Of a stretch of DNA of 64,000 nucleotides, positions 1-64,000 are shown piece after piece. Numbering within the stretch: position 1 is the stretch's first letter; the number at the start of each line of letters is the position of its first letter. This stretch comes from an uncultured delta proteobacterium. GTDB taxonomy: Bacteria; Desulfobacterota; Desulfobacteria; Desulfobacterales; JAFDCJ01. The notes beneath the pieces were generated by a model, which did not search any database, was not told where the DNA came from, and saw only the letters and a list, made by a program, of their open reading frames with translations. The position numbers and the translations under genes were made by a program. The DNA lies in contig CAVYNY010000017.1 in the NCBI GenBank assembly GCA_963769935.1, forward strand, positions 160,036 to 224,035. Direction: 5' to 3'.

Positions 1-60
1 AAAAAGATCATGAATGATCCCGAACTCCAGAAAATATATATCAAAACTGAGGTGAAATAG
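1..60 (+). CDS. 3' end of an upstream CDS (partial)
   Basis: Open frame KKIMNDPELQKIYIKTEVK ending in TAG at 58-60; too short to assign. Confidence 0.45.
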   Translation, partial: KKIMNDPELQKIYIKTEVK

Positions 61-123
61 CCTCAGCTGAAAACCTTAAAAAGGATTGTCCTTCGTCAAT
101 CATCAATCCAAGGAGGTGGTCGG

Positions 124-903
124 ATGAAAAGTAAATTGAGAATTTTTTTCGTAAAAGCCGTTTTTGCGATCCCCTTGTTTTTGTTCGGTCTCTGGCTGCT
201 GCAGATGCTCTACTCACCCCACCTAGAAGCCCATAAGGCTGCTGAGACACCGCTGCCCGCCGAGGAAGAGGGCATATTCAGAAAAATTCTAAAAAGCGAT
301 AGGCGCAAACCACAGCCTCATTTTCACATGGTTGATGAAGTCGTGCATCAACCGGAACCGTTTCAACCGATTTGTCTTTCGTGTCATGGCACCTTTCCGC
401 ACAGCAAGGGAAAGAAGGTCCGCTCTCTTCTCAATCTTCATACGGGTTTTATGGCCTGTGCGGTTTGCCATTATCGCAGGGATCCTGCCGATAAAACGTT
501 TTCTTTCGTCTGGGTCAATCGCGTGACGGGAATTATTTCCCGCAAGGCGGAGGGGGAATACGGCAAGTATCCGGCCAAAATTTTTCCGGTCAAATCCACC
601 GTCGAAAATGCAGAGATGGTTATCCACCCGGTCAGCGAAAAAGCGGCCCGGGAGTATCTGGAACTCAAAGACCAATTTACACCCGACCAAATGGCGGAGG
701 CTAAAATTAAGCTGCATGAACAAATTTCGCAAAAACCGGTATCCTGTGTCGATTGCCATAAAAAAGATGGTTATCTTAATTTTGCCAAACTCGGGTTCCC
801 CAAAAATCGGGTCAATCATCTGGTATCGACCGAGGTCGCCAGCATGATTGAAAAATATGAAACCTTCTACCTCCCCGAAGTAATTGATTTTGGCAAGGAT
901 TGA
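124..903 (+). CDS. Membrane-anchored triheme c-type cytochrome
   Basis: N-terminal hydrophobic helix; CLSCH, CAVCH, CVDCH; GGAGG upstream. Confidence 0.85.
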   Translation: MKSKLRIFFVKAVFAIPLFLFGLWLLQMLYSPHLEAHKAAETPLPAEEEGIFRKILKSDRRKPQPHFHMVDEVVHQPEPFQPICLSCHGTFPHSKGKKVRSLLNLHTGFMACAVCHYRRDPADKTFSFVWVNRVTGIISRKAEGEYGKYPAKIFPVKSTVENAEMVIHPVSEKAAREYLELKDQFTPDQMAEAKIKLHEQISQKPVSCVDCHKKDGYLNFAKLGFPKNRVNHLVSTEVASMIEKYETFYLPEVIDFGKD

Positions 904-985
904 TAGTTGGTGACCGTTCAGGGTAATGACATCGGATTTCATGGATTTTCATACAAGAGGTATGATTTAAAGGCGAATATCGAAA

Positions 986-1435
986 ATGGATAAAATAAAA
1001 CTATTTTCAGCCATGATTTTGCTGATCCTGGCAGCTCCGGTTCTTTCAGCGCAGGGGGCAAATGCTGAAGACACGCTATCTGTCAGCGGAAAGGCGGTCG
1101 TTTTTTTCGGACCTTCACAGGTTGAATATCTTGCCATGAACGATGAGCAAAAACACGCGATCGATGAAGAGCTGTACGACTTTTATCACAACAGGGGCGA
1201 AGTCAGCCCCTTCCTGGCAGCGAATGATATCCAGGAAATTTCAACCGCCGGGCTTAAAATCCAGGTCCAGCTCGAAGACAACCAAAGCATTACTTACTAT
1301 CGCAAGGATTTCGACCGCGTGGTAGGCTTGATATTAACCGATGGCCGGCAGGAGCCCTTAATATTGCTGGGTGCGATTGCCGTACCCGACCTGAAGGCAG
1401 AGTTCGAGGACTATTTCGGCATTAATCCGCCTTGA
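986..1435 (+). CDS. Secreted hypothetical protein
   Basis: 149 aa ORF with a signal-peptide-like N-terminus. Confidence 0.7.
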   Translation: MDKIKLFSAMILLILAAPVLSAQGANAEDTLSVSGKAVVFFGPSQVEYLAMNDEQKHAIDEELYDFYHNRGEVSPFLAANDIQEISTAGLKIQVQLEDNQSITYYRKDFDRVVGLILTDGRQEPLILLGAIAVPDLKAEFEDYFGINPP

Positions 1436-1666
1436 AAATAACATGTTCAGGGTTTGTAGTTTGCTCGCTGATATCTGAAGAAGTTGCCGGATTGAAAGTC
1501 CGGCGGATTAATTATTCAATGCTGCCCATTGTTTTTTTTAAATCGGGTTATGAACCTGGATATAGCATTGTTCAGGGCGGAGTCATTAGTATTCACCCGG
1601 CGATCAATAGTTTTCAGTCTGATGGTTTTGTTGCCGGATGCCGATGGATTCAGACAACCGCGGACT

Positions 1667-2641
1667 TTATCGCAGGGCATGACATTTGATGCACAGGGTG
1701 TTGGTATCGGCCAGACGCTGCCGCCACTTTTCCCCCGCACCTTTAGCGCCTGCTCTGACATCCGGAATAACCCCCTTCTCATGCGGGTTATGGCAGGTTG
1801 CGCAGGTAATCATTCCATCCTCGGTCAACGGCAAAACGATGTTTTCTTGAACTTCCAGCTGTTTCATTCTGTTTAAAACATCAACGGTAGGCTTACGCAG
1901 GTGCTTGGCGTGGAAATCCTGCTTGGGAGCCTGCATGTGGCAGCGGATGCAGAGTGCCTTCATATTGCCGATAAGCCCGGCATTCCTGGCACTGGTCTGT
2001 TTTGTATCCGGCACTTCCGCGTGGCAGTACAGGCATTTGTCCTTTATTATTCTTTTTTGAGCATTCAGCTGCTGGTGGGGATTATACATCCGGTAGCTTT
2101 CAATATTATGGCATCGAAAACAGATGCCGGCTTCGGTTTCAAACGGTCCGCCTCTCAGAAATTTTTGATCCTTTAAAAATACCCGGTCGAGCGGCCGGTC
2201 CTGGCATTGGCTGTAGATATCATGGCAGGTAATGCAGGCTATTTGTCCTTCCCACAGGGGAAATTGAGCCGGGATCCTGTCTATCATATCCGGAGAGGGC
2301 CGGCGGTCGACCGGATGTACATAATTGTTTGTATTGCTGTAATGGCAGCGGCACAATAGTTTAAAATCTCCCGCATACCTTAACTGCGGATTACTTCCCT
2401 TGCGGGGGATGTTGACGTGGCATTCCGTGCAGTATTGGGCGGAATAATGAATATCGATGGTAGTAGCCAGTGACGAAAGCTGGAATTTGGGTTGCTCGGG
2501 TGCAGTTTTGGGGGCGAGCGAACCTTTTTTGCCGAAGCGGAATTCCTTATTGCGGGTATCCAGGTAACATCCGGTGATACACAGTGTGATGATGACAACG
2601 CTGGCAGTGAATTTTTTCATGAGTCTGTTTATGATTGCCAA
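1667..2641 (-). CDS. Multiheme c-type cytochrome, probable lipoprotein (start may be 2620)
   Basis: Seven CXXCH (CTECH, CITCH, CFRCH, CLYCH, CIRCH, CATCH, CIKCH) plus one CRCH; lipobox-like ITGC after a hydrophobic stretch. Confidence 0.88.
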   Translation of the reverse strand: MAIINRLMKKFTASVVIITLCITGCYLDTRNKEFRFGKKGSLAPKTAPEQPKFQLSSLATTIDIHYSAQYCTECHVNIPRKGSNPQLRYAGDFKLLCRCHYSNTNNYVHPVDRRPSPDMIDRIPAQFPLWEGQIACITCHDIYSQCQDRPLDRVFLKDQKFLRGGPFETEAGICFRCHNIESYRMYNPHQQLNAQKRIIKDKCLYCHAEVPDTKQTSARNAGLIGNMKALCIRCHMQAPKQDFHAKHLRKPTVDVLNRMKQLEVQENIVLPLTEDGMITCATCHNPHEKGVIPDVRAGAKGAGEKWRQRLADTNTLCIKCHALR

Positions 2642-2730
2642 TTATGTCACATGGTGGTATGGTTTTTCCATCGTTACCTCTTTATAGCACATACCGGGCG
2701 TAAGATAAATAAAAAGGAGGATTTTTTAAA

Positions 2731-4134
<1,404 letters not shown>

Positions 4135-4285
4135 GGCACGTAGCATAGCGCAGAGGGCCAGGGGCAGAAGGAAGAGCGCAGGAGCCGAGACCATTCGTCC
4201 GGCTTTGCAACGAGGGCAGCAAAAAAACAAAATATTTCAAACAGGTTGTAGGAATACCTATAAGTCAATTAAGTGAGGATAGCAG

Positions 4286-5125
4286 ATGACGAGTTCAATT
4301 ATATTATCGATGGTAACGTTTGTTTATGGGCTGGCAGCTTGTTTGTATACCTTTGCCTGGGTTTTTAAAAAGCCGATGGCCGGCAGGCTGGCAACAGGGG
4401 TGTCCATTGTCGGGCTGGCCGGCAATGCCGCCGGAATCATAGCAAGGTGGGTGGAGTCGTATTCCCTGGGCATCGGACATGCGCCGCTTTCCAACCTTTA
4501 TGAATCCTTGATCTTTTTTTCCGGTACCATCGTGCTGCTTTATCTTTTTATCGAGCAAAAATACAAAAACCGCACGATTGGCGCCTTTGCCACCCCGCTG
4601 GCTTTTTTGGCGCTGGCTTATGCTTCGTTATCACCCAGTATCAGCGATCGAATCCAGCCGCTGCTGCCGGCTCTTAAAAGCAACTGGCTGATTGCCCACG
4701 TCATGACCTGCTTTGTGGGCTACGCGGCCTTTGCCATCGCCTTCGGCATCAGCATCATGTACATTTTTAAACAGCGGCATGCCGCGGGCGGCGCCGGTTT
4801 GCTCGATCGGCTCCCCAACCCCGGGATTCTGGACGAATTGACCCATCAGCTGGTGATGTTCGGATTCCTTTTTCTGACGGCCGGTATCATTACGGGCGCC
4901 GTCTGGGCCAATTCGGCCTGGGGACGCTACTGGGGCTGGGATCCGAAGGAAACCTGGTCATTGATAACCTGGTTTGTCTATGCCACCCTATTGCACGCCC
5001 GATTGATGCGGGGCTGGCGCGGCAGGCGCATCGCCCTGATTTCGATCTTCGGATTTGCAGCGGTCATGGTTACCTATTTCGGGGTAAATTACCTGCCCGG
5101 ATTGCACAGCTACGGCAGTCTGTGA
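4286..5125 (+). CDS. resC: Cytochrome c biogenesis protein ResC/CcsA (system II)
   Basis: WWD motif WANSAWGRYWGWDPKETW; C-terminal GLHSY. Confidence 0.95.
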   Translation: MTSSIILSMVTFVYGLAACLYTFAWVFKKPMAGRLATGVSIVGLAGNAAGIIARWVESYSLGIGHAPLSNLYESLIFFSGTIVLLYLFIEQKYKNRTIGAFATPLAFLALAYASLSPSISDRIQPLLPALKSNWLIAHVMTCFVGYAAFAIAFGISIMYIFKQRHAAGGAGLLDRLPNPGILDELTHQLVMFGFLFLTAGIITGAVWANSAWGRYWGWDPKETWSLITWFVYATLLHARLMRGWRGRRIALISIFGFAAVMVTYFGVNYLPGLHSYGSL

Positions 5126-5338
5126 TGGCCGCATGGGTGAGGATTCGTTTGTAGCGGCAAAGTTCACTCCCATTGGCAATAATTAATTGAGTGAATGTTC
5201 ACACGGTGCAGTTATGCCTTGCGGAGTTGGTTTGAAAGATGAACGTCCAACATCGACGTTCATTTTTGCAGATCCTACGACCCAAAAAAATGTGGCACTT
5301 TTGGAGTTTGTCTCCAGATCAATCAAATCCGGTCTTTG

Positions 5339-7819
5339 TTACTGGAAAAACATATCGTCAATGCTTTTGAATTTGCGCCTGGCGGCATCATGGAAGTATT
5401 CTATCCGCAACGGCGCATCCTTCCCGTGACATTCTTTGCACACCTCAAACGCCGCCGGAGATCTCAGAAAACTGTTGGTCAAGTCGCCTTCAGTGTTGAC
5501 GCCATTGCCCTTGGCGGCCGATAGGGGACTCCAACGATGAACATTGTGGCAGGAGGGGCAAGATATATTGCCGGCCGTGACACGTTCGCCGGTATTGCCT
5601 TGGAAAAGCGGGAAGTAGCCGGGTTGGCCTTTTTTGTGCGGATCTGTGATTTTGAGAACCTTTTCGCGGGGATGCAAATAGACCGGCGGCACTTTCGCTT
5701 TTGCCGGACCTTCCGGAGAGTGGCAGGCATTGCAAATTCTTTCCATGACATTGTTGCCCATGCCGTATCCCCGGGCCCAGAGAACGATTTCGCTGCGGCC
5801 GTTGTGGGTGAGATGACACACACCGCAGGTGCCGGATTCAAGCGGCGTCTGCCCCACAATATTTCTGGACGAAGGGGCTGTCACCAATAGGTCGTGCTCG
5901 GTTTTATCGATAAAACCCTGGTCCGCGTGACAGTCCTCACAAAGCCTGGCGGAAGGCGAATTTTCCATCCGCAAGAAACTGTTGCGTGCGCTGCCTTCCA
6001 ACGCAAAATGATCCTCCTCTGTGTTGTCCAGCGGGTCCCAGCGATGCGGGTCATGGCAGGTCGGACAGCTGACAACACCCTTGTCGGAGGCGGCTCCTTT
6101 GGCGTCGAAAAGCGGCAGGGTTGTGGACAGGCCCTTTTCAGACGGCGAAATGTTTATCGGATGCGAAGGGTCCCGGATTACTTTTTTAGCCGCCGCTCCA
6201 TTGCGATTGTGGCATGTCAGACATAGATGCGCCGCGGCCTCTCCGTTCTCGGACCAGGGTTTTCTGCCCCACAGAAAAGATTCCCGGGCATTGTGCACCA
6301 GATGACAGGTGCCGCAGAGGCCGGATTCGGATGGAGTCTGATTTTTCATGTTTTTTGCGTCCGGAGCCGTTTTGCTCAGGTCGTGTTTTGATCCGGCAAC
6401 GGGAAATTTATCCGCATGGCATTCCCGGCAAATCCGGGGTGCCTGATTTCTTAAAAAGGATGTTCGCCTGTCGGCCGGCGCATCTTTTGCGGCTGCACCT
6501 GCGGCGGAGCCAGCGCGCCAGCGATGGGGGTCATGGCAGGTGGTACACGTGATTACTCCGTTGCGATCCTGAAAACCGCGATCGTTGAAAAGCGGCAGAT
6601 CCGTAATCGAATTGACATTTGTTTTGCCGGGCCGGACGGCCATAGGATGCTGCGCACCGCTGAGTGCGGCTTTTTGGGCATTATTGCCCTTGCTGTGGCA
6701 GCTCAGACAAAGCCCCTGGGCAAGCAGCGTTTTACCCTCGAGCCGGCGGGCTTCCCGGTGGGGCAGGTGGCAGGCGGAGCACACCCCGGCCTGCGCCACA
6801 GTTTCGCCCGCGAGATTTTTTTCGTCAGGCGCCGTCAGCAAAAGATTGTGCCGGGTGTCGGCAATGACTTGTTTATCCTGATGACATGTCAGGCACAGGG
6901 CGGAGTGTTGATTTTTTTGGATCAACAGCTGCTGCCGGCTGATATCATTCCGGTGAATTTTGTGGCAGCTTTGGCAGATTATTTCGCCGTCGCGCCCCAC
7001 GCGGGCGCCCGCTTTAATGAGCGCATGGGGGATCCGGGCCGTAACCGGCTTGACATTGATGACATGAAAGGGCTTTTTGCTGCCGTCGGGTGTGCGATAA
7101 TTCTTATCCCCGTGACATGCCAGGCAAAGACTGGAATCGCGGCCGCTTTCGATCAGAAAACTCTCATACTTGGCCCCGTGGGCGGCGTGGCAGGTTTCGC
7201 ATATCAGCTGATTGGGTTTATCGCCCGCCAACGCATACCCTTCGATCAGACGGCGGGGAATTTCCTGCTTGACGGTATCCAGCGGGTGATTGTGGAATTT
7301 GCCGGCATCGGCCATCTCCGGGTGGCACATGCGGCACATGGCTGAATTGCGGTTGGAGGTTCGCATGAAAATCGTCTCTTTGCTGTCCGGCCCGCTGGGA
7401 ACCCCGTGGGCGGTGTGACAAGTGGCACATACCATGTTGCCCTGTTCGTCCAGCGGAAAGATAGCGGGTATCTTCATGTGCCCGGGCGGCGGCACATTGG
7501 TTTTGTGCTGGGCCGTCTGGTAGGCGCGGGCGCGGGAATCCTCGATGCTGCCGTCATGGCAGGAAAAGCACATTTCAGGGGTGGCAACTACTTTTTCAGC
7601 CGTATAATCGACGAGGTCCGATCCGCGGCCTTCAATAAAAAAGGTATCAACCCAGCGGTAATGGCAGATAGCGCATGACTTGGCAGAATTGGGATTTCGC
7701 GGCGGTTCTACTTGGGCCTCGCAGAGACTGCTCAGAAAAATTGGAAGGGAGATTATAAAGACAAACTTTCCGCTGTAGGCAACGATGGATGAATAGATTA
7801 AAGCAAACCTGTTAACCAT
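5339..7819 (-). CDS. Large multiheme c-type cytochrome (20 CXXCH motifs)
   Basis: 20 CXXCH counted from CAICH to CKECH; N-terminal hydrophobic segment; internally repeated modules. Confidence 0.93.
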   Translation of the reverse strand: MVNRFALIYSSIVAYSGKFVFIISLPIFLSSLCEAQVEPPRNPNSAKSCAICHYRWVDTFFIEGRGSDLVDYTAEKVVATPEMCFSCHDGSIEDSRARAYQTAQHKTNVPPPGHMKIPAIFPLDEQGNMVCATCHTAHGVPSGPDSKETIFMRTSNRNSAMCRMCHPEMADAGKFHNHPLDTVKQEIPRRLIEGYALAGDKPNQLICETCHAAHGAKYESFLIESGRDSSLCLACHGDKNYRTPDGSKKPFHVINVKPVTARIPHALIKAGARVGRDGEIICQSCHKIHRNDISRQQLLIQKNQHSALCLTCHQDKQVIADTRHNLLLTAPDEKNLAGETVAQAGVCSACHLPHREARRLEGKTLLAQGLCLSCHSKGNNAQKAALSGAQHPMAVRPGKTNVNSITDLPLFNDRGFQDRNGVITCTTCHDPHRWRAGSAAGAAAKDAPADRRTSFLRNQAPRICRECHADKFPVAGSKHDLSKTAPDAKNMKNQTPSESGLCGTCHLVHNARESFLWGRKPWSENGEAAAHLCLTCHNRNGAAAKKVIRDPSHPINISPSEKGLSTTLPLFDAKGAASDKGVVSCPTCHDPHRWDPLDNTEEDHFALEGSARNSFLRMENSPSARLCEDCHADQGFIDKTEHDLLVTAPSSRNIVGQTPLESGTCGVCHLTHNGRSEIVLWARGYGMGNNVMERICNACHSPEGPAKAKVPPVYLHPREKVLKITDPHKKGQPGYFPLFQGNTGERVTAGNISCPSCHNVHRWSPLSAAKGNGVNTEGDLTNSFLRSPAAFEVCKECHGKDAPLRIEYFHDAARRKFKSIDDMFFQ

Positions 7820-7929
7820 TGCTTTCAGATGGCAACTCCTTATTAATCCGCCTTTAAAAATAGCATATTCGGGGCTGTATATGGCTCTTTGAAAAATGAA
7901 GTAACTTGTCTGATCGAAGCGCTGGCGGA

Positions 7930-9213
7930 TTAATTACGCAGCACGATCTTATCCAAATCTCCGCTCCACGCGGCGGCCAGGACCGGGCCCATATATTGAT
8001 CCACCAGATCGGCGGTCAACGGAACCGGCATGTTCTGCAGCTTGCTTTCGAGCTGGGGATCCTTGGCGGCGGTGAGTATCTTTTCCAGAACGGCTTGGTC
8101 AATGCCTTCAATTTCGGCCAGCGTGGTGGGGAAGCCGATTTTGCGGTTAAAAGACAAAATTCCGGCCGCGACCGTCCGGCCCAGGTCTTTGGCTGAAAGC
8201 ACATCCAGGTTGCCATCGATGTAACCGTGCCTTTTAAAAATATCCCCGATTTTGCGGACCCGATCTTCCACGGCGGGCGTAAAAAATACCGTGTAGTAGG
8301 GATTCATCAGGGCGCAGGCCCGTCCGTGGCTTAAATATTTGACCAGTGAAAAGCTGTTCAGATGCGGCCCGCTCGTACCACCGACCATAATGGCATAGCC
8401 GCCCAGGTCGGTTCCCAGAGCCACCTGCTCGCGGGCGTCCGGATCATGCGGCTTTTCTGCCAGCACGGCCAGACCGGCCACGATTAATTCAATCCCGGCC
8501 AGCGCAATTTTTTCGATCCGATCCAGGCCGTCGCCCTTGGCACCCAGATAAACTTCAATACAGTGGCTGAAACCGTCCATCCCGCCGTCCAGGGTCAACG
8601 CCATGGGCTGGGAAGCGGTAAGCCCATAGTCGAAAACAGCCTTGGGCGGGACAATGGCCTCGTCGATGATCAGTTTTTTCTGGCCTTTGATCGGGTCGGT
8701 AATATTGGAATATTTGGAGAGGTGGGCCGAGGAGCTGGCGGCGGTCATCACGGCGACAACCGGCAGGACCTTGCGGCCTGTGCTTTTACAGACTTTCGTG
8801 ACTTCACCGAGGCCAAAGTATGGATCCAGCTCGGCCTCGATATCGCCGAACGTTGCCAGCACGGCGGCGGCTTTGCAGGCATCGATGCCCGAACCGGACT
8901 CAAGCGAGACGATCACATCCGGCTTCTGGTGGAGGATATGCCCCTGCAGCCGATAGACGTCTTCACGGGGCGCATTGGGCGCCGCCCCCTGCACGGGTCC
9001 CAGCACCTCGACCCCCTTGGCCTTCATCGAAGCCGTCACCTGCTCCAGGGCCGGCCTGAGCCAGGCCGAAGACAGCCGGCTGACCAGCAGTGCCCGTTTG
9101 CCGATTTCCGCCGTCATGGGTCCGACCTGCTCCAGCACACCGGTCCCAAATGCGTAATCATTTCCTTTGAACTCAACAATAAACTTTTCGGCTTCCTGCA
9201 CCAGGTTTTGCAT
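7930..9213 (-). CDS. Iron-containing alcohol dehydrogenase family protein
   Basis: SGSGIDACK (GGGS-like), DGFSHCIE, HLNSF, SHGRACA metal-ligand motifs. Confidence 0.88.
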   Translation of the reverse strand: MQNLVQEAEKFIVEFKGNDYAFGTGVLEQVGPMTAEIGKRALLVSRLSSAWLRPALEQVTASMKAKGVEVLGPVQGAAPNAPREDVYRLQGHILHQKPDVIVSLESGSGIDACKAAAVLATFGDIEAELDPYFGLGEVTKVCKSTGRKVLPVVAVMTAASSSAHLSKYSNITDPIKGQKKLIIDEAIVPPKAVFDYGLTASQPMALTLDGGMDGFSHCIEVYLGAKGDGLDRIEKIALAGIELIVAGLAVLAEKPHDPDAREQVALGTDLGGYAIMVGGTSGPHLNSFSLVKYLSHGRACALMNPYYTVFFTPAVEDRVRKIGDIFKRHGYIDGNLDVLSAKDLGRTVAAGILSFNRKIGFPTTLAEIEGIDQAVLEKILTAAKDPQLESKLQNMPVPLTADLVDQYMGPVLAAAWSGDLDKIVLRN

Positions 9214-9417
9214 CCGTCTTTCCTCCTTAAGTTTTAATCCCTAGCACTTTAGACATTTTGAACGTTTTAGGCAACTTAAAAAGCGTGTCCAAAATTAAAA
9301 TTATTATTCAATTTGGTGCCACTCGGTGGAATTAGATTTCAAAAATCCCGGGGTTGACAAAGAGATATCGGGTGGATAATTTTGATCGTAAAAATACGAT
9401 TAGGTGGAAGCAGCTTT

Positions 9418-9618
9418 ATGAAACAAATTAAATCAGGAATACCGCCTCTATGTTGCACGCTCAATATTTCAGGCAGGGCCCAGGAGCGGCTGGCCAATAT
9501 GTTCAAGGCGCTGGGCAATCCCGTGCGCTTTGAAATTGTCAAGTTTCTGGTAACCACTCCCACCAGGCATTTACTTCGAGCAAAAATGGATACTATTTTT
9601 TTTATCGAAAGCCTTTAA
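9418..9618 (+). pseudogene. Truncated ArsR/SmtB family regulator
   Basis: LANMFKALGNPVRFEIVKFL matches the ArsR N-terminus; the HTH region does not follow. Confidence 0.65.
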
Positions 9619-9705
9619 ACTCTGAAACTCCGAACCCTGAACCCTGCTTGTGGGGTCGTAGCCCGAAGGGCGAAGCCCCAAACCTCTGAACCGTTGAACC
9701 TTGAG

Positions 9706-10608
9706 TTACTTAATGAACGTACCTTTCTGATATTCTTCAAAAGCGATGCGCAGCTCTTCCTGAGTGTTCATCACAATGGGGCCGTACCAGGCAATCGGCT
9801 CTTTGATCGGCTTGCCGCTGAAAAGCAGCAGTCTGACGGATTCATCGGTGGTCGAGACATAGACCTCATCCCCGTCGCCAAAGAGGACCAGGGTCTCATT
9901 GTCCAGGAAGGGCTCCTGCTTCATGTCGAAATAATTGCTTCCCGCGACTTCATAGGTAAACGGCTTTTTTTCCCGGCAGAAGTAGCCCTGCCCCCCTATC
10001 ACATACACAATCACCGTATGCCCCTGCGGGGTGGGATGGGTGAATTCCGTTCGTTCCGGGACCGTGATATCGAGATATTCAGGGTTGATGACGACATTTT
10101 CGACCGGTCCCTGCCGACCGTCTATTTGCCCGCAGATAAGTCTCACCGTCACGCCGTTGTCAAGAACGACCGTCGGAATCGAGTCGCTTTTAAACTCCTG
10201 ATAGCGGGGTGCCATCATTTTATGGGACGCCGGCAGATTGGCCCACAACTGAAATCCGCCCATCACGCCGGCCGGATTGCCTTGCGGCATTTCCTGGTGG
10301 ATGATTCCGCTGCCCGCGGTCATCCACTGGACATCTCCGGAGGCGATGACGCCTTTATTTCCCATGCTGTCTCCGTGTTCGACCCTTCCGTCGAGCATAT
10401 AGGTTATGGTCTCGATTCCGCGGTGCGGATGCCAGGGGAATCCCTTGAGATAATATTCCGGGATGTCCGAGCGAAAGTCATCGAACAATAGAAATGGGTC
10501 GAAGGCCGTGACTTCCCGAAAGCCGAAGGCCCTTTTCAGATGAACGCCTGCGCCTTCGATTGTCGGTTGACTCCTGAAAACTTTTCGTATGGTTCTTGTT
10601 TTGGCCAT
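9706..10608 (-). CDS. Pirin family protein
   Basis: DPFLLFD, GFPWHPHRGIETITY, QWMTAGSGIIHQEMP, GPIVMN. Confidence 0.95.
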   Translation of the reverse strand: MAKTRTIRKVFRSQPTIEGAGVHLKRAFGFREVTAFDPFLLFDDFRSDIPEYYLKGFPWHPHRGIETITYMLDGRVEHGDSMGNKGVIASGDVQWMTAGSGIIHQEMPQGNPAGVMGGFQLWANLPASHKMMAPRYQEFKSDSIPTVVLDNGVTVRLICGQIDGRQGPVENVVINPEYLDITVPERTEFTHPTPQGHTVIVYVIGGQGYFCREKKPFTYEVAGSNYFDMKQEPFLDNETLVLFGDGDEVYVSTTDESVRLLLFSGKPIKEPIAWYGPIVMNTQEELRIAFEEYQKGTFIK

Positions 10609-11048
10609 GGTACTATCCTCGCTATTGGTGTGGTTAGGGGCAAACGCTGTTACTGCTGTCTCTTATATCACGAGCAGTCAATGCCGTCCATTGCCTTCTA
10701 CTATTATCCGCAACCGCGGTCTTTTGATCCGGTTTGCGGTAACCGGACCCCTGAAGTTAAGAATCCTGGCCAAGAGGGGTGGTATTGGCCGTCTGAGAAC
10801 CCATGAAGCGGTGGAATATTGGCGATTAAAAGTGGATGGTGCTCTATTTTTACTTTCCGCTTTGTAACATTCATATAAAAACAGATCAAATTCCATCAAG
10901 CCCAATATCCCAACACTCCATTATTCCATTACCCCATGGGATTCATATACGGTACAGCCAATCTCCTCTTACATGGTTCAGAAGAACAGGTCTTTAATAT
11001 TGGAATAACAAGTTGACCCTCTTTGTGATTGAATGCTATTTGTGCAAT

Positions 11049-11093
11049 ATGCCCTGCCCGGCTCGATTAGATGCTCCCGGTGTATTGCATCAC
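11049..11093 (+). pseudogene. N-terminal relic of a RAYT-like Y1 transposase
   Basis: MPCPARLDAPGVLHH resembles the MPRxARLDAPGxLHH start of this family (compare MARPLRIEFPGAFYH at 62784). Confidence 0.5.
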
Positions 11094-11106
11094 ACAGGTA
11101 TCTATT

Positions 11107-12054
11107 ATGTCTGCTCCATCCGAACAAAAGCCTATCGCCGTATATGGGGCGATGGCCGCCAATTTATTGATCGCCGTCACCAAGTTTGCCGCTGCGCTTT
11201 TCACCGGCAGTTCCTCGATGATGTCGGAAGGAATCCACTCTCTGGCAGATACGGGAAATCAAGCGCTGCTCCTGCTGGGAATCCATAGAAGCACAAAACC
11301 GCCCGACCATATGCACCCCTTTGGTTATGGCCAGGAACTCTACTTTTGGACCCTGGTCGTGGCCATTATCCTCTTTGGATTGGGTGGCGGCATGTCCATC
11401 TACGAAGGCGTCACCCATATTCTGCACGCGCGCCCACTGGAGGATCCGTTTTGGAATTATATCACCCTGGGGTTGGCATTCCTCTTTGAGGGCGCCTCAT
11501 TTATCATTGCCCTGCGCGAACTGCGGCACGTGAAGGGCGAAGAATCGATATGGCAGGCCGTGCATGCCAGCAAGGATCCCACCATCTTCGTCGTTCTCTT
11601 TGAGGATTTCGCGGCAATTGCCGGCCTGGTGCTGGCCTTTCTGGGGATTTTCCTGTCGCATCGATTCAATAGCCCGCGCCTGGACGGTGCTGCCTCGATC
11701 CTCATCGGATTGCTCTTGGCAGCGGTTTCGATGGTGCTGGCCTATGAAAGCAAAGGGCTGCTGCTGGGCGAAAGCGCAAACCGGCAGACGGTGCAGCACA
11801 TTTATGAGATTGTGAATGCCGATAAGGATGTGCAGCAAGCGCGGCGAGCTCTCACCATGCACTTCGGACCAAACGAGGTGTTGCTGAACCTGGACGTTCA
11901 GTTTCGGTCGAAGCTGTCCAGTGCCGAATTGACGGCGGCGATCGACCGGCTGGAGCAGAAAATTCGAGAGGCCTACCCGGAGATTAAGCGCATCTTCGTC
12001 GAAGCCAAATCGCTCACACAATCCGAGCGAAGTACCCGTGCGGGAAGCACTTAA
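11107..12054 (+). CDS. Cation diffusion facilitator family transporter
   Basis: EGIHSLAD, HPFGYG, LFED motifs; multiple TM helices plus C-terminal domain. Confidence 0.92.
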   Translation: MSAPSEQKPIAVYGAMAANLLIAVTKFAAALFTGSSSMMSEGIHSLADTGNQALLLLGIHRSTKPPDHMHPFGYGQELYFWTLVVAIILFGLGGGMSIYEGVTHILHARPLEDPFWNYITLGLAFLFEGASFIIALRELRHVKGEESIWQAVHASKDPTIFVVLFEDFAAIAGLVLAFLGIFLSHRFNSPRLDGAASILIGLLLAAVSMVLAYESKGLLLGESANRQTVQHIYEIVNADKDVQQARRALTMHFGPNEVLLNLDVQFRSKLSSAELTAAIDRLEQKIREAYPEIKRIFVEAKSLTQSERSTRAGST

Positions 12055-12166
12055 CCCGGCCGTGCAGCAGGGCCGGCGCCGCAATTACGTCAACTTCAGC
12101 GGGAGAAAGTTTTCCGACTTCAGTCCGAATTTTTAAATCTACTTCAAAGAGAGGCAATGCGTTATT

Positions 12167-12313
12167 ATGGATTCGCAATTCGAACCAAGTAATGCCGGCT
12201 GCAGGGAACGGGTAATAGAGAGTTTTAACCGGCAGGGGGTCATGAAAACGATCAAAGCCGCTATCGTTGCAGTCCGTCCGGGTGAAGTTGAACTGGAGTT
12301 TCCATTTCGATGA
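12167..12313 (+). pseudogene. PaaI-like thioesterase N-terminal fragment
   Basis: Own translation MDSQFEPSNAGCRERVIESFNRQGVMKTIKAAIVAVRPGEVELEFPFR* resembles the start of hotdog-fold thioesterases; stops after 48 aa. Confidence 0.5.
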
Positions 12314-12380
12314 ACGCTCCCAGCGCTATGAGATTCGATCACATCTCCTTATAAAGGAGAATAAATGATGCAGCGATCTC

Positions 12381-12417
12381 AAAAATCCTGCTCCTCAATA
12401 AGAGAGCGGGATTTTTT
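12381..12417 (+). terminator. Probable intrinsic terminator
   Basis: AAAAATCCTGCTC...GAGCGGGATTTTTT hairpin with a T-tract. Confidence 0.55.
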
Positions 12418-12755
12418 ATGCTTCTGTATAAGAAAACAGCGGATTTTTGCATCCTAACGGTTTAAACTCATGAATATGTCCTGCGCATATTTTCACAAAA
12501 CGCTCTAATATGTGAATACAATTTTCAAAGTGCGATCATTGACAGAAGGAACGCCTGGCTTGGAAATGACTCCCATTAAGTCCTTGAAAGTTGTTTCGTA
12601 TTAGGTGTCTAATACTAAAAGGCTGTGGTGAAAGAATTTTTATTGCGGGCCGTTGAAAAGATCGACCGGAATTTGACACCAAATTATTTTCAATTAAAAG
12701 TGCGGCAAAAGTGACGAAAAATTGAGCAGTCGAGGAGTTTATTGCGCTATACCCC

Positions 12756-12829
12756 GTCCTTCCTGCGAAAGCAGAAATCCAGAGAATTCGGCAGCGGCTG
12801 AACTGGATGCCCGCCTCCGCGGGCATGAC
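12756..12829. repeat. REP-like palindromic doublet
   Basis: GTCCTTCCTGCGAAAGCAGAAATCCAG ... CTGGATGCCCGCCTCCGCGGGCATGAC, two inverted imperfect palindromic units. Confidence 0.6.
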
Positions 12830-12961
12830 GAGAAAAACACCCGGACCCTTCATTGAATTTATTCCGTTTGGAAAGGGTCCTTTCGTGCTTTCGTAATGAA
12901 TTTTCTTTTTTGATCCCATGCAGATCGGGATTTATGCCGGGTCACTAACGCCCCGCCCGGG

Positions 12962-15292
12962 CTAGGTCATACCCGTGAAGTCAAAGGATAGCTTCGCCTG
13001 ATACTTCTCGATGCGCTTGAATATCTCTTTGAGGGTGGTCTGCTCGATGCGGGAGAGTTTTTTGGGATTTATGTAGTTATCCGGCTCGGCCTTTTCGTCA
13101 ATGACCGCTTTGACCTGGCGCACAAATCGCTGCTGCATTAAATAGCTGTAGACCGCATCAAGTTCGTTGTATTGCTGGGCGGAAATTTTATTCTGGCGCA
13201 GGAGCTCCTTCAGCCGTCCCAGGGTATTGGTCTCCTCAATCCGATGATTGAGAGCATAGATGCGGGCATAATCCACCACCGGCTGCATGGCGGCCTTGAT
13301 GTCAAAACTGTCGCGATGCTCCCCTTTTGACTCGACCAGAAAGTTGCGGAAAAAGCCGATGGGCGGCGTAAAGAACAGCGCATTTTCCGTCAGGTGGCGG
13401 AAAAACCCCGGCCAGCCGACCAGCGCATCGAAGAGGTGGCCGCGCAGCTCGCTAATTAATTCGGCATCCCCGTAGCCGCCCCTCAAATCAAAGAAGATGC
13501 CGGCCGGCAGCAGTGCTTCCGGGGCGGCCGTGTGAATCCATTCCGTGAAATATCTCTTCCAGGTCTGCAACGGCTGACACCATAGGGGGTTTTTGGCCAT
13601 GACGCCGTCTTTGCAGAAAGTATAGCCGGCGTCGTCCAGCCAGCCGCAGACTTTTTCGGCCAAACTTAAAAAATAATTCATCGCTGATTTGCCGGCCTTG
13701 GCAGGAAGATCTTCAAAGATGATGGCGTTGTCCTGGTCGGTTCTAAGGGTTTGTTCCTTGCGACCTTCACTGCCAAGAACCATAAACGCGAATCGGGCCG
13801 GCGGCGGTCCCATCTCCGCCAGCGCAAAAGCGATTATTTTTTGTAGAACGGCATCGGATATGGTCGTTAAAAATCGGGTGATATTCTGGGCCTTGGCCCC
13901 CGTATTGATCAACGAGTGCAGCAGCTGGGGAATGTGGCGATGAATCTCGACAATCTGATTGATAAAACGGGCCTGGGCAATCTCGCGTATGACAAAAAAG
14001 GGCGACTGTCCCTGGGCTTTCAGCAGATCGCGGTTGGTGATGATGCCCACCACTTTGTCCGCCGAATCCCGGATGGCAAGATGTTTGATATTTTTTTGCA
14101 TCATCAACATCATGGTCTCAAAAATAAGGGCTTTTGACGAAATCGTGGCCAACGGCGAGGACATAATTTCATAGACGGGTTTTAAAATATCGTAACCGGC
14201 GGCCGTCACTTTTTTGCGCAAATCGTTGTCGGTGACGACGCCTACATATTCCCCGGCAGCATCGCGAATGAAAATGGAGCTGGCATTGTGCTCGCTCATA
14301 ACCGCAGCCGCCGCCTGAATCGGCATTTCCTGATCACAAGACACCAGTTCCCGGTTGACGATATTTTCAATCGGCTGATTGAAAAATTCCGGGGCAAAAT
14401 CCGCCGGCTTGAAGTTGCCGGCAATTATTTCAGCATAGGATCGATCCAGCATCCGTTTGCCGAAGGTATCCGTGAAAAAGTCGGAAAACGCTTCGTATTT
14501 TTTGCAGATGTCCAGAAAAATCTCTTTAGATAATATATAGAAATAGGAGTCTTCCGTAACCCTCAAGGTGCGAATGGAGATGCTGTTATTCATCAGCATT
14601 GAAATGCCGCCGTAGATGTCGCCTTCGCCCAGGATACCCCGCAGCATCTTTTTGTTGTTTTCCTCATAATACCTTTCGGCCGCGCCTTTCTTGACGATAT
14701 ACAGGTACTCGATCTTGGACTGCCCCTGGATGAACAGTAAGGTGTCCTTGGGATAGTTGATGATCGATATTGCCGCGGCAATTCTGACGACCTCTTCTTC
14801 CGGCAGAAAACTGAAGGGCACCAGGTGGGATATAAAATGCAGCGCCTGTCCGGCGGCGACAATGGACGCATAGGACGAATTCGTCATTTGCGCTCGAAAA
14901 CGACCGGCAAAATGCTCGTAGAAATCTTTATTGCGGGTGCAGACCTCCAGAAACACTTTTTGGGGTATAACATACAGCGTGGCATCATTGACGACCTGGA
15001 CCGTACGAACCGAGATCCCGGCATTCATCAAAATGGAAACCCCGCCGAATGTTTCGCCTTTATCCAGTATCCCCCTTATCTCCCTCTCACCGTCGGTTTC
15101 ATAAAAAAGCTCCATCTTGCCATTTTTGATAATGTAGACGCAGTCCAGTTTTGTACGCCCCTGAACGGCCAGAACGGTGGTTTTGGGATATTTTATTTCC
15201 GTGATTTCTCCGGCGACAAAGGCCACCTCTTTTTCCGGCAGCATTGAAAAAAGCGGCAACCCCTTCAAGAATTTGTAAATCTTATCTTCCAT
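12962..15292 (-). CDS. cNMP-binding (x2) / CBS / DUF294 nucleotidyltransferase-like protein
   Basis: Two similar cNMP-type repeats (GETFGG, GDIYGG), CBS pair, LGSEGRKEQTLRTDQDNAI. Confidence 0.88.
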   Translation of the reverse strand: MEDKIYKFLKGLPLFSMLPEKEVAFVAGEITEIKYPKTTVLAVQGRTKLDCVYIIKNGKMELFYETDGEREIRGILDKGETFGGVSILMNAGISVRTVQVVNDATLYVIPQKVFLEVCTRNKDFYEHFAGRFRAQMTNSSYASIVAAGQALHFISHLVPFSFLPEEEVVRIAAAISIINYPKDTLLFIQGQSKIEYLYIVKKGAAERYYEENNKKMLRGILGEGDIYGGISMLMNNSISIRTLRVTEDSYFYILSKEIFLDICKKYEAFSDFFTDTFGKRMLDRSYAEIIAGNFKPADFAPEFFNQPIENIVNRELVSCDQEMPIQAAAAVMSEHNASSIFIRDAAGEYVGVVTDNDLRKKVTAAGYDILKPVYEIMSSPLATISSKALIFETMMLMMQKNIKHLAIRDSADKVVGIITNRDLLKAQGQSPFFVIREIAQARFINQIVEIHRHIPQLLHSLINTGAKAQNITRFLTTISDAVLQKIIAFALAEMGPPPARFAFMVLGSEGRKEQTLRTDQDNAIIFEDLPAKAGKSAMNYFLSLAEKVCGWLDDAGYTFCKDGVMAKNPLWCQPLQTWKRYFTEWIHTAAPEALLPAGIFFDLRGGYGDAELISELRGHLFDALVGWPGFFRHLTENALFFTPPIGFFRNFLVESKGEHRDSFDIKAAMQPVVDYARIYALNHRIEETNTLGRLKELLRQNKISAQQYNELDAVYSYLMQQRFVRQVKAVIDEKAEPDNYINPKKLSRIEQTTLKEIFKRIEKYQAKLSFDFTGMT

Positions 15293-15414
15293 GATATTAC
15301 CTGATCATTATACCCTGATCGAGAAAAGCCGCTCGACCGGGCGCTAATCCTAATTCGTTACAGGCCCTTAACAAATTCTGACCTAATTTATATATCTTAT
15401 ACTTATAAGACATT

Positions 15415-15760
15415 AAAATTACAAATCTCAAGCACCAAATTATTCACCCTGTTAAATAGTTTGATTCATCGAGTTGCAGGTTCTGACGAAAGTCATCACA
15501 TTTTCGACCTGCGCACCAATCGTTACAGGACAATTTAACAGGGCAGGTAAATCTCAATTTCAAATATTCAATGACCTAAACATGCCGCGCAGCTGAATCG
15601 CTTCGCTTCGCAAACCCCGGTCGGTCGGTAATGATGCCATCGAGCGCAATGTTAGATGGAGTTTTTGATTGGTCCTTGATATTGGATGCTGGGTGCTGGA
15701 GGTTTCTGGATTTCATTCCAGATGCATTACCGAATATCCAGCATCCAGCATCTAGCATAA
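15415..15760. repeat. Degenerate heptamer arrays with a nested insert
   Basis: AAATTAC-AAATCTC-AAGCACC... and TGGATGC / ATCCAGC-ATCCAGC-ATCTAGC units in opposite orientations. Confidence 0.65.
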
Positions 15761-15909
15761 CCCGAATTGACACTTTCGTTCCTCTGTGATAAGGCTCTTT
15801 GACAACAATCGACCCTGTCACTTCTTCAACCCATGGCTAATTCCGGGGCTTCCTTCCAGTCGGCAAATTGGGAAGCACCAGAAAGTCACCGAGACCCTAA
15901 AGTAGATCA

Positions 15910-16131
15910 ATGACGCCTGAAGGCAAAAAAAACAAGCGTTTGGTCGCTTTATTTCTGTTCGGCTTCGTATTGCTGAACTATCCGATCCTTTCTTTGCTTA
16001 ATCTTAAAATTTTCGTTTTTGGCTTGCCGCTGCAGTTCATTTACATATTTGGTGTCTGGGGCCTTTTAATCCTTTTGTCGGCTTGGGTGACGCTGCACCG
16101 ATCAAAGGAAGATACAGATTATTTGGAATAA
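15910..16131 (+). CDS. Small two-TM membrane protein upstream of the symporter-kinase
   Basis: 73 aa hydrophobic ORF (LLNYPILSL, FGLPLQFIYIF) 15 nt before the kinase. Confidence 0.75.
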   Translation: MTPEGKKNKRLVALFLFGFVLLNYPILSLLNLKIFVFGLPLQFIYIFGVWGLLILLSAWVTLHRSKEDTDYLE

Positions 16132-16146
16132 TCGGGAACTTCATCC

Positions 16147-18918
16147 GTGTTGGATACCGGAACCATATTATTTGTTTCCTTCTTTTATATCGGCCTTCTT
16201 TTTGCGATCGCCTACTGGGGCGACAAACGGGCCGATAAAGGCCGCAGCGTTATTGCAAACCCTTACATTTACACCCTTTCCCTGGCGGTTTACTGCACGG
16301 CCTGGACTTTTTACGGCAGTGTGGGAATGGCCGCCCGCAACGGTCTGAGTTTTGCAACCATTTATCTCGGTCCGACGCTGATGATCATGCTGGGCTGGCT
16401 GGTGCTGCGCAAAATTATCCGCATCAGCAAGGTCCATCGCATTACCTCCATTGCCGATTTTATTGCGTCCCGCTATGGCAAAAGCCCCGTGCTGGGCGGT
16501 ACCGTCACTGTTATCGCCGTCATGGGCGTCATCCCTTATATCGCCCTGCAGCTCAAGGCCATATCCACCGGCTTTCTGCTGATCAATCACTATCCCAAAA
16601 TCTCGGTGTCGTTTAATTTCACCGGTATTCCCGTCTTCAGTGACACGGCTTTCTATGTGGCGGTGATACTCGTTGTTTTTGCCGTTTTATTCGGTACGCG
16701 TCATCTGGATGCAACCGAACGGCACGAAGGACTCGTGGCGGCCATCGCATTTGAGTCCATTGTTAAGCTCGCCGCCTTTTTAACGGTGGGAATCTTTGTA
16801 ACCTTTGTTCTTCACAACGGCTTTGCGGATCTGTTCCAAAAGGCCGACGCTTTCATCGGACCCAAGCCGGCCGCCGGCATCGCGGGAAATCAATCGGTCG
16901 ATTTCTTTAAAAATATTCTGACCATCGGTTCCCCGGATGCCACCTACATCGATTGGAGTATCTATTTGTTCCTGTCGATGATGGCCCTTCTTTTTCTGCC
17001 CCGCCAGTTTCAGGTGATGGTGGTCGAAAACGTCAATGAAGAGCATTTAACCAAGGCTATCTGGCTTTTTCCCCTTTATCTGCTGGCCATCAACATTTTT
17101 GTCCTGCCGGTGGCTCTGGCCGGACTCATGCATTTTCCCGGCAGTTCGGCCAATGCCGACTGGTTTGTATTGATGCTGCCGATGGCCGAACATCAGCAGC
17201 TGCTGGCCCTGTTCGTATATCTGGGCGGTATATCGGCCGCTTCCGGCATGGTGATTGTTGAAACGATCGCCCTGAGCACGATGATCTGCAACGATCTTGT
17301 AATGCCGGTCCTGATCCGTTCACCGATCACAACCCTGTCCGGGCAAAGCGACCTGCGCGGTTTGCTGCTGGTTATCCGACGGGTGAGCATCGCCCTGGTT
17401 CTCATGCTGGGCTATGCTTATTTCCATTATATCGGCGAATTTTATGCCCTGGTCGCCATCGGTTTATTGTCGTTTGCAGCGGTGGCGCAGTTTGCGCCGG
17501 CCATGCTGGGCGGCATTTTCTGGAAAGGCGGAACGCGGACCGGCGCACTCAGCGGCTTATTGGCCGGATTCTTTGTCTGGGCCTACACCCTGCCGCTGCC
17601 GTACCTTGTCCAGGCCGGACTGATCCCCCAGCGTTTTGTAACCGCAGGTCCCTTCGGCATCGAGCTGCTGAAGCCTTACCAGCTGTTCGGTCTGCAGCAT
17701 TTCAATCATATTTCCCAGTCGGTTTTCTGGAGCATCCTGTTTAACACCGGCGTCTACATCGGTGTTTCCGTTCTGAGCCGACCCCGCGCCATCGATCACA
17801 CCCAGGCCACTTTGTTTGTGGAGGTTTTCAAGTATGCCGGTGAAACCGAAGACTCTCTCTTCCGGCGGGGCACCGCCAGCCTTCCGGCCTTGAAGTCGCT
17901 GCTGCAACGGTTTCTCGGCCGAGACGGAGCTGACCATGAACTGGCTCAATACGCCCGCCGGCGCAACGTTAACTGGGATCAGTACCAGACAGCCGATGCC
18001 GATCTGGTCAGCTATGCTGAAAAACTTCTCACCGGCGCGATTGGATCGGCCTCGGCCCGCGTCATGGTATCGTCGGTTGTCAAGGAAGAACCCCTGGGCG
18101 TCGAGGAAGTATTGAACATCCTCGATGAAACCCGGCAGGTAATCGCTTACAGCCGCGAACTGGAAAGAGCCACCGCCGAGCTCAAAGCAGCCAACGCCCG
18201 GCTGCAGGAATTGGACCGTCTTAAAGATGATTTTATATCCACGGTTACCCATGAACTGCGCACGCCGTTGACTTCAATCCGATCTCTTTCTGAAATACTG
18301 CACAGTAATCCGGGTATCGAACCCGCCCGAATTGAAAATTTCACCAATATCATCATCAAAGAAAGCGACCGGCTCATCCGCCTGATCAGTCAGATACTGG
18401 ATTACGAAAAAATCGAATCGGCCCGGATCGAGTGGTCGATTGCATCGCTGGATTTAAAAGAAATCGTTGATGACGCGGTCGCCGGCACCCAGCAGCTGAT
18501 TCACGACAAAAATATCACTCTCGATCTGGATGCCGAGGAACACCTGCCGCCGGTTTTCGGCGATCGCGACCGCCTGGTTCAGGTCCTGGTCAATTTAATC
18601 TCAAATGCGGTAAAATTCTGCGAACCCGACCGCGGCAACATTACCATTCGATTGAGGAGCCAGGACGCCAACCTGCTGGTGCAGGTGGCCGACAACGGCA
18701 TCGGAATAAAATCAGAAAATCTGAAGAAAGTTTTTGAACCCTTTCATCAGATTAAAAACCCCACCAAAGGCCGCCCGGTTGGAACCGGCATCGGATTGAC
18801 GATTACCAAACGCATCATCGATTTTCATCACGGCCGGATCTGGGTCGAAAGCACGCCCGGCCAGGGGGCGATCTTTTCGTTTACGCTGCCGGTCAACCGG
18901 ACAGCGGCGAACACCTAG
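16147..18918 (+). CDS. Na+/solute symporter (SLC5)-fused sensor histidine kinase, CrbS/CbrA-like
   Basis: YTLSLAVYCTAWTFYGSVG, LPRQFQ, IGSASAR, H-box THELRTPL, HATPase N/G boxes. Confidence 0.9.
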   Translation: MLDTGTILFVSFFYIGLLFAIAYWGDKRADKGRSVIANPYIYTLSLAVYCTAWTFYGSVGMAARNGLSFATIYLGPTLMIMLGWLVLRKIIRISKVHRITSIADFIASRYGKSPVLGGTVTVIAVMGVIPYIALQLKAISTGFLLINHYPKISVSFNFTGIPVFSDTAFYVAVILVVFAVLFGTRHLDATERHEGLVAAIAFESIVKLAAFLTVGIFVTFVLHNGFADLFQKADAFIGPKPAAGIAGNQSVDFFKNILTIGSPDATYIDWSIYLFLSMMALLFLPRQFQVMVVENVNEEHLTKAIWLFPLYLLAINIFVLPVALAGLMHFPGSSANADWFVLMLPMAEHQQLLALFVYLGGISAASGMVIVETIALSTMICNDLVMPVLIRSPITTLSGQSDLRGLLLVIRRVSIALVLMLGYAYFHYIGEFYALVAIGLLSFAAVAQFAPAMLGGIFWKGGTRTGALSGLLAGFFVWAYTLPLPYLVQAGLIPQRFVTAGPFGIELLKPYQLFGLQHFNHISQSVFWSILFNTGVYIGVSVLSRPRAIDHTQATLFVEVFKYAGETEDSLFRRGTASLPALKSLLQRFLGRDGADHELAQYARRRNVNWDQYQTADADLVSYAEKLLTGAIGSASARVMVSSVVKEEPLGVEEVLNILDETRQVIAYSRELERATAELKAANARLQELDRLKDDFISTVTHELRTPLTSIRSLSEILHSNPGIEPARIENFTNIIIKESDRLIRLISQILDYEKIESARIEWSIASLDLKEIVDDAVAGTQQLIHDKNITLDLDAEEHLPPVFGDRDRLVQVLVNLISNAVKFCEPDRGNITIRLRSQDANLLVQVADNGIGIKSENLKKVFEPFHQIKNPTKGRPVGTGIGLTITKRIIDFHHGRIWVESTPGQGAIFSFTLPVNRTAANT

Positions 18919-18984
18919 TGCAGCGCCATTAATTTTAATCTGAAAAAGAGTCTGTCCCATCCGACCTCTGTTACTTTATTCAGA

Positions 18985-19107
18985 AAATCCCAAGCACCAA
19001 ATACCAAACAATATCCAAATTCCAATTTCCCAATAATCAAACGTTTGAGATTTGGAATTTTGGTCATTGAGATTTATTTGGAATTTGAGATTTGAGATTT
19101 GGAATTT
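18985..19107. repeat. Palindromic array of degenerate heptamers
   Basis: AAATCCC-AAGCACC-AAATACC... left arm and ...GAGATTT-GAGATTT-GGAATTT right arm centred on AAACGTTT (19039-19046). Confidence 0.8.
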
Positions 19108-19164
19108 AACATGACTATTTTTTGAGTATGATCTTGTTTTTTAACAGGGCCAAATATAAACTGC

Positions 19165-21357
19165 TCAATATTTCTGCCTGGCATAGTACGTCTTGCGTGA
19201 TGCCGCCAGCGCCTCCTTCAGCGTATAAATTCCTTTTTGGTTCAAAAGCGGCAGCATTTTAAGGAAAATTTCACCGGTGGCCGATGCATCCCCCAGGGCC
19301 GTGTGGCGGCCGAGAATCCGGACGCCCAACCGCTGCGATATGGCCTCCAGATCATGGTTTTCATGGGAGGGGTGCACCACAGCCGACAGCAGGAGGGTAT
19401 CCAGCACCGGATTGGCAAACTTGACACCGGATTTAGCTTCCTGCAGCTGTAAAAACCGCATATCGAAAGCGGCATTGTGAGCTACCAGGATCGTATCTTC
19501 AACGAAATGATGGAATTGAGGCAGAACCTTGTCGATGAAGGGCTGCCCGATCAACATTTCGGGATGGATCCCGTGGATCTTGACCGAAGACCAGGGGATC
19601 GAGCGCTGCGGATCAACCAGCTGTTCAAACCGCTCTGCCCGAAGCAGACGGCAGTTGACAATGCGAAACGCACCGATCGCTATGATTTCATCGCCTTCGG
19701 CCGGATTCAGCCCGGTAGTTTCCATGTCGAAGACTGTGTACGTCAGATCCGTTAGGGGCCGATTTTCCAGTTCCGGAACATGCTCCACGTTGCCGAATAA
19801 ATCAAAATCATAAAACTCCGGACGGCTTTCCGGCAGAATGGTCAGGTACCGGGTTTCCTCCGGTTCGGCGACCTCAACCACCGGCAGAAAAAAGCGCAGA
19901 TAAGAGGTGCCCTTGCGCCGTTTAGAAGAATAAGATCCAAAGTCGGCGGCATGGTGATCGATGATTTCTCGCAAACTCAACGACACCCCCTCCTCTTCGA
20001 ACACCAGCCGCTGCTCCTCCCATTCACGCAGGATTTCGAATTTAACCGGTGCCCCCTGCCAGAGCAAATCAAATCCCACGTACCAGTCCAGTTCATTAAA
20101 GCGGCAGGTAAGTTCCGTGAAGCCGATCAGCGCTTTTAATTTGTCGAGGACGAACAACAGCACCAGCAGAAAAGAATAGCTGTCAATTTTGACCCTGATG
20201 GCGGGATTGAATTCTTCCACCCGTATCGGCAGCTGCAGCTTTTGGCCGGCCTTGGACTTGAGCAGATCGACAAGATCTGCGGTCGACATGGTAATCAGGG
20301 GCCATTGACTGAAATTGCCCCGTGCATTGACGGGCAGATCGCTTTCCAGCATCTCGCCCAGAACCAGCGATTCTTTGTGGATGATGGCTTTGAGGGCCTC
20401 GAGCCGGGGGGCGTCCATCTGCGGAAATTCAATAATGGTTTCAATGGCCGACCGGATACCGGCCAGAGATGCCCGGACCCCACGTGAAAATGACTGCAGG
20501 GCGAGGTTCAAATGGCTGTCGCTTTCCAGCTGCCGGGTAATATCGTTAAAAATCAGAACCAAGCCTGAAAATTGCCGCTTGGCGTCCAGTATCGGAACGA
20601 CTTCAACCCGCAGTTTGCGGTCATCCGCACCCGACACAACGAAATAGGAGACAACTCTGGGATCACCCGAACGCAGTTTGGAACTGATTTGATCGAGGGC
20701 GTGGCCGATGAGATGGCGGTCGATCACGCCGTAAACGGATCGCCCCAGCCCGATATACCGTGAACGTTCAACGGCTGAGGCCGCGTCTTTTTGATTAGTG
20801 CCCGCCCCACCGGGAAGACCGGTCAACAGCTGGCGAGCGCGATTGTTGTGCAGGAGGATCCGGCCTTCGGTGTTGCAGATCAGAACGCCTTCGGGCAGCT
20901 CGGCCATAATGGCCGCCAGAATGTTTTTCTCCTGTTCCGATTCCGCCCTGGCACGCAGGATCCGGCCGTCGACATTTTCGGCCAGGATTTCATATCTTTG
21001 CGCCCCTTCATTAATGCGGTCACACAACCGGCGAATTTCGGCGGCGCCTTCGCCGTGAATCCGGTGGGAGGGATTGGAAGAATTGATCAGGGAGACCTCG
21101 TCTGCGATTTTGCGGACGGGCAGGATATATCTGTGAAAGACCGCCAGAACCAAGCCGCCGAAAACCACCAAAACCAGCAGGGCGATAACAATGATGGGGC
21201 CGATAAATGAGCTGAGCAGACGCAAAATGTATTGCAGCTGTTCGGAGGTTAACTGGTACCTGAACCAGACGGCAGAGCCGGCGAGGATAATGATAAACAA
21301 AATAGCGGCAGATGCCACAATTCCCCAGAAATTATTACCCGGCTTCCTCATGGACAT
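19165..21357 (-). CDS. Membrane-anchored PAS / DEDDh 3'-5' exonuclease (DNA pol III epsilon-like) fusion
   Basis: Two N-terminal TM helices; PAS-like ELPEGVLIC; FDMETTGL, HNAAFD, HTALGD. Confidence 0.87.
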   Translation of the reverse strand: MSMRKPGNNFWGIVASAAILFIIILAGSAVWFRYQLTSEQLQYILRLLSSFIGPIIVIALLVLVVFGGLVLAVFHRYILPVRKIADEVSLINSSNPSHRIHGEGAAEIRRLCDRINEGAQRYEILAENVDGRILRARAESEQEKNILAAIMAELPEGVLICNTEGRILLHNNRARQLLTGLPGGAGTNQKDAASAVERSRYIGLGRSVYGVIDRHLIGHALDQISSKLRSGDPRVVSYFVVSGADDRKLRVEVVPILDAKRQFSGLVLIFNDITRQLESDSHLNLALQSFSRGVRASLAGIRSAIETIIEFPQMDAPRLEALKAIIHKESLVLGEMLESDLPVNARGNFSQWPLITMSTADLVDLLKSKAGQKLQLPIRVEEFNPAIRVKIDSYSFLLVLLFVLDKLKALIGFTELTCRFNELDWYVGFDLLWQGAPVKFEILREWEEQRLVFEEEGVSLSLREIIDHHAADFGSYSSKRRKGTSYLRFFLPVVEVAEPEETRYLTILPESRPEFYDFDLFGNVEHVPELENRPLTDLTYTVFDMETTGLNPAEGDEIIAIGAFRIVNCRLLRAERFEQLVDPQRSIPWSSVKIHGIHPEMLIGQPFIDKVLPQFHHFVEDTILVAHNAAFDMRFLQLQEAKSGVKFANPVLDTLLLSAVVHPSHENHDLEAISQRLGVRILGRHTALGDASATGEIFLKMLPLLNQKGIYTLKEALAASRKTYYARQKY

Positions 21358-21721
21358 CTTCTAAAACCGCTTTGACCTTGGCAACAAGTTCGGCATTCGA
21401 GAATGGTTTGGTAACGTAAGCATCGGCGCCAAGGGCCAGGCCCTTGGCGATTTCAACCTCACGGCCCTTGGCAGTCAGAAAGATAATTTTAGTAGCCCGA
21501 TAAGCAGGATTCAACCGGACGATTTCGCAGACCTCATAACCGTCAATTCCCGGCAGCATGATATCCAGCAGGACCAAATCCGGTTTGTATTTGTAAATCA
21601 GATCCAGGGCATCATGGCCGTTTTCGGCCACGATGACTCGATAGCCCTGCTGCTCCATCAAAAACTGGACAGGTACCACGATGCTGGGCTCATCATCCAC
21701 TATGAGAATTTCTCTTGGCAT
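21335..21721 (-). CDS. Single-domain response regulator
   Basis: ILIVDDE, LLDIMLPGIDG, FLTAK, YVTKPF. Confidence 0.93.
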   Translation of the reverse strand: MPREILIVDDEPSIVVPVQFLMEQQGYRVIVAENGHDALDLIYKYKPDLVLLDIMLPGIDGYEVCEIVRLNPAYRATKIIFLTAKGREVEIAKGLALGADAYVTKPFSNAELVAKVKAVLEDVHEEAG

Positions 21722-21759
21722 AATTGTTCAGATCAGGTCAACTTCACTCAAGCAGCCTC

Positions 21760-23670
21760 TCAATCGCCGTGCTTGGCCTTGGCAAATCCGATGCCGGTCA
21801 AGGCTTCTTCCATCTCATCCAATATGGCCGGGTCGTCTATGGTCGCCGGGGTCTTATAGGGTTTATTGTCCGCTATTTTCTGAATCGTTCCCCGCAGGAT
21901 TTTCCCGGACCGGGTTTTAGGCAGCCGCTTAACCACGGTGGCGGTTTTAAAGGAGGCCACCGGCCCGATGCGGTCTCTGACCATCTGAATGGTTTCCTTG
22001 ACGATGTCGGCCGGATCCCGGGTAACCCCTGCATTGAGTACCAGAAAACCGATCGGCACCTGGCCTTTTAGTTTGTCATCGACACCCAGCACGGCACATT
22101 CAGCCACATCCGGGTGATCGGCCAGGATCTCTTCCATGGCTCCGGTGGAAAGCCGATGACCGGCAACGTTGATAATATCGTCGGTGCGGCTCATCACAAA
22201 AACATACCCGTCTTCATCGATGAAACCGGCATCGGCGGTTTTGTAGTAGCCTGGAAACTCTTCCAGATAAGCCTTGACATATCCCTGATCGTTGTTCCAC
22301 AGGGTCGGCAGGGTTCCCGGAGGCAGCGGCAGTTTGACCACCAGCGCACCGATGTTGCCGGGTTTCACCGGTTTGCAGTCCGGATCCACGACTTGCAGGT
22401 TCCATCCCGGTGCGGGTTTGGTCGGGGAACCTTCTTTAATCGGATACTGATGCAGTCCGAGACAATTGCCGGCGATGGCCCAGCCGGTTTCGGTCTGCCA
22501 CCAATGGTCGATGACGGGAATTCCCAGGCTGTTCTCGGCCCATTTCAACGTGTCCGGATCCAGACGCTCGCCGGCCAAAAACAGCGCTTTAAAATTTGAC
22601 AAATCATAGTTCTTCATCAGTTCGGCCCGGGGGTCTTCCCGTTTAATGGCCCGGAAGGCGGTCGGCGCTGTGAACATCACCTTGACCTTGTGCTCCGATA
22701 TAACCCGCCAGAAAACACCGGCATCCGGCGTACCCACCGGCTTGCCTTCAAAAAGAATGGTCGTGCAGCCTTTAAAAAGCGGGCCGTAGACGATGTACGA
22801 ATGGCCCACCACCCAGCCCACATCCGAGGCCGCCCAATAGACATCGCCGGCTGCGACGTTGTATATCGCGCCCATGCTCCATTTTAAGGCCACCAGGTGC
22901 CCCCCGTTATCCCGCACCACGCCCTTGGGAATACCGGTGGTGCCGGAGGTGTAAAGAATGTAAAGGGGATCGGTAGCCGCCACCGGTACGCAATCATGGG
23001 GGCGGGCGTCCTGCATGACCTTGTCCCAGTCCAGGTCGCGGCCGTCGATCATGGCGGCAGCCGCCATCGGCCGCTGCCGGATGATGCAGGAATCCGGCTT
23101 GAAACTTGCCATTTCGATGGCTTTGTCCAGCAGCGGCTTGTAAGGAATCACCCGCGCCACCTCGATGCCGCAGGAGGCGGAAACAATCACCTTGGGCTTG
23201 GCGTCGTTGATGCGAACGGCCAGTTCATTGGCGGCAAAACCGCCGAAAACCACGGAGTGAACCGCTCCGAGACGGGCGCAGGCCAGCATGGCAACCAGGG
23301 CTTCGGGGATCATCGGCATATAAATCAGCACCCGATCGCCTTTGGCAACCCCGCGGGCGGCCAGTGCGCCGGCAAACCGGGCGACCTCGTCCCGCAGCTG
23401 ACTATAGGTGATTTTCTTAATGGTCTGGGTTACCGGACTGTCGTAGATGACGGCATACTGGTCGCCCCGCCCGTTTTCAATGTGGTAGTCCAGCGCATTG
23501 TAACAGGTGTTGACTTCTCCCCCGCTAAACCAGCGATAAAAGGGTTTCCGGCTGTCATCGAGCACCTTGTCCCATTTTTTATACCAGTGACAATCCTCTG
23601 CGGCCTTCGCCCAGAAAGTGTCGGGATCTTCAATAGATTGCCGGTACGCTATCTCATAAGGATTGGTCAT
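21760..23670 (-). CDS. prpE: Propionyl-CoA synthetase
   Basis: YILYTSGTTGIPKGVVRDNGGH, DHWWQTE, LPKTRSGKILR; GGAGG before ATG at 23670. Confidence 0.88.
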   Translation of the reverse strand: MTNPYEIAYRQSIEDPDTFWAKAAEDCHWYKKWDKVLDDSRKPFYRWFSGGEVNTCYNALDYHIENGRGDQYAVIYDSPVTQTIKKITYSQLRDEVARFAGALAARGVAKGDRVLIYMPMIPEALVAMLACARLGAVHSVVFGGFAANELAVRINDAKPKVIVSASCGIEVARVIPYKPLLDKAIEMASFKPDSCIIRQRPMAAAAMIDGRDLDWDKVMQDARPHDCVPVAATDPLYILYTSGTTGIPKGVVRDNGGHLVALKWSMGAIYNVAAGDVYWAASDVGWVVGHSYIVYGPLFKGCTTILFEGKPVGTPDAGVFWRVISEHKVKVMFTAPTAFRAIKREDPRAELMKNYDLSNFKALFLAGERLDPDTLKWAENSLGIPVIDHWWQTETGWAIAGNCLGLHQYPIKEGSPTKPAPGWNLQVVDPDCKPVKPGNIGALVVKLPLPPGTLPTLWNNDQGYVKAYLEEFPGYYKTADAGFIDEDGYVFVMSRTDDIINVAGHRLSTGAMEEILADHPDVAECAVLGVDDKLKGQVPIGFLVLNAGVTRDPADIVKETIQMVRDRIGPVASFKTATVVKRLPKTRSGKILRGTIQKIADNKPYKTPATIDDPAILDEMEEALTGIGFAKAKHGD

Positions 23671-23686
23671 GTCTGTCCTCCTTTTT

Positions 23687-23772
23687 TTGATTGGCAATTA
23701 ACGATTGACGAATGTCGATTGATTGTTGGTATCCTTCAATTCGGCAATCGACATTCGACATCCGTCAATCAA
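23687..23772. repeat. Inverted degenerate heptamer array
   Basis: ATTGGCA-ATTAACG-ATTGACG-AATGTCG mirrored by CGGCAAT-CGACATT-CGACATC-CGTCAAT. Confidence 0.7.
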
Positions 23773-24172
23773 TGTTCTATTTTCCTGAGCGGATTAATTG
23801 GCCGCTTTGATTTTTCACCTTCTGCAGCGGGATGGGTTTGGAGTTCTTGTTGGCAATGGCCAACATCGAAAATGCCGGCGAGGCTTGAAGGCCCATCAGG
23901 AAGATCATGCGGGTTAAAACCTAAAAACCGGTATCGGCGCCGCCGACGCTCCGGCCGATGACCCGCACAAACACCCGAACGCTGAGCTGCCGCCCGGAGC
24001 AATGAAATAATTTGAGGAAAGCTGCGCCTTATCAACCCGAAAGGAGATTCAGAATTCAGGTTCAAACCCCGTCCCGGTTGAATAAGTTTTTCGATTCAGG
24101 CGCAGCTTTCAGTGGTTGATTCCAGAAGCCCGGCAGCATGTCTTCCGCGGTGCGACACCCGCTTGAATTCGA

Positions 24173-26209
24173 TTAACCCGCTTCGGCCATTTTTTTGATT
24201 TCCTCGACGATGTCGGGGTTGGCCAGGGTGGTTACATCGCCCACATCCTTTTTGTTGGAAATGGCGCCCAGCACCCGCCGCATGATCTTGCCCGAACGAG
24301 TCTTGGGCATATCCCTTACAATCCAGACTTTACGCGGCTTGGCGATTTTGCCGATCTCTGTGCTAATGGCGTCAGAAATTTTTTGTTCCAACTCTTTTGA
24401 CGGCTCAAAGCCGGGTTTGAGCGACACAAAAAGATCCGGTTCGCGTCCCTTGATTTCATGGGCCACCGGAACTACGGCCGCCTCGGCCACTTCCGGCACA
24501 GTCAATGCGGCAGATTCGATCTCTTTGGTGCCCAGGCGGTGACCGGAAACGTTGATCACGTCGTCAATGCGGCCCAGGATGCGGTAATAGCCGTCTTCGG
24601 CTTCCACGGCGGCATCGCCGGTCAAATACGGCCAATCCCGCCAGTCTTTGCTCTTGGGATTTTTGCAGTAGCGGGCATAATAGGTTTGCACAAAGCGGTC
24701 GCGATCGCCCCAGATGGTCTGAAATCCGCCGGGCCAGGGGTTCTGGATGCAGATATTGCCGGCTTTTCCGGCGCCCTTTTTAATGGCCTCCCCCTCGTCA
24801 TCGTAGATGATGGGGTGGATGCCCGGTACGCCCCGGCCGGCACTGCCCGGTTTCATGGGTTCCAGCGCCGGCAGCGTGCTGCACAGGAAACCGCCTGTTT
24901 CCGTCTGCCACCAGGTGTCCACAATGGCCGCCTGACCTTTGCCGACCACATGGTAGTACCATTTCCAGACTTCCGGTTCGATGGGTTCGCCGACCGTGGT
25001 CATGTGTTTGAATTTATAATTGTACTTGGCCGGCTCGTCCGGACCGATCTTGCGCAAGGCACGGATCGTAGTGGGGGCGGTGTGGAATATATTCACATCC
25101 AGTTCCTGGGCGATCCGCCAGGGTCGCCCCGGATCCGGGTAGTTGGGAACGCCTTCGTAAATGACCGATGAGGCGCACAGCGCCAGGGGTCCATAAACGA
25201 TGTAGGAGTGCCCCGTGATCCAGCCGATATCCGCCATGCACCAGTAAACGTCTTCCGGATGGATGTCCTGAACGTATTTGGAGGTACCGGCCGCATAGGC
25301 CAGATACCCGCCGGTGCTGTGCTGGCAACCTTTGGGCTTTCCCGTCGTCCCGCTGGTGTACATCAGAAACAGCGGGGCTTCGGCCGGCATGGGCACAGGG
25401 TCAACCCGCCGGCCGTAATATTCCTTCAGCACATCGTTGATAAAATAATCACGGCCCGCAACCATGGGCGTGGGGCTCGATGCTTTGCCCGGATAGCGCT
25501 GCCAGACGAGCACCTTGTCGACTTTTTGGCCGTCTTTTTCGGCCAGCGCGACGGCGATGTCGGCGTTTTCCTTGTGATTCAACAGATTGCCGGCACGATA
25601 ATAAGAATCCATGATGATGAGCACCCGGCTCTGGGAGTCGACAATCCGGTCGGCACTGGCCCTTCCGCTGAAACCGCCGAACACTTCGGAATGAATCACG
25701 CCCAGGCGGGCACAGGCCAGCATGGTAATTGGAAGTTCGGCCGACATGGGCATATGCAGGGTCACCCGATCGCCGGCTTTTAACCCGGCAAAATCCCGCA
25801 GCAATGCGGCTAACTCGTTCACCCGCACGTAGAGTTCTTGATAAGTGATGTGTTCGATTTTTTCTTCTTCAAGTTCGGGGACAAAATGAATCGCGGTCTT
25901 GTTCTTGTTTTTGACCAGATGGCGATCGATGCAATTGTAGCTGGCGTTGATTTTACCGCCGACAAACCACTTCCAGCAGGGTGCATCGCTGGTGTCCAGC
26001 ATCGTATGCCAGTACTCGTCCCAGTCGAGCAGATCGGCATATTCCTTGAAACAATTAGGGAAGTTGTCTAAGCTGAACCGTTCATAGACGCCGGCATCGG
26101 TCATATTGGCCTGGGCAATAAATTCTGTGGAAGGATAATACATTTTTTCCTCCCCCCAATGAACTGCAATTTCGGCTTCGGAAGTTTCGACAATTTCCTT
26201 TTCAGCCAT
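24173..26209 (-). CDS. acs: Acetyl-CoA synthetase (AMP-forming)
   Basis: YTSGTTGKPKG, DIGWITGHSY, VGEPI, DTWWQTETGG, PKTRSGKIMRR. Confidence 0.95.
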   Translation of the reverse strand: MAEKEIVETSEAEIAVHWGEEKMYYPSTEFIAQANMTDAGVYERFSLDNFPNCFKEYADLLDWDEYWHTMLDTSDAPCWKWFVGGKINASYNCIDRHLVKNKNKTAIHFVPELEEEKIEHITYQELYVRVNELAALLRDFAGLKAGDRVTLHMPMSAELPITMLACARLGVIHSEVFGGFSGRASADRIVDSQSRVLIIMDSYYRAGNLLNHKENADIAVALAEKDGQKVDKVLVWQRYPGKASSPTPMVAGRDYFINDVLKEYYGRRVDPVPMPAEAPLFLMYTSGTTGKPKGCQHSTGGYLAYAAGTSKYVQDIHPEDVYWCMADIGWITGHSYIVYGPLALCASSVIYEGVPNYPDPGRPWRIAQELDVNIFHTAPTTIRALRKIGPDEPAKYNYKFKHMTTVGEPIEPEVWKWYYHVVGKGQAAIVDTWWQTETGGFLCSTLPALEPMKPGSAGRGVPGIHPIIYDDEGEAIKKGAGKAGNICIQNPWPGGFQTIWGDRDRFVQTYYARYCKNPKSKDWRDWPYLTGDAAVEAEDGYYRILGRIDDVINVSGHRLGTKEIESAALTVPEVAEAAVVPVAHEIKGREPDLFVSLKPGFEPSKELEQKISDAISTEIGKIAKPRKVWIVRDMPKTRSGKIMRRVLGAISNKKDVGDVTTLANPDIVEEIKKMAEAG

Positions 26210-26593
26210 AATAGCCTCCTCTCTTTTCGCGGTTAAATATCAGGTTGGCTCATCTTCGCAAAAAACAATAAGATTTCAGACGGTTATATAATTAATTGAA
26301 TGGTATTCAATATTTCTTATCAATTTTATTAAATTATATTTATTCTATCCTTAGAATTACTTCAATTGTTTTCGGTGTTCTATGATTATTGTTTATAATT
26401 TGTCAATATGATTTTTGTTCAGATGGTATTTTTTCCAAAAATATGAGAAGAAAACACGGCAGGAATGTAAAAAAATACGCAGCATAAAATAATTAATCCG
26501 CCGGTGTTTGGTTAAACGACATTGTTCAAGTCTCAAAAATAAATTTACAGCCCCGAACGTACAAATTTTCAGGCGGGATAATTAGCGCATTAA

Positions 26594-27982
26594 TTATCTG
26601 TAATCATCGGCATTAATCCGGTAGCGGCGCATAATCTGCTGCAGGGCCTGTCGTTCCAGCCCGCAGTGACGGGCGGCCTGGGAAACATTGCCGTCGTATT
26701 CTTTAAGCAGTTGGCCGATGAAGCTGTGATTGAATTGCTTTAAGGTTTTTTCTTTGGCCGTTTTGTAAGGCAAATCGTTGTCGGGGGACTCCACCCGCGG
26801 GATTGGTTTCGGGCTGCCGTCCAGGTTTACATCCCGGGGTTTGATTTCCTCGCCGGATGAAAACAGGATACCCTGCATGATGACGTTTTCCATCTCCCGC
26901 ACGTTGCCCTCCCAGGTCTTCTGCAAAAATATATCCATCAGTTCAGGCGAAATCTTCTTGGAAGGTTTATCGAGCAAAAGACAGTGCTTTTCCAGCAGGT
27001 GGTTGGCAATCAGCGGGATGTCTTCCGGATGTTCCCGCAAGGCGGGAAGTTTGATGGGCAAAACATTCAGTCGATAATAGACGTCTTCCCTGAATTCGCC
27101 GATTCTTATCTTTTCTGCGAGATTCTGGTTGGTCGAGGCGATAATCCGCACATCCACCGTAATCGATTTGGTATCCCCCAGCGGTTTGATTTCTTTTTCC
27201 TGCAAAACCCGCAGGAGTTTGGTTTGAATGGCCAGGGTGATGTCGCCGATTTCATCCAGAAAGATGGATCCTTTATGGGCTTCCTGAAACAATCCGATCT
27301 TGTCCTGGACGGCATGGGTGAAGGCGCCCTTTTTATAGCCGAACAATTCGCTTTCCAATATATTTTCCGGCAGGGTGGGACAGTTGACGGCTACAAAAGC
27401 ATTTTGACTGCGGGGACTCAGAGCATGCACCGCCCGGGCCACCAGTTCTTTGCCGGTGCCGGATTCACCGGTGATCAGTATGGTTAAATCCGTTTTGGCC
27501 ACCATCTGAATGGTTTCATACAGGCGGTTCATAATTTGACTGTTGCCGACCAGTTTGTGGAAAACCTGCCGGTCCTGGCACTCCATCTGCAGTCTGAAAT
27601 TTTCCTGTATCAGGCGGCTGCGTTCCAGGGCTTTCTCCAGTCGCACGAGGATGGTCTCATGATCAAACGGTTTGGAGATAAAATCGTAGGCACCGTTGCG
27701 CATGGCTTCCACCGCAGTCTCCACACCGCCGAAGGCCGTCATCATGACAACAGTCATATGTGGGCGATCGCGCCTGATCAGCTCCAACAGTTCCAGGCCG
27801 TTCATTTCCGGCATTTTGATGTCGGCCAGCACCAGGTCGAACGACTGTTGTGAAATTAACTGAAGGGCTTCTTTGCCGGACCGGGCGGTGGCGATGCGAC
27901 ATTTTAAATCGGGCTCCAGGCTGCGTTTGAGCAATTGGAGCATGTCGAGTTCATCATCGATGATAAGAATTGATTTTTGCAT
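26594..27982 (-). CDS. Sigma54-dependent response regulator (NtrC family)
   Basis: Receiver domain, GESGTGKE, ESELFG, GAFTHA (GAFTGA variant), Fis-type HTH. Confidence 0.93.
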   Translation of the reverse strand: MQKSILIIDDELDMLQLLKRSLEPDLKCRIATARSGKEALQLISQQSFDLVLADIKMPEMNGLELLELIRRDRPHMTVVMMTAFGGVETAVEAMRNGAYDFISKPFDHETILVRLEKALERSRLIQENFRLQMECQDRQVFHKLVGNSQIMNRLYETIQMVAKTDLTILITGESGTGKELVARAVHALSPRSQNAFVAVNCPTLPENILESELFGYKKGAFTHAVQDKIGLFQEAHKGSIFLDEIGDITLAIQTKLLRVLQEKEIKPLGDTKSITVDVRIIASTNQNLAEKIRIGEFREDVYYRLNVLPIKLPALREHPEDIPLIANHLLEKHCLLLDKPSKKISPELMDIFLQKTWEGNVREMENVIMQGILFSSGEEIKPRDVNLDGSPKPIPRVESPDNDLPYKTAKEKTLKQFNHSFIGQLLKEYDGNVSQAARHCGLERQALQQIMRRYRINADDYR

Positions 27983-29495
27983 GTCTGATCCTTGCGTTCG
28001 GTAAACCAAGCGGCAGCACGATGGTAAATGTCGACCCCTGTCCGACGACACTGTCGACCAGAATATCGCCGCCGTGATTTTTAATGATGCCGTAACTGAC
28101 GGAAAGGCCCAGGCCCGTGCCTTCACCGGTGGGCTTGGTGGTAAAGAAGGGATCAAATATACGCGCCAGATTCTTTTTTTCGATGCCGTGGCCGGTATCG
28201 GCTATCTTCACAACCACCTGGCCTTCAGACGGCTTCAGGCCGGTGGCAATGCGCAAGGTGCCCTTTCGGCCGATGGCATGCTTGGCATTCATGATCAGAT
28301 TCATCAGCACCTGCTTAATCTTCTTCTCATCCAGCAGCATTGCCGGAACCGAGGCATCGTAATTCTTTTGGACCTCGATGTCTTCCAGACCGGCATGCTG
28401 TTGAATAAAATCCAGCACATCATCGATGGCTGCATCCACCCGAATGACATCTTCATTCGGTTTGGAACTGCGGGCAAAATTCAACAAATCCTCGACAATG
28501 GATTTACAGCTGCGCACATGTTTTTCGATGGTTTTGAGATCATTGTATTTTTCAGTCGCGGGCGGCTCATTGCGGATCAGCAGCTGGGTGTAGCCCAGGA
28601 TAATTCCCAACGGATTGTTGATTTCATGGGCAATGCCGGCTGAAAGCTGTCCGATGGAGGCCAGCTTGTCGGCCTGGGCGATCTGCTCCTCGACCAGGCG
28701 TCGCTGTTCGATGTCCTTGATCAGAAAGTGAATCGTCGGCTCGCGGGCCGGCAGGCCGTCGTCAAGACTGCCGCTGACCAGCACCCGGATCTGTTTATCT
28801 TCCCGGTGCTTCAGGCTGAATTCCGCATTCGAAACAAAGCCGAAGCGCTCGACTATTTTTTGGATTTCCTGCCAATCCGTTGGATTGGTAAAGAAGTCCG
28901 CCAGCGATTTTTGGTAGAAAGAAACATCGGTATCCCGGTAGCCGAATATTTTATAGCCGGCCGGGTTCATGTTGATGATCCTGCCGTCCCAGCGGGTCAC
29001 CAGGATCATATCGCGCGACACTTCAAAAATTCGGCGATATTTGTGCTCGGACTGGGCCAGTTCCCGGGTGCGTTCGGCAATCAGATTTTCCAGATTCTGG
29101 TTGACAAACAGCAGTTCATCACGGACGGTCTGAAGCTCCTGCTTATCTTTGGATATCTGCTGGTAAATCTTCCAGATCCGCTCGAAAAAAAGGGTGACCG
29201 ACGCCACAAATACAAACATCAATGTATTGATCGCACCGCTGTATGGGCGAATGGTTAACCAGACCGGTTCGTGGCCGGATAGCACCAGCATTTGCTTTAA
29301 AATGTGGCCGGCGGACCGCGAAACCGCAAAGCCCGTCAGACCCAGAATGACCCAGAACAAATAGGTCCAAATGACGTTGCTCTGATCCCGGGTTCTAAGC
29401 GCCCGCACGAGGTTCAGACACAGAAAAGAAAATACGATCATCAGGATCGAGCCGATAATATCTATGACCCAGATGGGCAGCGATGTGACGATCAT
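27954..29495 (-). CDS. Membrane PAS sensor histidine kinase
   Basis: TM helices, PAS, AHEINNPL, FDPFFTTK, GTGLGL. Confidence 0.92.
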   Translation of the reverse strand: MIVTSLPIWVIDIIGSILMIVFSFLCLNLVRALRTRDQSNVIWTYLFWVILGLTGFAVSRSAGHILKQMLVLSGHEPVWLTIRPYSGAINTLMFVFVASVTLFFERIWKIYQQISKDKQELQTVRDELLFVNQNLENLIAERTRELAQSEHKYRRIFEVSRDMILVTRWDGRIINMNPAGYKIFGYRDTDVSFYQKSLADFFTNPTDWQEIQKIVERFGFVSNAEFSLKHREDKQIRVLVSGSLDDGLPAREPTIHFLIKDIEQRRLVEEQIAQADKLASIGQLSAGIAHEINNPLGIILGYTQLLIRNEPPATEKYNDLKTIEKHVRSCKSIVEDLLNFARSSKPNEDVIRVDAAIDDVLDFIQQHAGLEDIEVQKNYDASVPAMLLDEKKIKQVLMNLIMNAKHAIGRKGTLRIATGLKPSEGQVVVKIADTGHGIEKKNLARIFDPFFTTKPTGEGTGLGLSVSYGIIKNHGGDILVDSVVGQGSTFTIVLPLGLPNARIRHAKINSYHR

Positions 29496-29986
29496 GGCTG
29501 AATCACCCCCCGGGTCTTCGTGGCGGTTTCCTTCAGCAGCCGTTTCAGCCCGAAGTAAAGAAAGAGAAGCGCCGGTACGCAGAGCAGGTGATCCAGTTTG
29601 GCGGCATAGTAAAACCAGGTGAGGGCGCCTGAATGATCGGCGGCGGTTATGCTGATTTCCCACGAATTAATGCGCTGGACTTCGATGACCGGGATTTGTT
29701 CTTCCAGCAGGTGCACGCTGAAGGCGTCCAGGTTCCACAGGATAAAAAACAACGCCGCGTACTGGATATATCGCCATCCGACCGCCTGCACCAGCTTTCT
29801 TTCCCGCAGCCAGTAAATTAAGACGCCCATGGAGATGATGAAAAAAATATGAGCCAGCTGATGGGCATACAGACCTTCAGGGGCGTTATGGGCCTGCGTG
29901 GCAAACGCCGGCTCGGTGATCAGAACCATGGCGCCGATCAACCATATTTTTTGAAGGTGCCGTTGCAATTGCAATACTCTACCCAA
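29492..29986 (-). CDS. Hypothetical membrane protein (start uncertain)
   Basis: Hydrophobic His-containing ORF whose stop overlaps the kinase start. Confidence 0.7.
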   Translation of the reverse strand: MGRVLQLQRHLQKIWLIGAMVLITEPAFATQAHNAPEGLYAHQLAHIFFIISMGVLIYWLRERKLVQAVGWRYIQYAALFFILWNLDAFSVHLLEEQIPVIEVQRINSWEISITAADHSGALTWFYYAAKLDHLLCVPALLFLYFGLKRLLKETATKTRGVIQP

Positions 29987-30030
29987 ATTTCAGGGTTTTA
30001 AGCCGGACCGTTGCGCGATGGTTGGGAAGT

Positions 30031-30597
30031 TTATTCGGTGTCGCAGTCGTTGAAGAGCTTCTGGATTCCTTTGAAATACGGTAAATAAGGGCGCATATAT
30101 TTAAAAAGAATTCGGCACAATATATATAGCGGAATAAATGTAAAGATATATCCGACCGACTTTCCGAAAATCAGCGACAATGGGAATGCCAGATCGAACT
30201 CCACCCCGGCAAATCGTGTCTGCATCCAACCCAGAGCAACAGGTATCGGCCAAAAAATTCCGGCGGAATAGGCAGCCATGGTAAAAAAGTGCTTCCCCCA
30301 GACGTCGGTTGCCTCTTTGTTTAAAGCCTTGTAGCCGTCCTTGTCCCCGGCGGCATAAGCCTCAAATGCAAGCCTTTCCTTTTTCTTCATCTCCCTGGAC
30401 ATGGCATCCAGGTAGCGCTTGTTGAATCGGATGGCTAAAGAGACACTCAGCTCGCCGACAACAACGCAGATGAAGGCCAGGACCATCGTTCCGATGAAAT
30501 AGTCCACGAGGCTGTCGCCCGTGATTCTGTAAAAGGCGATCAGGAAGCTGTCGACCTGGAGGTTCAGTGTGTTGAGAATGCTGGACATATCCATCAA
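30031..30597 (-). CDS. Hypothetical membrane protein
   Basis: 188 aa ORF with TM helices flanking a charged helix; co-oriented in the operon. Confidence 0.75.
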   Translation of the reverse strand: MMDMSSILNTLNLQVDSFLIAFYRITGDSLVDYFIGTMVLAFICVVVGELSVSLAIRFNKRYLDAMSREMKKKERLAFEAYAAGDKDGYKALNKEATDVWGKHFFTMAAYSAGIFWPIPVALGWMQTRFAGVEFDLAFPLSLIFGKSVGYIFTFIPLYILCRILFKYMRPYLPYFKGIQKLFNDCDTE

Positions 30598-30768
30598 GAT
30601 TAAACCTTAAATCGTCGAGGATGAAACTTTTTTATTCGCTCCCCCGCACCCCAGTGCGGCTGAAAGTATTTCGCCGCAGGAATTCCTCGAACTTGAGGCC
30701 GATTCGGGCGGTTCGGGGCCGGACTGGATTTTCCGGCCCCGAACTTCCCGGTTGAGTCCGAAGAGCGA

Positions 30769-31911
30769 CTATAGCATTTGAATGCCGAAAAAGCCTCGCA
30801 GGGTGTATCTTAAGCCGATGTACAGGGCCAGCACAATGAAAATCCCCGTCAAGACCTTGGCCGGAATGTACTTGCCGGTTCGCGGTCCGATCATGGAGCC
30901 GATGAAGATGCCGATCAATTCCATTCCGATCAGCGACCAATGCACCATGACGCCTTTCAAGACCATAAAATTGAAGATGGCAAAGATCATGCCGATCAAG
31001 ACGGAAAGCGCCGAAGTTCCCGCCACCACGAACATCGGCAGACCGACAACGCTGGTCAGAAAGGGAACGTATAAAAATCCCCCGCCGATACCCAGAAAAG
31101 AGGCAATGGCCGAGATGAAGAAACCGCCCACAAAGGCCCAGAGGGGGCTGAACGTGAATGTCTGACCGAAAAAAGAGATTTCGGTTTTGACCAGGCTCCA
31201 TTTCAGGGTTTTGACGCCCTGGTCTTCGATTTTGCCCTTTGACTTCGCCGTTTCTTCAAAAGCCTTGGCAGCGGCCTTGGCGGCTTGCTTGGAGGCCTGT
31301 CCCTTGGGCGTCATCTGGTAGACCATAAATCCGCCGATAACGAACACGCACAACCCGAACCATCCCTGGTATTGTGAAAATTTTATTTTACCGGCCGTCG
31401 TAAAGACCACCATCAAGGTGGCGAACAGGGCTCCCATCCCCAGGAAAACGCCGAGAGCCGGTACCAGCCTTTTTTGCCGGTGGTAATTGATGCTGGATAC
31501 CAGGGCCGACAGCCCGACGAGCCATTGGTTGGAAACCCGGATGCTGTCGGTAATAAACTTGTTCAACGCCGGTGCCGACGTCTTGAAGGATTTGGCATAG
31601 GTCCCGAGTCCGTAAATGGTCATGTGGCCGACGCCGGCCATGATGCCCCCGAAAGCCCCGACGGTGGAGAAGATCCATCCCACCCAAATGGCCCACAAAA
31701 GACCGATAATCGGGTTAAGCTTGGGGCCGCCCGGAATTCCCAGATACCCCTTTTCGGCATCGACATTAATCTGCCCTTTTTCGGTGCCCTTGGCTGATTG
31801 GGAAATGGCCTGCTCCAGCGTTGCTGCGCCCGCATTGCCGGGCAGCAGCAACGGTGCCGCCAAGGCGAAAAACAGCAGAACCGAACAAAAAACCAAAATA
31901 CTCTTCTTCAT
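30769..31911 (-). CDS. TauE/SafE family (sulfite exporter-like) transporter
   Basis: STVGAFGG and SFLGIGGGFLYVPFL repeats, VAGTS; RBS before ATG at 31911. Confidence 0.88.
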   Translation of the reverse strand: MKKSILVFCSVLLFFALAAPLLLPGNAGAATLEQAISQSAKGTEKGQINVDAEKGYLGIPGGPKLNPIIGLLWAIWVGWIFSTVGAFGGIMAGVGHMTIYGLGTYAKSFKTSAPALNKFITDSIRVSNQWLVGLSALVSSINYHRQKRLVPALGVFLGMGALFATLMVVFTTAGKIKFSQYQGWFGLCVFVIGGFMVYQMTPKGQASKQAAKAAAKAFEETAKSKGKIEDQGVKTLKWSLVKTEISFFGQTFTFSPLWAFVGGFFISAIASFLGIGGGFLYVPFLTSVVGLPMFVVAGTSALSVLIGMIFAIFNFMVLKGVMVHWSLIGMELIGIFIGSMIGPRTGKYIPAKVLTGIFIVLALYIGLRYTLRGFFGIQML

Positions 31912-32004
31912 ATCCTTCCTCCTTAGTAGTAGGATTAACATAATTGCCCGCATGGGCGTATGCATGCGCAAGCATTTTCGTTGCTGAAAAACATATCAGA
32001 GCTA

Positions 32005-32020
32005 AGCAATGAATATGCCA
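32005..32020 (-). promoter_or_regulatory. Sigma54 (-24/-12) promoter upstream of the TauE operon
   Basis: Minus strand TGGCATATTCATTGCT with correct GG-N10-GC spacing, about 94 nt before the start. Confidence 0.7.
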
Positions 32021-32550
32021 GCATTCGAGCAGCAGGTTTTTTAGGTTCCCGCCCCGTGAAGCTTTCCTGTATCTTATTGGAACCACTTCAAAATATACCT
32101 CAAATGGCAATTCGCCCCAAATTTAAATCTCCGCCGGTTGCCAAGGGTTGAGGAATTAATGTGCAATAAATATACTGCATCCCCGCCATTTAAAATCAGG
32201 ATACTGCTTGCCGGACCTGTTGGATTCACAGCCTAACAGGCATTTCTGCTTAGCTTCAACCGGCCGGGGCGCCTTGCCCGAATATATGCATAGAATAAAT
32301 TGCGGTGCAATAAAATTTTTGCTATTATTCCTTTCCCGGCAAAAGGCCGGCCGGTTTTTTTCGCTTAACTTATTTTACAATTTCAGCTATATCTACTTAA
32401 AATTAATACCAGATTGAGCTGCCGCCCTGTGGAGAGGAAACCGGTCAAATCCTAAATAATTTCTGGTATAATTATTGCTGTATTTATGGAGTTTTTGTAT
32501 AATTCTCGCCTTATAAAAATTTGAATGACTCTGGGAGGAAAAATACGATC

Positions 32551-34646
32551 ATGAAAGAATCGGTATTCAGTATCTGCGGCATGTGCACGGTCAGATGCCC
32601 TATCAAAGTCGACACCGAAGATGGCGTCGTAAAATGGATCGAAGGCAACCCGAACGATCCGGGAATGGCCGGACGGCTCTGTGCCAAAGGCTCCGCCGGA
32701 CTTGCCATGCTTTATGACTATGAAAGACCCCAGCATCCCATGATTCGGGAGGGCCAGCGGGGGGAAGGCAAATGGAAAAAGGCCTCCTGGGATGAAGCGC
32801 TGGATTATATTGCCGGGAAATTGAACACCATTATCAAAGAGCATGGCGGCAAGGCCATCGCCCTGAGCGACCGGGGCGGACCCTTTCGAGATATTCATCG
32901 CTCGTTTTTAAAGGCCATCGGATCCCCCAATTATTTTAACCATGACTGTACCTGTGCGCGCAACGTGCAGCATGCCGCTCTGTCGCTGTTCGGGTCGGGC
33001 CGCAAGACCTTCAACTATGACTACGGCAACTGCAAACACCTGATCCTTTACGGCCGCAATGTGTTTGAATCCCTGCGGGTCAAACAGGCCAATCAAATCA
33101 TGAACATGCTGGAACGCGGGGGCAAGCTCACCTACATCGACCCGCGGGCCGCCGGCACGGCCATGAAGGCCACCCGCTACTGGGCCATTCGCCCCGGCAC
33201 CGATTACGCCCTCAACCTGGGCATTATTCATGCGGTGCTGCGCGATAAACTCTACGACGCCGAGTTCGTCAAACAGTGGGTGCTGGGATTAAAGGAGCTT
33301 GAATCCTTTGTGATCCCCTACACCCCCGAGTGGGCGGCGCAGGAAACCGGAATCGACGCCAAGGAAATCGTGGCCTTTGCCCATGAAATCGCCGAAGATC
33401 GGCCGGCCGTGATTTTTCATCCGGGCTGGATGGTGGCACGCTACTCGGATTCCTTCTATGCGATCCGGTCCAGTTACATTCTCAATGCCCTGATGGGCGC
33501 ATTCGAAGCTCCCGGCGGTTTGTTCTTTCAAAAAGGTCCGGGAGATGTCGGTGCCAAAGGGCTGAAGGCCATTTTGGATACCATCCCCAAACCGGAGGCC
33601 AAGCGGGTCGACGGCTGCGGTTGGAAATTTAAACACTTCGAGGCCGGACCCGGTCTATTGCATTTGCTTTACCCGGCCATCTTAAATGAGGATCCCTATC
33701 CGGTCAAAGCCTATATCGCCTTCCGGCATGATCCGCTGCTGGCCCTGCCCGATCCGGAAACCCAGAAAAAGGCTTTCGACAAACTGGATCTGCTGGTGGC
33801 CATCGACGCCAATTACAGTGAAACCGGCTGGTATGCGGATGTGCTGCTGCCCTCGGCGACCTACCTTGAAAAATCGAGCGTTCTGACCACCGGCAAGGGG
33901 CTTAAACCCCAGTTCGGCATGCGCAAACAGGCCGTGGAACCCCGCAACGACGCCAAACCCGACTGGTGGATATTCAAGTCTCTGGCTGAGCGGCTGGGGG
34001 CCGGCGAGTATTTTAAATTCAATACCATGGAAGAATTCTGGGAATGGCAGCTGGAGGGTACCGGGATTACGGTCAGCGATCTTGAGAAAAAGGGGTTTGT
34101 GTCCCTCACCGATAAGCCTGTCTGGTGGGATCGCATGAAAGATCTCAAATTCAAAACGCCTTCCAAAAAAATTGAATTTGTTTCCAGCCGGCTGGCCGAA
34201 AGCGGCCTCGAATCCTTCAAGCCGTATAAAAGCCCGAAAAAGCCCGCGGCGGGTTACTATCGCCTGGCCTTTGGCCGCAGCCCGGTCCACACCCACGGCC
34301 GCACCCAGAACAATCCGGTGCTCAGCGAAATTATGCCTGTAAATCAGCTGTGGATCAATGCTGCCGAGGCAGCCAAAATGGGGGTTTCCAATGGCGACGG
34401 GTCCAGGTGACATCTTCCGACGGCAGCCATTCCGGCACCATCCAGGCCTTTGTAACCGAATTCATCCATCCCGAATCGGTGTTCATGGTGCACGGCTTCG
34501 GCCGCAAAGTGCCCTGGCAAACCCGCGGCTATAACAAGGGACTGGGTGACTACCGGTTTGAAATCGGCCTGCTGGACGTTTATGACCCGGTCGGCGGGGC
34601 CAATTCGCTGATGGAATGTTTTGTGAAAGTGGAGAAGGCAAGGTAA
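32551..34646 (+). CDS. Molybdopterin oxidoreductase catalytic subunit, PhsA/PsrA-like (one frameshift near 34400)
   Basis: CGMCTVRC...LCAKG 4Fe-4S motif, NHDCTC, ADVLLPSATYLE; C-terminal MVHGFGR continues in another frame; no twin-arginine leader. Confidence 0.85.
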
Positions 34647-34853
34647 TGGTTTCAGGTTCAGGGTTCAAAGGTTGCAGCCGATGGCCCCGGGTCACCATAT
34701 CGATCAAGAACCGAAATTGCAGATCCCCATTTGGATGCAGCGATAATATGAGCGGATTCACTTTAAAACGAGCTGCTGGAAGTCAACCCTGAATCCCGCC
34801 GGGGCGGGAAATACTGAACCGCTCAACTTATTACATAATTCGGAGGAACAAGC

Positions 34854-35351
34854 ATGAGCAAATACTACATCTACCAGGACACCAAGCGCTGCATCGGATG
34901 CTTCAGCTGCGAGTCCCACTGCAAAACGAAAAACAATTTGCCCATCGGGCCGAGGCTGACCCAGATAATTTCGGTCGGTCCTAAAAAAGTTAACAATCTG
35001 CCGCGCATGGCCTACGTGTTCATGCCCTGTTTCCATTGCGAGGACCCGTGGTGTGTCGCCGCCTGCCCCACCGGTGCGATGCAGAAAAGGCCAAAAGACG
35101 GCATCGTTTTCGTGGACGAAAAATTGTGCGTGGGCTGTAAGGCGTGTATTACGGCTTGTCCGTGGGGAACGCCCCAGTGGAATCCGCAAACCGGCAAAGC
35201 GGTCAAATGCGACTACTGCATGGACCGCATCGATCAGGGCCTGGAGCCGGCCTGCGTCGCCAAGTGCATCACCAAATGCCTGCACTTCGGCGAGCCTGGT
35301 GTAAAGCCAAGACAACGCGAGAAAGGCACGCCCAGCTGGTTGCGGATTTGA
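34854..35351 (+). CDS. 4Fe-4S subunit, PhsB/DmsB-like (C-terminus possibly frameshifted)
   Basis: CIGCFSCESHC, CFHCEDPWCVAACP, CVGCKACITACP, KCDYC...PACVAKC. Confidence 0.9.
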   Translation: MSKYYIYQDTKRCIGCFSCESHCKTKNNLPIGPRLTQIISVGPKKVNNLPRMAYVFMPCFHCEDPWCVAACPTGAMQKRPKDGIVFVDEKLCVGCKACITACPWGTPQWNPQTGKAVKCDYCMDRIDQGLEPACVAKCITKCLHFGEPGVKPRQREKGTPSWLRI

Positions 35352-35448
35352 TAACTTGCAACGATTGAATATTTTCGAGTGCAAGATCATGAATTTTCAA
35401 TTTTCAATCCTCCGCCTCCGACGAATTGTTCCGAATAAGGAAAGAAAC

Positions 35449-37669
35449 ATGACCGAAAAAACTTGTCCGGTCAGTGATCTGATCAGCCGATTAAGCTCCG
35501 CCATTGATTCCGGTCAGCTTACGGATCCCAGAAGCAGGCGCAGAGCCGAAGACATATTGGCCCTGCTAAACGATGTCGCCTGGGGCCGAGCCGACACCGA
35601 ACACCTGCCGGCAATGCGAGTCTCTGGCCCAAAAAATAGCCGAACAGGGTAAAACGCCGAATCCTCAAAAATGGCCGCCGGCAAATGGTGCTTGAGACCT
35701 TGGCCGGCCAGCGGGAGGTATTTACCAGCCATATCGTCACCCATAACTGTTCTACCGGAGATTGTGTCAAACTGGCGCCCGCGCCCTGCCAGATGACCTG
35801 CCCGGCAGGTCTGGATATTCCGACCTATGTCACCCTCATCGGCATGGGACGCGATGCGGAGGCCATCGACGTCATCCGGCGGGACTGCCCCTTTCCCTGG
35901 GTGTGCGGTCTGGTGTGCACCCGGCCCTGTGAATTCATGTGCGTGCGCGCGCGCATCGACACCCCGATCTCGATTAAAACCCTCAAAGGGTTTGCCGCCG
36001 AAAGGGCCATGTCGGAAGGCAGTTATAAAAACCCGTCGAAAGCGCCGCGATAAAAACACGGAAGGTATGCATCATCGGTGCCGGACCCGGAGGTATGAGT
36101 GCGGCTTACTATCTGGCCTTAAAGGGCTATGGCGTGACGGGTCATCGAACAGCAGCCGTGGCCGGCGGCATGCTGCTGCTCGGCATCCCCCGCTATCGTC
36201 TGCCCCGTGAAGTTATCGACCGCGAAGTCGCCATGCTGAAAAATTTAGGGGTTGAATTTCAATTTAATACCCGGTTCGGCAAAGACGCTACCCTCCAGCA
36301 ATTGAAAAAAGAGGGCTTTGAGGCCTTTTTCTTTGCCATCGGTGCCCATAATTCCTTTAAACTGGGCATTCCCGGCGAGAAGGACTTTCCGCAGGTAATC
36401 GAAGCCATCGATTTTTTAAGGAAGGTCGCCCTGGGAGATCGGCAGGCGCCGGGCAAACACGCAGTCGTCATCGGCGGCGGCAATGTTGCCATCGATGCGG
36501 CCCGAACCTGCCTGCGACTGGGGTGTGAGTCGGTAACCCTGGCATACCGCCGGACCCGTTCGGAAATGCCGGCCGATACCGAGGAAGTTGAGCAGGCCGA
36601 AGAAGAAGGGATCCGATTCGAATTTTTGAATATTCCCGTGCAGATTATCGGCCGTGAAGGCCGCGTTGCAGGGCCTGAAATGCCTGCGGGCCAGACTGGT
36701 GGCCAAGGAAGGCCAGGACCGCAAATATCCGGTACCGATCGAAGACAGCGAATTTAATATCGAAGCCGATGTGATCATCTGCGCCATCGGCCAGCAGGTT
36801 GATGCCGATTGCCTGGCAATCGGTCAAGGGCCTTGACTGGACCCGCCGCAAGACCATCAACGTCAACATGGTCACCATGGAATCGTCTCTGGAAGGAATT
36901 TTTGCGGCCGGGGATGCGGTCACCGGACCGGCTACGGTCATCGAGGCCATCGGCGGCGGCAAGCGGGCTGCCGAGTCCATTGACCGCTACCTGGAGGGAA
37001 TACCGCAGCCCAAAATGCCGCCGGTGCCGACGCGCCGCGGCAGGATAGAATACCTGGAAGTCCCGGCCAGCAGCAAAATGACGATCAAGCGGCCGGAAAT
37101 GCCGTTGTTGAATATCTACCGCCGGCGCACAACCTTTCAACAGGTCGAACTCGGCTATCCGGAAGACCTGGTCCGCGCAAGAGGCCCGCCGCTGTCTGCG
37201 CTGTGATATCTGCCTGCGGTGCGGCAAATGCATCGAGGTCTGCCGCGACAAGATGGGGGTGGATGCCCTGCAAATGGGATATTTCGACTTTGATCATCCC
37301 GTGCCGACCGATTTCAGATAAACCGAGGAGCGCTGTATTCTGTGCGGCGCCTGCGCCACCAACTGCCCCACCGGTGCCATGCAGATCGAGGACGGGGCGG
37401 CGAAAGAATTCTGTCCCTCTGCGGAACCATTCTCAATCGAAAAAAATTGCTGTATTGTGAAGATTGCGGCGGCGGTGCTGGGCCCGGCGCGCTACCTGGA
37501 GTTTGTTCAGAAAACGGACTCACGCCGTGGCGGCCAGAGTCGCCAAGACCGCCGGCTCTGTGAAGCCTGCGCCCGAAAATCAACGGCCAAACGCGGTGTG
37601 GAGGATGCACCGGTAGTCCAAGGGCTGAGGGCGGGGAGCAGAGGGCAGAGCGCATGGCGCAAAGTGTAA
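35449..37669 (+). CDS. FAD/NAD(P)-dependent Fe-S oxidoreductase (GltD/NfnB-like), broken by many frameshifts
   Basis: Fragments in successive frames: APCQMTCPAGLD, CGLVCTRPCE, IIGAGPGG, GIPRYRLP, VIGGGNVAIDAAR, FAAGDAVTGP, two C-terminal ferredoxin motifs; pseudogene or sequencing error cannot be distinguished. Confidence 0.75.
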
Positions 37670-37829
37670 TGATTGAGTTGAAAACGCGAATAGTCCTTTT
37701 TGGGTACCGGACAATACACAACTGACTATTGACAACTGACATTGGGCCTAACCGCTCAAATTGCGTCAAAGTCGGAGAACCGCTCTGCATCACCTATATA
37801 AAAAACAAGGAACAATTGGAGGCTCAATC

Positions 37830-38042
37830 ATGGTTTTTCGTCGCGGCCAGAAAGTCGAAGTATATCAAAAGTCGGCGGACGATAGCTGGGAAAGCTACAT
37901 GGATGAATACGTCGGACTCCACGGTATCATAACCGATCCGGATGCCACCATCAACGATCCGGATGCCCTGGTGGAGGTCAGCCTGGAAGGCAAGGGCACG
38001 CATCGTTTTCCCCAGGATTGTCTGCGTCGACTGGAAGACTAG
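37830..38042 (+). CDS. Small acidic hypothetical protein
   Basis: 70 aa ORF MVFRRGQKVEVY... with GGAGG upstream. Confidence 0.7.
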   Translation: MVFRRGQKVEVYQKSADDSWESYMDEYVGLHGIITDPDATINDPDALVEVSLEGKGTHRFPQDCLRRLED

Positions 38043-38079
38043 ACCTTTAATTATCGGCTATGATTACTGGTTTAAAGGC

Positions 38080-38529
38080 ATGAAAGTGCACGACCTGTTG
38101 AGGAAAAAAGCCCGGCCGGTGTATACAATCGCCAGCAATCAAAGCGTGGCCGATGCCGTCGAGCTCATGTCCCGTAAAAAGGTCAGCGCCTTGATTGTAA
38201 CGGAAAATGAACAGCCGGTAGGCATCTTTGCGGAAAGGGATGTTTTCCGGTATTATCTGAGGGAGAAAACAAGCGCCCTGTCGGAAATAGCCCTGCAGAA
38301 TGCCATGACCGGCAACCTGATTGCGGCGGGGCCCGAGGATGACGTCAACCGGATCATGGCCGTCATGACTAAGGCCGATATCAAGCATTTGCCGGTTATA
38401 AAGGCCAGGCAACTGATCGGCATGCTGACGTTGCATGATTTAATCGCGTACCGGATCGATTCGCTTACCGAGGAAAATCATCAGTTGAAGGATTATATCG
38501 ATGCTCTGCATGACGCGGGCGGAGATTGA
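38080..38529 (+). CDS. CBS domain protein
   Basis: PVGIFAERDV, IKHLPVI, LIGMLTLHDLI. Confidence 0.88.
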   Translation: MKVHDLLRKKARPVYTIASNQSVADAVELMSRKKVSALIVTENEQPVGIFAERDVFRYYLREKTSALSEIALQNAMTGNLIAAGPEDDVNRIMAVMTKADIKHLPVIKARQLIGMLTLHDLIAYRIDSLTEENHQLKDYIDALHDAGGD

Positions 38530-38543
38530 ATAGGAGAATACCC

Positions 38544-39305
38544 ATGGTTACCATTACCATCGATGACCGGGATTACCAGGCAGAAGAGGGTGCAAGCGTG
38601 CTTGAAGTTGCCCGGGCCCATAATATCCCGATTCCGACTTTATGCTTTCATCCATCGCTCAGACCTTCGGGTTCTTGTCGCCTGTGTGTCGTTGAGGTCC
38701 CGGGCCGCTCCTCCGAAAGACAGGTAACCATGCTGGCCTGCGTCCTGAAAGTCAAGGACGGCATGGCAGTAAAAACCCAGGGTGAGGCCGTCGACCGCGC
38801 CCGAACCAGGGCCTTCAGGAGTCTGCTGCAAATGGCGCCGCAGGCGAAAAGCATTATCGCACTGGCCAAGACCTATGGCCTGGACCCCGGACCGCCGCCC
38901 GACGGATGCGTGCGCTGCCGCCTCTGTATCCGGGTGTGCAAGGAAATTGTAGGTCCCGGAGCGCTGAGAATGGAAAAAAGAGGCGGCATGAATTATGTCG
39001 TGCCCATCGAGGGTCTTTGCATTGGATGTGGAACCTGCGCCAACATCTGCCCGACGAAGGTCATTGCGATTGAAGACGGGGAAAGCATGCGGACCATCTC
39101 AATCCGCGATGAAGTCATCGGCCGGCATCCGCTGGAGAGGTGCGAGGGCTGCGGCAAGCTGTATGCAACACCTAAATTTCTGGAACATATTCACAATAGG
39201 ACTTCCGCCCACCCGGACGTAAAAGCCCACCATCACTATTGCCCGACCTGTGCCAAACTTTTTTCCGACCGCATCAAGTCATTCGGCGAGCGGTCGCAAA
39301 AGTAG
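38544..39305 (+). CDS. 2Fe-2S / 4Fe-4S protein (NuoG/HndD N-terminal-like)
   Basis: IPTLC...GSCRLCVVE...[26 protein letters not shown]; extra CEGC and CPTC. Confidence 0.87.
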
Positions 39306-42300
39306 CCCCTGTCGGCTGTGTTCCAATTCCTCCACCAATTTAACAATACCGTCAAAGTCGAAATCCGCCGCCAGGTGTATGAATCGGTCACAAATCGGCG
39401 CCAGGTCATCTGTGCGGGATTTCATCTCCCTGGCAATTGAGTCGACCTGGGTGATATCTCCCAGTTCGGCTGCCTCCCGGATACGACCGGCCATTTCCTT
39501 CATTAACTCGGGTGAAATGGCACCCCGGGAGCCGGCAGAAGGTTCGGCGGTTTTCTCTTCAGCGGCAGGTCCCAGCGCTCGAACGGCCTGCAGCGCCTGG
39601 TCGACAGCCATTTCCAGCTCTCTCATTCTCTGATCCAGCTGTTCAGGGGTTGCGGACTTGTGCTGGTCGCCCTTAATGAGCTTTTCCATTTCCACTGCTG
39701 CGGCCTGCAGGTCTAAAGCCGCGAGGTTGCCGGCCATGCCCTTGAGGTTATGCACCAGGCTGTGAGCCCGCTGATAATCGCTGTCAGCCAACGCTTTGCC
39801 GATATCACCGGCCGCTTCGGTATACTTGCTGCCGAAATCCAGCAGCAGCTTTCGATAAAGACGTTTGTTGCCCATCAAACGCACCAGTCCGACTGCGAGA
39901 TCAAATCCCGGCAGCGCTTCCGGCAGGTCATCCTCAGCCGCTTCAGGCGGTTGCGGAATCGAGGACTCCGGTGCAACGTCGGTTTTGCCGGCAGCCGTCC
40001 GTCTTTCACCCGGTTTGATCCACTTCAGCAAGGCGGCAAACAGCTGGTCCGGATCGATAGGTTTGGTGACATGCCCGTTCATGCCCGCTGCCAGACTCTT
40101 GTCCTCATCACCGGCCATGGCATGGGCGGTCATGGCGATGATCGGTACTGGATGCTGGATACTCGATTTTGGATCCTGGGTGCCGGATGCCTGAGGATCG
40201 AGTTCTGAGGATAGCGAACTGAGGAAAGAGGGTGTGCTTTCGATTTCGGATTTTATTTCTGAATTATCGCCGTCAATACTCCGTGTTTCCCGTATATCAG
40301 AATCCGCTTTAGCGGAGACTGATTCCCACTCGCGTATTGCCCTCGTGGCGGTGTACCCATCCATCACCGGCATCTGCACGTCCATGAGCACGACGTCGAA
40401 ATTAGTCTCTTTCACCGCAGCGACTGCCTCTTGTCCATTGTTGGCAATGGCAACGATCAGGCCGGCACCTTCCAGGATCTCCTTGGCCACTTGCTGGTTG
40501 ATTTCATTGTCTTCCACCAGCAGGATCCGGGCACCCCGAATCGCTTTCAAAGCTCCGGTTTCATTTTGGCGTTTCGCCAGACGCGACGTTTCCGGTATCT
40601 CTTCGCCGAAAGCCTGCATGATGGCATCAAAGAGCACGGACGCATTGATCGGTTTGATAAGAAAGCCGTCCAGCCCCGCGTTCTCGGCTTTCTGCATGAC
40701 TTCTTCACGCCCGTAAGCCGTTACCAGGATGACGGCCGGAATTTTGTTCAGCGATGCGTGCTTTTTTATGCGGTTGGCGGCTTCGATGCCGTCCATCCTG
40801 GGCATCTTCCAGTCCATGATGACGAGATCGAACGGCGTGTCTTTATCGGCGTTTTCAATTTCGGTGATCCCTTCTTCGCCCGAGGCCGCCAGTTCCACCT
40901 CAAAGGAAAATGACTCCAATAATTCCTTCAGTATCTCCCTGGAGGTTGCATTGTCGTCTACGACCAGGACCTTCATGCCCCGCAAATCGTTGGCTATCGC
41001 AAAACGTTTCCTGGCTTTTTCCTTCCCCAGTCCGAATTCGGCCGTAAAATTAAAGGTGGTGCCCCGGGCGTATTCGCTCTCCACCTGGATCTCGCCGCCC
41101 ATCATGGCGACCAGTTTTTTGCTGATCGCAAGACCCAGACCCGTACCGCCGAATTTGCGGGTGGTGGAGGTATCGGCCTGGGTGAAAGACTGAAAGAGCC
41201 TGCTCATCTGCTCCTCGGTCAGTCCGATGCCGGTGTCGCTGACCGCAAATTTTAAGGTTACCCGATCCGGCTGCACGTCTGCCTTTTCTATTGAGACGAC
41301 GATTTCACCGGATTCGGTGAATTTGACGGCATTGTTGGCCAAATTAAGGAGGACCTGACCCAGCCGCAGGGGATCGCCGACCAGATTGCGGGGAACATCG
41401 GGGGCCGCGGCAAAAAGCACCTCAAGATTCTCTTTTTCCCGGGCCTTAACCGTCACCAGGTTGGCCAGGTTATCCAGCACGTCGTCCAGGTTGAAATCCA
41501 CGGCCTCCATATCCAGTTTGCCGGCTTCGATTTTAGAAAAGTCCAGAATATCGTTGATGATGCCCAGCAAAGAATTGGCCGATGACTGAATTTTATTCAG
41601 GTAATCACTCTGTTGCGGCGTTAGATCCGTCTTGAGCGCCAGATGGGTCATGCCGATGACGGCGTTCATGGGCGTGCGGATTTCGTGGCTCATGTTGGCC
41701 AGAAAATCACTCTTGGCCTTGTTGGCATCATCGGCTGTCTGTTTGGCCTTGATCAGCTCATCGTCCATACGCTTGCGTTCGGTAATATCTCGGGCCACGT
41801 GCACCACCTGGCTGAATCTTCCGTTTTCGTCAAGGATGGGAAAGGTGGATACTTCCACATAGAGCGTTTTACCGTCGGCATCATGGTGAGTGTGTTCCAC
41901 GACACACTTGCGGCCGCTCTCTCTGCTGGCAGACATGGGGCATGTATGCAGCGGCGGTTGGCACATTTCGGAGAGGCCATGGGTCAATTCATAACAATAC
42001 CGGCCGATGATCTGTTCGCGGGGCATTCCTACCTCCTCTAGGAATGCCTCGTTGGCATCGATGACCCGCCCGGTTTCAACCTCGATAACGGAGATGGCGT
42101 CCGGCATACTGTTGACGACGGTTTCAACGAATTCCTTTTGCTTGCGAATGACTTCCTCAGCCTTTTTGCGCTCGGTGACGTCGCGCACGGAAGCAACCAC
42201 GAGCGTGCCGTCGGCGGTCTTGATGGGACTCAGACTGATATCAACCGGGATTCGCGACCCGTCTTTGGCCTGGGCCACAAGTCCCAACTCCCGGCCGATG

Positions 42301-44471
42301 GTCCGTACCGAGGCATCTTCCAGGTAGCGCTGTCGGTATGCGGGATGACCTGCCCGTTTGTCTTCCGGAACAAGGATCTCAACATTTTGCCCTAACAACT
42401 CCTGGCGGTCGTATCCGAATAACCGCTCGGTTTGGTTGTTGACCAGGGTGATTAGACCCTGCTCGTCAACGATGACCATGGCATCGGGTGCAGCGTTGAT
42501 CAATTCCTGAAACCGCTGCTCCTGGAGTTTGCGTTCGGTGACGTCCTGTTTGACTGCGACGAAATGGGTAATTTTATCTTCCTCATTTTTAATGGGCGAT
42601 ATGGATGCGCTCTCCCAATATTCCTCACCGTTTTTCTTTTGATTGATAAAATCACCTTTCCAGGTTTTTCCGGTCAAAATCGTATCCCACAATTCCTTGT
42701 AAAATGATGCGGGAAGATTTCCCGATTTTAGTATCCGCGGATTCTGTCCAATTGCCTCTGCCGCTGAATAACCGGTTATGTCGCAAAATGTGGCATTAAC
42801 ATATTCAATGGTTCCCTTGCTGTCGGTTATCACCACCGAAGCCGGACTGTGCTCGGTGGCCAACGACAGCTTGCGAAGTTCGTCCTGGGCGGTTTTGCCT
42901 TCCGTTATGTCGACGATGGAACCGGCCATGCGATAGGCCCGGCCGGTGTCATCCCACAGCGCCTGGCCGGTCACCCGAAACCAGCGATATTCGCCGGATT
43001 GACAGCGCAGGCGACATACTTCATTAAACGGAGCCCGCGTATCCAGATGATCCTGCAAAGCAGCTTCGACATTTTTGCGGTCGTTGGAATGCGTGAGCGT
43101 TGTCCAGTCCGTGAAGGCGTCGTCAATTTCATCGCCGCTGTATCCAAGAAGCTTTTTGAACCGCTCGGAATACCATGCCCTGCGGGTCTTTGGATCCAGG
43201 TCCCAGATACCGGCCCCAACTCCGCGCGCAGCCAGTGAGAAACGCTCTTCGCTTTCCGTCAGCTTGGTCGTTCGCTCCTGCACCCGCTGTTCCAACTCGT
43301 CATAGGATTTGCGCAAGGCCCGGTTCGCCCGCTCATCGATTAATACGGCAAACACCAGGGAACCGATGGCCAGCAAGACCGTAATCACCAATACGGCGAT
43401 GATCACATTGCGGGCCGTGTAATATGAACTTAAAGCCTCGGTTATATCGATTTCCGTAGCCAGGCCGATGCCCAGGTCTCGATCCCACAACCAGGCCCCA
43501 TATACCGGTACGCCCCGGTAATTACGGTAACCCGTCACATTGACACCTGAGCGGCCTTGGGTCGCCTGCTCGGCCATCAGTGTGAGCGGCTGCTGGTAGC
43601 GGGGAACCGCGGGCACAAAACCTTTCAGCATGTCGCCGCCGGGATCACGGATGCTGACAGTCAGGATAGCCTGCCCGTTCGCCTTTATCAGGCCTATTTT
43701 ACGCAGGTCGTTTTCAAAACGGCTCTCGGAGAGAAATCTGCCGTACTTGCCGAAGGCATAGGTCTCACCGGATTTTCCGATTCGTCCCAGCTGGATCAGT
43801 CGCGTAAAATCCTTGGAAGGATCAACTCTCTGGGTAAGTACCGCGATTACCTGGCCGGCAGGGTTTTTTATGGCAGCCGCAAAGAACATGGTCGGCTGCA
43901 CGCCCGAACTGCGCCCGGCAGATGAATTCAAAGCCGCGTCCGACCAGATTGGCGGAATCATAGCGGTCTCGCCCCGTAATGCTCGGTTGAAAAGATCCAG
44001 GGCCTGGTTGGCAATCAAGCTTTTCTCGCCAAGGTTGATGTCGGACATGGCGGCAATATTGGTATGGTCAGGGGTGATGACAAAAAAATCGGCATTGTCG
44101 AACCGATCCTTATTGTTCTGGAAAAAACTGCGCAATTCATCCAATCCCTGGCTTTTCAACAGAGCATCTTTATCCCGGGGCGTTTGCAGCAGATATTCAA
44201 CCAGAAACACCACCCGTGGATCGGCGGCAAGCCGGCTGAGATAATACTTTTTATTTTCGGCCCACAGGGTGAGTGACTCCTGGGTAGAATGCAGAACCGT
44301 CTGCAGGGCTTCACCGGTCTCTTTCCGTATTTTTTCCTGCACCATGCCCAGTGCGGCCCAGGCGATCAAAATCACCACTGCAATCAGTGACACGACCAGC
44401 ATGATGACAAGGTTAAGTTTTTGAGCCGAACCGGTCTGGGCCGGCGCTGCATTGCTCTGTAAAGGGGTCAT
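39279..44471 (-). CDS. Hybrid sensor histidine kinase (sensor domain, multiple PAS, HisKA, HATPase, two receivers, Hpt)
   Basis: [36 protein letters not shown]. Confidence 0.94.
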
Positions 44472-44658
44472 AAAGTGAAACCTCCGGTTAACTGTGATTA
44501 GCACAGCGCGACGTTATTTGCAATAAACCGAAGCGCTTGCAGAAAAAATGAAGAATGAAAAAAGTGCAAGACTATTTACAGCAGGTCGATGAGGAAGTTA
44601 AAGCGGCGGAATTTGCTGAAGATTGGGACACCCCGTCGGGGGACCCTAATTAAAGCTC

Positions 44659-45507
44659 TCAATCCTTCAATAATTCAGTTTTGAATTGATATTTGCGCGC
44701 CTCGGAGCGGTACCTGAACAGCGCATTCCGAGGCAATGCCTCCAGGGTTCGCAGTTTATCGTCAGCGGCTGCTTTCGGATCAATAAACCTTAAAGCGTAG
44801 GGCTGCCGGCTGTCGCCGGCAGCCTTTTTAATTAGCTCCGCAGTTTGGGCGACTTCGGCGGGTGTGATATAACTGATTTGAGCAGGATCGCCCTTTTGCC
44901 TTACCACCGGAGCGATGGCGGTTACAAAACCATAGTCGCGGCATTTTGAAACCAGGCCGATGCTTTTTTCTATCTCCGCCGGGTCCACCGGTTGTTGTAA
45001 AAACAAAGCATACAGATTGAGCGGTCCTTTCACCTCCATGATCACGCGATCGGCCAGTGCGCGTTCGAGCACCGCCGCCAGCAAATCCGCATTCATGCCG
45101 TTGGTATCGATCCGGAGTTTGAAGTTTTGTTGTTTCAGGTACGCTAAAACTTTCAGGAGATCCCCGCCCCGGGCCGAGGCGCCGCCCGAGATGTATATGC
45201 CGTCCAGCCACTGGCCGTGCAGTGTGCCGGGCTTAAAGAATCCGTTCAAGGCCGGCCCGCCAATCAGATGCGCCGCCACCGCCGGTAATCCCTGCCGGAT
45301 GACTTCATCGTCACAATAAATGGGAAACTCAACGCCTTCCGGACCGCGATATATTTTTTGGCGGTGGTTCTGATAAAAGGATCTGAATGCTGCCTTGCCG
45401 TCGCCCAGAGCATCGTGGTCCTGGAATGTCAGGCCGCGCTCTATTAAAAACCGTTTGACGACCCGGCAGCGCACACAGCCGGTTGCTGAATAGATAGTTA
45501 TTGACAT
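44659..45507 (-). CDS. Glutaredoxin-like domain fused to a degenerate radical-SAM activase-like domain
   Basis: TIYSATGCVRC at the N-terminus; LDGIYISGG, RIDTNG, MEVKGP resemble NrdG/PflA-type activases. Confidence 0.65.
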   Translation of the reverse strand: MSITIYSATGCVRCRVVKRFLIERGLTFQDHDALGDGKAAFRSFYQNHRQKIYRGPEGVEFPIYCDDEVIRQGLPAVAAHLIGGPALNGFFKPGTLHGQWLDGIYISGGASARGGDLLKVLAYLKQQNFKLRIDTNGMNADLLAAVLERALADRVIMEVKGPLNLYALFLQQPVDPAEIEKSIGLVSKCRDYGFVTAIAPVVRQKGDPAQISYITPAEVAQTAELIKKAAGDSRQPYALRFIDPKAAADDKLRTLEALPRNALFRYRSEARKYQFKTELLKD

Positions 45508-45605
45508 AGATCGTTCCTTAGCTGGAACTAAGGCCCTGGCAGTGTCGACCACAAATAGCTAATATAAAGTGGTCGTTTCGGCAAATGCACCATACACCAT
45601 CGGTG

Positions 45606-45923
45606 GGTTTCAGGTGTCAGCGGTGTTGCTGCCCGCTGAAGTTTATGTATTAGGACGGCAAGTTTGATCGAATAAGAAGCTAACACTGAACGTCGAACCC
45701 CCGCCTGCCATGCAAATACTATTGGTTATCGTGATCATGGAGTTATCAATCAAATTACCATATTTATTCTGGCCTTGTCTCCGGGCATTGCGGGCAGGTC
45801 AAACGTCCAACATCGAATGTCGAAGGGATATATCCCATCGTTTTATAAAAGAGCGCAAAGAGTTCAGGGCGAGCTACTCATCGCAAGCTACTGTTCGCAT
45901 CAGATAGCCTGACACCTGAAACC
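45606..45923. repeat. 318 bp non-coding element with perfect 15 bp terminal inverted repeats
   Basis: GGTTTCAGGTGTCAG (45606-45620) and CTGACACCTGAAACC (45909-45923). Confidence 0.75.
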
Positions 45924-45990
45924 TTTGAGACAAATAAGCACTCCAGCGACAAGGAAAGCAAACCGACCTTAGGATGTCCCCAACAACCCA

Positions 45991-47433
45991 TTATTCCGCC
46001 TCATCGGCGTCGGATACCACACACAGCGCCGACGACGACTGGTAGGGCTGGGTTCCTTCCACGTCAACCTCGACTTCGGCACCGGGCGGTGCCGCCCCCG
46101 GCACCCGGAAGGTGGTCACGTCGACGGGTTCAATGGCCGACTGCCGCGGACGATCCAGCTGCGGAACCCACTCATAGGGTGCCCGGTAAGCCCGGTAGAC
46201 CATGTTCATCTTAAAATGCCTGCCCCAGTAAGGGCTTATATACTCCCAGACAATCCGGTGCGCGGGCGTAACTTCAATGATGCGGCCGCCGCTGCCTTCG
46301 GCAATCAGGGTGTTGCCGTTCGGCAGGCGCTGGACGCTGCTGATAAAGGGGCTGTAAAACCGGTTGCTGTCCGTGGGGTGAACCAGGCCGGCTTCGGCCG
46401 GCGTATACTGCCAGATAATTTTCAGGGAAACAGGATCAAACTCCAGCACCCTGGAATAATCCCGCAGTGCATTTTTAGCGCCGGTGAGACTGCCCGGGTT
46501 GGGAGCGCCGTATCCGGCCCAGCCGCCGTTGTCAAAGACTAAAATATTGCCATCGCCCGGCAGGCCCCGGGGGATCATATGGGCGTGGTGCTGCCCGATG
46601 ATCCAGCCCAATTCTTTCAGCTGCGGGGTTTCGTCATAATTCGGTCCGACTTTCCAGACAATAGCGCCGGTTGCTTTGCTGATGATGAAGCTAATGTTGG
46701 TTTCGCGGCCGTCGGTGATAATGTTGGCGGGGTGAAAGCGCTCGTCGCCGGCGTCATACCACCGGTTGGGACCCAGCGTGGACATGGAATTCAGATGCAT
46801 CCAGTCGCCCATTCCGCCGCCGGCCGGACGCATATTTGGGTCGCGGCAGATGATGTTTTTCGCATCCTCGCGAAAACCGAACTCCTCGAAGTGTTCGCTG
46901 CACACCCATTCCCAGGCAAGATCGCCGTCCCAGGTTACCTCGTAAATGGTATCGTCGAGCAGCGGCTTGTCGGAGATTTCCCTGCAGACCAGGTTTCGGT
47001 GGCCCAGCAACAGCGTGTTGCCGCCGTCTATCCTCGGATCCATCCCGGGTGTGTAATACCCGACCGGGTTGCCCTCGCGCTGGTAGTCGTGATGAACGCG
47101 GGCCATCCATTGCGGCTCTTCGCCGAAATCTTCAATATACTCGTATTGGTTGAATTTCCAGACGATATTGCCGTCCCAATCCAACTGCAGCAGGTCGCGG
47201 TAGTCCTGCATGCCGTATTTCGTGTTGCGTTCGCCGCTATGGCCCATTACGTGGCCGCCGGGAAAAAGTTTGTTGGGAAAACCATGCAGCCCCTTCCACA
47301 GGCGAACCTCGCGGCCGTTCATGTCAATCAGCAGGGTCCCGAGCTCTTTGGCCTGAAAAATAGTATAGCCGTTCCAGCACTGATCCGGCAGGTAAACTGT
47401 GGCCCCGGTTGGGTAGACGCTGGGGTAAGTCAT
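45991..47433 (-). CDS. Arylsulfate sulfotransferase family beta-propeller protein
   Basis: HHD, DWMHLNS, GQHHA, ILVFDNG, SSVQRLPNGNTLI, YRAYR; no signal peptide. Confidence 0.82.
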   Translation of the reverse strand: MTYPSVYPTGATVYLPDQCWNGYTIFQAKELGTLLIDMNGREVRLWKGLHGFPNKLFPGGHVMGHSGERNTKYGMQDYRDLLQLDWDGNIVWKFNQYEYIEDFGEEPQWMARVHHDYQREGNPVGYYTPGMDPRIDGGNTLLLGHRNLVCREISDKPLLDDTIYEVTWDGDLAWEWVCSEHFEEFGFREDAKNIICRDPNMRPAGGGMGDWMHLNSMSTLGPNRWYDAGDERFHPANIITDGRETNISFIISKATGAIVWKVGPNYDETPQLKELGWIIGQHHAHMIPRGLPGDGNILVFDNGGWAGYGAPNPGSLTGAKNALRDYSRVLEFDPVSLKIIWQYTPAEAGLVHPTDSNRFYSPFISSVQRLPNGNTLIAEGSGGRIIEVTPAHRIVWEYISPYWGRHFKMNMVYRAYRAPYEWVPQLDRPRQSAIEPVDVTTFRVPGAAPPGAEVEVDVEGTQPYQSSSALCVVSDADEAE

Positions 47434-47455
47434 TTTGGTTTCCTTTCTCAAAAAA

Positions 47456-47657
47456 AATGCCTAAAGTTTCAAAGTGCCTAAAATGCCTAAAATTCAGGTA
47501 TCCTGTCGATTTAATCTAATTCAAAACTCAAGGTAGACGAGTATATTACTTTTGTGATTTCTGAATTTCCATAGGCCAGCCATAAAACTTTTAAAAAAAG
47601 ATGCAGCGCAGCGACACCATAATTTTAGGCATTTTAGCTCATTTTAGTTCATTTTAG
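47456..47657. repeat. Inverted nonamer arrays
   Basis: TGCCTAAAR units (47456-47494) mirrored by ATTTTAGGC-ATTTTAGCTC-ATTTTAGTTC-ATTTTAG (47621-47657). Confidence 0.7.
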
Positions 47658-49146
47658 TTGTTCTTTTGCGGTCTTTATAAACCGGTATGACAACGATGAG
47701 AATCGACAAAATGATCAGCACCAGGGAGATCGGCCGCGTAAGAAAGATCAGGGGGTTGCCGTCGCCGAGGCTCAGACTTTGACGCAAACGGTTTTCCAGA
47801 ATCTCTCCCAGCACCACGCCCATCACCAGGTTCACCACCGGCCATTTGAGCCGCAGGAGAATATACCCCAGCACCCCCATGAAAACAGCAACAGCAGCAT
47901 CGAATGTCCTTGTATTGACGGCATAAATGCCAATCACCGAAATCAGCATGATGTTGGCAGCTAAAAGTGTCGCCGGCACCCTGACAATCATGGCAAAGGG
48001 TTTCAGCCAGAGCGCCAGCATTAAGAACGCCACAATATTTATCATAAAAATCGAAAAGTAGAGCGTATTGATCAACACCGGCTCTTTGACAAGCAGCAGG
48101 GGCCCGGGATATATTCCGTTGATGGTGAATACCCCCAGAAGCACTGCGCTAAGGGCCTCCCCCGGTATGCCCAGGGTGAGAAGGGGGATCATCGCACCGG
48201 CGGGGACCGCATTGTTGCCGGCTTCAGCGGCCAGGCAGCCCTCGGGCGTGCCGTTGCCGAAATCCTGGGGACGTTTGGACGAACGCTTGGCCGCCTCATA
48301 GGACATGAAAGAGGCCAGAATGGAGCCTGTGCCCGGCAGGAGGCCCACGAAGGTTCCGATAATCCCCGACCTGAGCAGGGTTTTCCAATAGCGCAGCGTC
48401 CCCCAGAGTTTGGAAAAATCCAGGGTACTGCGCGTGAGATTCATCTGGTCGGTCAGCAGGATTTTGCGTTCCACCAGCAGCAGGGTTTGACCCACGCCGA
48501 ATAGTCCCAGGCAAACCGGTACAATGTCCAGACCGTTTTGCAGATAAAGGGTGCCGAAACAAAACCTCGGCGACAGGGTGGCACCGTCGATTCCGACCGT
48601 TGAAAACCAAAGCCCCAGGCCCAGCAGCAGGATGCCCTGCATCAACTGGGCCCGATTGGCCATCACCACGAGCGTGACCCCGAAAAGTCCCGCCCCGAAA
48701 TATTCCGGCGGACCGAAGTTGGCCGCAACGTGGGCCAGCAGCGGCGCCAGAAAGATCAGAATGACGACACTGATAATACCGCCTCCGAAAGAGCCCAGCA
48801 GCGCCGCCGAAAGGGCGGTCTGGGCCTCACCCTTCTGAGTTAAGGGAAACCCGTCAAAGCTGGTAATCAGAGAAGACGGCACGCCCGGCGTGCGCATCAG
48901 GATTGCCGGAATCCCCCCGCCGAAATAACCGCCGCAGAATACGCCCAGCAGCATGGAAAGTGCCACATCAGGGGCCAGCGCAAAGGTAAAGGGCAAAAGC
49001 ACCACCATGCCCACCATGGGGCCGATGCCGGGCAAAATGCCCACGACAATCCCCACGAAAGTTCCAAAAACAAGGAACCCCATATTGGCTAACGTAAAGG
49101 CCGCCACGGCACCGCTGATCAGGTTATCCCACACGTTTTTCTCCAA
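47644..49146 (-). CDS. tctA: Tripartite tricarboxylate transporter permease TctA
   Basis: GILPGIG, FGPPEYF, AAEAGNNA, IPLLTLGIPG. Confidence 0.92.
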   Translation of the reverse strand: MEKNVWDNLISGAVAAFTLANMGFLVFGTFVGIVVGILPGIGPMVGMVVLLPFTFALAPDVALSMLLGVFCGGYFGGGIPAILMRTPGVPSSLITSFDGFPLTQKGEAQTALSAALLGSFGGGIISVVILIFLAPLLAHVAANFGPPEYFGAGLFGVTLVVMANRAQLMQGILLLGLGLWFSTVGIDGATLSPRFCFGTLYLQNGLDIVPVCLGLFGVGQTLLLVERKILLTDQMNLTRSTLDFSKLWGTLRYWKTLLRSGIIGTFVGLLPGTGSILASFMSYEAAKRSSKRPQDFGNGTPEGCLAAEAGNNAVPAGAMIPLLTLGIPGEALSAVLLGVFTINGIYPGPLLLVKEPVLINTLYFSIFMINIVAFLMLALWLKPFAMIVRVPATLLAANIMLISVIGIYAVNTRTFDAAVAVFMGVLGYILLRLKWPVVNLVMGVVLGEILENRLRQSLSLGDGNPLIFLTRPISLVLIILSILIVVIPVYKDRKRTTKMN

Positions 49147-49207
49147 GATAAAAGACCCGATCCTGTAGCAGGATCAGAGACAACTGGCTATGCAACAACA
49201 GATAAAC

Positions 49208-49373
49208 GGGGTATTGGAGTAGTGGAGTAATGGAGTAGTGGAGTAATTGAGTAGTGGATTATCGCATTTGACTCGCGCTTGATCGTATCATTGGTGATTG
49301 GATGAAAATGATATTTAGAAGCTCCGATTGCGTGAATGTTTAATCTCTGGTCTTCCATCACTCCAATACTCCA
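49208..49373. repeat. Inverted octamer arrays
   Basis: About six TGGAGTAR-like units mirrored by TCCATCAC-TCCAATAC-TCCA. Confidence 0.72.
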
Positions 49374-49429
49374 CCGGCCAAATTCCGGAGTTCCATTCAA
49401 TGTCGATGAACGTTAACGATCGCCGCTCT

Positions 49430-49936
49430 TCACTCCCATAACCAGTCTACAATCAGCGGCGTGGGGAAAAAAACCCCCAGAAAGTACTTAAAAACCATTA
49501 CAATCAGCCCGGTCATGACCAGGGGCAGGACGACCAGTTTTAAAACGCCCCGATGCCCCAGGTAATAGAGCGTTATGGTCAAAAACAACCAGGCGGATAT
49601 CTCCAGGCCGATCAGGCCCAAACCGGCCAGCAGCGCGATCAGCAGCCCCAGCACAACCAGGGTCTTTTTGGGAAAGCCCTTTCCATCCAGGCGCCAGGAG
49701 CTTTTTGGCGGCGGCGATATAAGCCGCGTCCACGCCGGCAGGGAGGCCAGGATCATCATGGACAGCACCATAACCGGAAAAATGAGCGGGCCCTTGTAAA
49801 AAGGATCAGGCCCCTCGGTATCCACGGTCCAGGGCGAGGTGATGAGAGCAAAGGCGGCCAACGCTCCCAGAAAGGCGCTGAACAGGTCGTTGAGGCGGCT
49901 GTGTTCCTTGGGTTCCTGACTCACGGGTTTCTCCAC
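49430..49936 (-). CDS. tctB: TctB family small membrane subunit
   Basis: GPLIFP, several TM helices, FLGVFFP; lies between tctC and tctA. Confidence 0.8.
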   Translation of the reverse strand: MEKPVSQEPKEHSRLNDLFSAFLGALAAFALITSPWTVDTEGPDPFYKGPLIFPVMVLSMMILASLPAWTRLISPPPKSSWRLDGKGFPKKTLVVLGLLIALLAGLGLIGLEISAWLFLTITLYYLGHRGVLKLVVLPLVMTGLIVMVFKYFLGVFFPTPLIVDWLWE

Positions 49937-50890
49937 TTACTTAATAATCCCAAGCTCCTTCATAATTGTGCCGAAAGCCTCCAGTTCACTGTCCATCTGA
50001 GCCCGGGCCGCCTTCGAACCAATCGGATGGGCAATCACACCCACCTTTTCTATCACATTCTGGATTTCCGGCTTGGCCATGGCATTAAAAAAAGCTGTGC
50101 TCAGCTTGGCGGCAATCTCGTCCGGCGTTTTGGCCGGCACGAAAGCCCCGAACCAGATGGAATATCCCTTCCCGAAGCCCTGCTCCTTGACGGTTGCCAC
50201 ATTGGGGTACTGGGGCAGCCGATTCGGCAGCATGCAGGCTAAAATTTTCATCTGGCCTGCTTCTACATAATCCTTGATACCCGGGGTGGAGAAAGTTATC
50301 ACGTCGGCATCGCCTTTGACGACCAGCAGCGGGTTCAGCTCCTTGTAGGCCGTCTCTTTCCATTTGAAACCGCCGATCTTGGCCACATTCATTGCAATCA
50401 GGGTCGGCACCGCCCCCAGACCCCAGTGCGCCAGTCTGAGGTCGTGGCTTTTGCCGTACTCGGCCAGTTCCTTGAGGTTGTTATAGGGCGCGTCGGCCCG
50501 GCAGGCCAGGGTAAAGGGTGATGACCAAATGAGCCCCAGGGGTTTCAAGTCCTGGTTCCGGTATGGCGTTTTGCCACGCAGGACCTGAGTGATCATGGGA
50601 CCGATTGAGATGAGTCCAAGCATATACCCGTCAGGGCGGCTCTTGGCCAGTTCGTTGGTGGCCAGGACCGCACCGCCGCCGGGCTTGTTGACGACCTTCA
50701 CCGGCACCCCCAGCTCCTCGGACATCAAGGGTGCCATGGCCGTGGCCACCATGGTCGAGGGATCGTTGCCGGCGGGCCAGGGAATCATAATTTGAATAGG
50801 CTTGGCGGGCCATTCGGCCGAAGCCGGCCCTGCCATCATTCCGGCCATCAACACCAAAGCAGCAATTACCAGCACGCTCTTCTTAATCAT
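49937..50890 (-). CDS. tctC: TctC/Bug substrate-binding protein
   Basis: Signal peptide, WPAKPI, VVNKPGGG, PDGY, PNVATVKEQG. Confidence 0.92.
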   Translation of the reverse strand: MIKKSVLVIAALVLMAGMMAGPASAEWPAKPIQIMIPWPAGNDPSTMVATAMAPLMSEELGVPVKVVNKPGGGAVLATNELAKSRPDGYMLGLISIGPMITQVLRGKTPYRNQDLKPLGLIWSSPFTLACRADAPYNNLKELAEYGKSHDLRLAHWGLGAVPTLIAMNVAKIGGFKWKETAYKELNPLLVVKGDADVITFSTPGIKDYVEAGQMKILACMLPNRLPQYPNVATVKEQGFGKGYSIWFGAFVPAKTPDEIAAKLSTAFFNAMAKPEIQNVIEKVGVIAHPIGSKAARAQMDSELEAFGTIMKELGIIK

Positions 50891-51231
50891 ACCGCACCTC
50901 CAGTTTTTCTGTGTTAGGTTACCAATAAAACTACAATAATTAAGGGTTGAGCTTTTTTGTCCGCCCGCCGACTTCCGGGCGGAGCGGACAAAGGAAAACT
51001 TTCCTCAGTGCTCTCTTGGTCCGTGGTGAATCTGAAATTCAAACTGGACCTGCCAATTTTTAAATAAAAATTGAGGCAATAGCAACCGGTTTTTTTGGGA
51101 ACCTAAAGACGGGTTAAGAATTTGTGGGAGTGGTTTTCCCTCCGGGGCGTAAGTCCTACGGGCTGGAGGCAACCGCGATAAACTCAGCTTGACCGCATCC
51201 AGGGTCAGTGAAGCGTTCGCCCGGTCCGGTC

Positions 51232-54200
51232 TTATTTGATATCCGGCAGTGCACCACCGGTCAGGCAGGGACTATTTTCGTCTTTGTCACCGCGAATCAA
51301 TGACCACAAAAGTCCCAGGGCGCGCGCCGGCAGGGCAATCATCGGAACCGCCAGCTGGGCGGCTAAAATGGCCGCCTCATTGGCCGGAAGCTTGCTTACC
51401 GAAGGATCATTCAGCGGACCTTTGATTCGAACCGGCGAGGCGCGCCCAAAAAACCGCCTTTTGGATTCCGGTTTAATGAGAATATCGACTTTTTCAGAGG
51501 CCAGGTTGATCGATCCGTAAGCCCGGGCGCGGACGCCGGGCGTGTCCAGGTAAAGGATTTGAATGGTGCCGGCACCTTCTTTAAAATCCAGACGGCCGGC
51601 CATGCAGTTCAGGTCCGTAAAGGTATCTTTGGCCGGGGCGGTAAACACTAGATCGAGGGCATCCGATGCGACCATTTCCACCCCGCGTTGAATCCGGCCA
51701 TGCTCGATGGCTGCGCCGAACTCGCCGGACAGGTTGGCGGCCAATTCCCGGATCGATCTGCCGCGGCTCTGCAAATTCGCCGCCAGGCTGAGCTGGCCTT
51801 CGACCATCGGCGGTTCATGCAGGTACGACAGGATATCATCGAGGTCCATATCTTCCGCCGCTATTTTTAAGCCGACCGTGGGCTCCGTCCCTGCGGTATC
51901 CAGGATGGACTCAAAGGACAAATGTCCCAGCCGATATTTGATTTCGGAAGTTCCAATGCGCAGCCGGCCATTGTGTGATGCTGCGTCAATATCAACATGA
52001 TCCAGTTCGACGTCCCGGCCGACAACCTTGTCCGCACTTAAATTCAATGAAAAGTCATGGATATTAAGGCTTTCCAGGGGCAGCGGCCGGTTGTCGAAAA
52101 GCGGGGAATTTTTGGACGATTGTGCAGCTGGCGCTGCGGCCGGTTTTTTTTCCTCATCCTCAGGATAAAGACCAAGATCATTCAAGTGTACGATCCCGGA
52201 AGACAGTTCGGCCTCCAACGGCAGCCAGGGACGATCCACCAGCTGCCGGACCAGGGTCTGAAACCGGGTATCCCCCAGCCGGGCTTCGCCCACGAAAATT
52301 CGCTCGTGCTGCGAGCCGGAACAGCGGCCGTCGATGGTAAGCGGACTGATTCGCGGCAGAGGCAAATCCAACATTGCGCTCCAGGCAGCGGGATCCTGCG
52401 CTTTCGAAGTCACATGCAATTCAAAATCGGGTGATTCGGATCCGGATTTTACGACACCGTCGGCAAGAACGTTCAGGCCGCCCAATTCTGCCGAGGATAG
52501 CTCGAATCTGTCGATCCGGATCTGCTCCGCGGCGCCGGCCCCGATTCCCGAAAGATTGATGGTGCCGTCAAATTGCGGGCTGGCTGCCGATTCGAGCCGG
52601 ATAAATTTTTCCAGCCAGGGCCGGGAATCGGCTTTAAAACCGGCGGTCAGTTTCATTTGCTCCCGGCGCCCGATATTTTCGATTCGTCCCTGCATCTGCA
52701 GCAGGGGCGTGGGTAGCGGTCCAGCCAAAATTTTAAATGCTTCAACATTCACCGAACGGTCCCGGCCCCGGCCCCGGATCCGGGCCGTGGCCTGAAGCGG
52801 CCCCAGATCCGGCAGGCGCCGGTCAATTTCCAGAGGCAGGGCGGCAAGGTCCGGCGCCTGGGCTGTGAGCCGCACGTCGATATCGCGCATCGGCAGGTCT
52901 TTTTCCAGGCCGATGTACCCCACTCCGCCGGTGGCGGCGATCTTCAGCCCTTTGGGGGACTTCACGAACAGCTTCAGATCCCTGGCTTTCAGTTTCTCCC
53001 CGCCCCCGGTCAACGCCAGCCGGCCGTCGACAGCTCCCAGGTCCGGCAGCCGGACCCCGAAAAGTTTAAAAATGGTTTGCGTGCCGGAGGCCGTCAGGCC
53101 GAGTTTAAGATCCACGCCGTCGAATACAGCCTGTTTGTGCTGGATAACCGAACCAACGCTTCCCGTGGCACTCAGCTTAAAAGTGTTGCCGTCGCCGGCG
53201 ACAAATCTCACGTCCTCGACACCGTATATGCCGTTGCGGTCGGTTTCGCGCCAGCTGGCGTGGACCGGTCCGATGTCGGGCAGCTTGATTCCGATCAGAG
53301 CGGTAAAATCAGAGGAGCGGGCCGCCTGCAGAGACCCGTAGGTATGAACGTCGGAAATCGGCTGGTCGCCACCCAGCGGGAGTTTTCCGATGCGCCCCTG
53401 CCATTTGATCTGCAATTTGTCCGGCTTACCGGCGGCAACGTCGATATTTTCAATTGAAAGCACGTCGGTGGTTCCCAGCACCAGACCTCCGGCGTGAACC
53501 GGACCCAGTGTCGGCACCAAATTAGCGCCCAGCAGCGGCTCGGCGGCGGCCATATCAGGTGAATTAATGTCGAGGTTGATGTTTACATTCCCCAGGACTT
53601 CCCCATCGGCCTGCTCGGCAAAGTCGATGCCGCCGGACAATCGGGTCTCCAGACCCCGGCGCATCTTTGGAATGAAATTCGAGGTCTTTTAGCTGGAATC
53701 GATCCGCGTCGCCCGTTACCCGGCCCGTTAGGGCAACGGTGCCGATTTCCTTGATGGGCACCCCGTAAAAAGTTGACAGGATGCTGGACTGCTCGGACAG
53801 GATGCTCACCGCAAGATCCATATCCTTTAACGGCTGGTCGCCCTCCAACGGAACCCAGCCGATCCGTCCGCGGGTTTCAACCCGCACCGGGCCGGAGCCG
53901 CCCCTGATGATGACAAGATCTTCAAGTGCCGGATGTTCAACCGGACCGGTCAGCCTGCCTCTGAAATCAACCGAACCGATCTCGGGAATCGAATCGGTGA
54001 GCAGCGGCCGGATGGATGCGGTGCTGGGTGTGGTCAGGTGCAAATCGAGATTCACCTCTTTTACGGCCAGATGCTCCGGGATGCTGCCCAGGCCCAGCCG
54101 GCCCCCGGCCTGCAGATCAATGCCTTTATCGTTGACCACCCGGGCTGTGATATCCTCGAAGCCGAAGCCCGCCGGCGTTTTGCGCAAGGCGCCGTTAAAT

Positions 54201-55237
54201 TTAAATTCCTTGACAACCTTCAGATCGGCGGGAAAAATTTTCCGCAGAAGTTCTTCATTGCGGCACAGAATCGCCAACAAAATGTCTGTGCCTTCCCCGT
54301 CGCGCAAATTGGCGATTGCCCCCTCGGCTGAAATTTCAACGGACGGATCGCCGGAAATGGTCAATTTCAGATCAGACACGCGGGGTGCCGCCAGATCGCC
54401 GCTGAGCGTTGCCTCGAAATTCAGTTGCCCCGGGGAAGGATAATCCACCTGAAATATTTTCAGCAGTTCCGCCATTTTCTGATCGGCGGCGGATAGCTGC
54501 AGGCTCAGGCCTTCGCCGTTTTCAAAGTCCGCCACCGTTCCTCCCACCGACAGGGTCAAATCCGCAGCTTTCAGGTCGAGCGCCAGCGGATACGGCTGCA
54601 AGCGGTCAAATAATTCCTTCAGCGCTCCCAGCCGGCCGTCAATCTGAAATTGAGTGCCGTTGACGGAACCGTCGCCCTTGACATAGAGCGGTCCGGCATC
54701 CTGAACATCATCCATCGCCAGCTGATTGAGCTGCACCCGCAGCTTGCGGCCGGAATCCGCCAGCCTGATATTTTTGAGAGATACGCTTTCAAGTATGGGA
54801 ATGATGATATGAGGCAGCTTTTGGGTCGGCTGTGATTCTTTACCCTGTTTTTGCTGAAGATTCACATCTTCAATGACCGCGTCCGCAATCTGCAGCTGCT
54901 TTACAACAAAGGTGCCCAGCAACAGAGGTTTCAATGCAATTTTAAGGTGGAAATGTCCGATGGACTTCAAAGCGGGCGCTGCCCCGCCGGGGACGGCCTC
55001 GAACCTGATCCGATCGGCCGTCATTGAGGGTTCGGCCGACAGATCGACGGTAAAAGGGCCGTCCACGATCATCCGGCAGCCGGCCGCATGCCGAACACCC
55101 CAGACGGCCAGATCGCGATAATCATCATTGTCGCAAACCAGCAGGCCGAAAATGACACCCAGCAGGCTGAGCAGGACAACACTGCCTGAAATTATCAGAA
55201 CATATTTAACCCAGCGCTTGAGGGGGCCTGTTTTCAA
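51232..55237 (-). CDS. AsmA-family protein split by one frameshift near 53660
   Basis: Overlapping ORFs 53564-55237 and 51232-53664; N-terminal TM, LKPLLLG, C-terminal GSINL...PVRIKGPLNDPSV. Confidence 0.75.
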
Positions 55238-55403
55238 TCACACCTTCCTTCGGGGACAATTGGATGTTAATCTCAATTTCAAACATGCTTGAAAAATTAA
55301 GCGGTTGTTGGTTGGGTATGAGAAATATGGCTGTTCATCCGGCATCTAAACGTATAATATAATCAGAGCTTTTCAATAGTAAATTTAAGGGGAGTAAATC
55401 ACT

Positions 55404-56270
55404 ATGAGCAACGGTCAGATTTTCATCAGCTATCGCCGCGATGACTCTGCAGGCTATGCCAGGGCCCTCTATGATCGACTCGTTCAGCATTTCACCAAAG
55501 AGCGCGTTTTCATGGATGTGGATGCAATCGAACCTGGGCTTCCGTTTGACGAAGCCATCAAACGTGCTTTAGATCAATGCGAGGTGCTGCTGGTAGTGAT
55601 CGGCAGGCACTGGTTGGAAACCCGGCAAGGCAAGGGGCCGCGCATCAACGATCCGCAGGATTTTGTACGCCTCGAAATTGCGGCTGCGCTATCGCGCAAC
55701 ATTCGTGTGGTCCCGGTGCTGCTCGACGGCGCCGGCATGCCAAGCGAAGAAGAATTGCCCGAAGTGCTTCGTGCGCTGTCACGGCGAAACGCGCTTGAGA
55801 TCAGAAACAGCCGCTTTGACGCGGATAGCGAGACCCTGATAAGGGCGGTCGGAAAAGCATTGGGCGAATCTGAAAATGCAGTCCAAAGCAACTCGGGTTT
55901 GTCGACTCAAAACCGGCGGCCTGACATTAACGGCCGGTGGGAGGCCGATGTCACTTACGATTGGCCGAATGCAAGATATGTTGAGAAGTTCGACTTGCGC
56001 GGCGAAGAAGACGAAGTGTTTGGGACCGCTTCATTTCTTGGCCGAAAGAGAGGTATTCTTGAGGGAAGTATAAGCAGGGACGGGCTCCGGTTTATTATCA
56101 GAACTCAGGAGTATCTTGGTGCGGATTCGAACCCAAGGGATGCGATACATCGCTACCGCGGGAAGCTACTGGGAAACGAGATCAAATTCAGCCTGCAGAC
56201 CGAGGGCGGCTATTCGGAGCATATACCCATTGAGTTCATTGCGAAAAAAGTGCCTGACAGCGGACAATAA
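55404..56270 (+). CDS. TIR domain protein with C-terminal beta-rich domain
   Basis: IFISYRRDDS, VFMDVDAIEPG, DFVRLEIAAAL, VVPVLL. Confidence 0.9.
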   Translation: MSNGQIFISYRRDDSAGYARALYDRLVQHFTKERVFMDVDAIEPGLPFDEAIKRALDQCEVLLVVIGRHWLETRQGKGPRINDPQDFVRLEIAAALSRNIRVVPVLLDGAGMPSEEELPEVLRALSRRNALEIRNSRFDADSETLIRAVGKALGESENAVQSNSGLSTQNRRPDINGRWEADVTYDWPNARYVEKFDLRGEEDEVFGTASFLGRKRGILEGSISRDGLRFIIRTQEYLGADSNPRDAIHRYRGKLLGNEIKFSLQTEGGYSEHIPIEFIAKKVPDSGQ

Positions 56271-56694
56271 GCGATAGGCCGAACCAGGTTAAAAATTGGA
56301 AAAAGCCGCTCTCACGCAAAAGGGACGAACGACCAATCCCAAAGGTGATGACACGGATTTTCATGAGTAAAATTTCGGATTTACACCAACATGATATTTC
56401 GGTATAATCAAACCAAATTCTACAATATTCTCACCCGAAAAATTTAAAACCGCAGCGCGGTTTTACATATAAAATAAACAGCCTCAGATGCTAATGCTTC
56501 TATCTATACCTAAGTGCTCTTATTCATAATTACGGTGACGTATTGCAGTGATATTTTTTCACCACGGACACAGAGGACACGGTCCGCCGGAGATGAATTT
56601 CATTTCATTGGCCCTTGAGAGTCCCGCTGAACGGGATGCAAGCAAAGACAAATGAAAAACAAACAGACTATGGCAGAAAATAAAAGGGGGAGGA

Positions 56695-57657
56695 ATGAAG
56701 ATAGCCTTACTCGTTGACGGGGACAACATATCGCCTAAATACATGCCGGCAATTATGAGCGAAATACAGAAAAGGGGAACTTTGGCAATTAAGAGGATCT
56801 ATGGCGATTGGACAACTACCAGTATGCATGGATGGCAGGATTGCCTCAAGCAGTTTTGCATCCGACCGATCCAGCAGTTTCGGTATGGTGAGAATGCAAC
56901 GGATGGTGCCATTATAATGGACGCCATGGAAGTGCTGTTAACAACCGATCGAATTGATTGTTTTTGTATCGTTTCCAGCGACAGCGACTTTTACAGTCTC
57001 TGTCTGAGGATCAGAGAACACGGAAAAGCCGTCATCGGTATCGGCAACAAAAAAACCAAGGATGTTCTGATAAGGGCATGTGATGAATTTGTCCGTCTGG
57101 AAAATCTCAGTTTGGAAGAACAGAAAAGCACCAAAGATAGGGATGAAGAGCTATCGGATCCCGAGACCCTGCTTATCAGAGCTTACACTGAATGCTCCGG
57201 TGACGAAGAATGGGTATCTTTTGCCAGTTTGGGATCTATCGCCAGAATGATCGACCCAAGTTTCGATCCCAGAACATACAACCATTTTAATTTCAGATCT
57301 TTGCTAAAAAGCCTGGATATATTCGAGATAAGAAAAGATCAGTGCCTGCCTCCGAATTACTTTTGTCGCCTGAAAGAAAAACCGGAGGCTGAGAGGATTA
57401 AGAAACAAGAGGGCATGATAAAAAATATGCTCTCATGGTATGGCTTTATCCAGGGTCATGATGGTGATTACTATTTTACGCTGTCGAACATCAGCGGGCA
57501 CCAAAAGAGTTTACGGATTCAAAAGGGAATGAAGGTATTATTTGACGTGATTAAGCCGCCTGACCCGTCAGCTTCAGATACTTCTGAAAAAAATGGAAAA
57601 GCCGGCAATGTTGAATTTATAGATGTTGCCAGGCAAAATGCTGCAATCGCAGAATAA
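56695..57657 (+). CDS. NYN domain protein with OST-HTH/LOTUS and cold-shock-like domains
   Basis: ALLVDGDN, RIYGDW, VSSDSDF; PSFDPRTY; YGFI...DYYF. Confidence 0.88.
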   Translation: MKIALLVDGDNISPKYMPAIMSEIQKRGTLAIKRIYGDWTTTSMHGWQDCLKQFCIRPIQQFRYGENATDGAIIMDAMEVLLTTDRIDCFCIVSSDSDFYSLCLRIREHGKAVIGIGNKKTKDVLIRACDEFVRLENLSLEEQKSTKDRDEELSDPETLLIRAYTECSGDEEWVSFASLGSIARMIDPSFDPRTYNHFNFRSLLKSLDIFEIRKDQCLPPNYFCRLKEKPEAERIKKQEGMIKNMLSWYGFIQGHDGDYYFTLSNISGHQKSLRIQKGMKVLFDVIKPPDPSASDTSEKNGKAGNVEFIDVARQNAAIAE

Positions 57658-57759
57658 TGGCTGATAGAACCTGATATTTCACTGGAATGCGAATTGGCCG
57701 GTGCTGGGCTTGTTCCTTGTATGCAGGTTCCACCCCGATTTGGCGATTTACCGGATTTC

Positions 57760-58272
57760 TCATGAAAGACGGTCGAGGGGACTTAAAACAGCGGAGATGT
57801 CATTTTCCATGACATGTGTGTAGATCTCGGTGGTTTTAACCGTAAAGCATTTTGGCCATCAGAAGATGAGTACCTCCAATGTAGGAGATCACCCGCTGAA
57901 CCTTCGCTTGGGTCATCACAACAGGTGGCCGGGAATGCTTCTTGGCCCTGACCGGTTCAAGTTGATCTTCAATCGGCTGGTCGAGCACACGGCGGTACAA
58001 GAATACGATTGCGTTCAAGGCCTGTCGCTGCGTAGAGGCGGAAACCCTGCCTTGAGTGCCCAGATGGCTTAAAAAGGCGTCGATCTGGGTTTTCCCCATC
58101 TGAGCAGGGTGGGTCTTGCCTCCGTGAACTTGATGTATCGAAGTATCCAATCGCAGTAAGTCTGTTCAGTGCGATATGCGTAATGGTGGTAGCGCAGGAC
58201 CTCACGGACCTGGTCCAACAGTTTCAATTTCGGGTTGGGTTTGAATTTTGGCTTGTGATTGGTCTCCATCAT
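57760..58272 (-). pseudogene. intI: Integron integrase with a large internal deletion and a frameshift
   Basis: KLLDQVREVLRYHHYAYRTEQTYCDWI, VSASTQRQALNAIVFLY, LMAKMLYG joined directly to VKTTEIYTHVM...SPLDRL*. Confidence 0.9.
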
Positions 58273-58505
58273 GGCGTATATTGAATATAAAAACATGGAA
58301 AAAGCAAGATAAATTTTTCCATGTTTTTGTCCACTGTAACAAAATAGGTGGAAAATTTTCTATTCTATAAAGGCAATACCTGGAAAATTTTCCATATATT
58401 ACTCTGATAGGCGGACCGCGAGCTGAAGCTCGCTTGGCCTGCGGCCATCCGCCTATCGGGCTGCGAGATGAGCCAATTGAGCTTAATAGTCGTCGCTCGC
58501 GCTCC

Positions 58506-58639
58506 GCCTATCAAACTCAATCGAGCCGACCCCCTTCGGGCTTCGCTGCGCTCGGTCGGCTGGCACGGTAAATTGCGTTAAAAAACCAATGCAATTTCCG
58601 CCCCCAGCCGACTGCGGCTCATCTCGCAGCCCGTTGGAG
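58506..58639 (+). other. attC-like site (atypical R'' GCCTATC)
   Basis: GCCTATC...ATCGAGCCG pairs with CGGCTCATCT...GTTGGAG; internal palindromes. Confidence 0.65.
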
Positions 58640-58651
58640 GCATAATCGGTT

Positions 58652-59014
58652 ATGACACAAGCGGCATCCCAAGCATGGGCCTTTTACAGAGACGTAGCGA
58701 AAAATCAAAAGGTCTGGACTATACGTGATGAGGATGGATTCCCTGCTCCTAAGAACAGAGAGGGCATGCGTTCGCAACCCTTTTGGTCATCCTTGTCGCG
58801 CGTACAGAAGATAATCAAGAACGTACCAGCCTACGCCGGGTTTGAGCCATACGAAATTTCGTGGTCCGATTTCTGCCGATCATGGGTGCCAGGCATGACT
58901 AAGGACGGCTTGCTCATGGGTTTGAATTGGAGCGGTAAGAGAGCTCTCGGGTACGATCTTGAACCGAAGCAGGCCCAGGAATCCATTGAGGCCATAATGC
59001 AGGAGGAGCAATAG
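58652..59014 (+). CDS. Cassette gene, DUF2750-like protein
   Basis: VWTIRDEDG, PFWSS, GLNW; bounded by attC sites. Confidence 0.75.
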   Translation: MTQAASQAWAFYRDVAKNQKVWTIRDEDGFPAPKNREGMRSQPFWSSLSRVQKIIKNVPAYAGFEPYEISWSDFCRSWVPGMTKDGLLMGLNWSGKRALGYDLEPKQAQESIEAIMQEEQ

Positions 59015-59015
59015 C

Positions 59016-59120
59016 TCCCAACATGCCAGTGGAGCAGACGGCGTGAAGATCGCGGTTCATCGTAGGGACCATGCAAGATTGACAGTAATTGGGGCCGCTG
59101 CTCACCAGCGGACGTTATAT
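59016..59120 (+). other. attC site
   Basis: TCCCAAC...GTGGAGCAG / CTGCTCAC...GTTATAT directly after the stop codon. Confidence 0.82.
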
Positions 59121-59238
59121 TTACCATTTGATGCGGTCCAATATCTGAGCATCCTACGAATGCAAGGACAGAAAAGATCTTGGCTTTTTGCGTTGCCATT
59201 TCTTCTAAAAAGAAAGCTTGCGAGCAGGGTAACAGCTT

Positions 59239-60141
59239 ATGATAATCTATGATTTCTTCGTTAAACAGATACGTGTAAAGAACGCAAAAGAAGCATTGAT
59301 ACTATTGCTAAAGCTGATCGTCGCTTTTCTCATCGCCGACGAATTGTATAGTTCTTTCCTTCGTTTTTCATGTTTGCTGCAGACAAAAGGCATCGATAAA
59401 GCAAATGGAATCATTATCTTAGGCCTGAAATACGCGCTATTTATTTTTATCATCTATCTATCTTATCGCTTAAGAAGGCGTCTTAAGGCCAAAGGCCATT
59501 TAAAAGACGCAATTGGTCTATTGGTGATACTGCTGATACTGATATTTTTATCTAATCAGTCCTTGTTGGGCATTTATTATATTAATGGCCCCTATTGGGG
59601 AAAAGTGGTGGACGCGGACACAGGCGCACCCATTGCGGGTGCCAATGTAATGGGAGTATGGGAGCTTGAGTTCATTGTTGCTCCACAAGCTGCTACGACC
59701 TATGCCGATGTCCGCGAGACGATTACTGATGGCGAAGGAAAATTCTTTTTGCCGCCGGCACGGACACTGTTTTTTTTGCCCATTTCATGGATTTATCTGA
59801 AAGAACTAAGGGTCTATCATTCCGGTTATGATTCTCATCCTCCCAACATGCAAAGGGGCTGGTCGGATGCCGACAAGGAAAAGTGGCAAGCGAAATTAAT
59901 CAAAATACGCTCTATATATAATTATAAACTTCCTGTCGATTCAAATTATGTGAGTGCGTTTAAAATCGTCCCTCAAAACATCAAAATATACAAACCGACA
60001 GTCATCAGGCTCAATAAAGCGTTAACAGACAAGGAGCGGCGAAAGGCAGCAACATTTGGGTTTTGCTTTAGCTATATGTGCTGTGATGATTTAAAAATTA
60101 AGAAGTTTAAAGCCGCTGTAGAACGAGGGAGGATCCAATGA
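59239..60141 (+). CDS. Cassette gene, membrane protein with carboxypeptidase-regulatory-like domain
   Basis: N-terminal TM helices; GKVVDADTGAPIAGANV, TDGEGKF; AT-rich. Confidence 0.75.
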   Translation: MIIYDFFVKQIRVKNAKEALILLLKLIVAFLIADELYSSFLRFSCLLQTKGIDKANGIIILGLKYALFIFIIYLSYRLRRRLKAKGHLKDAIGLLVILLILIFLSNQSLLGIYYINGPYWGKVVDADTGAPIAGANVMGVWELEFIVAPQAATTYADVRETITDGEGKFFLPPARTLFFLPISWIYLKELRVYHSGYDSHPPNMQRGWSDADKEKWQAKLIKIRSIYNYKLPVDSNYVSAFKIVPQNIKIYKPTVIRLNKALTDKERRKAATFGFCFSYMCCDDLKIKKFKAAVERGRIQ

Positions 60142-60211
60142 ACTATTTCAAGAGCGATTTATCAAAAAGAGATACTATTAAGATAACATGGCTGTTGTTT
60201 TTAGGAATCTC

Positions 60212-60319
60212 ATATAACAAGACGGATGCACCTGACAGGAAAAACTTGCGGGGTTTACCGTAAAATGTATTTGGGCCTCGAAGGCAGTGCCGACTGCAGG
60301 TGATCCGCAGACGTTATGC
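60212..60319 (+). other. attC site
   Basis: ATATAAC (exact reverse complement of the cassette start GTTATAT)...ATGCACCTG / CAGGTGAT...GTTATGC. Confidence 0.85.
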
Positions 60320-60437
60320 CAACTATAGCCGGATAATATTGTGAGTATTTTTTATATGGTAAAAAGGGATACACCTAAACTTATTTGGGCGATCATTATT
60401 TTTTATCTGAAGGACAAGGGGGTCGCATCTAAATTAT

Positions 60438-62698
60438 GTACGAGGTCGCGAGACCATTATCTAGTAACCTGAAAGGAGGTTATCATATCAGTTGCCCTTA
60501 TGGATATGAAGGCAGAGGGCGGGTTCGCGTGGTAACACGCGGGCTGAACTTGCCCCGACACGGTACCGAGACGGCTCGCAGGATATGCGGGTTTTACCCA
60601 GTCAGGGGTGCCGGCCAAAACCGCAGGCCGTAGCATGACGCGAATGGTGCAGCCTCGTAAGATGTGATCGGACGGCTATAGCTGGGAGAGTCCGATTGAG
60701 GGATAAACCCTGCATCGCAGGGATACCCGCCGATCCTCTATAATTTGGGAGAAGGCCAGAGCTACCAGGGAAGCAAAGGGTATGCGCACCTGGTAGGGAC
60801 CCGGGGTAAGGCCAACGGCATGCGGTGACAGATAATGGAGGAAAGACCTGAGATCCCAGCGTCTCCGCAGGTCTCCGCCTGCGGTAAGCCTGTATCAAGT
60901 CGGGTGAAACCGGCAAGATGGAGGTGATGGGCGTAGGGAAGTCGGAGTGGCCTGGAAGTGATGACGGGCAGGACAACATAACCTGTCTCTGAGCGTGGGG
61001 CCATACTTCGACCGCGTTTAGGGTGTGAGTTGAAATGCGGAACAGTGGATAGATTTGAGGGTGAGGATAAGGTGCGGGTTTACGGGGACCCCGCTTTAAC
61101 AAAACCCAACCGGCAGTCGTTGGGGAACGGTGCGACAACCGGGCCAAGAACTCGAACTGTCCCGAATCATCATCGGTTTAAACACCAGTTGCATTTCTAT
61201 CTGGTAACAGTAAGAAGGCATGAGTGCTCAAGGAGCTATGAACGTGCGGAATAAAGTTTCTGACTTGCAGTCTAAACTGTCCCATGCAGCGAAGCAGTCG
61301 CTGGATAGGAGATTCGGGGCTCTTTACGATAAGATCTATCGTGAAGATGTTGTTTTGGAGGCCTGGAAGCGCGTCAAGGCCAACAAGGGTGCACCTGGAG
61401 TCGATCGGCAGGATTTTGAATACATCGAGGATGTAATTGGTGTGGATCAATTTCTGGCGGAAGTCCGCGAGCAATTAAAAAGCAAGCGGTACCGGCCGCA
61501 GCCAGTGCTGCGGTGCTATATCGACAAACCGGGCAAACCTGAGAAAAGGCCGCTTGGGGTTCCGGTTATTTTTGACCGCGTTTGCCAGATGGCGACCAAA
61601 CTGGTAATCGAGCCGATATTTGAGGCCAATTTTTTGGATTGTTCTCACGGATTTCGTCCGGGGCGAAGCGCCCATGACGCGATCCGTATAATAGAACGCA
61701 GGATTACCTTCAAAGGTCAGCGCATCGTTTTTGACGCCGATATAACGGGATTTTTCGACAATATTCGCCAGGATATTCTACTGGAACTGGTTGAACGCCG
61801 CATCGCTGATGCTCGTGTTTTAAAGTTAATTCGCATGTGGTTGGAAGCCGGGGTCATGGAAGAGGGCAAATATATCGAAACGAACGGGCTGGGAACTCCG
61901 CAAGGTGGTGTAATTTCACCGTTGCTGAGCAATATCTATCTACACTCGTTTGACAAAATGTTCCAGATGTCGGGAATTCCAGGAACACTGGTAAGATATG
62001 CGGATGATTTTGTTATCTTGCTGTGGCGTAACGGAAAGCAGGTTAAAAAGCAGGTGGAGCAGATGCTGGGACGTCTTGGCTTGAAGCTGCACCCGGATAA
62101 AACGCGTATGGTTAAAGCGAAAGACGGGTTTGATTTTCTCGGCGTGCATTTGCGTCTGTGTCCGGTGCGCAAGAAGAACTCGAAATTAAAGCAGTTCTGC
62201 GCATTATGGCCTTCAGAGCGTTCGATGGGGCGCATCAGGCAGCGAGTGAAGGCAAGTCATCGGGCGCCGCTATAGTCTGTCGCTGGAGGAGTTGATAAAA
62301 GAGCTGACACCGGTAATACGGGGTTGGAACAATTATCACAAAGCGACAAGACCGGTGCTCAAAGGGCTTCGCAAACTCAATGCCTTTGTCCGCGAACGGC
62401 TGCGAATATTCCTGAAGCGGAAGTACAGTGATCGATCGAGGGGCACTTGGAGAGTCCACAACAATTTAGTTGTTCGACTGGGATTATACCAGTTCGGTTA
62501 GTCACTGTAATTCAACGACAACGGTTACTGATAAACACATGGGGAAGGTCGTCGGTGAGCCGTACCGGGGAAAACCCGACGTCCGGTTCGACGAGGGGAC
62601 TAAGGGAAGGAAGGTAGGGCTGTCGGACTGAGGCCTGCCGGGAAATCGGCAGAGGTGCCGCCGACGCCTATAGCCACTGCACCAAGGTTCTACTCTAC
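60438..62698 (+). mobile_element. Group II intron
   Basis: 5' GTACG (GUGYG variant) then AGGTC pairing with GACCT at 60845-60849; domain V GAGCCGTACCGGGGAAAACCCGACGTCCGGTTC from 62557; 3' end CTACTCTAC; RT ORF inside; EBS-IBS complementarity. Confidence 0.88.
61220..62501 (+). CDS. ltrA: Group II intron reverse transcriptase/maturase (frameshift near 62255; no endonuclease domain)
   Basis: KGAPGVD, RPLGVP, GFRPGRSAHDA, GTPQGGVISPLLSNIYL, RYADD, GFDFLG; domain X (PVIRGWNNY) in the next frame. Confidence 0.92.
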
Positions 62699-62704
62699 AA
62701 AGTG

Positions 62705-62733
62705 TTGACAAGGCCATGCCGTTAAGATAGCGT
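62705..62733 (+). promoter_or_regulatory. Possible sigma70 promoter for the transposase
   Basis: TTGACA-17 nt-TAGCGT, 50 nt before the ATG. Confidence 0.5.
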
Positions 62734-62783
62734 GCGAAAAACAAAAGAAGATGCTTTTTAGCGAAACAAAAAGGTATTTTTGA

Positions 62784-63233
62784 ATGGCGCGGCCGTTAAG
62801 AATAGAATTTCCGGGTGCTTTCTATCACGTGATGAATCGCGGAAACACGGGAATGAATATATATAGGAGCGAGCGGGACCGGGAAAAGTTCTTGGAATAT
62901 GTCGGCGAGGCGGTGAAACGATACGGAATCAAGGTGCATACCTATTGCCTGATGACCACGCATTATCACTTTTTGATAGAAACTCCCCATGCGAACCTGA
63001 GTCAGGCGATCAAATGGATCAACGTCGGTTATTCGGTGTATTTCAATCGAAAACGAAGACGCTTCGGTCATCTGTTCCAAGGGCGCTTCAAAGCCGTGCT
63101 GGTGGACGCGGATGAATATTTAAAGCACCTGTCCCGATATATCCATCTGAATCCGGTGCGGTCGAGGATGGTTGAACATTGCAGAGACTATCCATGGAGC
63201 AGTTACCGGGCTTTAAGCGGCTATAGAATATAG
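62784..63233 (+). CDS. RAYT-like Y1 (HUH) transposase, probably C-terminally truncated
   Basis: MARPLRIEFPGAFYHVMNRG, YCLMTTHYH (HUH), GHLFQGRFK, YIHLNPVR. Confidence 0.88.
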   Translation: MARPLRIEFPGAFYHVMNRGNTGMNIYRSERDREKFLEYVGEAVKRYGIKVHTYCLMTTHYHFLIETPHANLSQAIKWINVGYSVYFNRKRRRFGHLFQGRFKAVLVDADEYLKHLSRYIHLNPVRSRMVEHCRDYPWSSYRALSGYRI

Positions 63234-63282
63234 GGGAATATAGGGGACGGGTATTGATATATTGATTAAGCAGCAACAAATC

Positions 63283-63411
63283 ACCCAACCAAAATGATTG
63301 AGCAGATGCCTAAAATCAGATTGTATTAAATCTGTTGCAATCTTTGGAATTGTATTTTTTATTTGAACTATTACGCGATTAATCCGGCCCTGCTCATCAT
63401 CGTCGTTATGT
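63283..63411 (+). other. attC site
   Basis: ACCCAAC...ATTGAGCAG / CTGCTCAT...GTTATGT. Confidence 0.75.
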
Positions 63412-63432
63412 CCCAACAAACATGGTGGAGCT

Positions 63433-63927
63433 ATGACAAACATCCGACCGTTTCAAGAACCTGATTGGCCCGCTGTTTGGGAGATACTTGAGCCAGTCTT
63501 TCGGGCTGGAGATACCTATAGCTTTGCCTCTGATATTTCGGAGACAGAGGCACATCAAGCTTGGATAGAGATGCCTGCGGCCACGTTCGTCTCCGAAGAT
63601 GGCCCGGGACAGGTCTTTGGCACTTATTACATAAAACCCAATCAACCGGGCCAGGGGGCTCACGTATGCAATTGTGGTTATGTTGTCGCTGAGGCCGCTC
63701 GCGGCAAGGGCATCGCATCAGCAATGTGTAAGCACTCCCAGCGAGAAGCCGTGAGCCGCGGATTCCGATCTATGCAGTACAACTTAGTCGTTTCAACTAA
63801 TGCTTGCGCTATCCATCTCTGGCAAAAACACGGCTTTGAAATTGTCGGCACGTTACCAAAGGCGTTTACCCACCCTACGCATGGTTTTGTCGACGCCTAT
63901 GTCATGTATAAGATACTTAAAACATAA
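63433..63927 (+). CDS. Cassette gene, GNAT family acetyltransferase
   Basis: ARGKGIA, QYNLVVSTN, LWQKHGF. Confidence 0.92.
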   Translation: MTNIRPFQEPDWPAVWEILEPVFRAGDTYSFASDISETEAHQAWIEMPAATFVSEDGPGQVFGTYYIKPNQPGQGAHVCNCGYVVAEAARGKGIASAMCKHSQREAVSRGFRSMQYNLVVSTNACAIHLWQKHGFEIVGTLPKAFTHPTHGFVDAYVMYKILKT

Positions 63928-64000
63928 TGAGCCTATCAACTCGGACAGCCAACAGCAGCGCTCCTTCTTCGCCCCATTTTTTGCTGCTGGTTATGGGCAG
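63922..64000 (+). other. attC site (cut by the window end)
   Basis: ACATAAT (near complement of the cassette start GTTATGT), ATCAACTC, CAGCCAACAGCAG...TTGCTGCTGGTTAT. Confidence 0.65.

Follow-up and report, generated by a model that had tools for sequence, protein, structure and literature searches.

The locus described here raises the question of how a group II intron came to lie inside a short repeat ahead of a Y1 HUH transposase gene, within the remains of an integron, and what was recognized as its target. The window (the whole 64,000-nucleotide stretch of an uncultured deltaproteobacterial genome that was analyzed) contains the intron with the following parts:

60438..62698, plus strand: group II intron of 2261 nt, 5' GTACG and 3' CTCTAC; boundaries taken from genomic copies, Rfam and empty alleles
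60660..60666, plus strand: EBS2 core (AGAUGUG), pairing with exon positions -8 to -14 with covariation; mostly single-stranded in the consensus fold
60740..60745, plus strand: EBS1 (AUAAUU), terminal loop of the domain Id hairpin
61220..62501, plus strand: intron-encoded reverse transcriptase (RT)/maturase lacking an endonuclease domain; in the window copy a frameshift occurs near 62250
62555..62698, plus strand: domain V with an AGC triad and a 5-nt loop (GAAAA), followed by a long domain VI; from an Rfam match

The limits proposed in the initial annotation (60438 with GTACG, 62698 with CTCTAC) were borne out by genomic copies that share the same base, by the Rfam match and by intron-free joints, and every sequence string quoted there was found where it had been placed. 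Five copies of the intron, 98-99% identical, are present in this genome (G000), three of them full-length and two truncated at the 3' end. All five start at a common base after an exon ending TC(G/A)CATCT(A/T)A(A)(T/C)TAT, so that one insertion base is found within different flanks. Intron-free joints connecting 60437 with 62699/62700 were detected, with short sides of 21-29 nt, in DNA contigs of all four public runs examined, one of which (X1) may be the source sample itself, and an intact intron-free element with the same end exists in a genome of the same genus (locus L247). Because genomic copies and empty alleles agree, the 5' boundary was regarded as fixed, with the window intron reading GUACG as against the group II consensus GUGYG and the relatives L181, L197 and L095 reading GUGCG or GUGUG. 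These copies and empty alleles point indirectly to an intron that would splice and be mobile. Among 400 genomes sampled from the phylum it was detected in one other genome, and the viral contigs and plasmid DNA searched yielded no match. Derivatives without an open reading frame, internally deleted but retaining both ends or domain VI, were observed at L187, L189, L193 and L198/L289.

Domain V carries the catalytic triad and domain VI ends in AC, as is characteristic of group II introns. Rfam model RF00029 (Intron_gpII) matched 62555-62698 with 31 bits (E 0.002), which is below its gathering score of 40, and Rfam at gathering thresholds returned no match in the window. The encoded protein matched the profiles RVT_1, GIIM and TIGR04416 (340 bits) and comprises both RT and maturase. 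In two other genomic copies its reading frame is uninterrupted and encodes 426 aa without an endonuclease domain; the frameshift of the window copy, like the truncation of the Y1 gene detailed below, was absent from the initial annotation. The combination of a missing endonuclease (En), both EBS1 and EBS2, a 5-nt domain V loop and a long domain VI corresponds to class F sensu lato (IIF), the latter two being described as IIF traits (PMC3753933; here and below, cited papers are drawn on in excerpt). The initial annotation had suggested a phylogenetic placement of the RT. A quick tree was calculated with references from Tables S1 and S2 of PMC3552965, which include none for g4, for basal F or labelled C or E; in it the intron falls into a clade of its own with a support of 99, which groups loosely (support 84) with the g2 and g3 references Ni.ha.I1 and B.th.I3 of class F sensu lato and is separated from those of g1 and class D. 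An RT-X protein without En, EBS1 plus EBS2, a 5-nt domain V loop and a long domain VI are common to this intron and class F sensu lato (g2-g4; Ni.ha.I1, B.th.I3, Ge.ur.I1; PMC3552965; PMC3753933), whereas identity to Ni.ha.I1 and B.th.I3 is only 33-40%, the clade is separate and the 2261-nt intron compares with their 1911 and 1970 nt. The intron is classified as an endonuclease-less, class F-like group II intron and not as an IIC-attC intron. Other, unrelated group II-type RTs, 33-42% identical, are encoded elsewhere in the genome (C13:147-1424, C14:146782-147660, C9, C10 and C22).

The exons on both sides of the intron, and what follows them, are listed next:

60418..60437, plus strand: left terminal inverted repeat (TIR) of TIRYT family A, outer 20 nt, containing IBS2 (60424-60430) and IBS1 (60432-60437); matches the TIRs of L247
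62699..62706, plus strand: inner 8 nt of the same family-A left TIR (3' exon)
62705..62733, plus strand: predicted sigma70-type promoter of the Y1 gene (TTGACA, 17 nt, TAGCGT)
62784..63233, plus strand: TIRYT Y1 HUH gene, truncated, 149 aa
63243..63267, plus strand: TIR belonging to another TIRYT family (B), to which the truncated Y1 gene is joined

The insertion point thus lies 20 nt into a 28-bp left TIR and 6 nt ahead of the predicted -35 box, in agreement with the initial placement of the exon joint just upstream of the Y1 promoter, which is a predicted one. The nature of the target was established with the intact Y1 relative at L247, a protein of 323 aa that is 97% identical over the first 99 aa. 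It combines a Y1_Tnp core with a C-terminal Bac_DnaA_C helix-turn-helix, and its element has a 28-bp inverted repeat at either end, of which the right copy overlaps with the stop codon; 28-bp TIRs also bound an element on contig C11. A Y1 HUH core with a C-terminal helix-turn-helix in a protein of about 320 aa, together with a TIR start of the GGGGWSAS type, from which family A departs at one motif position, is found in TIRYT elements (TnpA-Y1 subclass 2.1). TIRYTs or TIRtrons are described as lacking REPs and having GGGGWSAS-type TIRs (PMC3733652; PMC6006769). The likeness to the published elements extends to the Y1 core with Bac_DnaA_C, the length, the GGGG-type TIR start and dimeric mini TIRs; the difference is that the window TIR reads GGGGTCGC instead of strict GGGGWSAS. 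The target is the 28-bp TIR of such an element. Of the earlier proposal of a RAYT-like HUH end motif, the end of a Y1 HUH element has stood and the RAYT label has not. A RAYT or REPtron gene would encode a short protein and be flanked by palindromic REP hairpins; this assignment was rejected, as the two ends here form an inverted pair and the protein, where intact, is long. The truncated Y1 protein of the window scored 69 bits against NF047646, for which the cut-off is 80. The available text of PMC3733652 does not contain the word 'intron' or describe a group II intron in TIRs.

Pairing between the intron and this repeat was analyzed in the intron and its relatives. The pairing loop described initially as a 7-nt EBS1 (ATAATTT, 60740-60746) was retained but is best taken as 6 nt (60740-60745), since exon position -7 is T in two other copies. 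Similarly, the proposed 10-nt EBS2 (60660-60669) held for about 7 nt (60660-60666): exon positions -15 to -17 display no two-sided change, and the intron bases facing them, the final ATC, pair within a domain I stem, for which reason the 10-bp version was discarded. The fold check assigned EBS1 to the hairpin of domain Id, where it lies in the terminal loop, and left the EBS2 core mostly single-stranded in the consensus fold. Across seven aligned sequences 87.5% of EBS-IBS cells were paired, compared with 64% after shuffling (the observed level was reached in 0/500 shuffles) and 29-45% in slid controls, and both sides had changed in 12 of 16 pairs. Permutation of the EBS-target match, from which L198, L211 and L213 were left out (all three are included in the junction scoring below), reached the observed value in 0/20000 cases for EBS2 (10 variants) and 7/20000 for EBS1 (8 variants). 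Mean column identity among the intron relatives is 88%, and changes are concentrated in the two guide loops. Two relatives, L176 and L205, insert 5 nt further into the TIR, and both loops of L176 fit the shifted site; pairing is poor in L095 and L181. The outer TIR core (-15 to -19) is retained in most variants without any co-varying exon-intron pairing, and this conservation in the absence of an RNA partner hints that the core may be read by protein.

The end motif had been called possibly multicopy, and this genome contains 17 TIR sites of family A and 27 of family B. Occupancy of family A follows the match to EBS1: introns occupy 3/3 sites with the perfect IBS1 AATTAT, 1/2 with AACTAT, 0/1 with AATTGT and 0/11 with AAATAT/C. 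A wider pairing scan returned one empty non-TIR site with a perfect IBS1. TIRYT coding sequence was located within 400 nt of 7 of 16 classifiable motif sites as compared with 2 of 300 random stretches, so that the proposed association of the motif with Y1 genes is far above background. Solo TIR-like ends without a nearby Y1 gene account for 7/16 motif sites (five other genomes), and a doublet class of sites, having a background of 15% (44/300), counts as weak evidence. Of the two related motifs named initially, the one at 63241 proved to be the TIR of family B with its 27 copies, and the one at 60361 has no second copy when up to 3 mismatches are allowed and could at best be a degenerate TIR. 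Copies of the TIRYT element in this genome have different outer flanks, which is suggestive of past transposition. Dense islands of TIRs from several TIRYT families together with attC-like sites are located at C11:176000-206000 and C15:128000-148000. Truncated introns and Y1 genes often break off at the outer boundary of another TIR or close to it (window 63224-63243; L208, L196, L205, L211 and L181), as if adjacent deletions had been caused by TIRYT ends.

Relatives in other genomes were used to examine whether homologous introns occupy the same kind of end. At least 120 RT clusters at 81-99% identity were obtained, and the matches listed in the collection scans are mostly relatives of 40-50% identity. 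Genome searches and collection scans yielded 24 5' junctions of close relatives, or 23 without L184 (the same locus as L209), five from this genome and 18 from elsewhere. For scoring, a library was assembled from 20 TIRYT loci, which contributed 40 ends, and no more than 0.4% of 1500 AT-rich random sites score 27 or higher against it; the library stems from the same host order and partly from the same genomes, and the genomes, being related, do not count as independent. Twelve of the 23 junctions scored at least 27, five were borderline (a level reached by 2-5% of random sites) and six failed; among the 18 from outside this genome, eight scored at least 27. Homologous introns thus reside mostly in the same kind of end, with 12/23 strong and 5/23 weak TIR matches. 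The target TIRs of the relatives differ in sequence, and the intron loops differ correspondingly. At four loci (the window copy, C11:465022, L008 and L177) the intron is immediately followed by a TIRYT gene, and mini TIR doublets host the intron on C13 and at L187. Distant relatives with a candidate start, whose 5' ends are unmapped in this control, reached a score of 27 at 0/50 loci, and a TIRYT match was found at 1/78 distant loci versus 8/31 close loci.

The six non-TIR junctions include a different repeat and one attC. The variant at L093, L195 and L202 targets a TGATATC-containing motif, which has 14 copies in genome G399, mostly in an unrelated repeat; a repeat of about 75 nt that lies between genes, carries GATATC motifs and has no annotation was observed in G399 (C1) and at L298, L300-L302 and L305-L308, and its core motif is the target of one intron variant. 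L181 is not accounted for by targeting of TIRYT ends. A sister intron in a Sedimenticola MAG (L026, start at about 1116; 66% RT identity) is inserted into an attC, in the top strand of its core site, where EBS2 pairs over 8 nt; it precedes a cassette that is HicB/HicA-like by eye and has the strand opposite to that of IIC-attC introns. At L076:5460-6053 the end of a distant relative of the intron is immediately followed by a Y1-type gene that belongs to a different subclass.

The integron that surrounds the TIRYT end was delimited by a home-made fold scan for attC-like sites and by a profile match:

57836..58296, minus strand: integron integrase remnant, frameshifted and truncated (TIGR02249, E 4e-27)
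59016..59120, plus strand: attC-like site after a DUF2750 cassette
60212..60319, plus strand: attC-like site upstream of the intron
63283..63411, plus strand: attC-like site downstream of the intron, within a unit of TIR-B and attC that is present in several copies

An attC array with co-oriented cassettes (three attC-like sites) is accompanied by an integrase remnant and not by a functional IntI. The intron is separated by 118 nt from the nearest attC-like site, in line with the distance of about 120 nt noted initially, and the nest of intron, HUH element and cassette proposed there is real and recurrent: 4/5 intron copies have at least two attC-like sites within 6 kb, compared with 0-2 (mean 0.5) in 15 random 14-kb stretches, and the same home-made scan detected none within 6 kb of the C13 copy. 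This nesting likely comes via the location of the TIRs, as TIRYT ends cluster in cassette arrays, and not via recognition of attC. A unit of about 170 bp in which a family-B TIR is fused to one attC occurs in five places (window 63230-63411, C10:16248, C11:196484, C13:571943 and C38:121320), and its recurrence suggests a role of TIRYT ends in moving or duplicating parts of cassette arrays. Beside the integrase remnant, 55404-57657 encodes a TIR-domain protein and an NYN/OST-HTH protein, which are possibly defence-related.

Taken together, we regard it as probable that the intron spreads by En-independent retrohoming guided by EBS1 and EBS2, in a lineage that has repeatedly switched its target from one TIRYT end to another. 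Direct support is given by the boundaries, the five same-site copies, the empty alleles, the identity of the TIR and the EBS-IBS covariation. The central idea of the initial annotation, an intron lineage homing to a multicopy element-end motif, is thereby supported as a preference that is not absolute, 6/23 junctions being non-TIR. None of the refuting conditions set in that annotation applied, namely homologues in unrelated targets, a motif without enrichment next to Y1 genes, or a 5' boundary at another position. The window copy likely arrived 20 nt inside the TIR by retrohoming, with EBS1 and EBS2 predicted to base-pair with the repeat, and relatives would likely switch TIR families through loop mutations. 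By analogy with other En-less introns, read-through transcription and splicing would be followed by reverse splicing into transiently single-stranded DNA; the window copy, with its frameshifted RT, would need protein supplied in trans by an intact copy. TIRs would be a beneficial site, as they are multicopy and non-coding, face both ways and spread with the element, and the insertion appears to spare the downstream predicted Y1 promoter and gene.

Several other explanations were weighed against this reading. A class C intron guided by attC or by a hairpin would fit the position within a cassette array and the 118-nt distance to an attC-like site, but is refuted and retains practically no probability: class C and IIC-attC introns have no EBS2, a CGC triad and insertion into the attC bottom strand, whereas this intron has a co-varying EBS2, a 6-nt EBS1 and an AGC triad, runs on the same strand as the cassettes and sits outside attC, and the C13 copy is the one with no attC-like site nearby. 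The initial annotation had come to the same view of the window intron; the integron-associated introns it gave as background are class IIC types at attC, from which this intron indeed differs, and IIB-type integron introns are already in print (PMC7923331). The likeness to both is a group II intron inside a cassette array, and the difference from IIC-attC introns is an insertion outside attC that is sequence-guided rather than hairpin-guided (PMC7923331). It is very improbable that a single insertion was copied by movement of the host element or by recombination. As a general cause this is refuted, because 5' exons differ in the C13, C11:193917 and C15 copies, the C13 3' exon differs too, and relatives reside in different TIR families with matching loops. 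It may apply to the window and C11:465022 copies, which could represent a single insertion event: their TIRYT flanks are 98% identical and they share an A at +1, a position at which T is found in most relatives, but pairwise differences among the copies are mosaic and do not set this pair apart.

Hijacking of the element, in which single-stranded DNA or a primer for the En-less intron would become exposed through binding or nicking of the TIR by the TIRYT protein, has a precedent in relaxases cited in PMC7306698 and is compatible with HUH Y1 enzymes working on single-stranded DNA (PMC6006769). We consider it unlikely, since occupancy in this genome tracks the IBS1 match alone and introns are also found in mini or solo TIRs without a nearby gene. 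Less improbable, though still rather doubtful, is a repeat generalist shaped by survivor bias, which overlaps with the preferred reading: the intron would retarget freely and persist at any abundant harmless repeat, TIRYT ends being merely the commonest and not specifically recognized. The variants on a different multicopy motif and on attC argue for it, as do the abundance of TIRYT ends (17 and 27 sites of two families in this genome) and the EBS divergence already known (PMC2882425). Against it stand the outer TIR core, kept in most variants without pairing covariation, and the near-fixed distance from this core at which TIR-targeting variants sit. An extension of the preferred retrohoming explanation is put forward tentatively, with the balance somewhat against it: the clade may be a specialist parasite of TIRYTs in which a fixed determinant at the TIR core (protein contact or TIRYT-made single-stranded DNA) is combined with two mutating RNA guides that chase diverging TIR families. 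It would ride the HUH element through integron arrays, splitting and perhaps disabling its ends, and the attC sister would mark an origin among cassette-array repeats.

The principle of introns residing in mobile-element ends, with divergence of their EBS sequences, is known (PMC2882425; PMC7306698; PMC12584367; PMC8643678), which caps the surprise of the present finding. RmInt2 of Sinorhizobium meliloti homes into the inverted repeats of ISRm17 (PMC4615759) and, as a class D intron, shares the En-less, EBS-IBS-guided homing into inverted repeats of a mobile element. It represents one intron in one IS, in contrast to a different class, an HUH-Y1 TIRYT host and several EBS variants for different TIR families here, where only perfectly or near-perfectly matching ends are occupied and right-hand TIRs are not. 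The introns of Thermosynechococcus elongatus likewise combine natural EBS divergence with insertion into other mobile elements but proliferated within one genome, and the abstract names no TIRYT host (PMC2882425). In a literature search that covered mostly papers outside subscription journals, no paper tying group II introns to TIRYT or RAYT ends and no lineage-wide tracking of TIRYT ends was found. The relatives share one scaffold and form a series in which the target has changed naturally, which is useful for deriving the rules of target recognition in the little-studied class F. The intron-marked ends in turn provide a handle on the little-studied TIRYTs and can show if a split TIR still works and if the element carries a 2.3 kb cargo.
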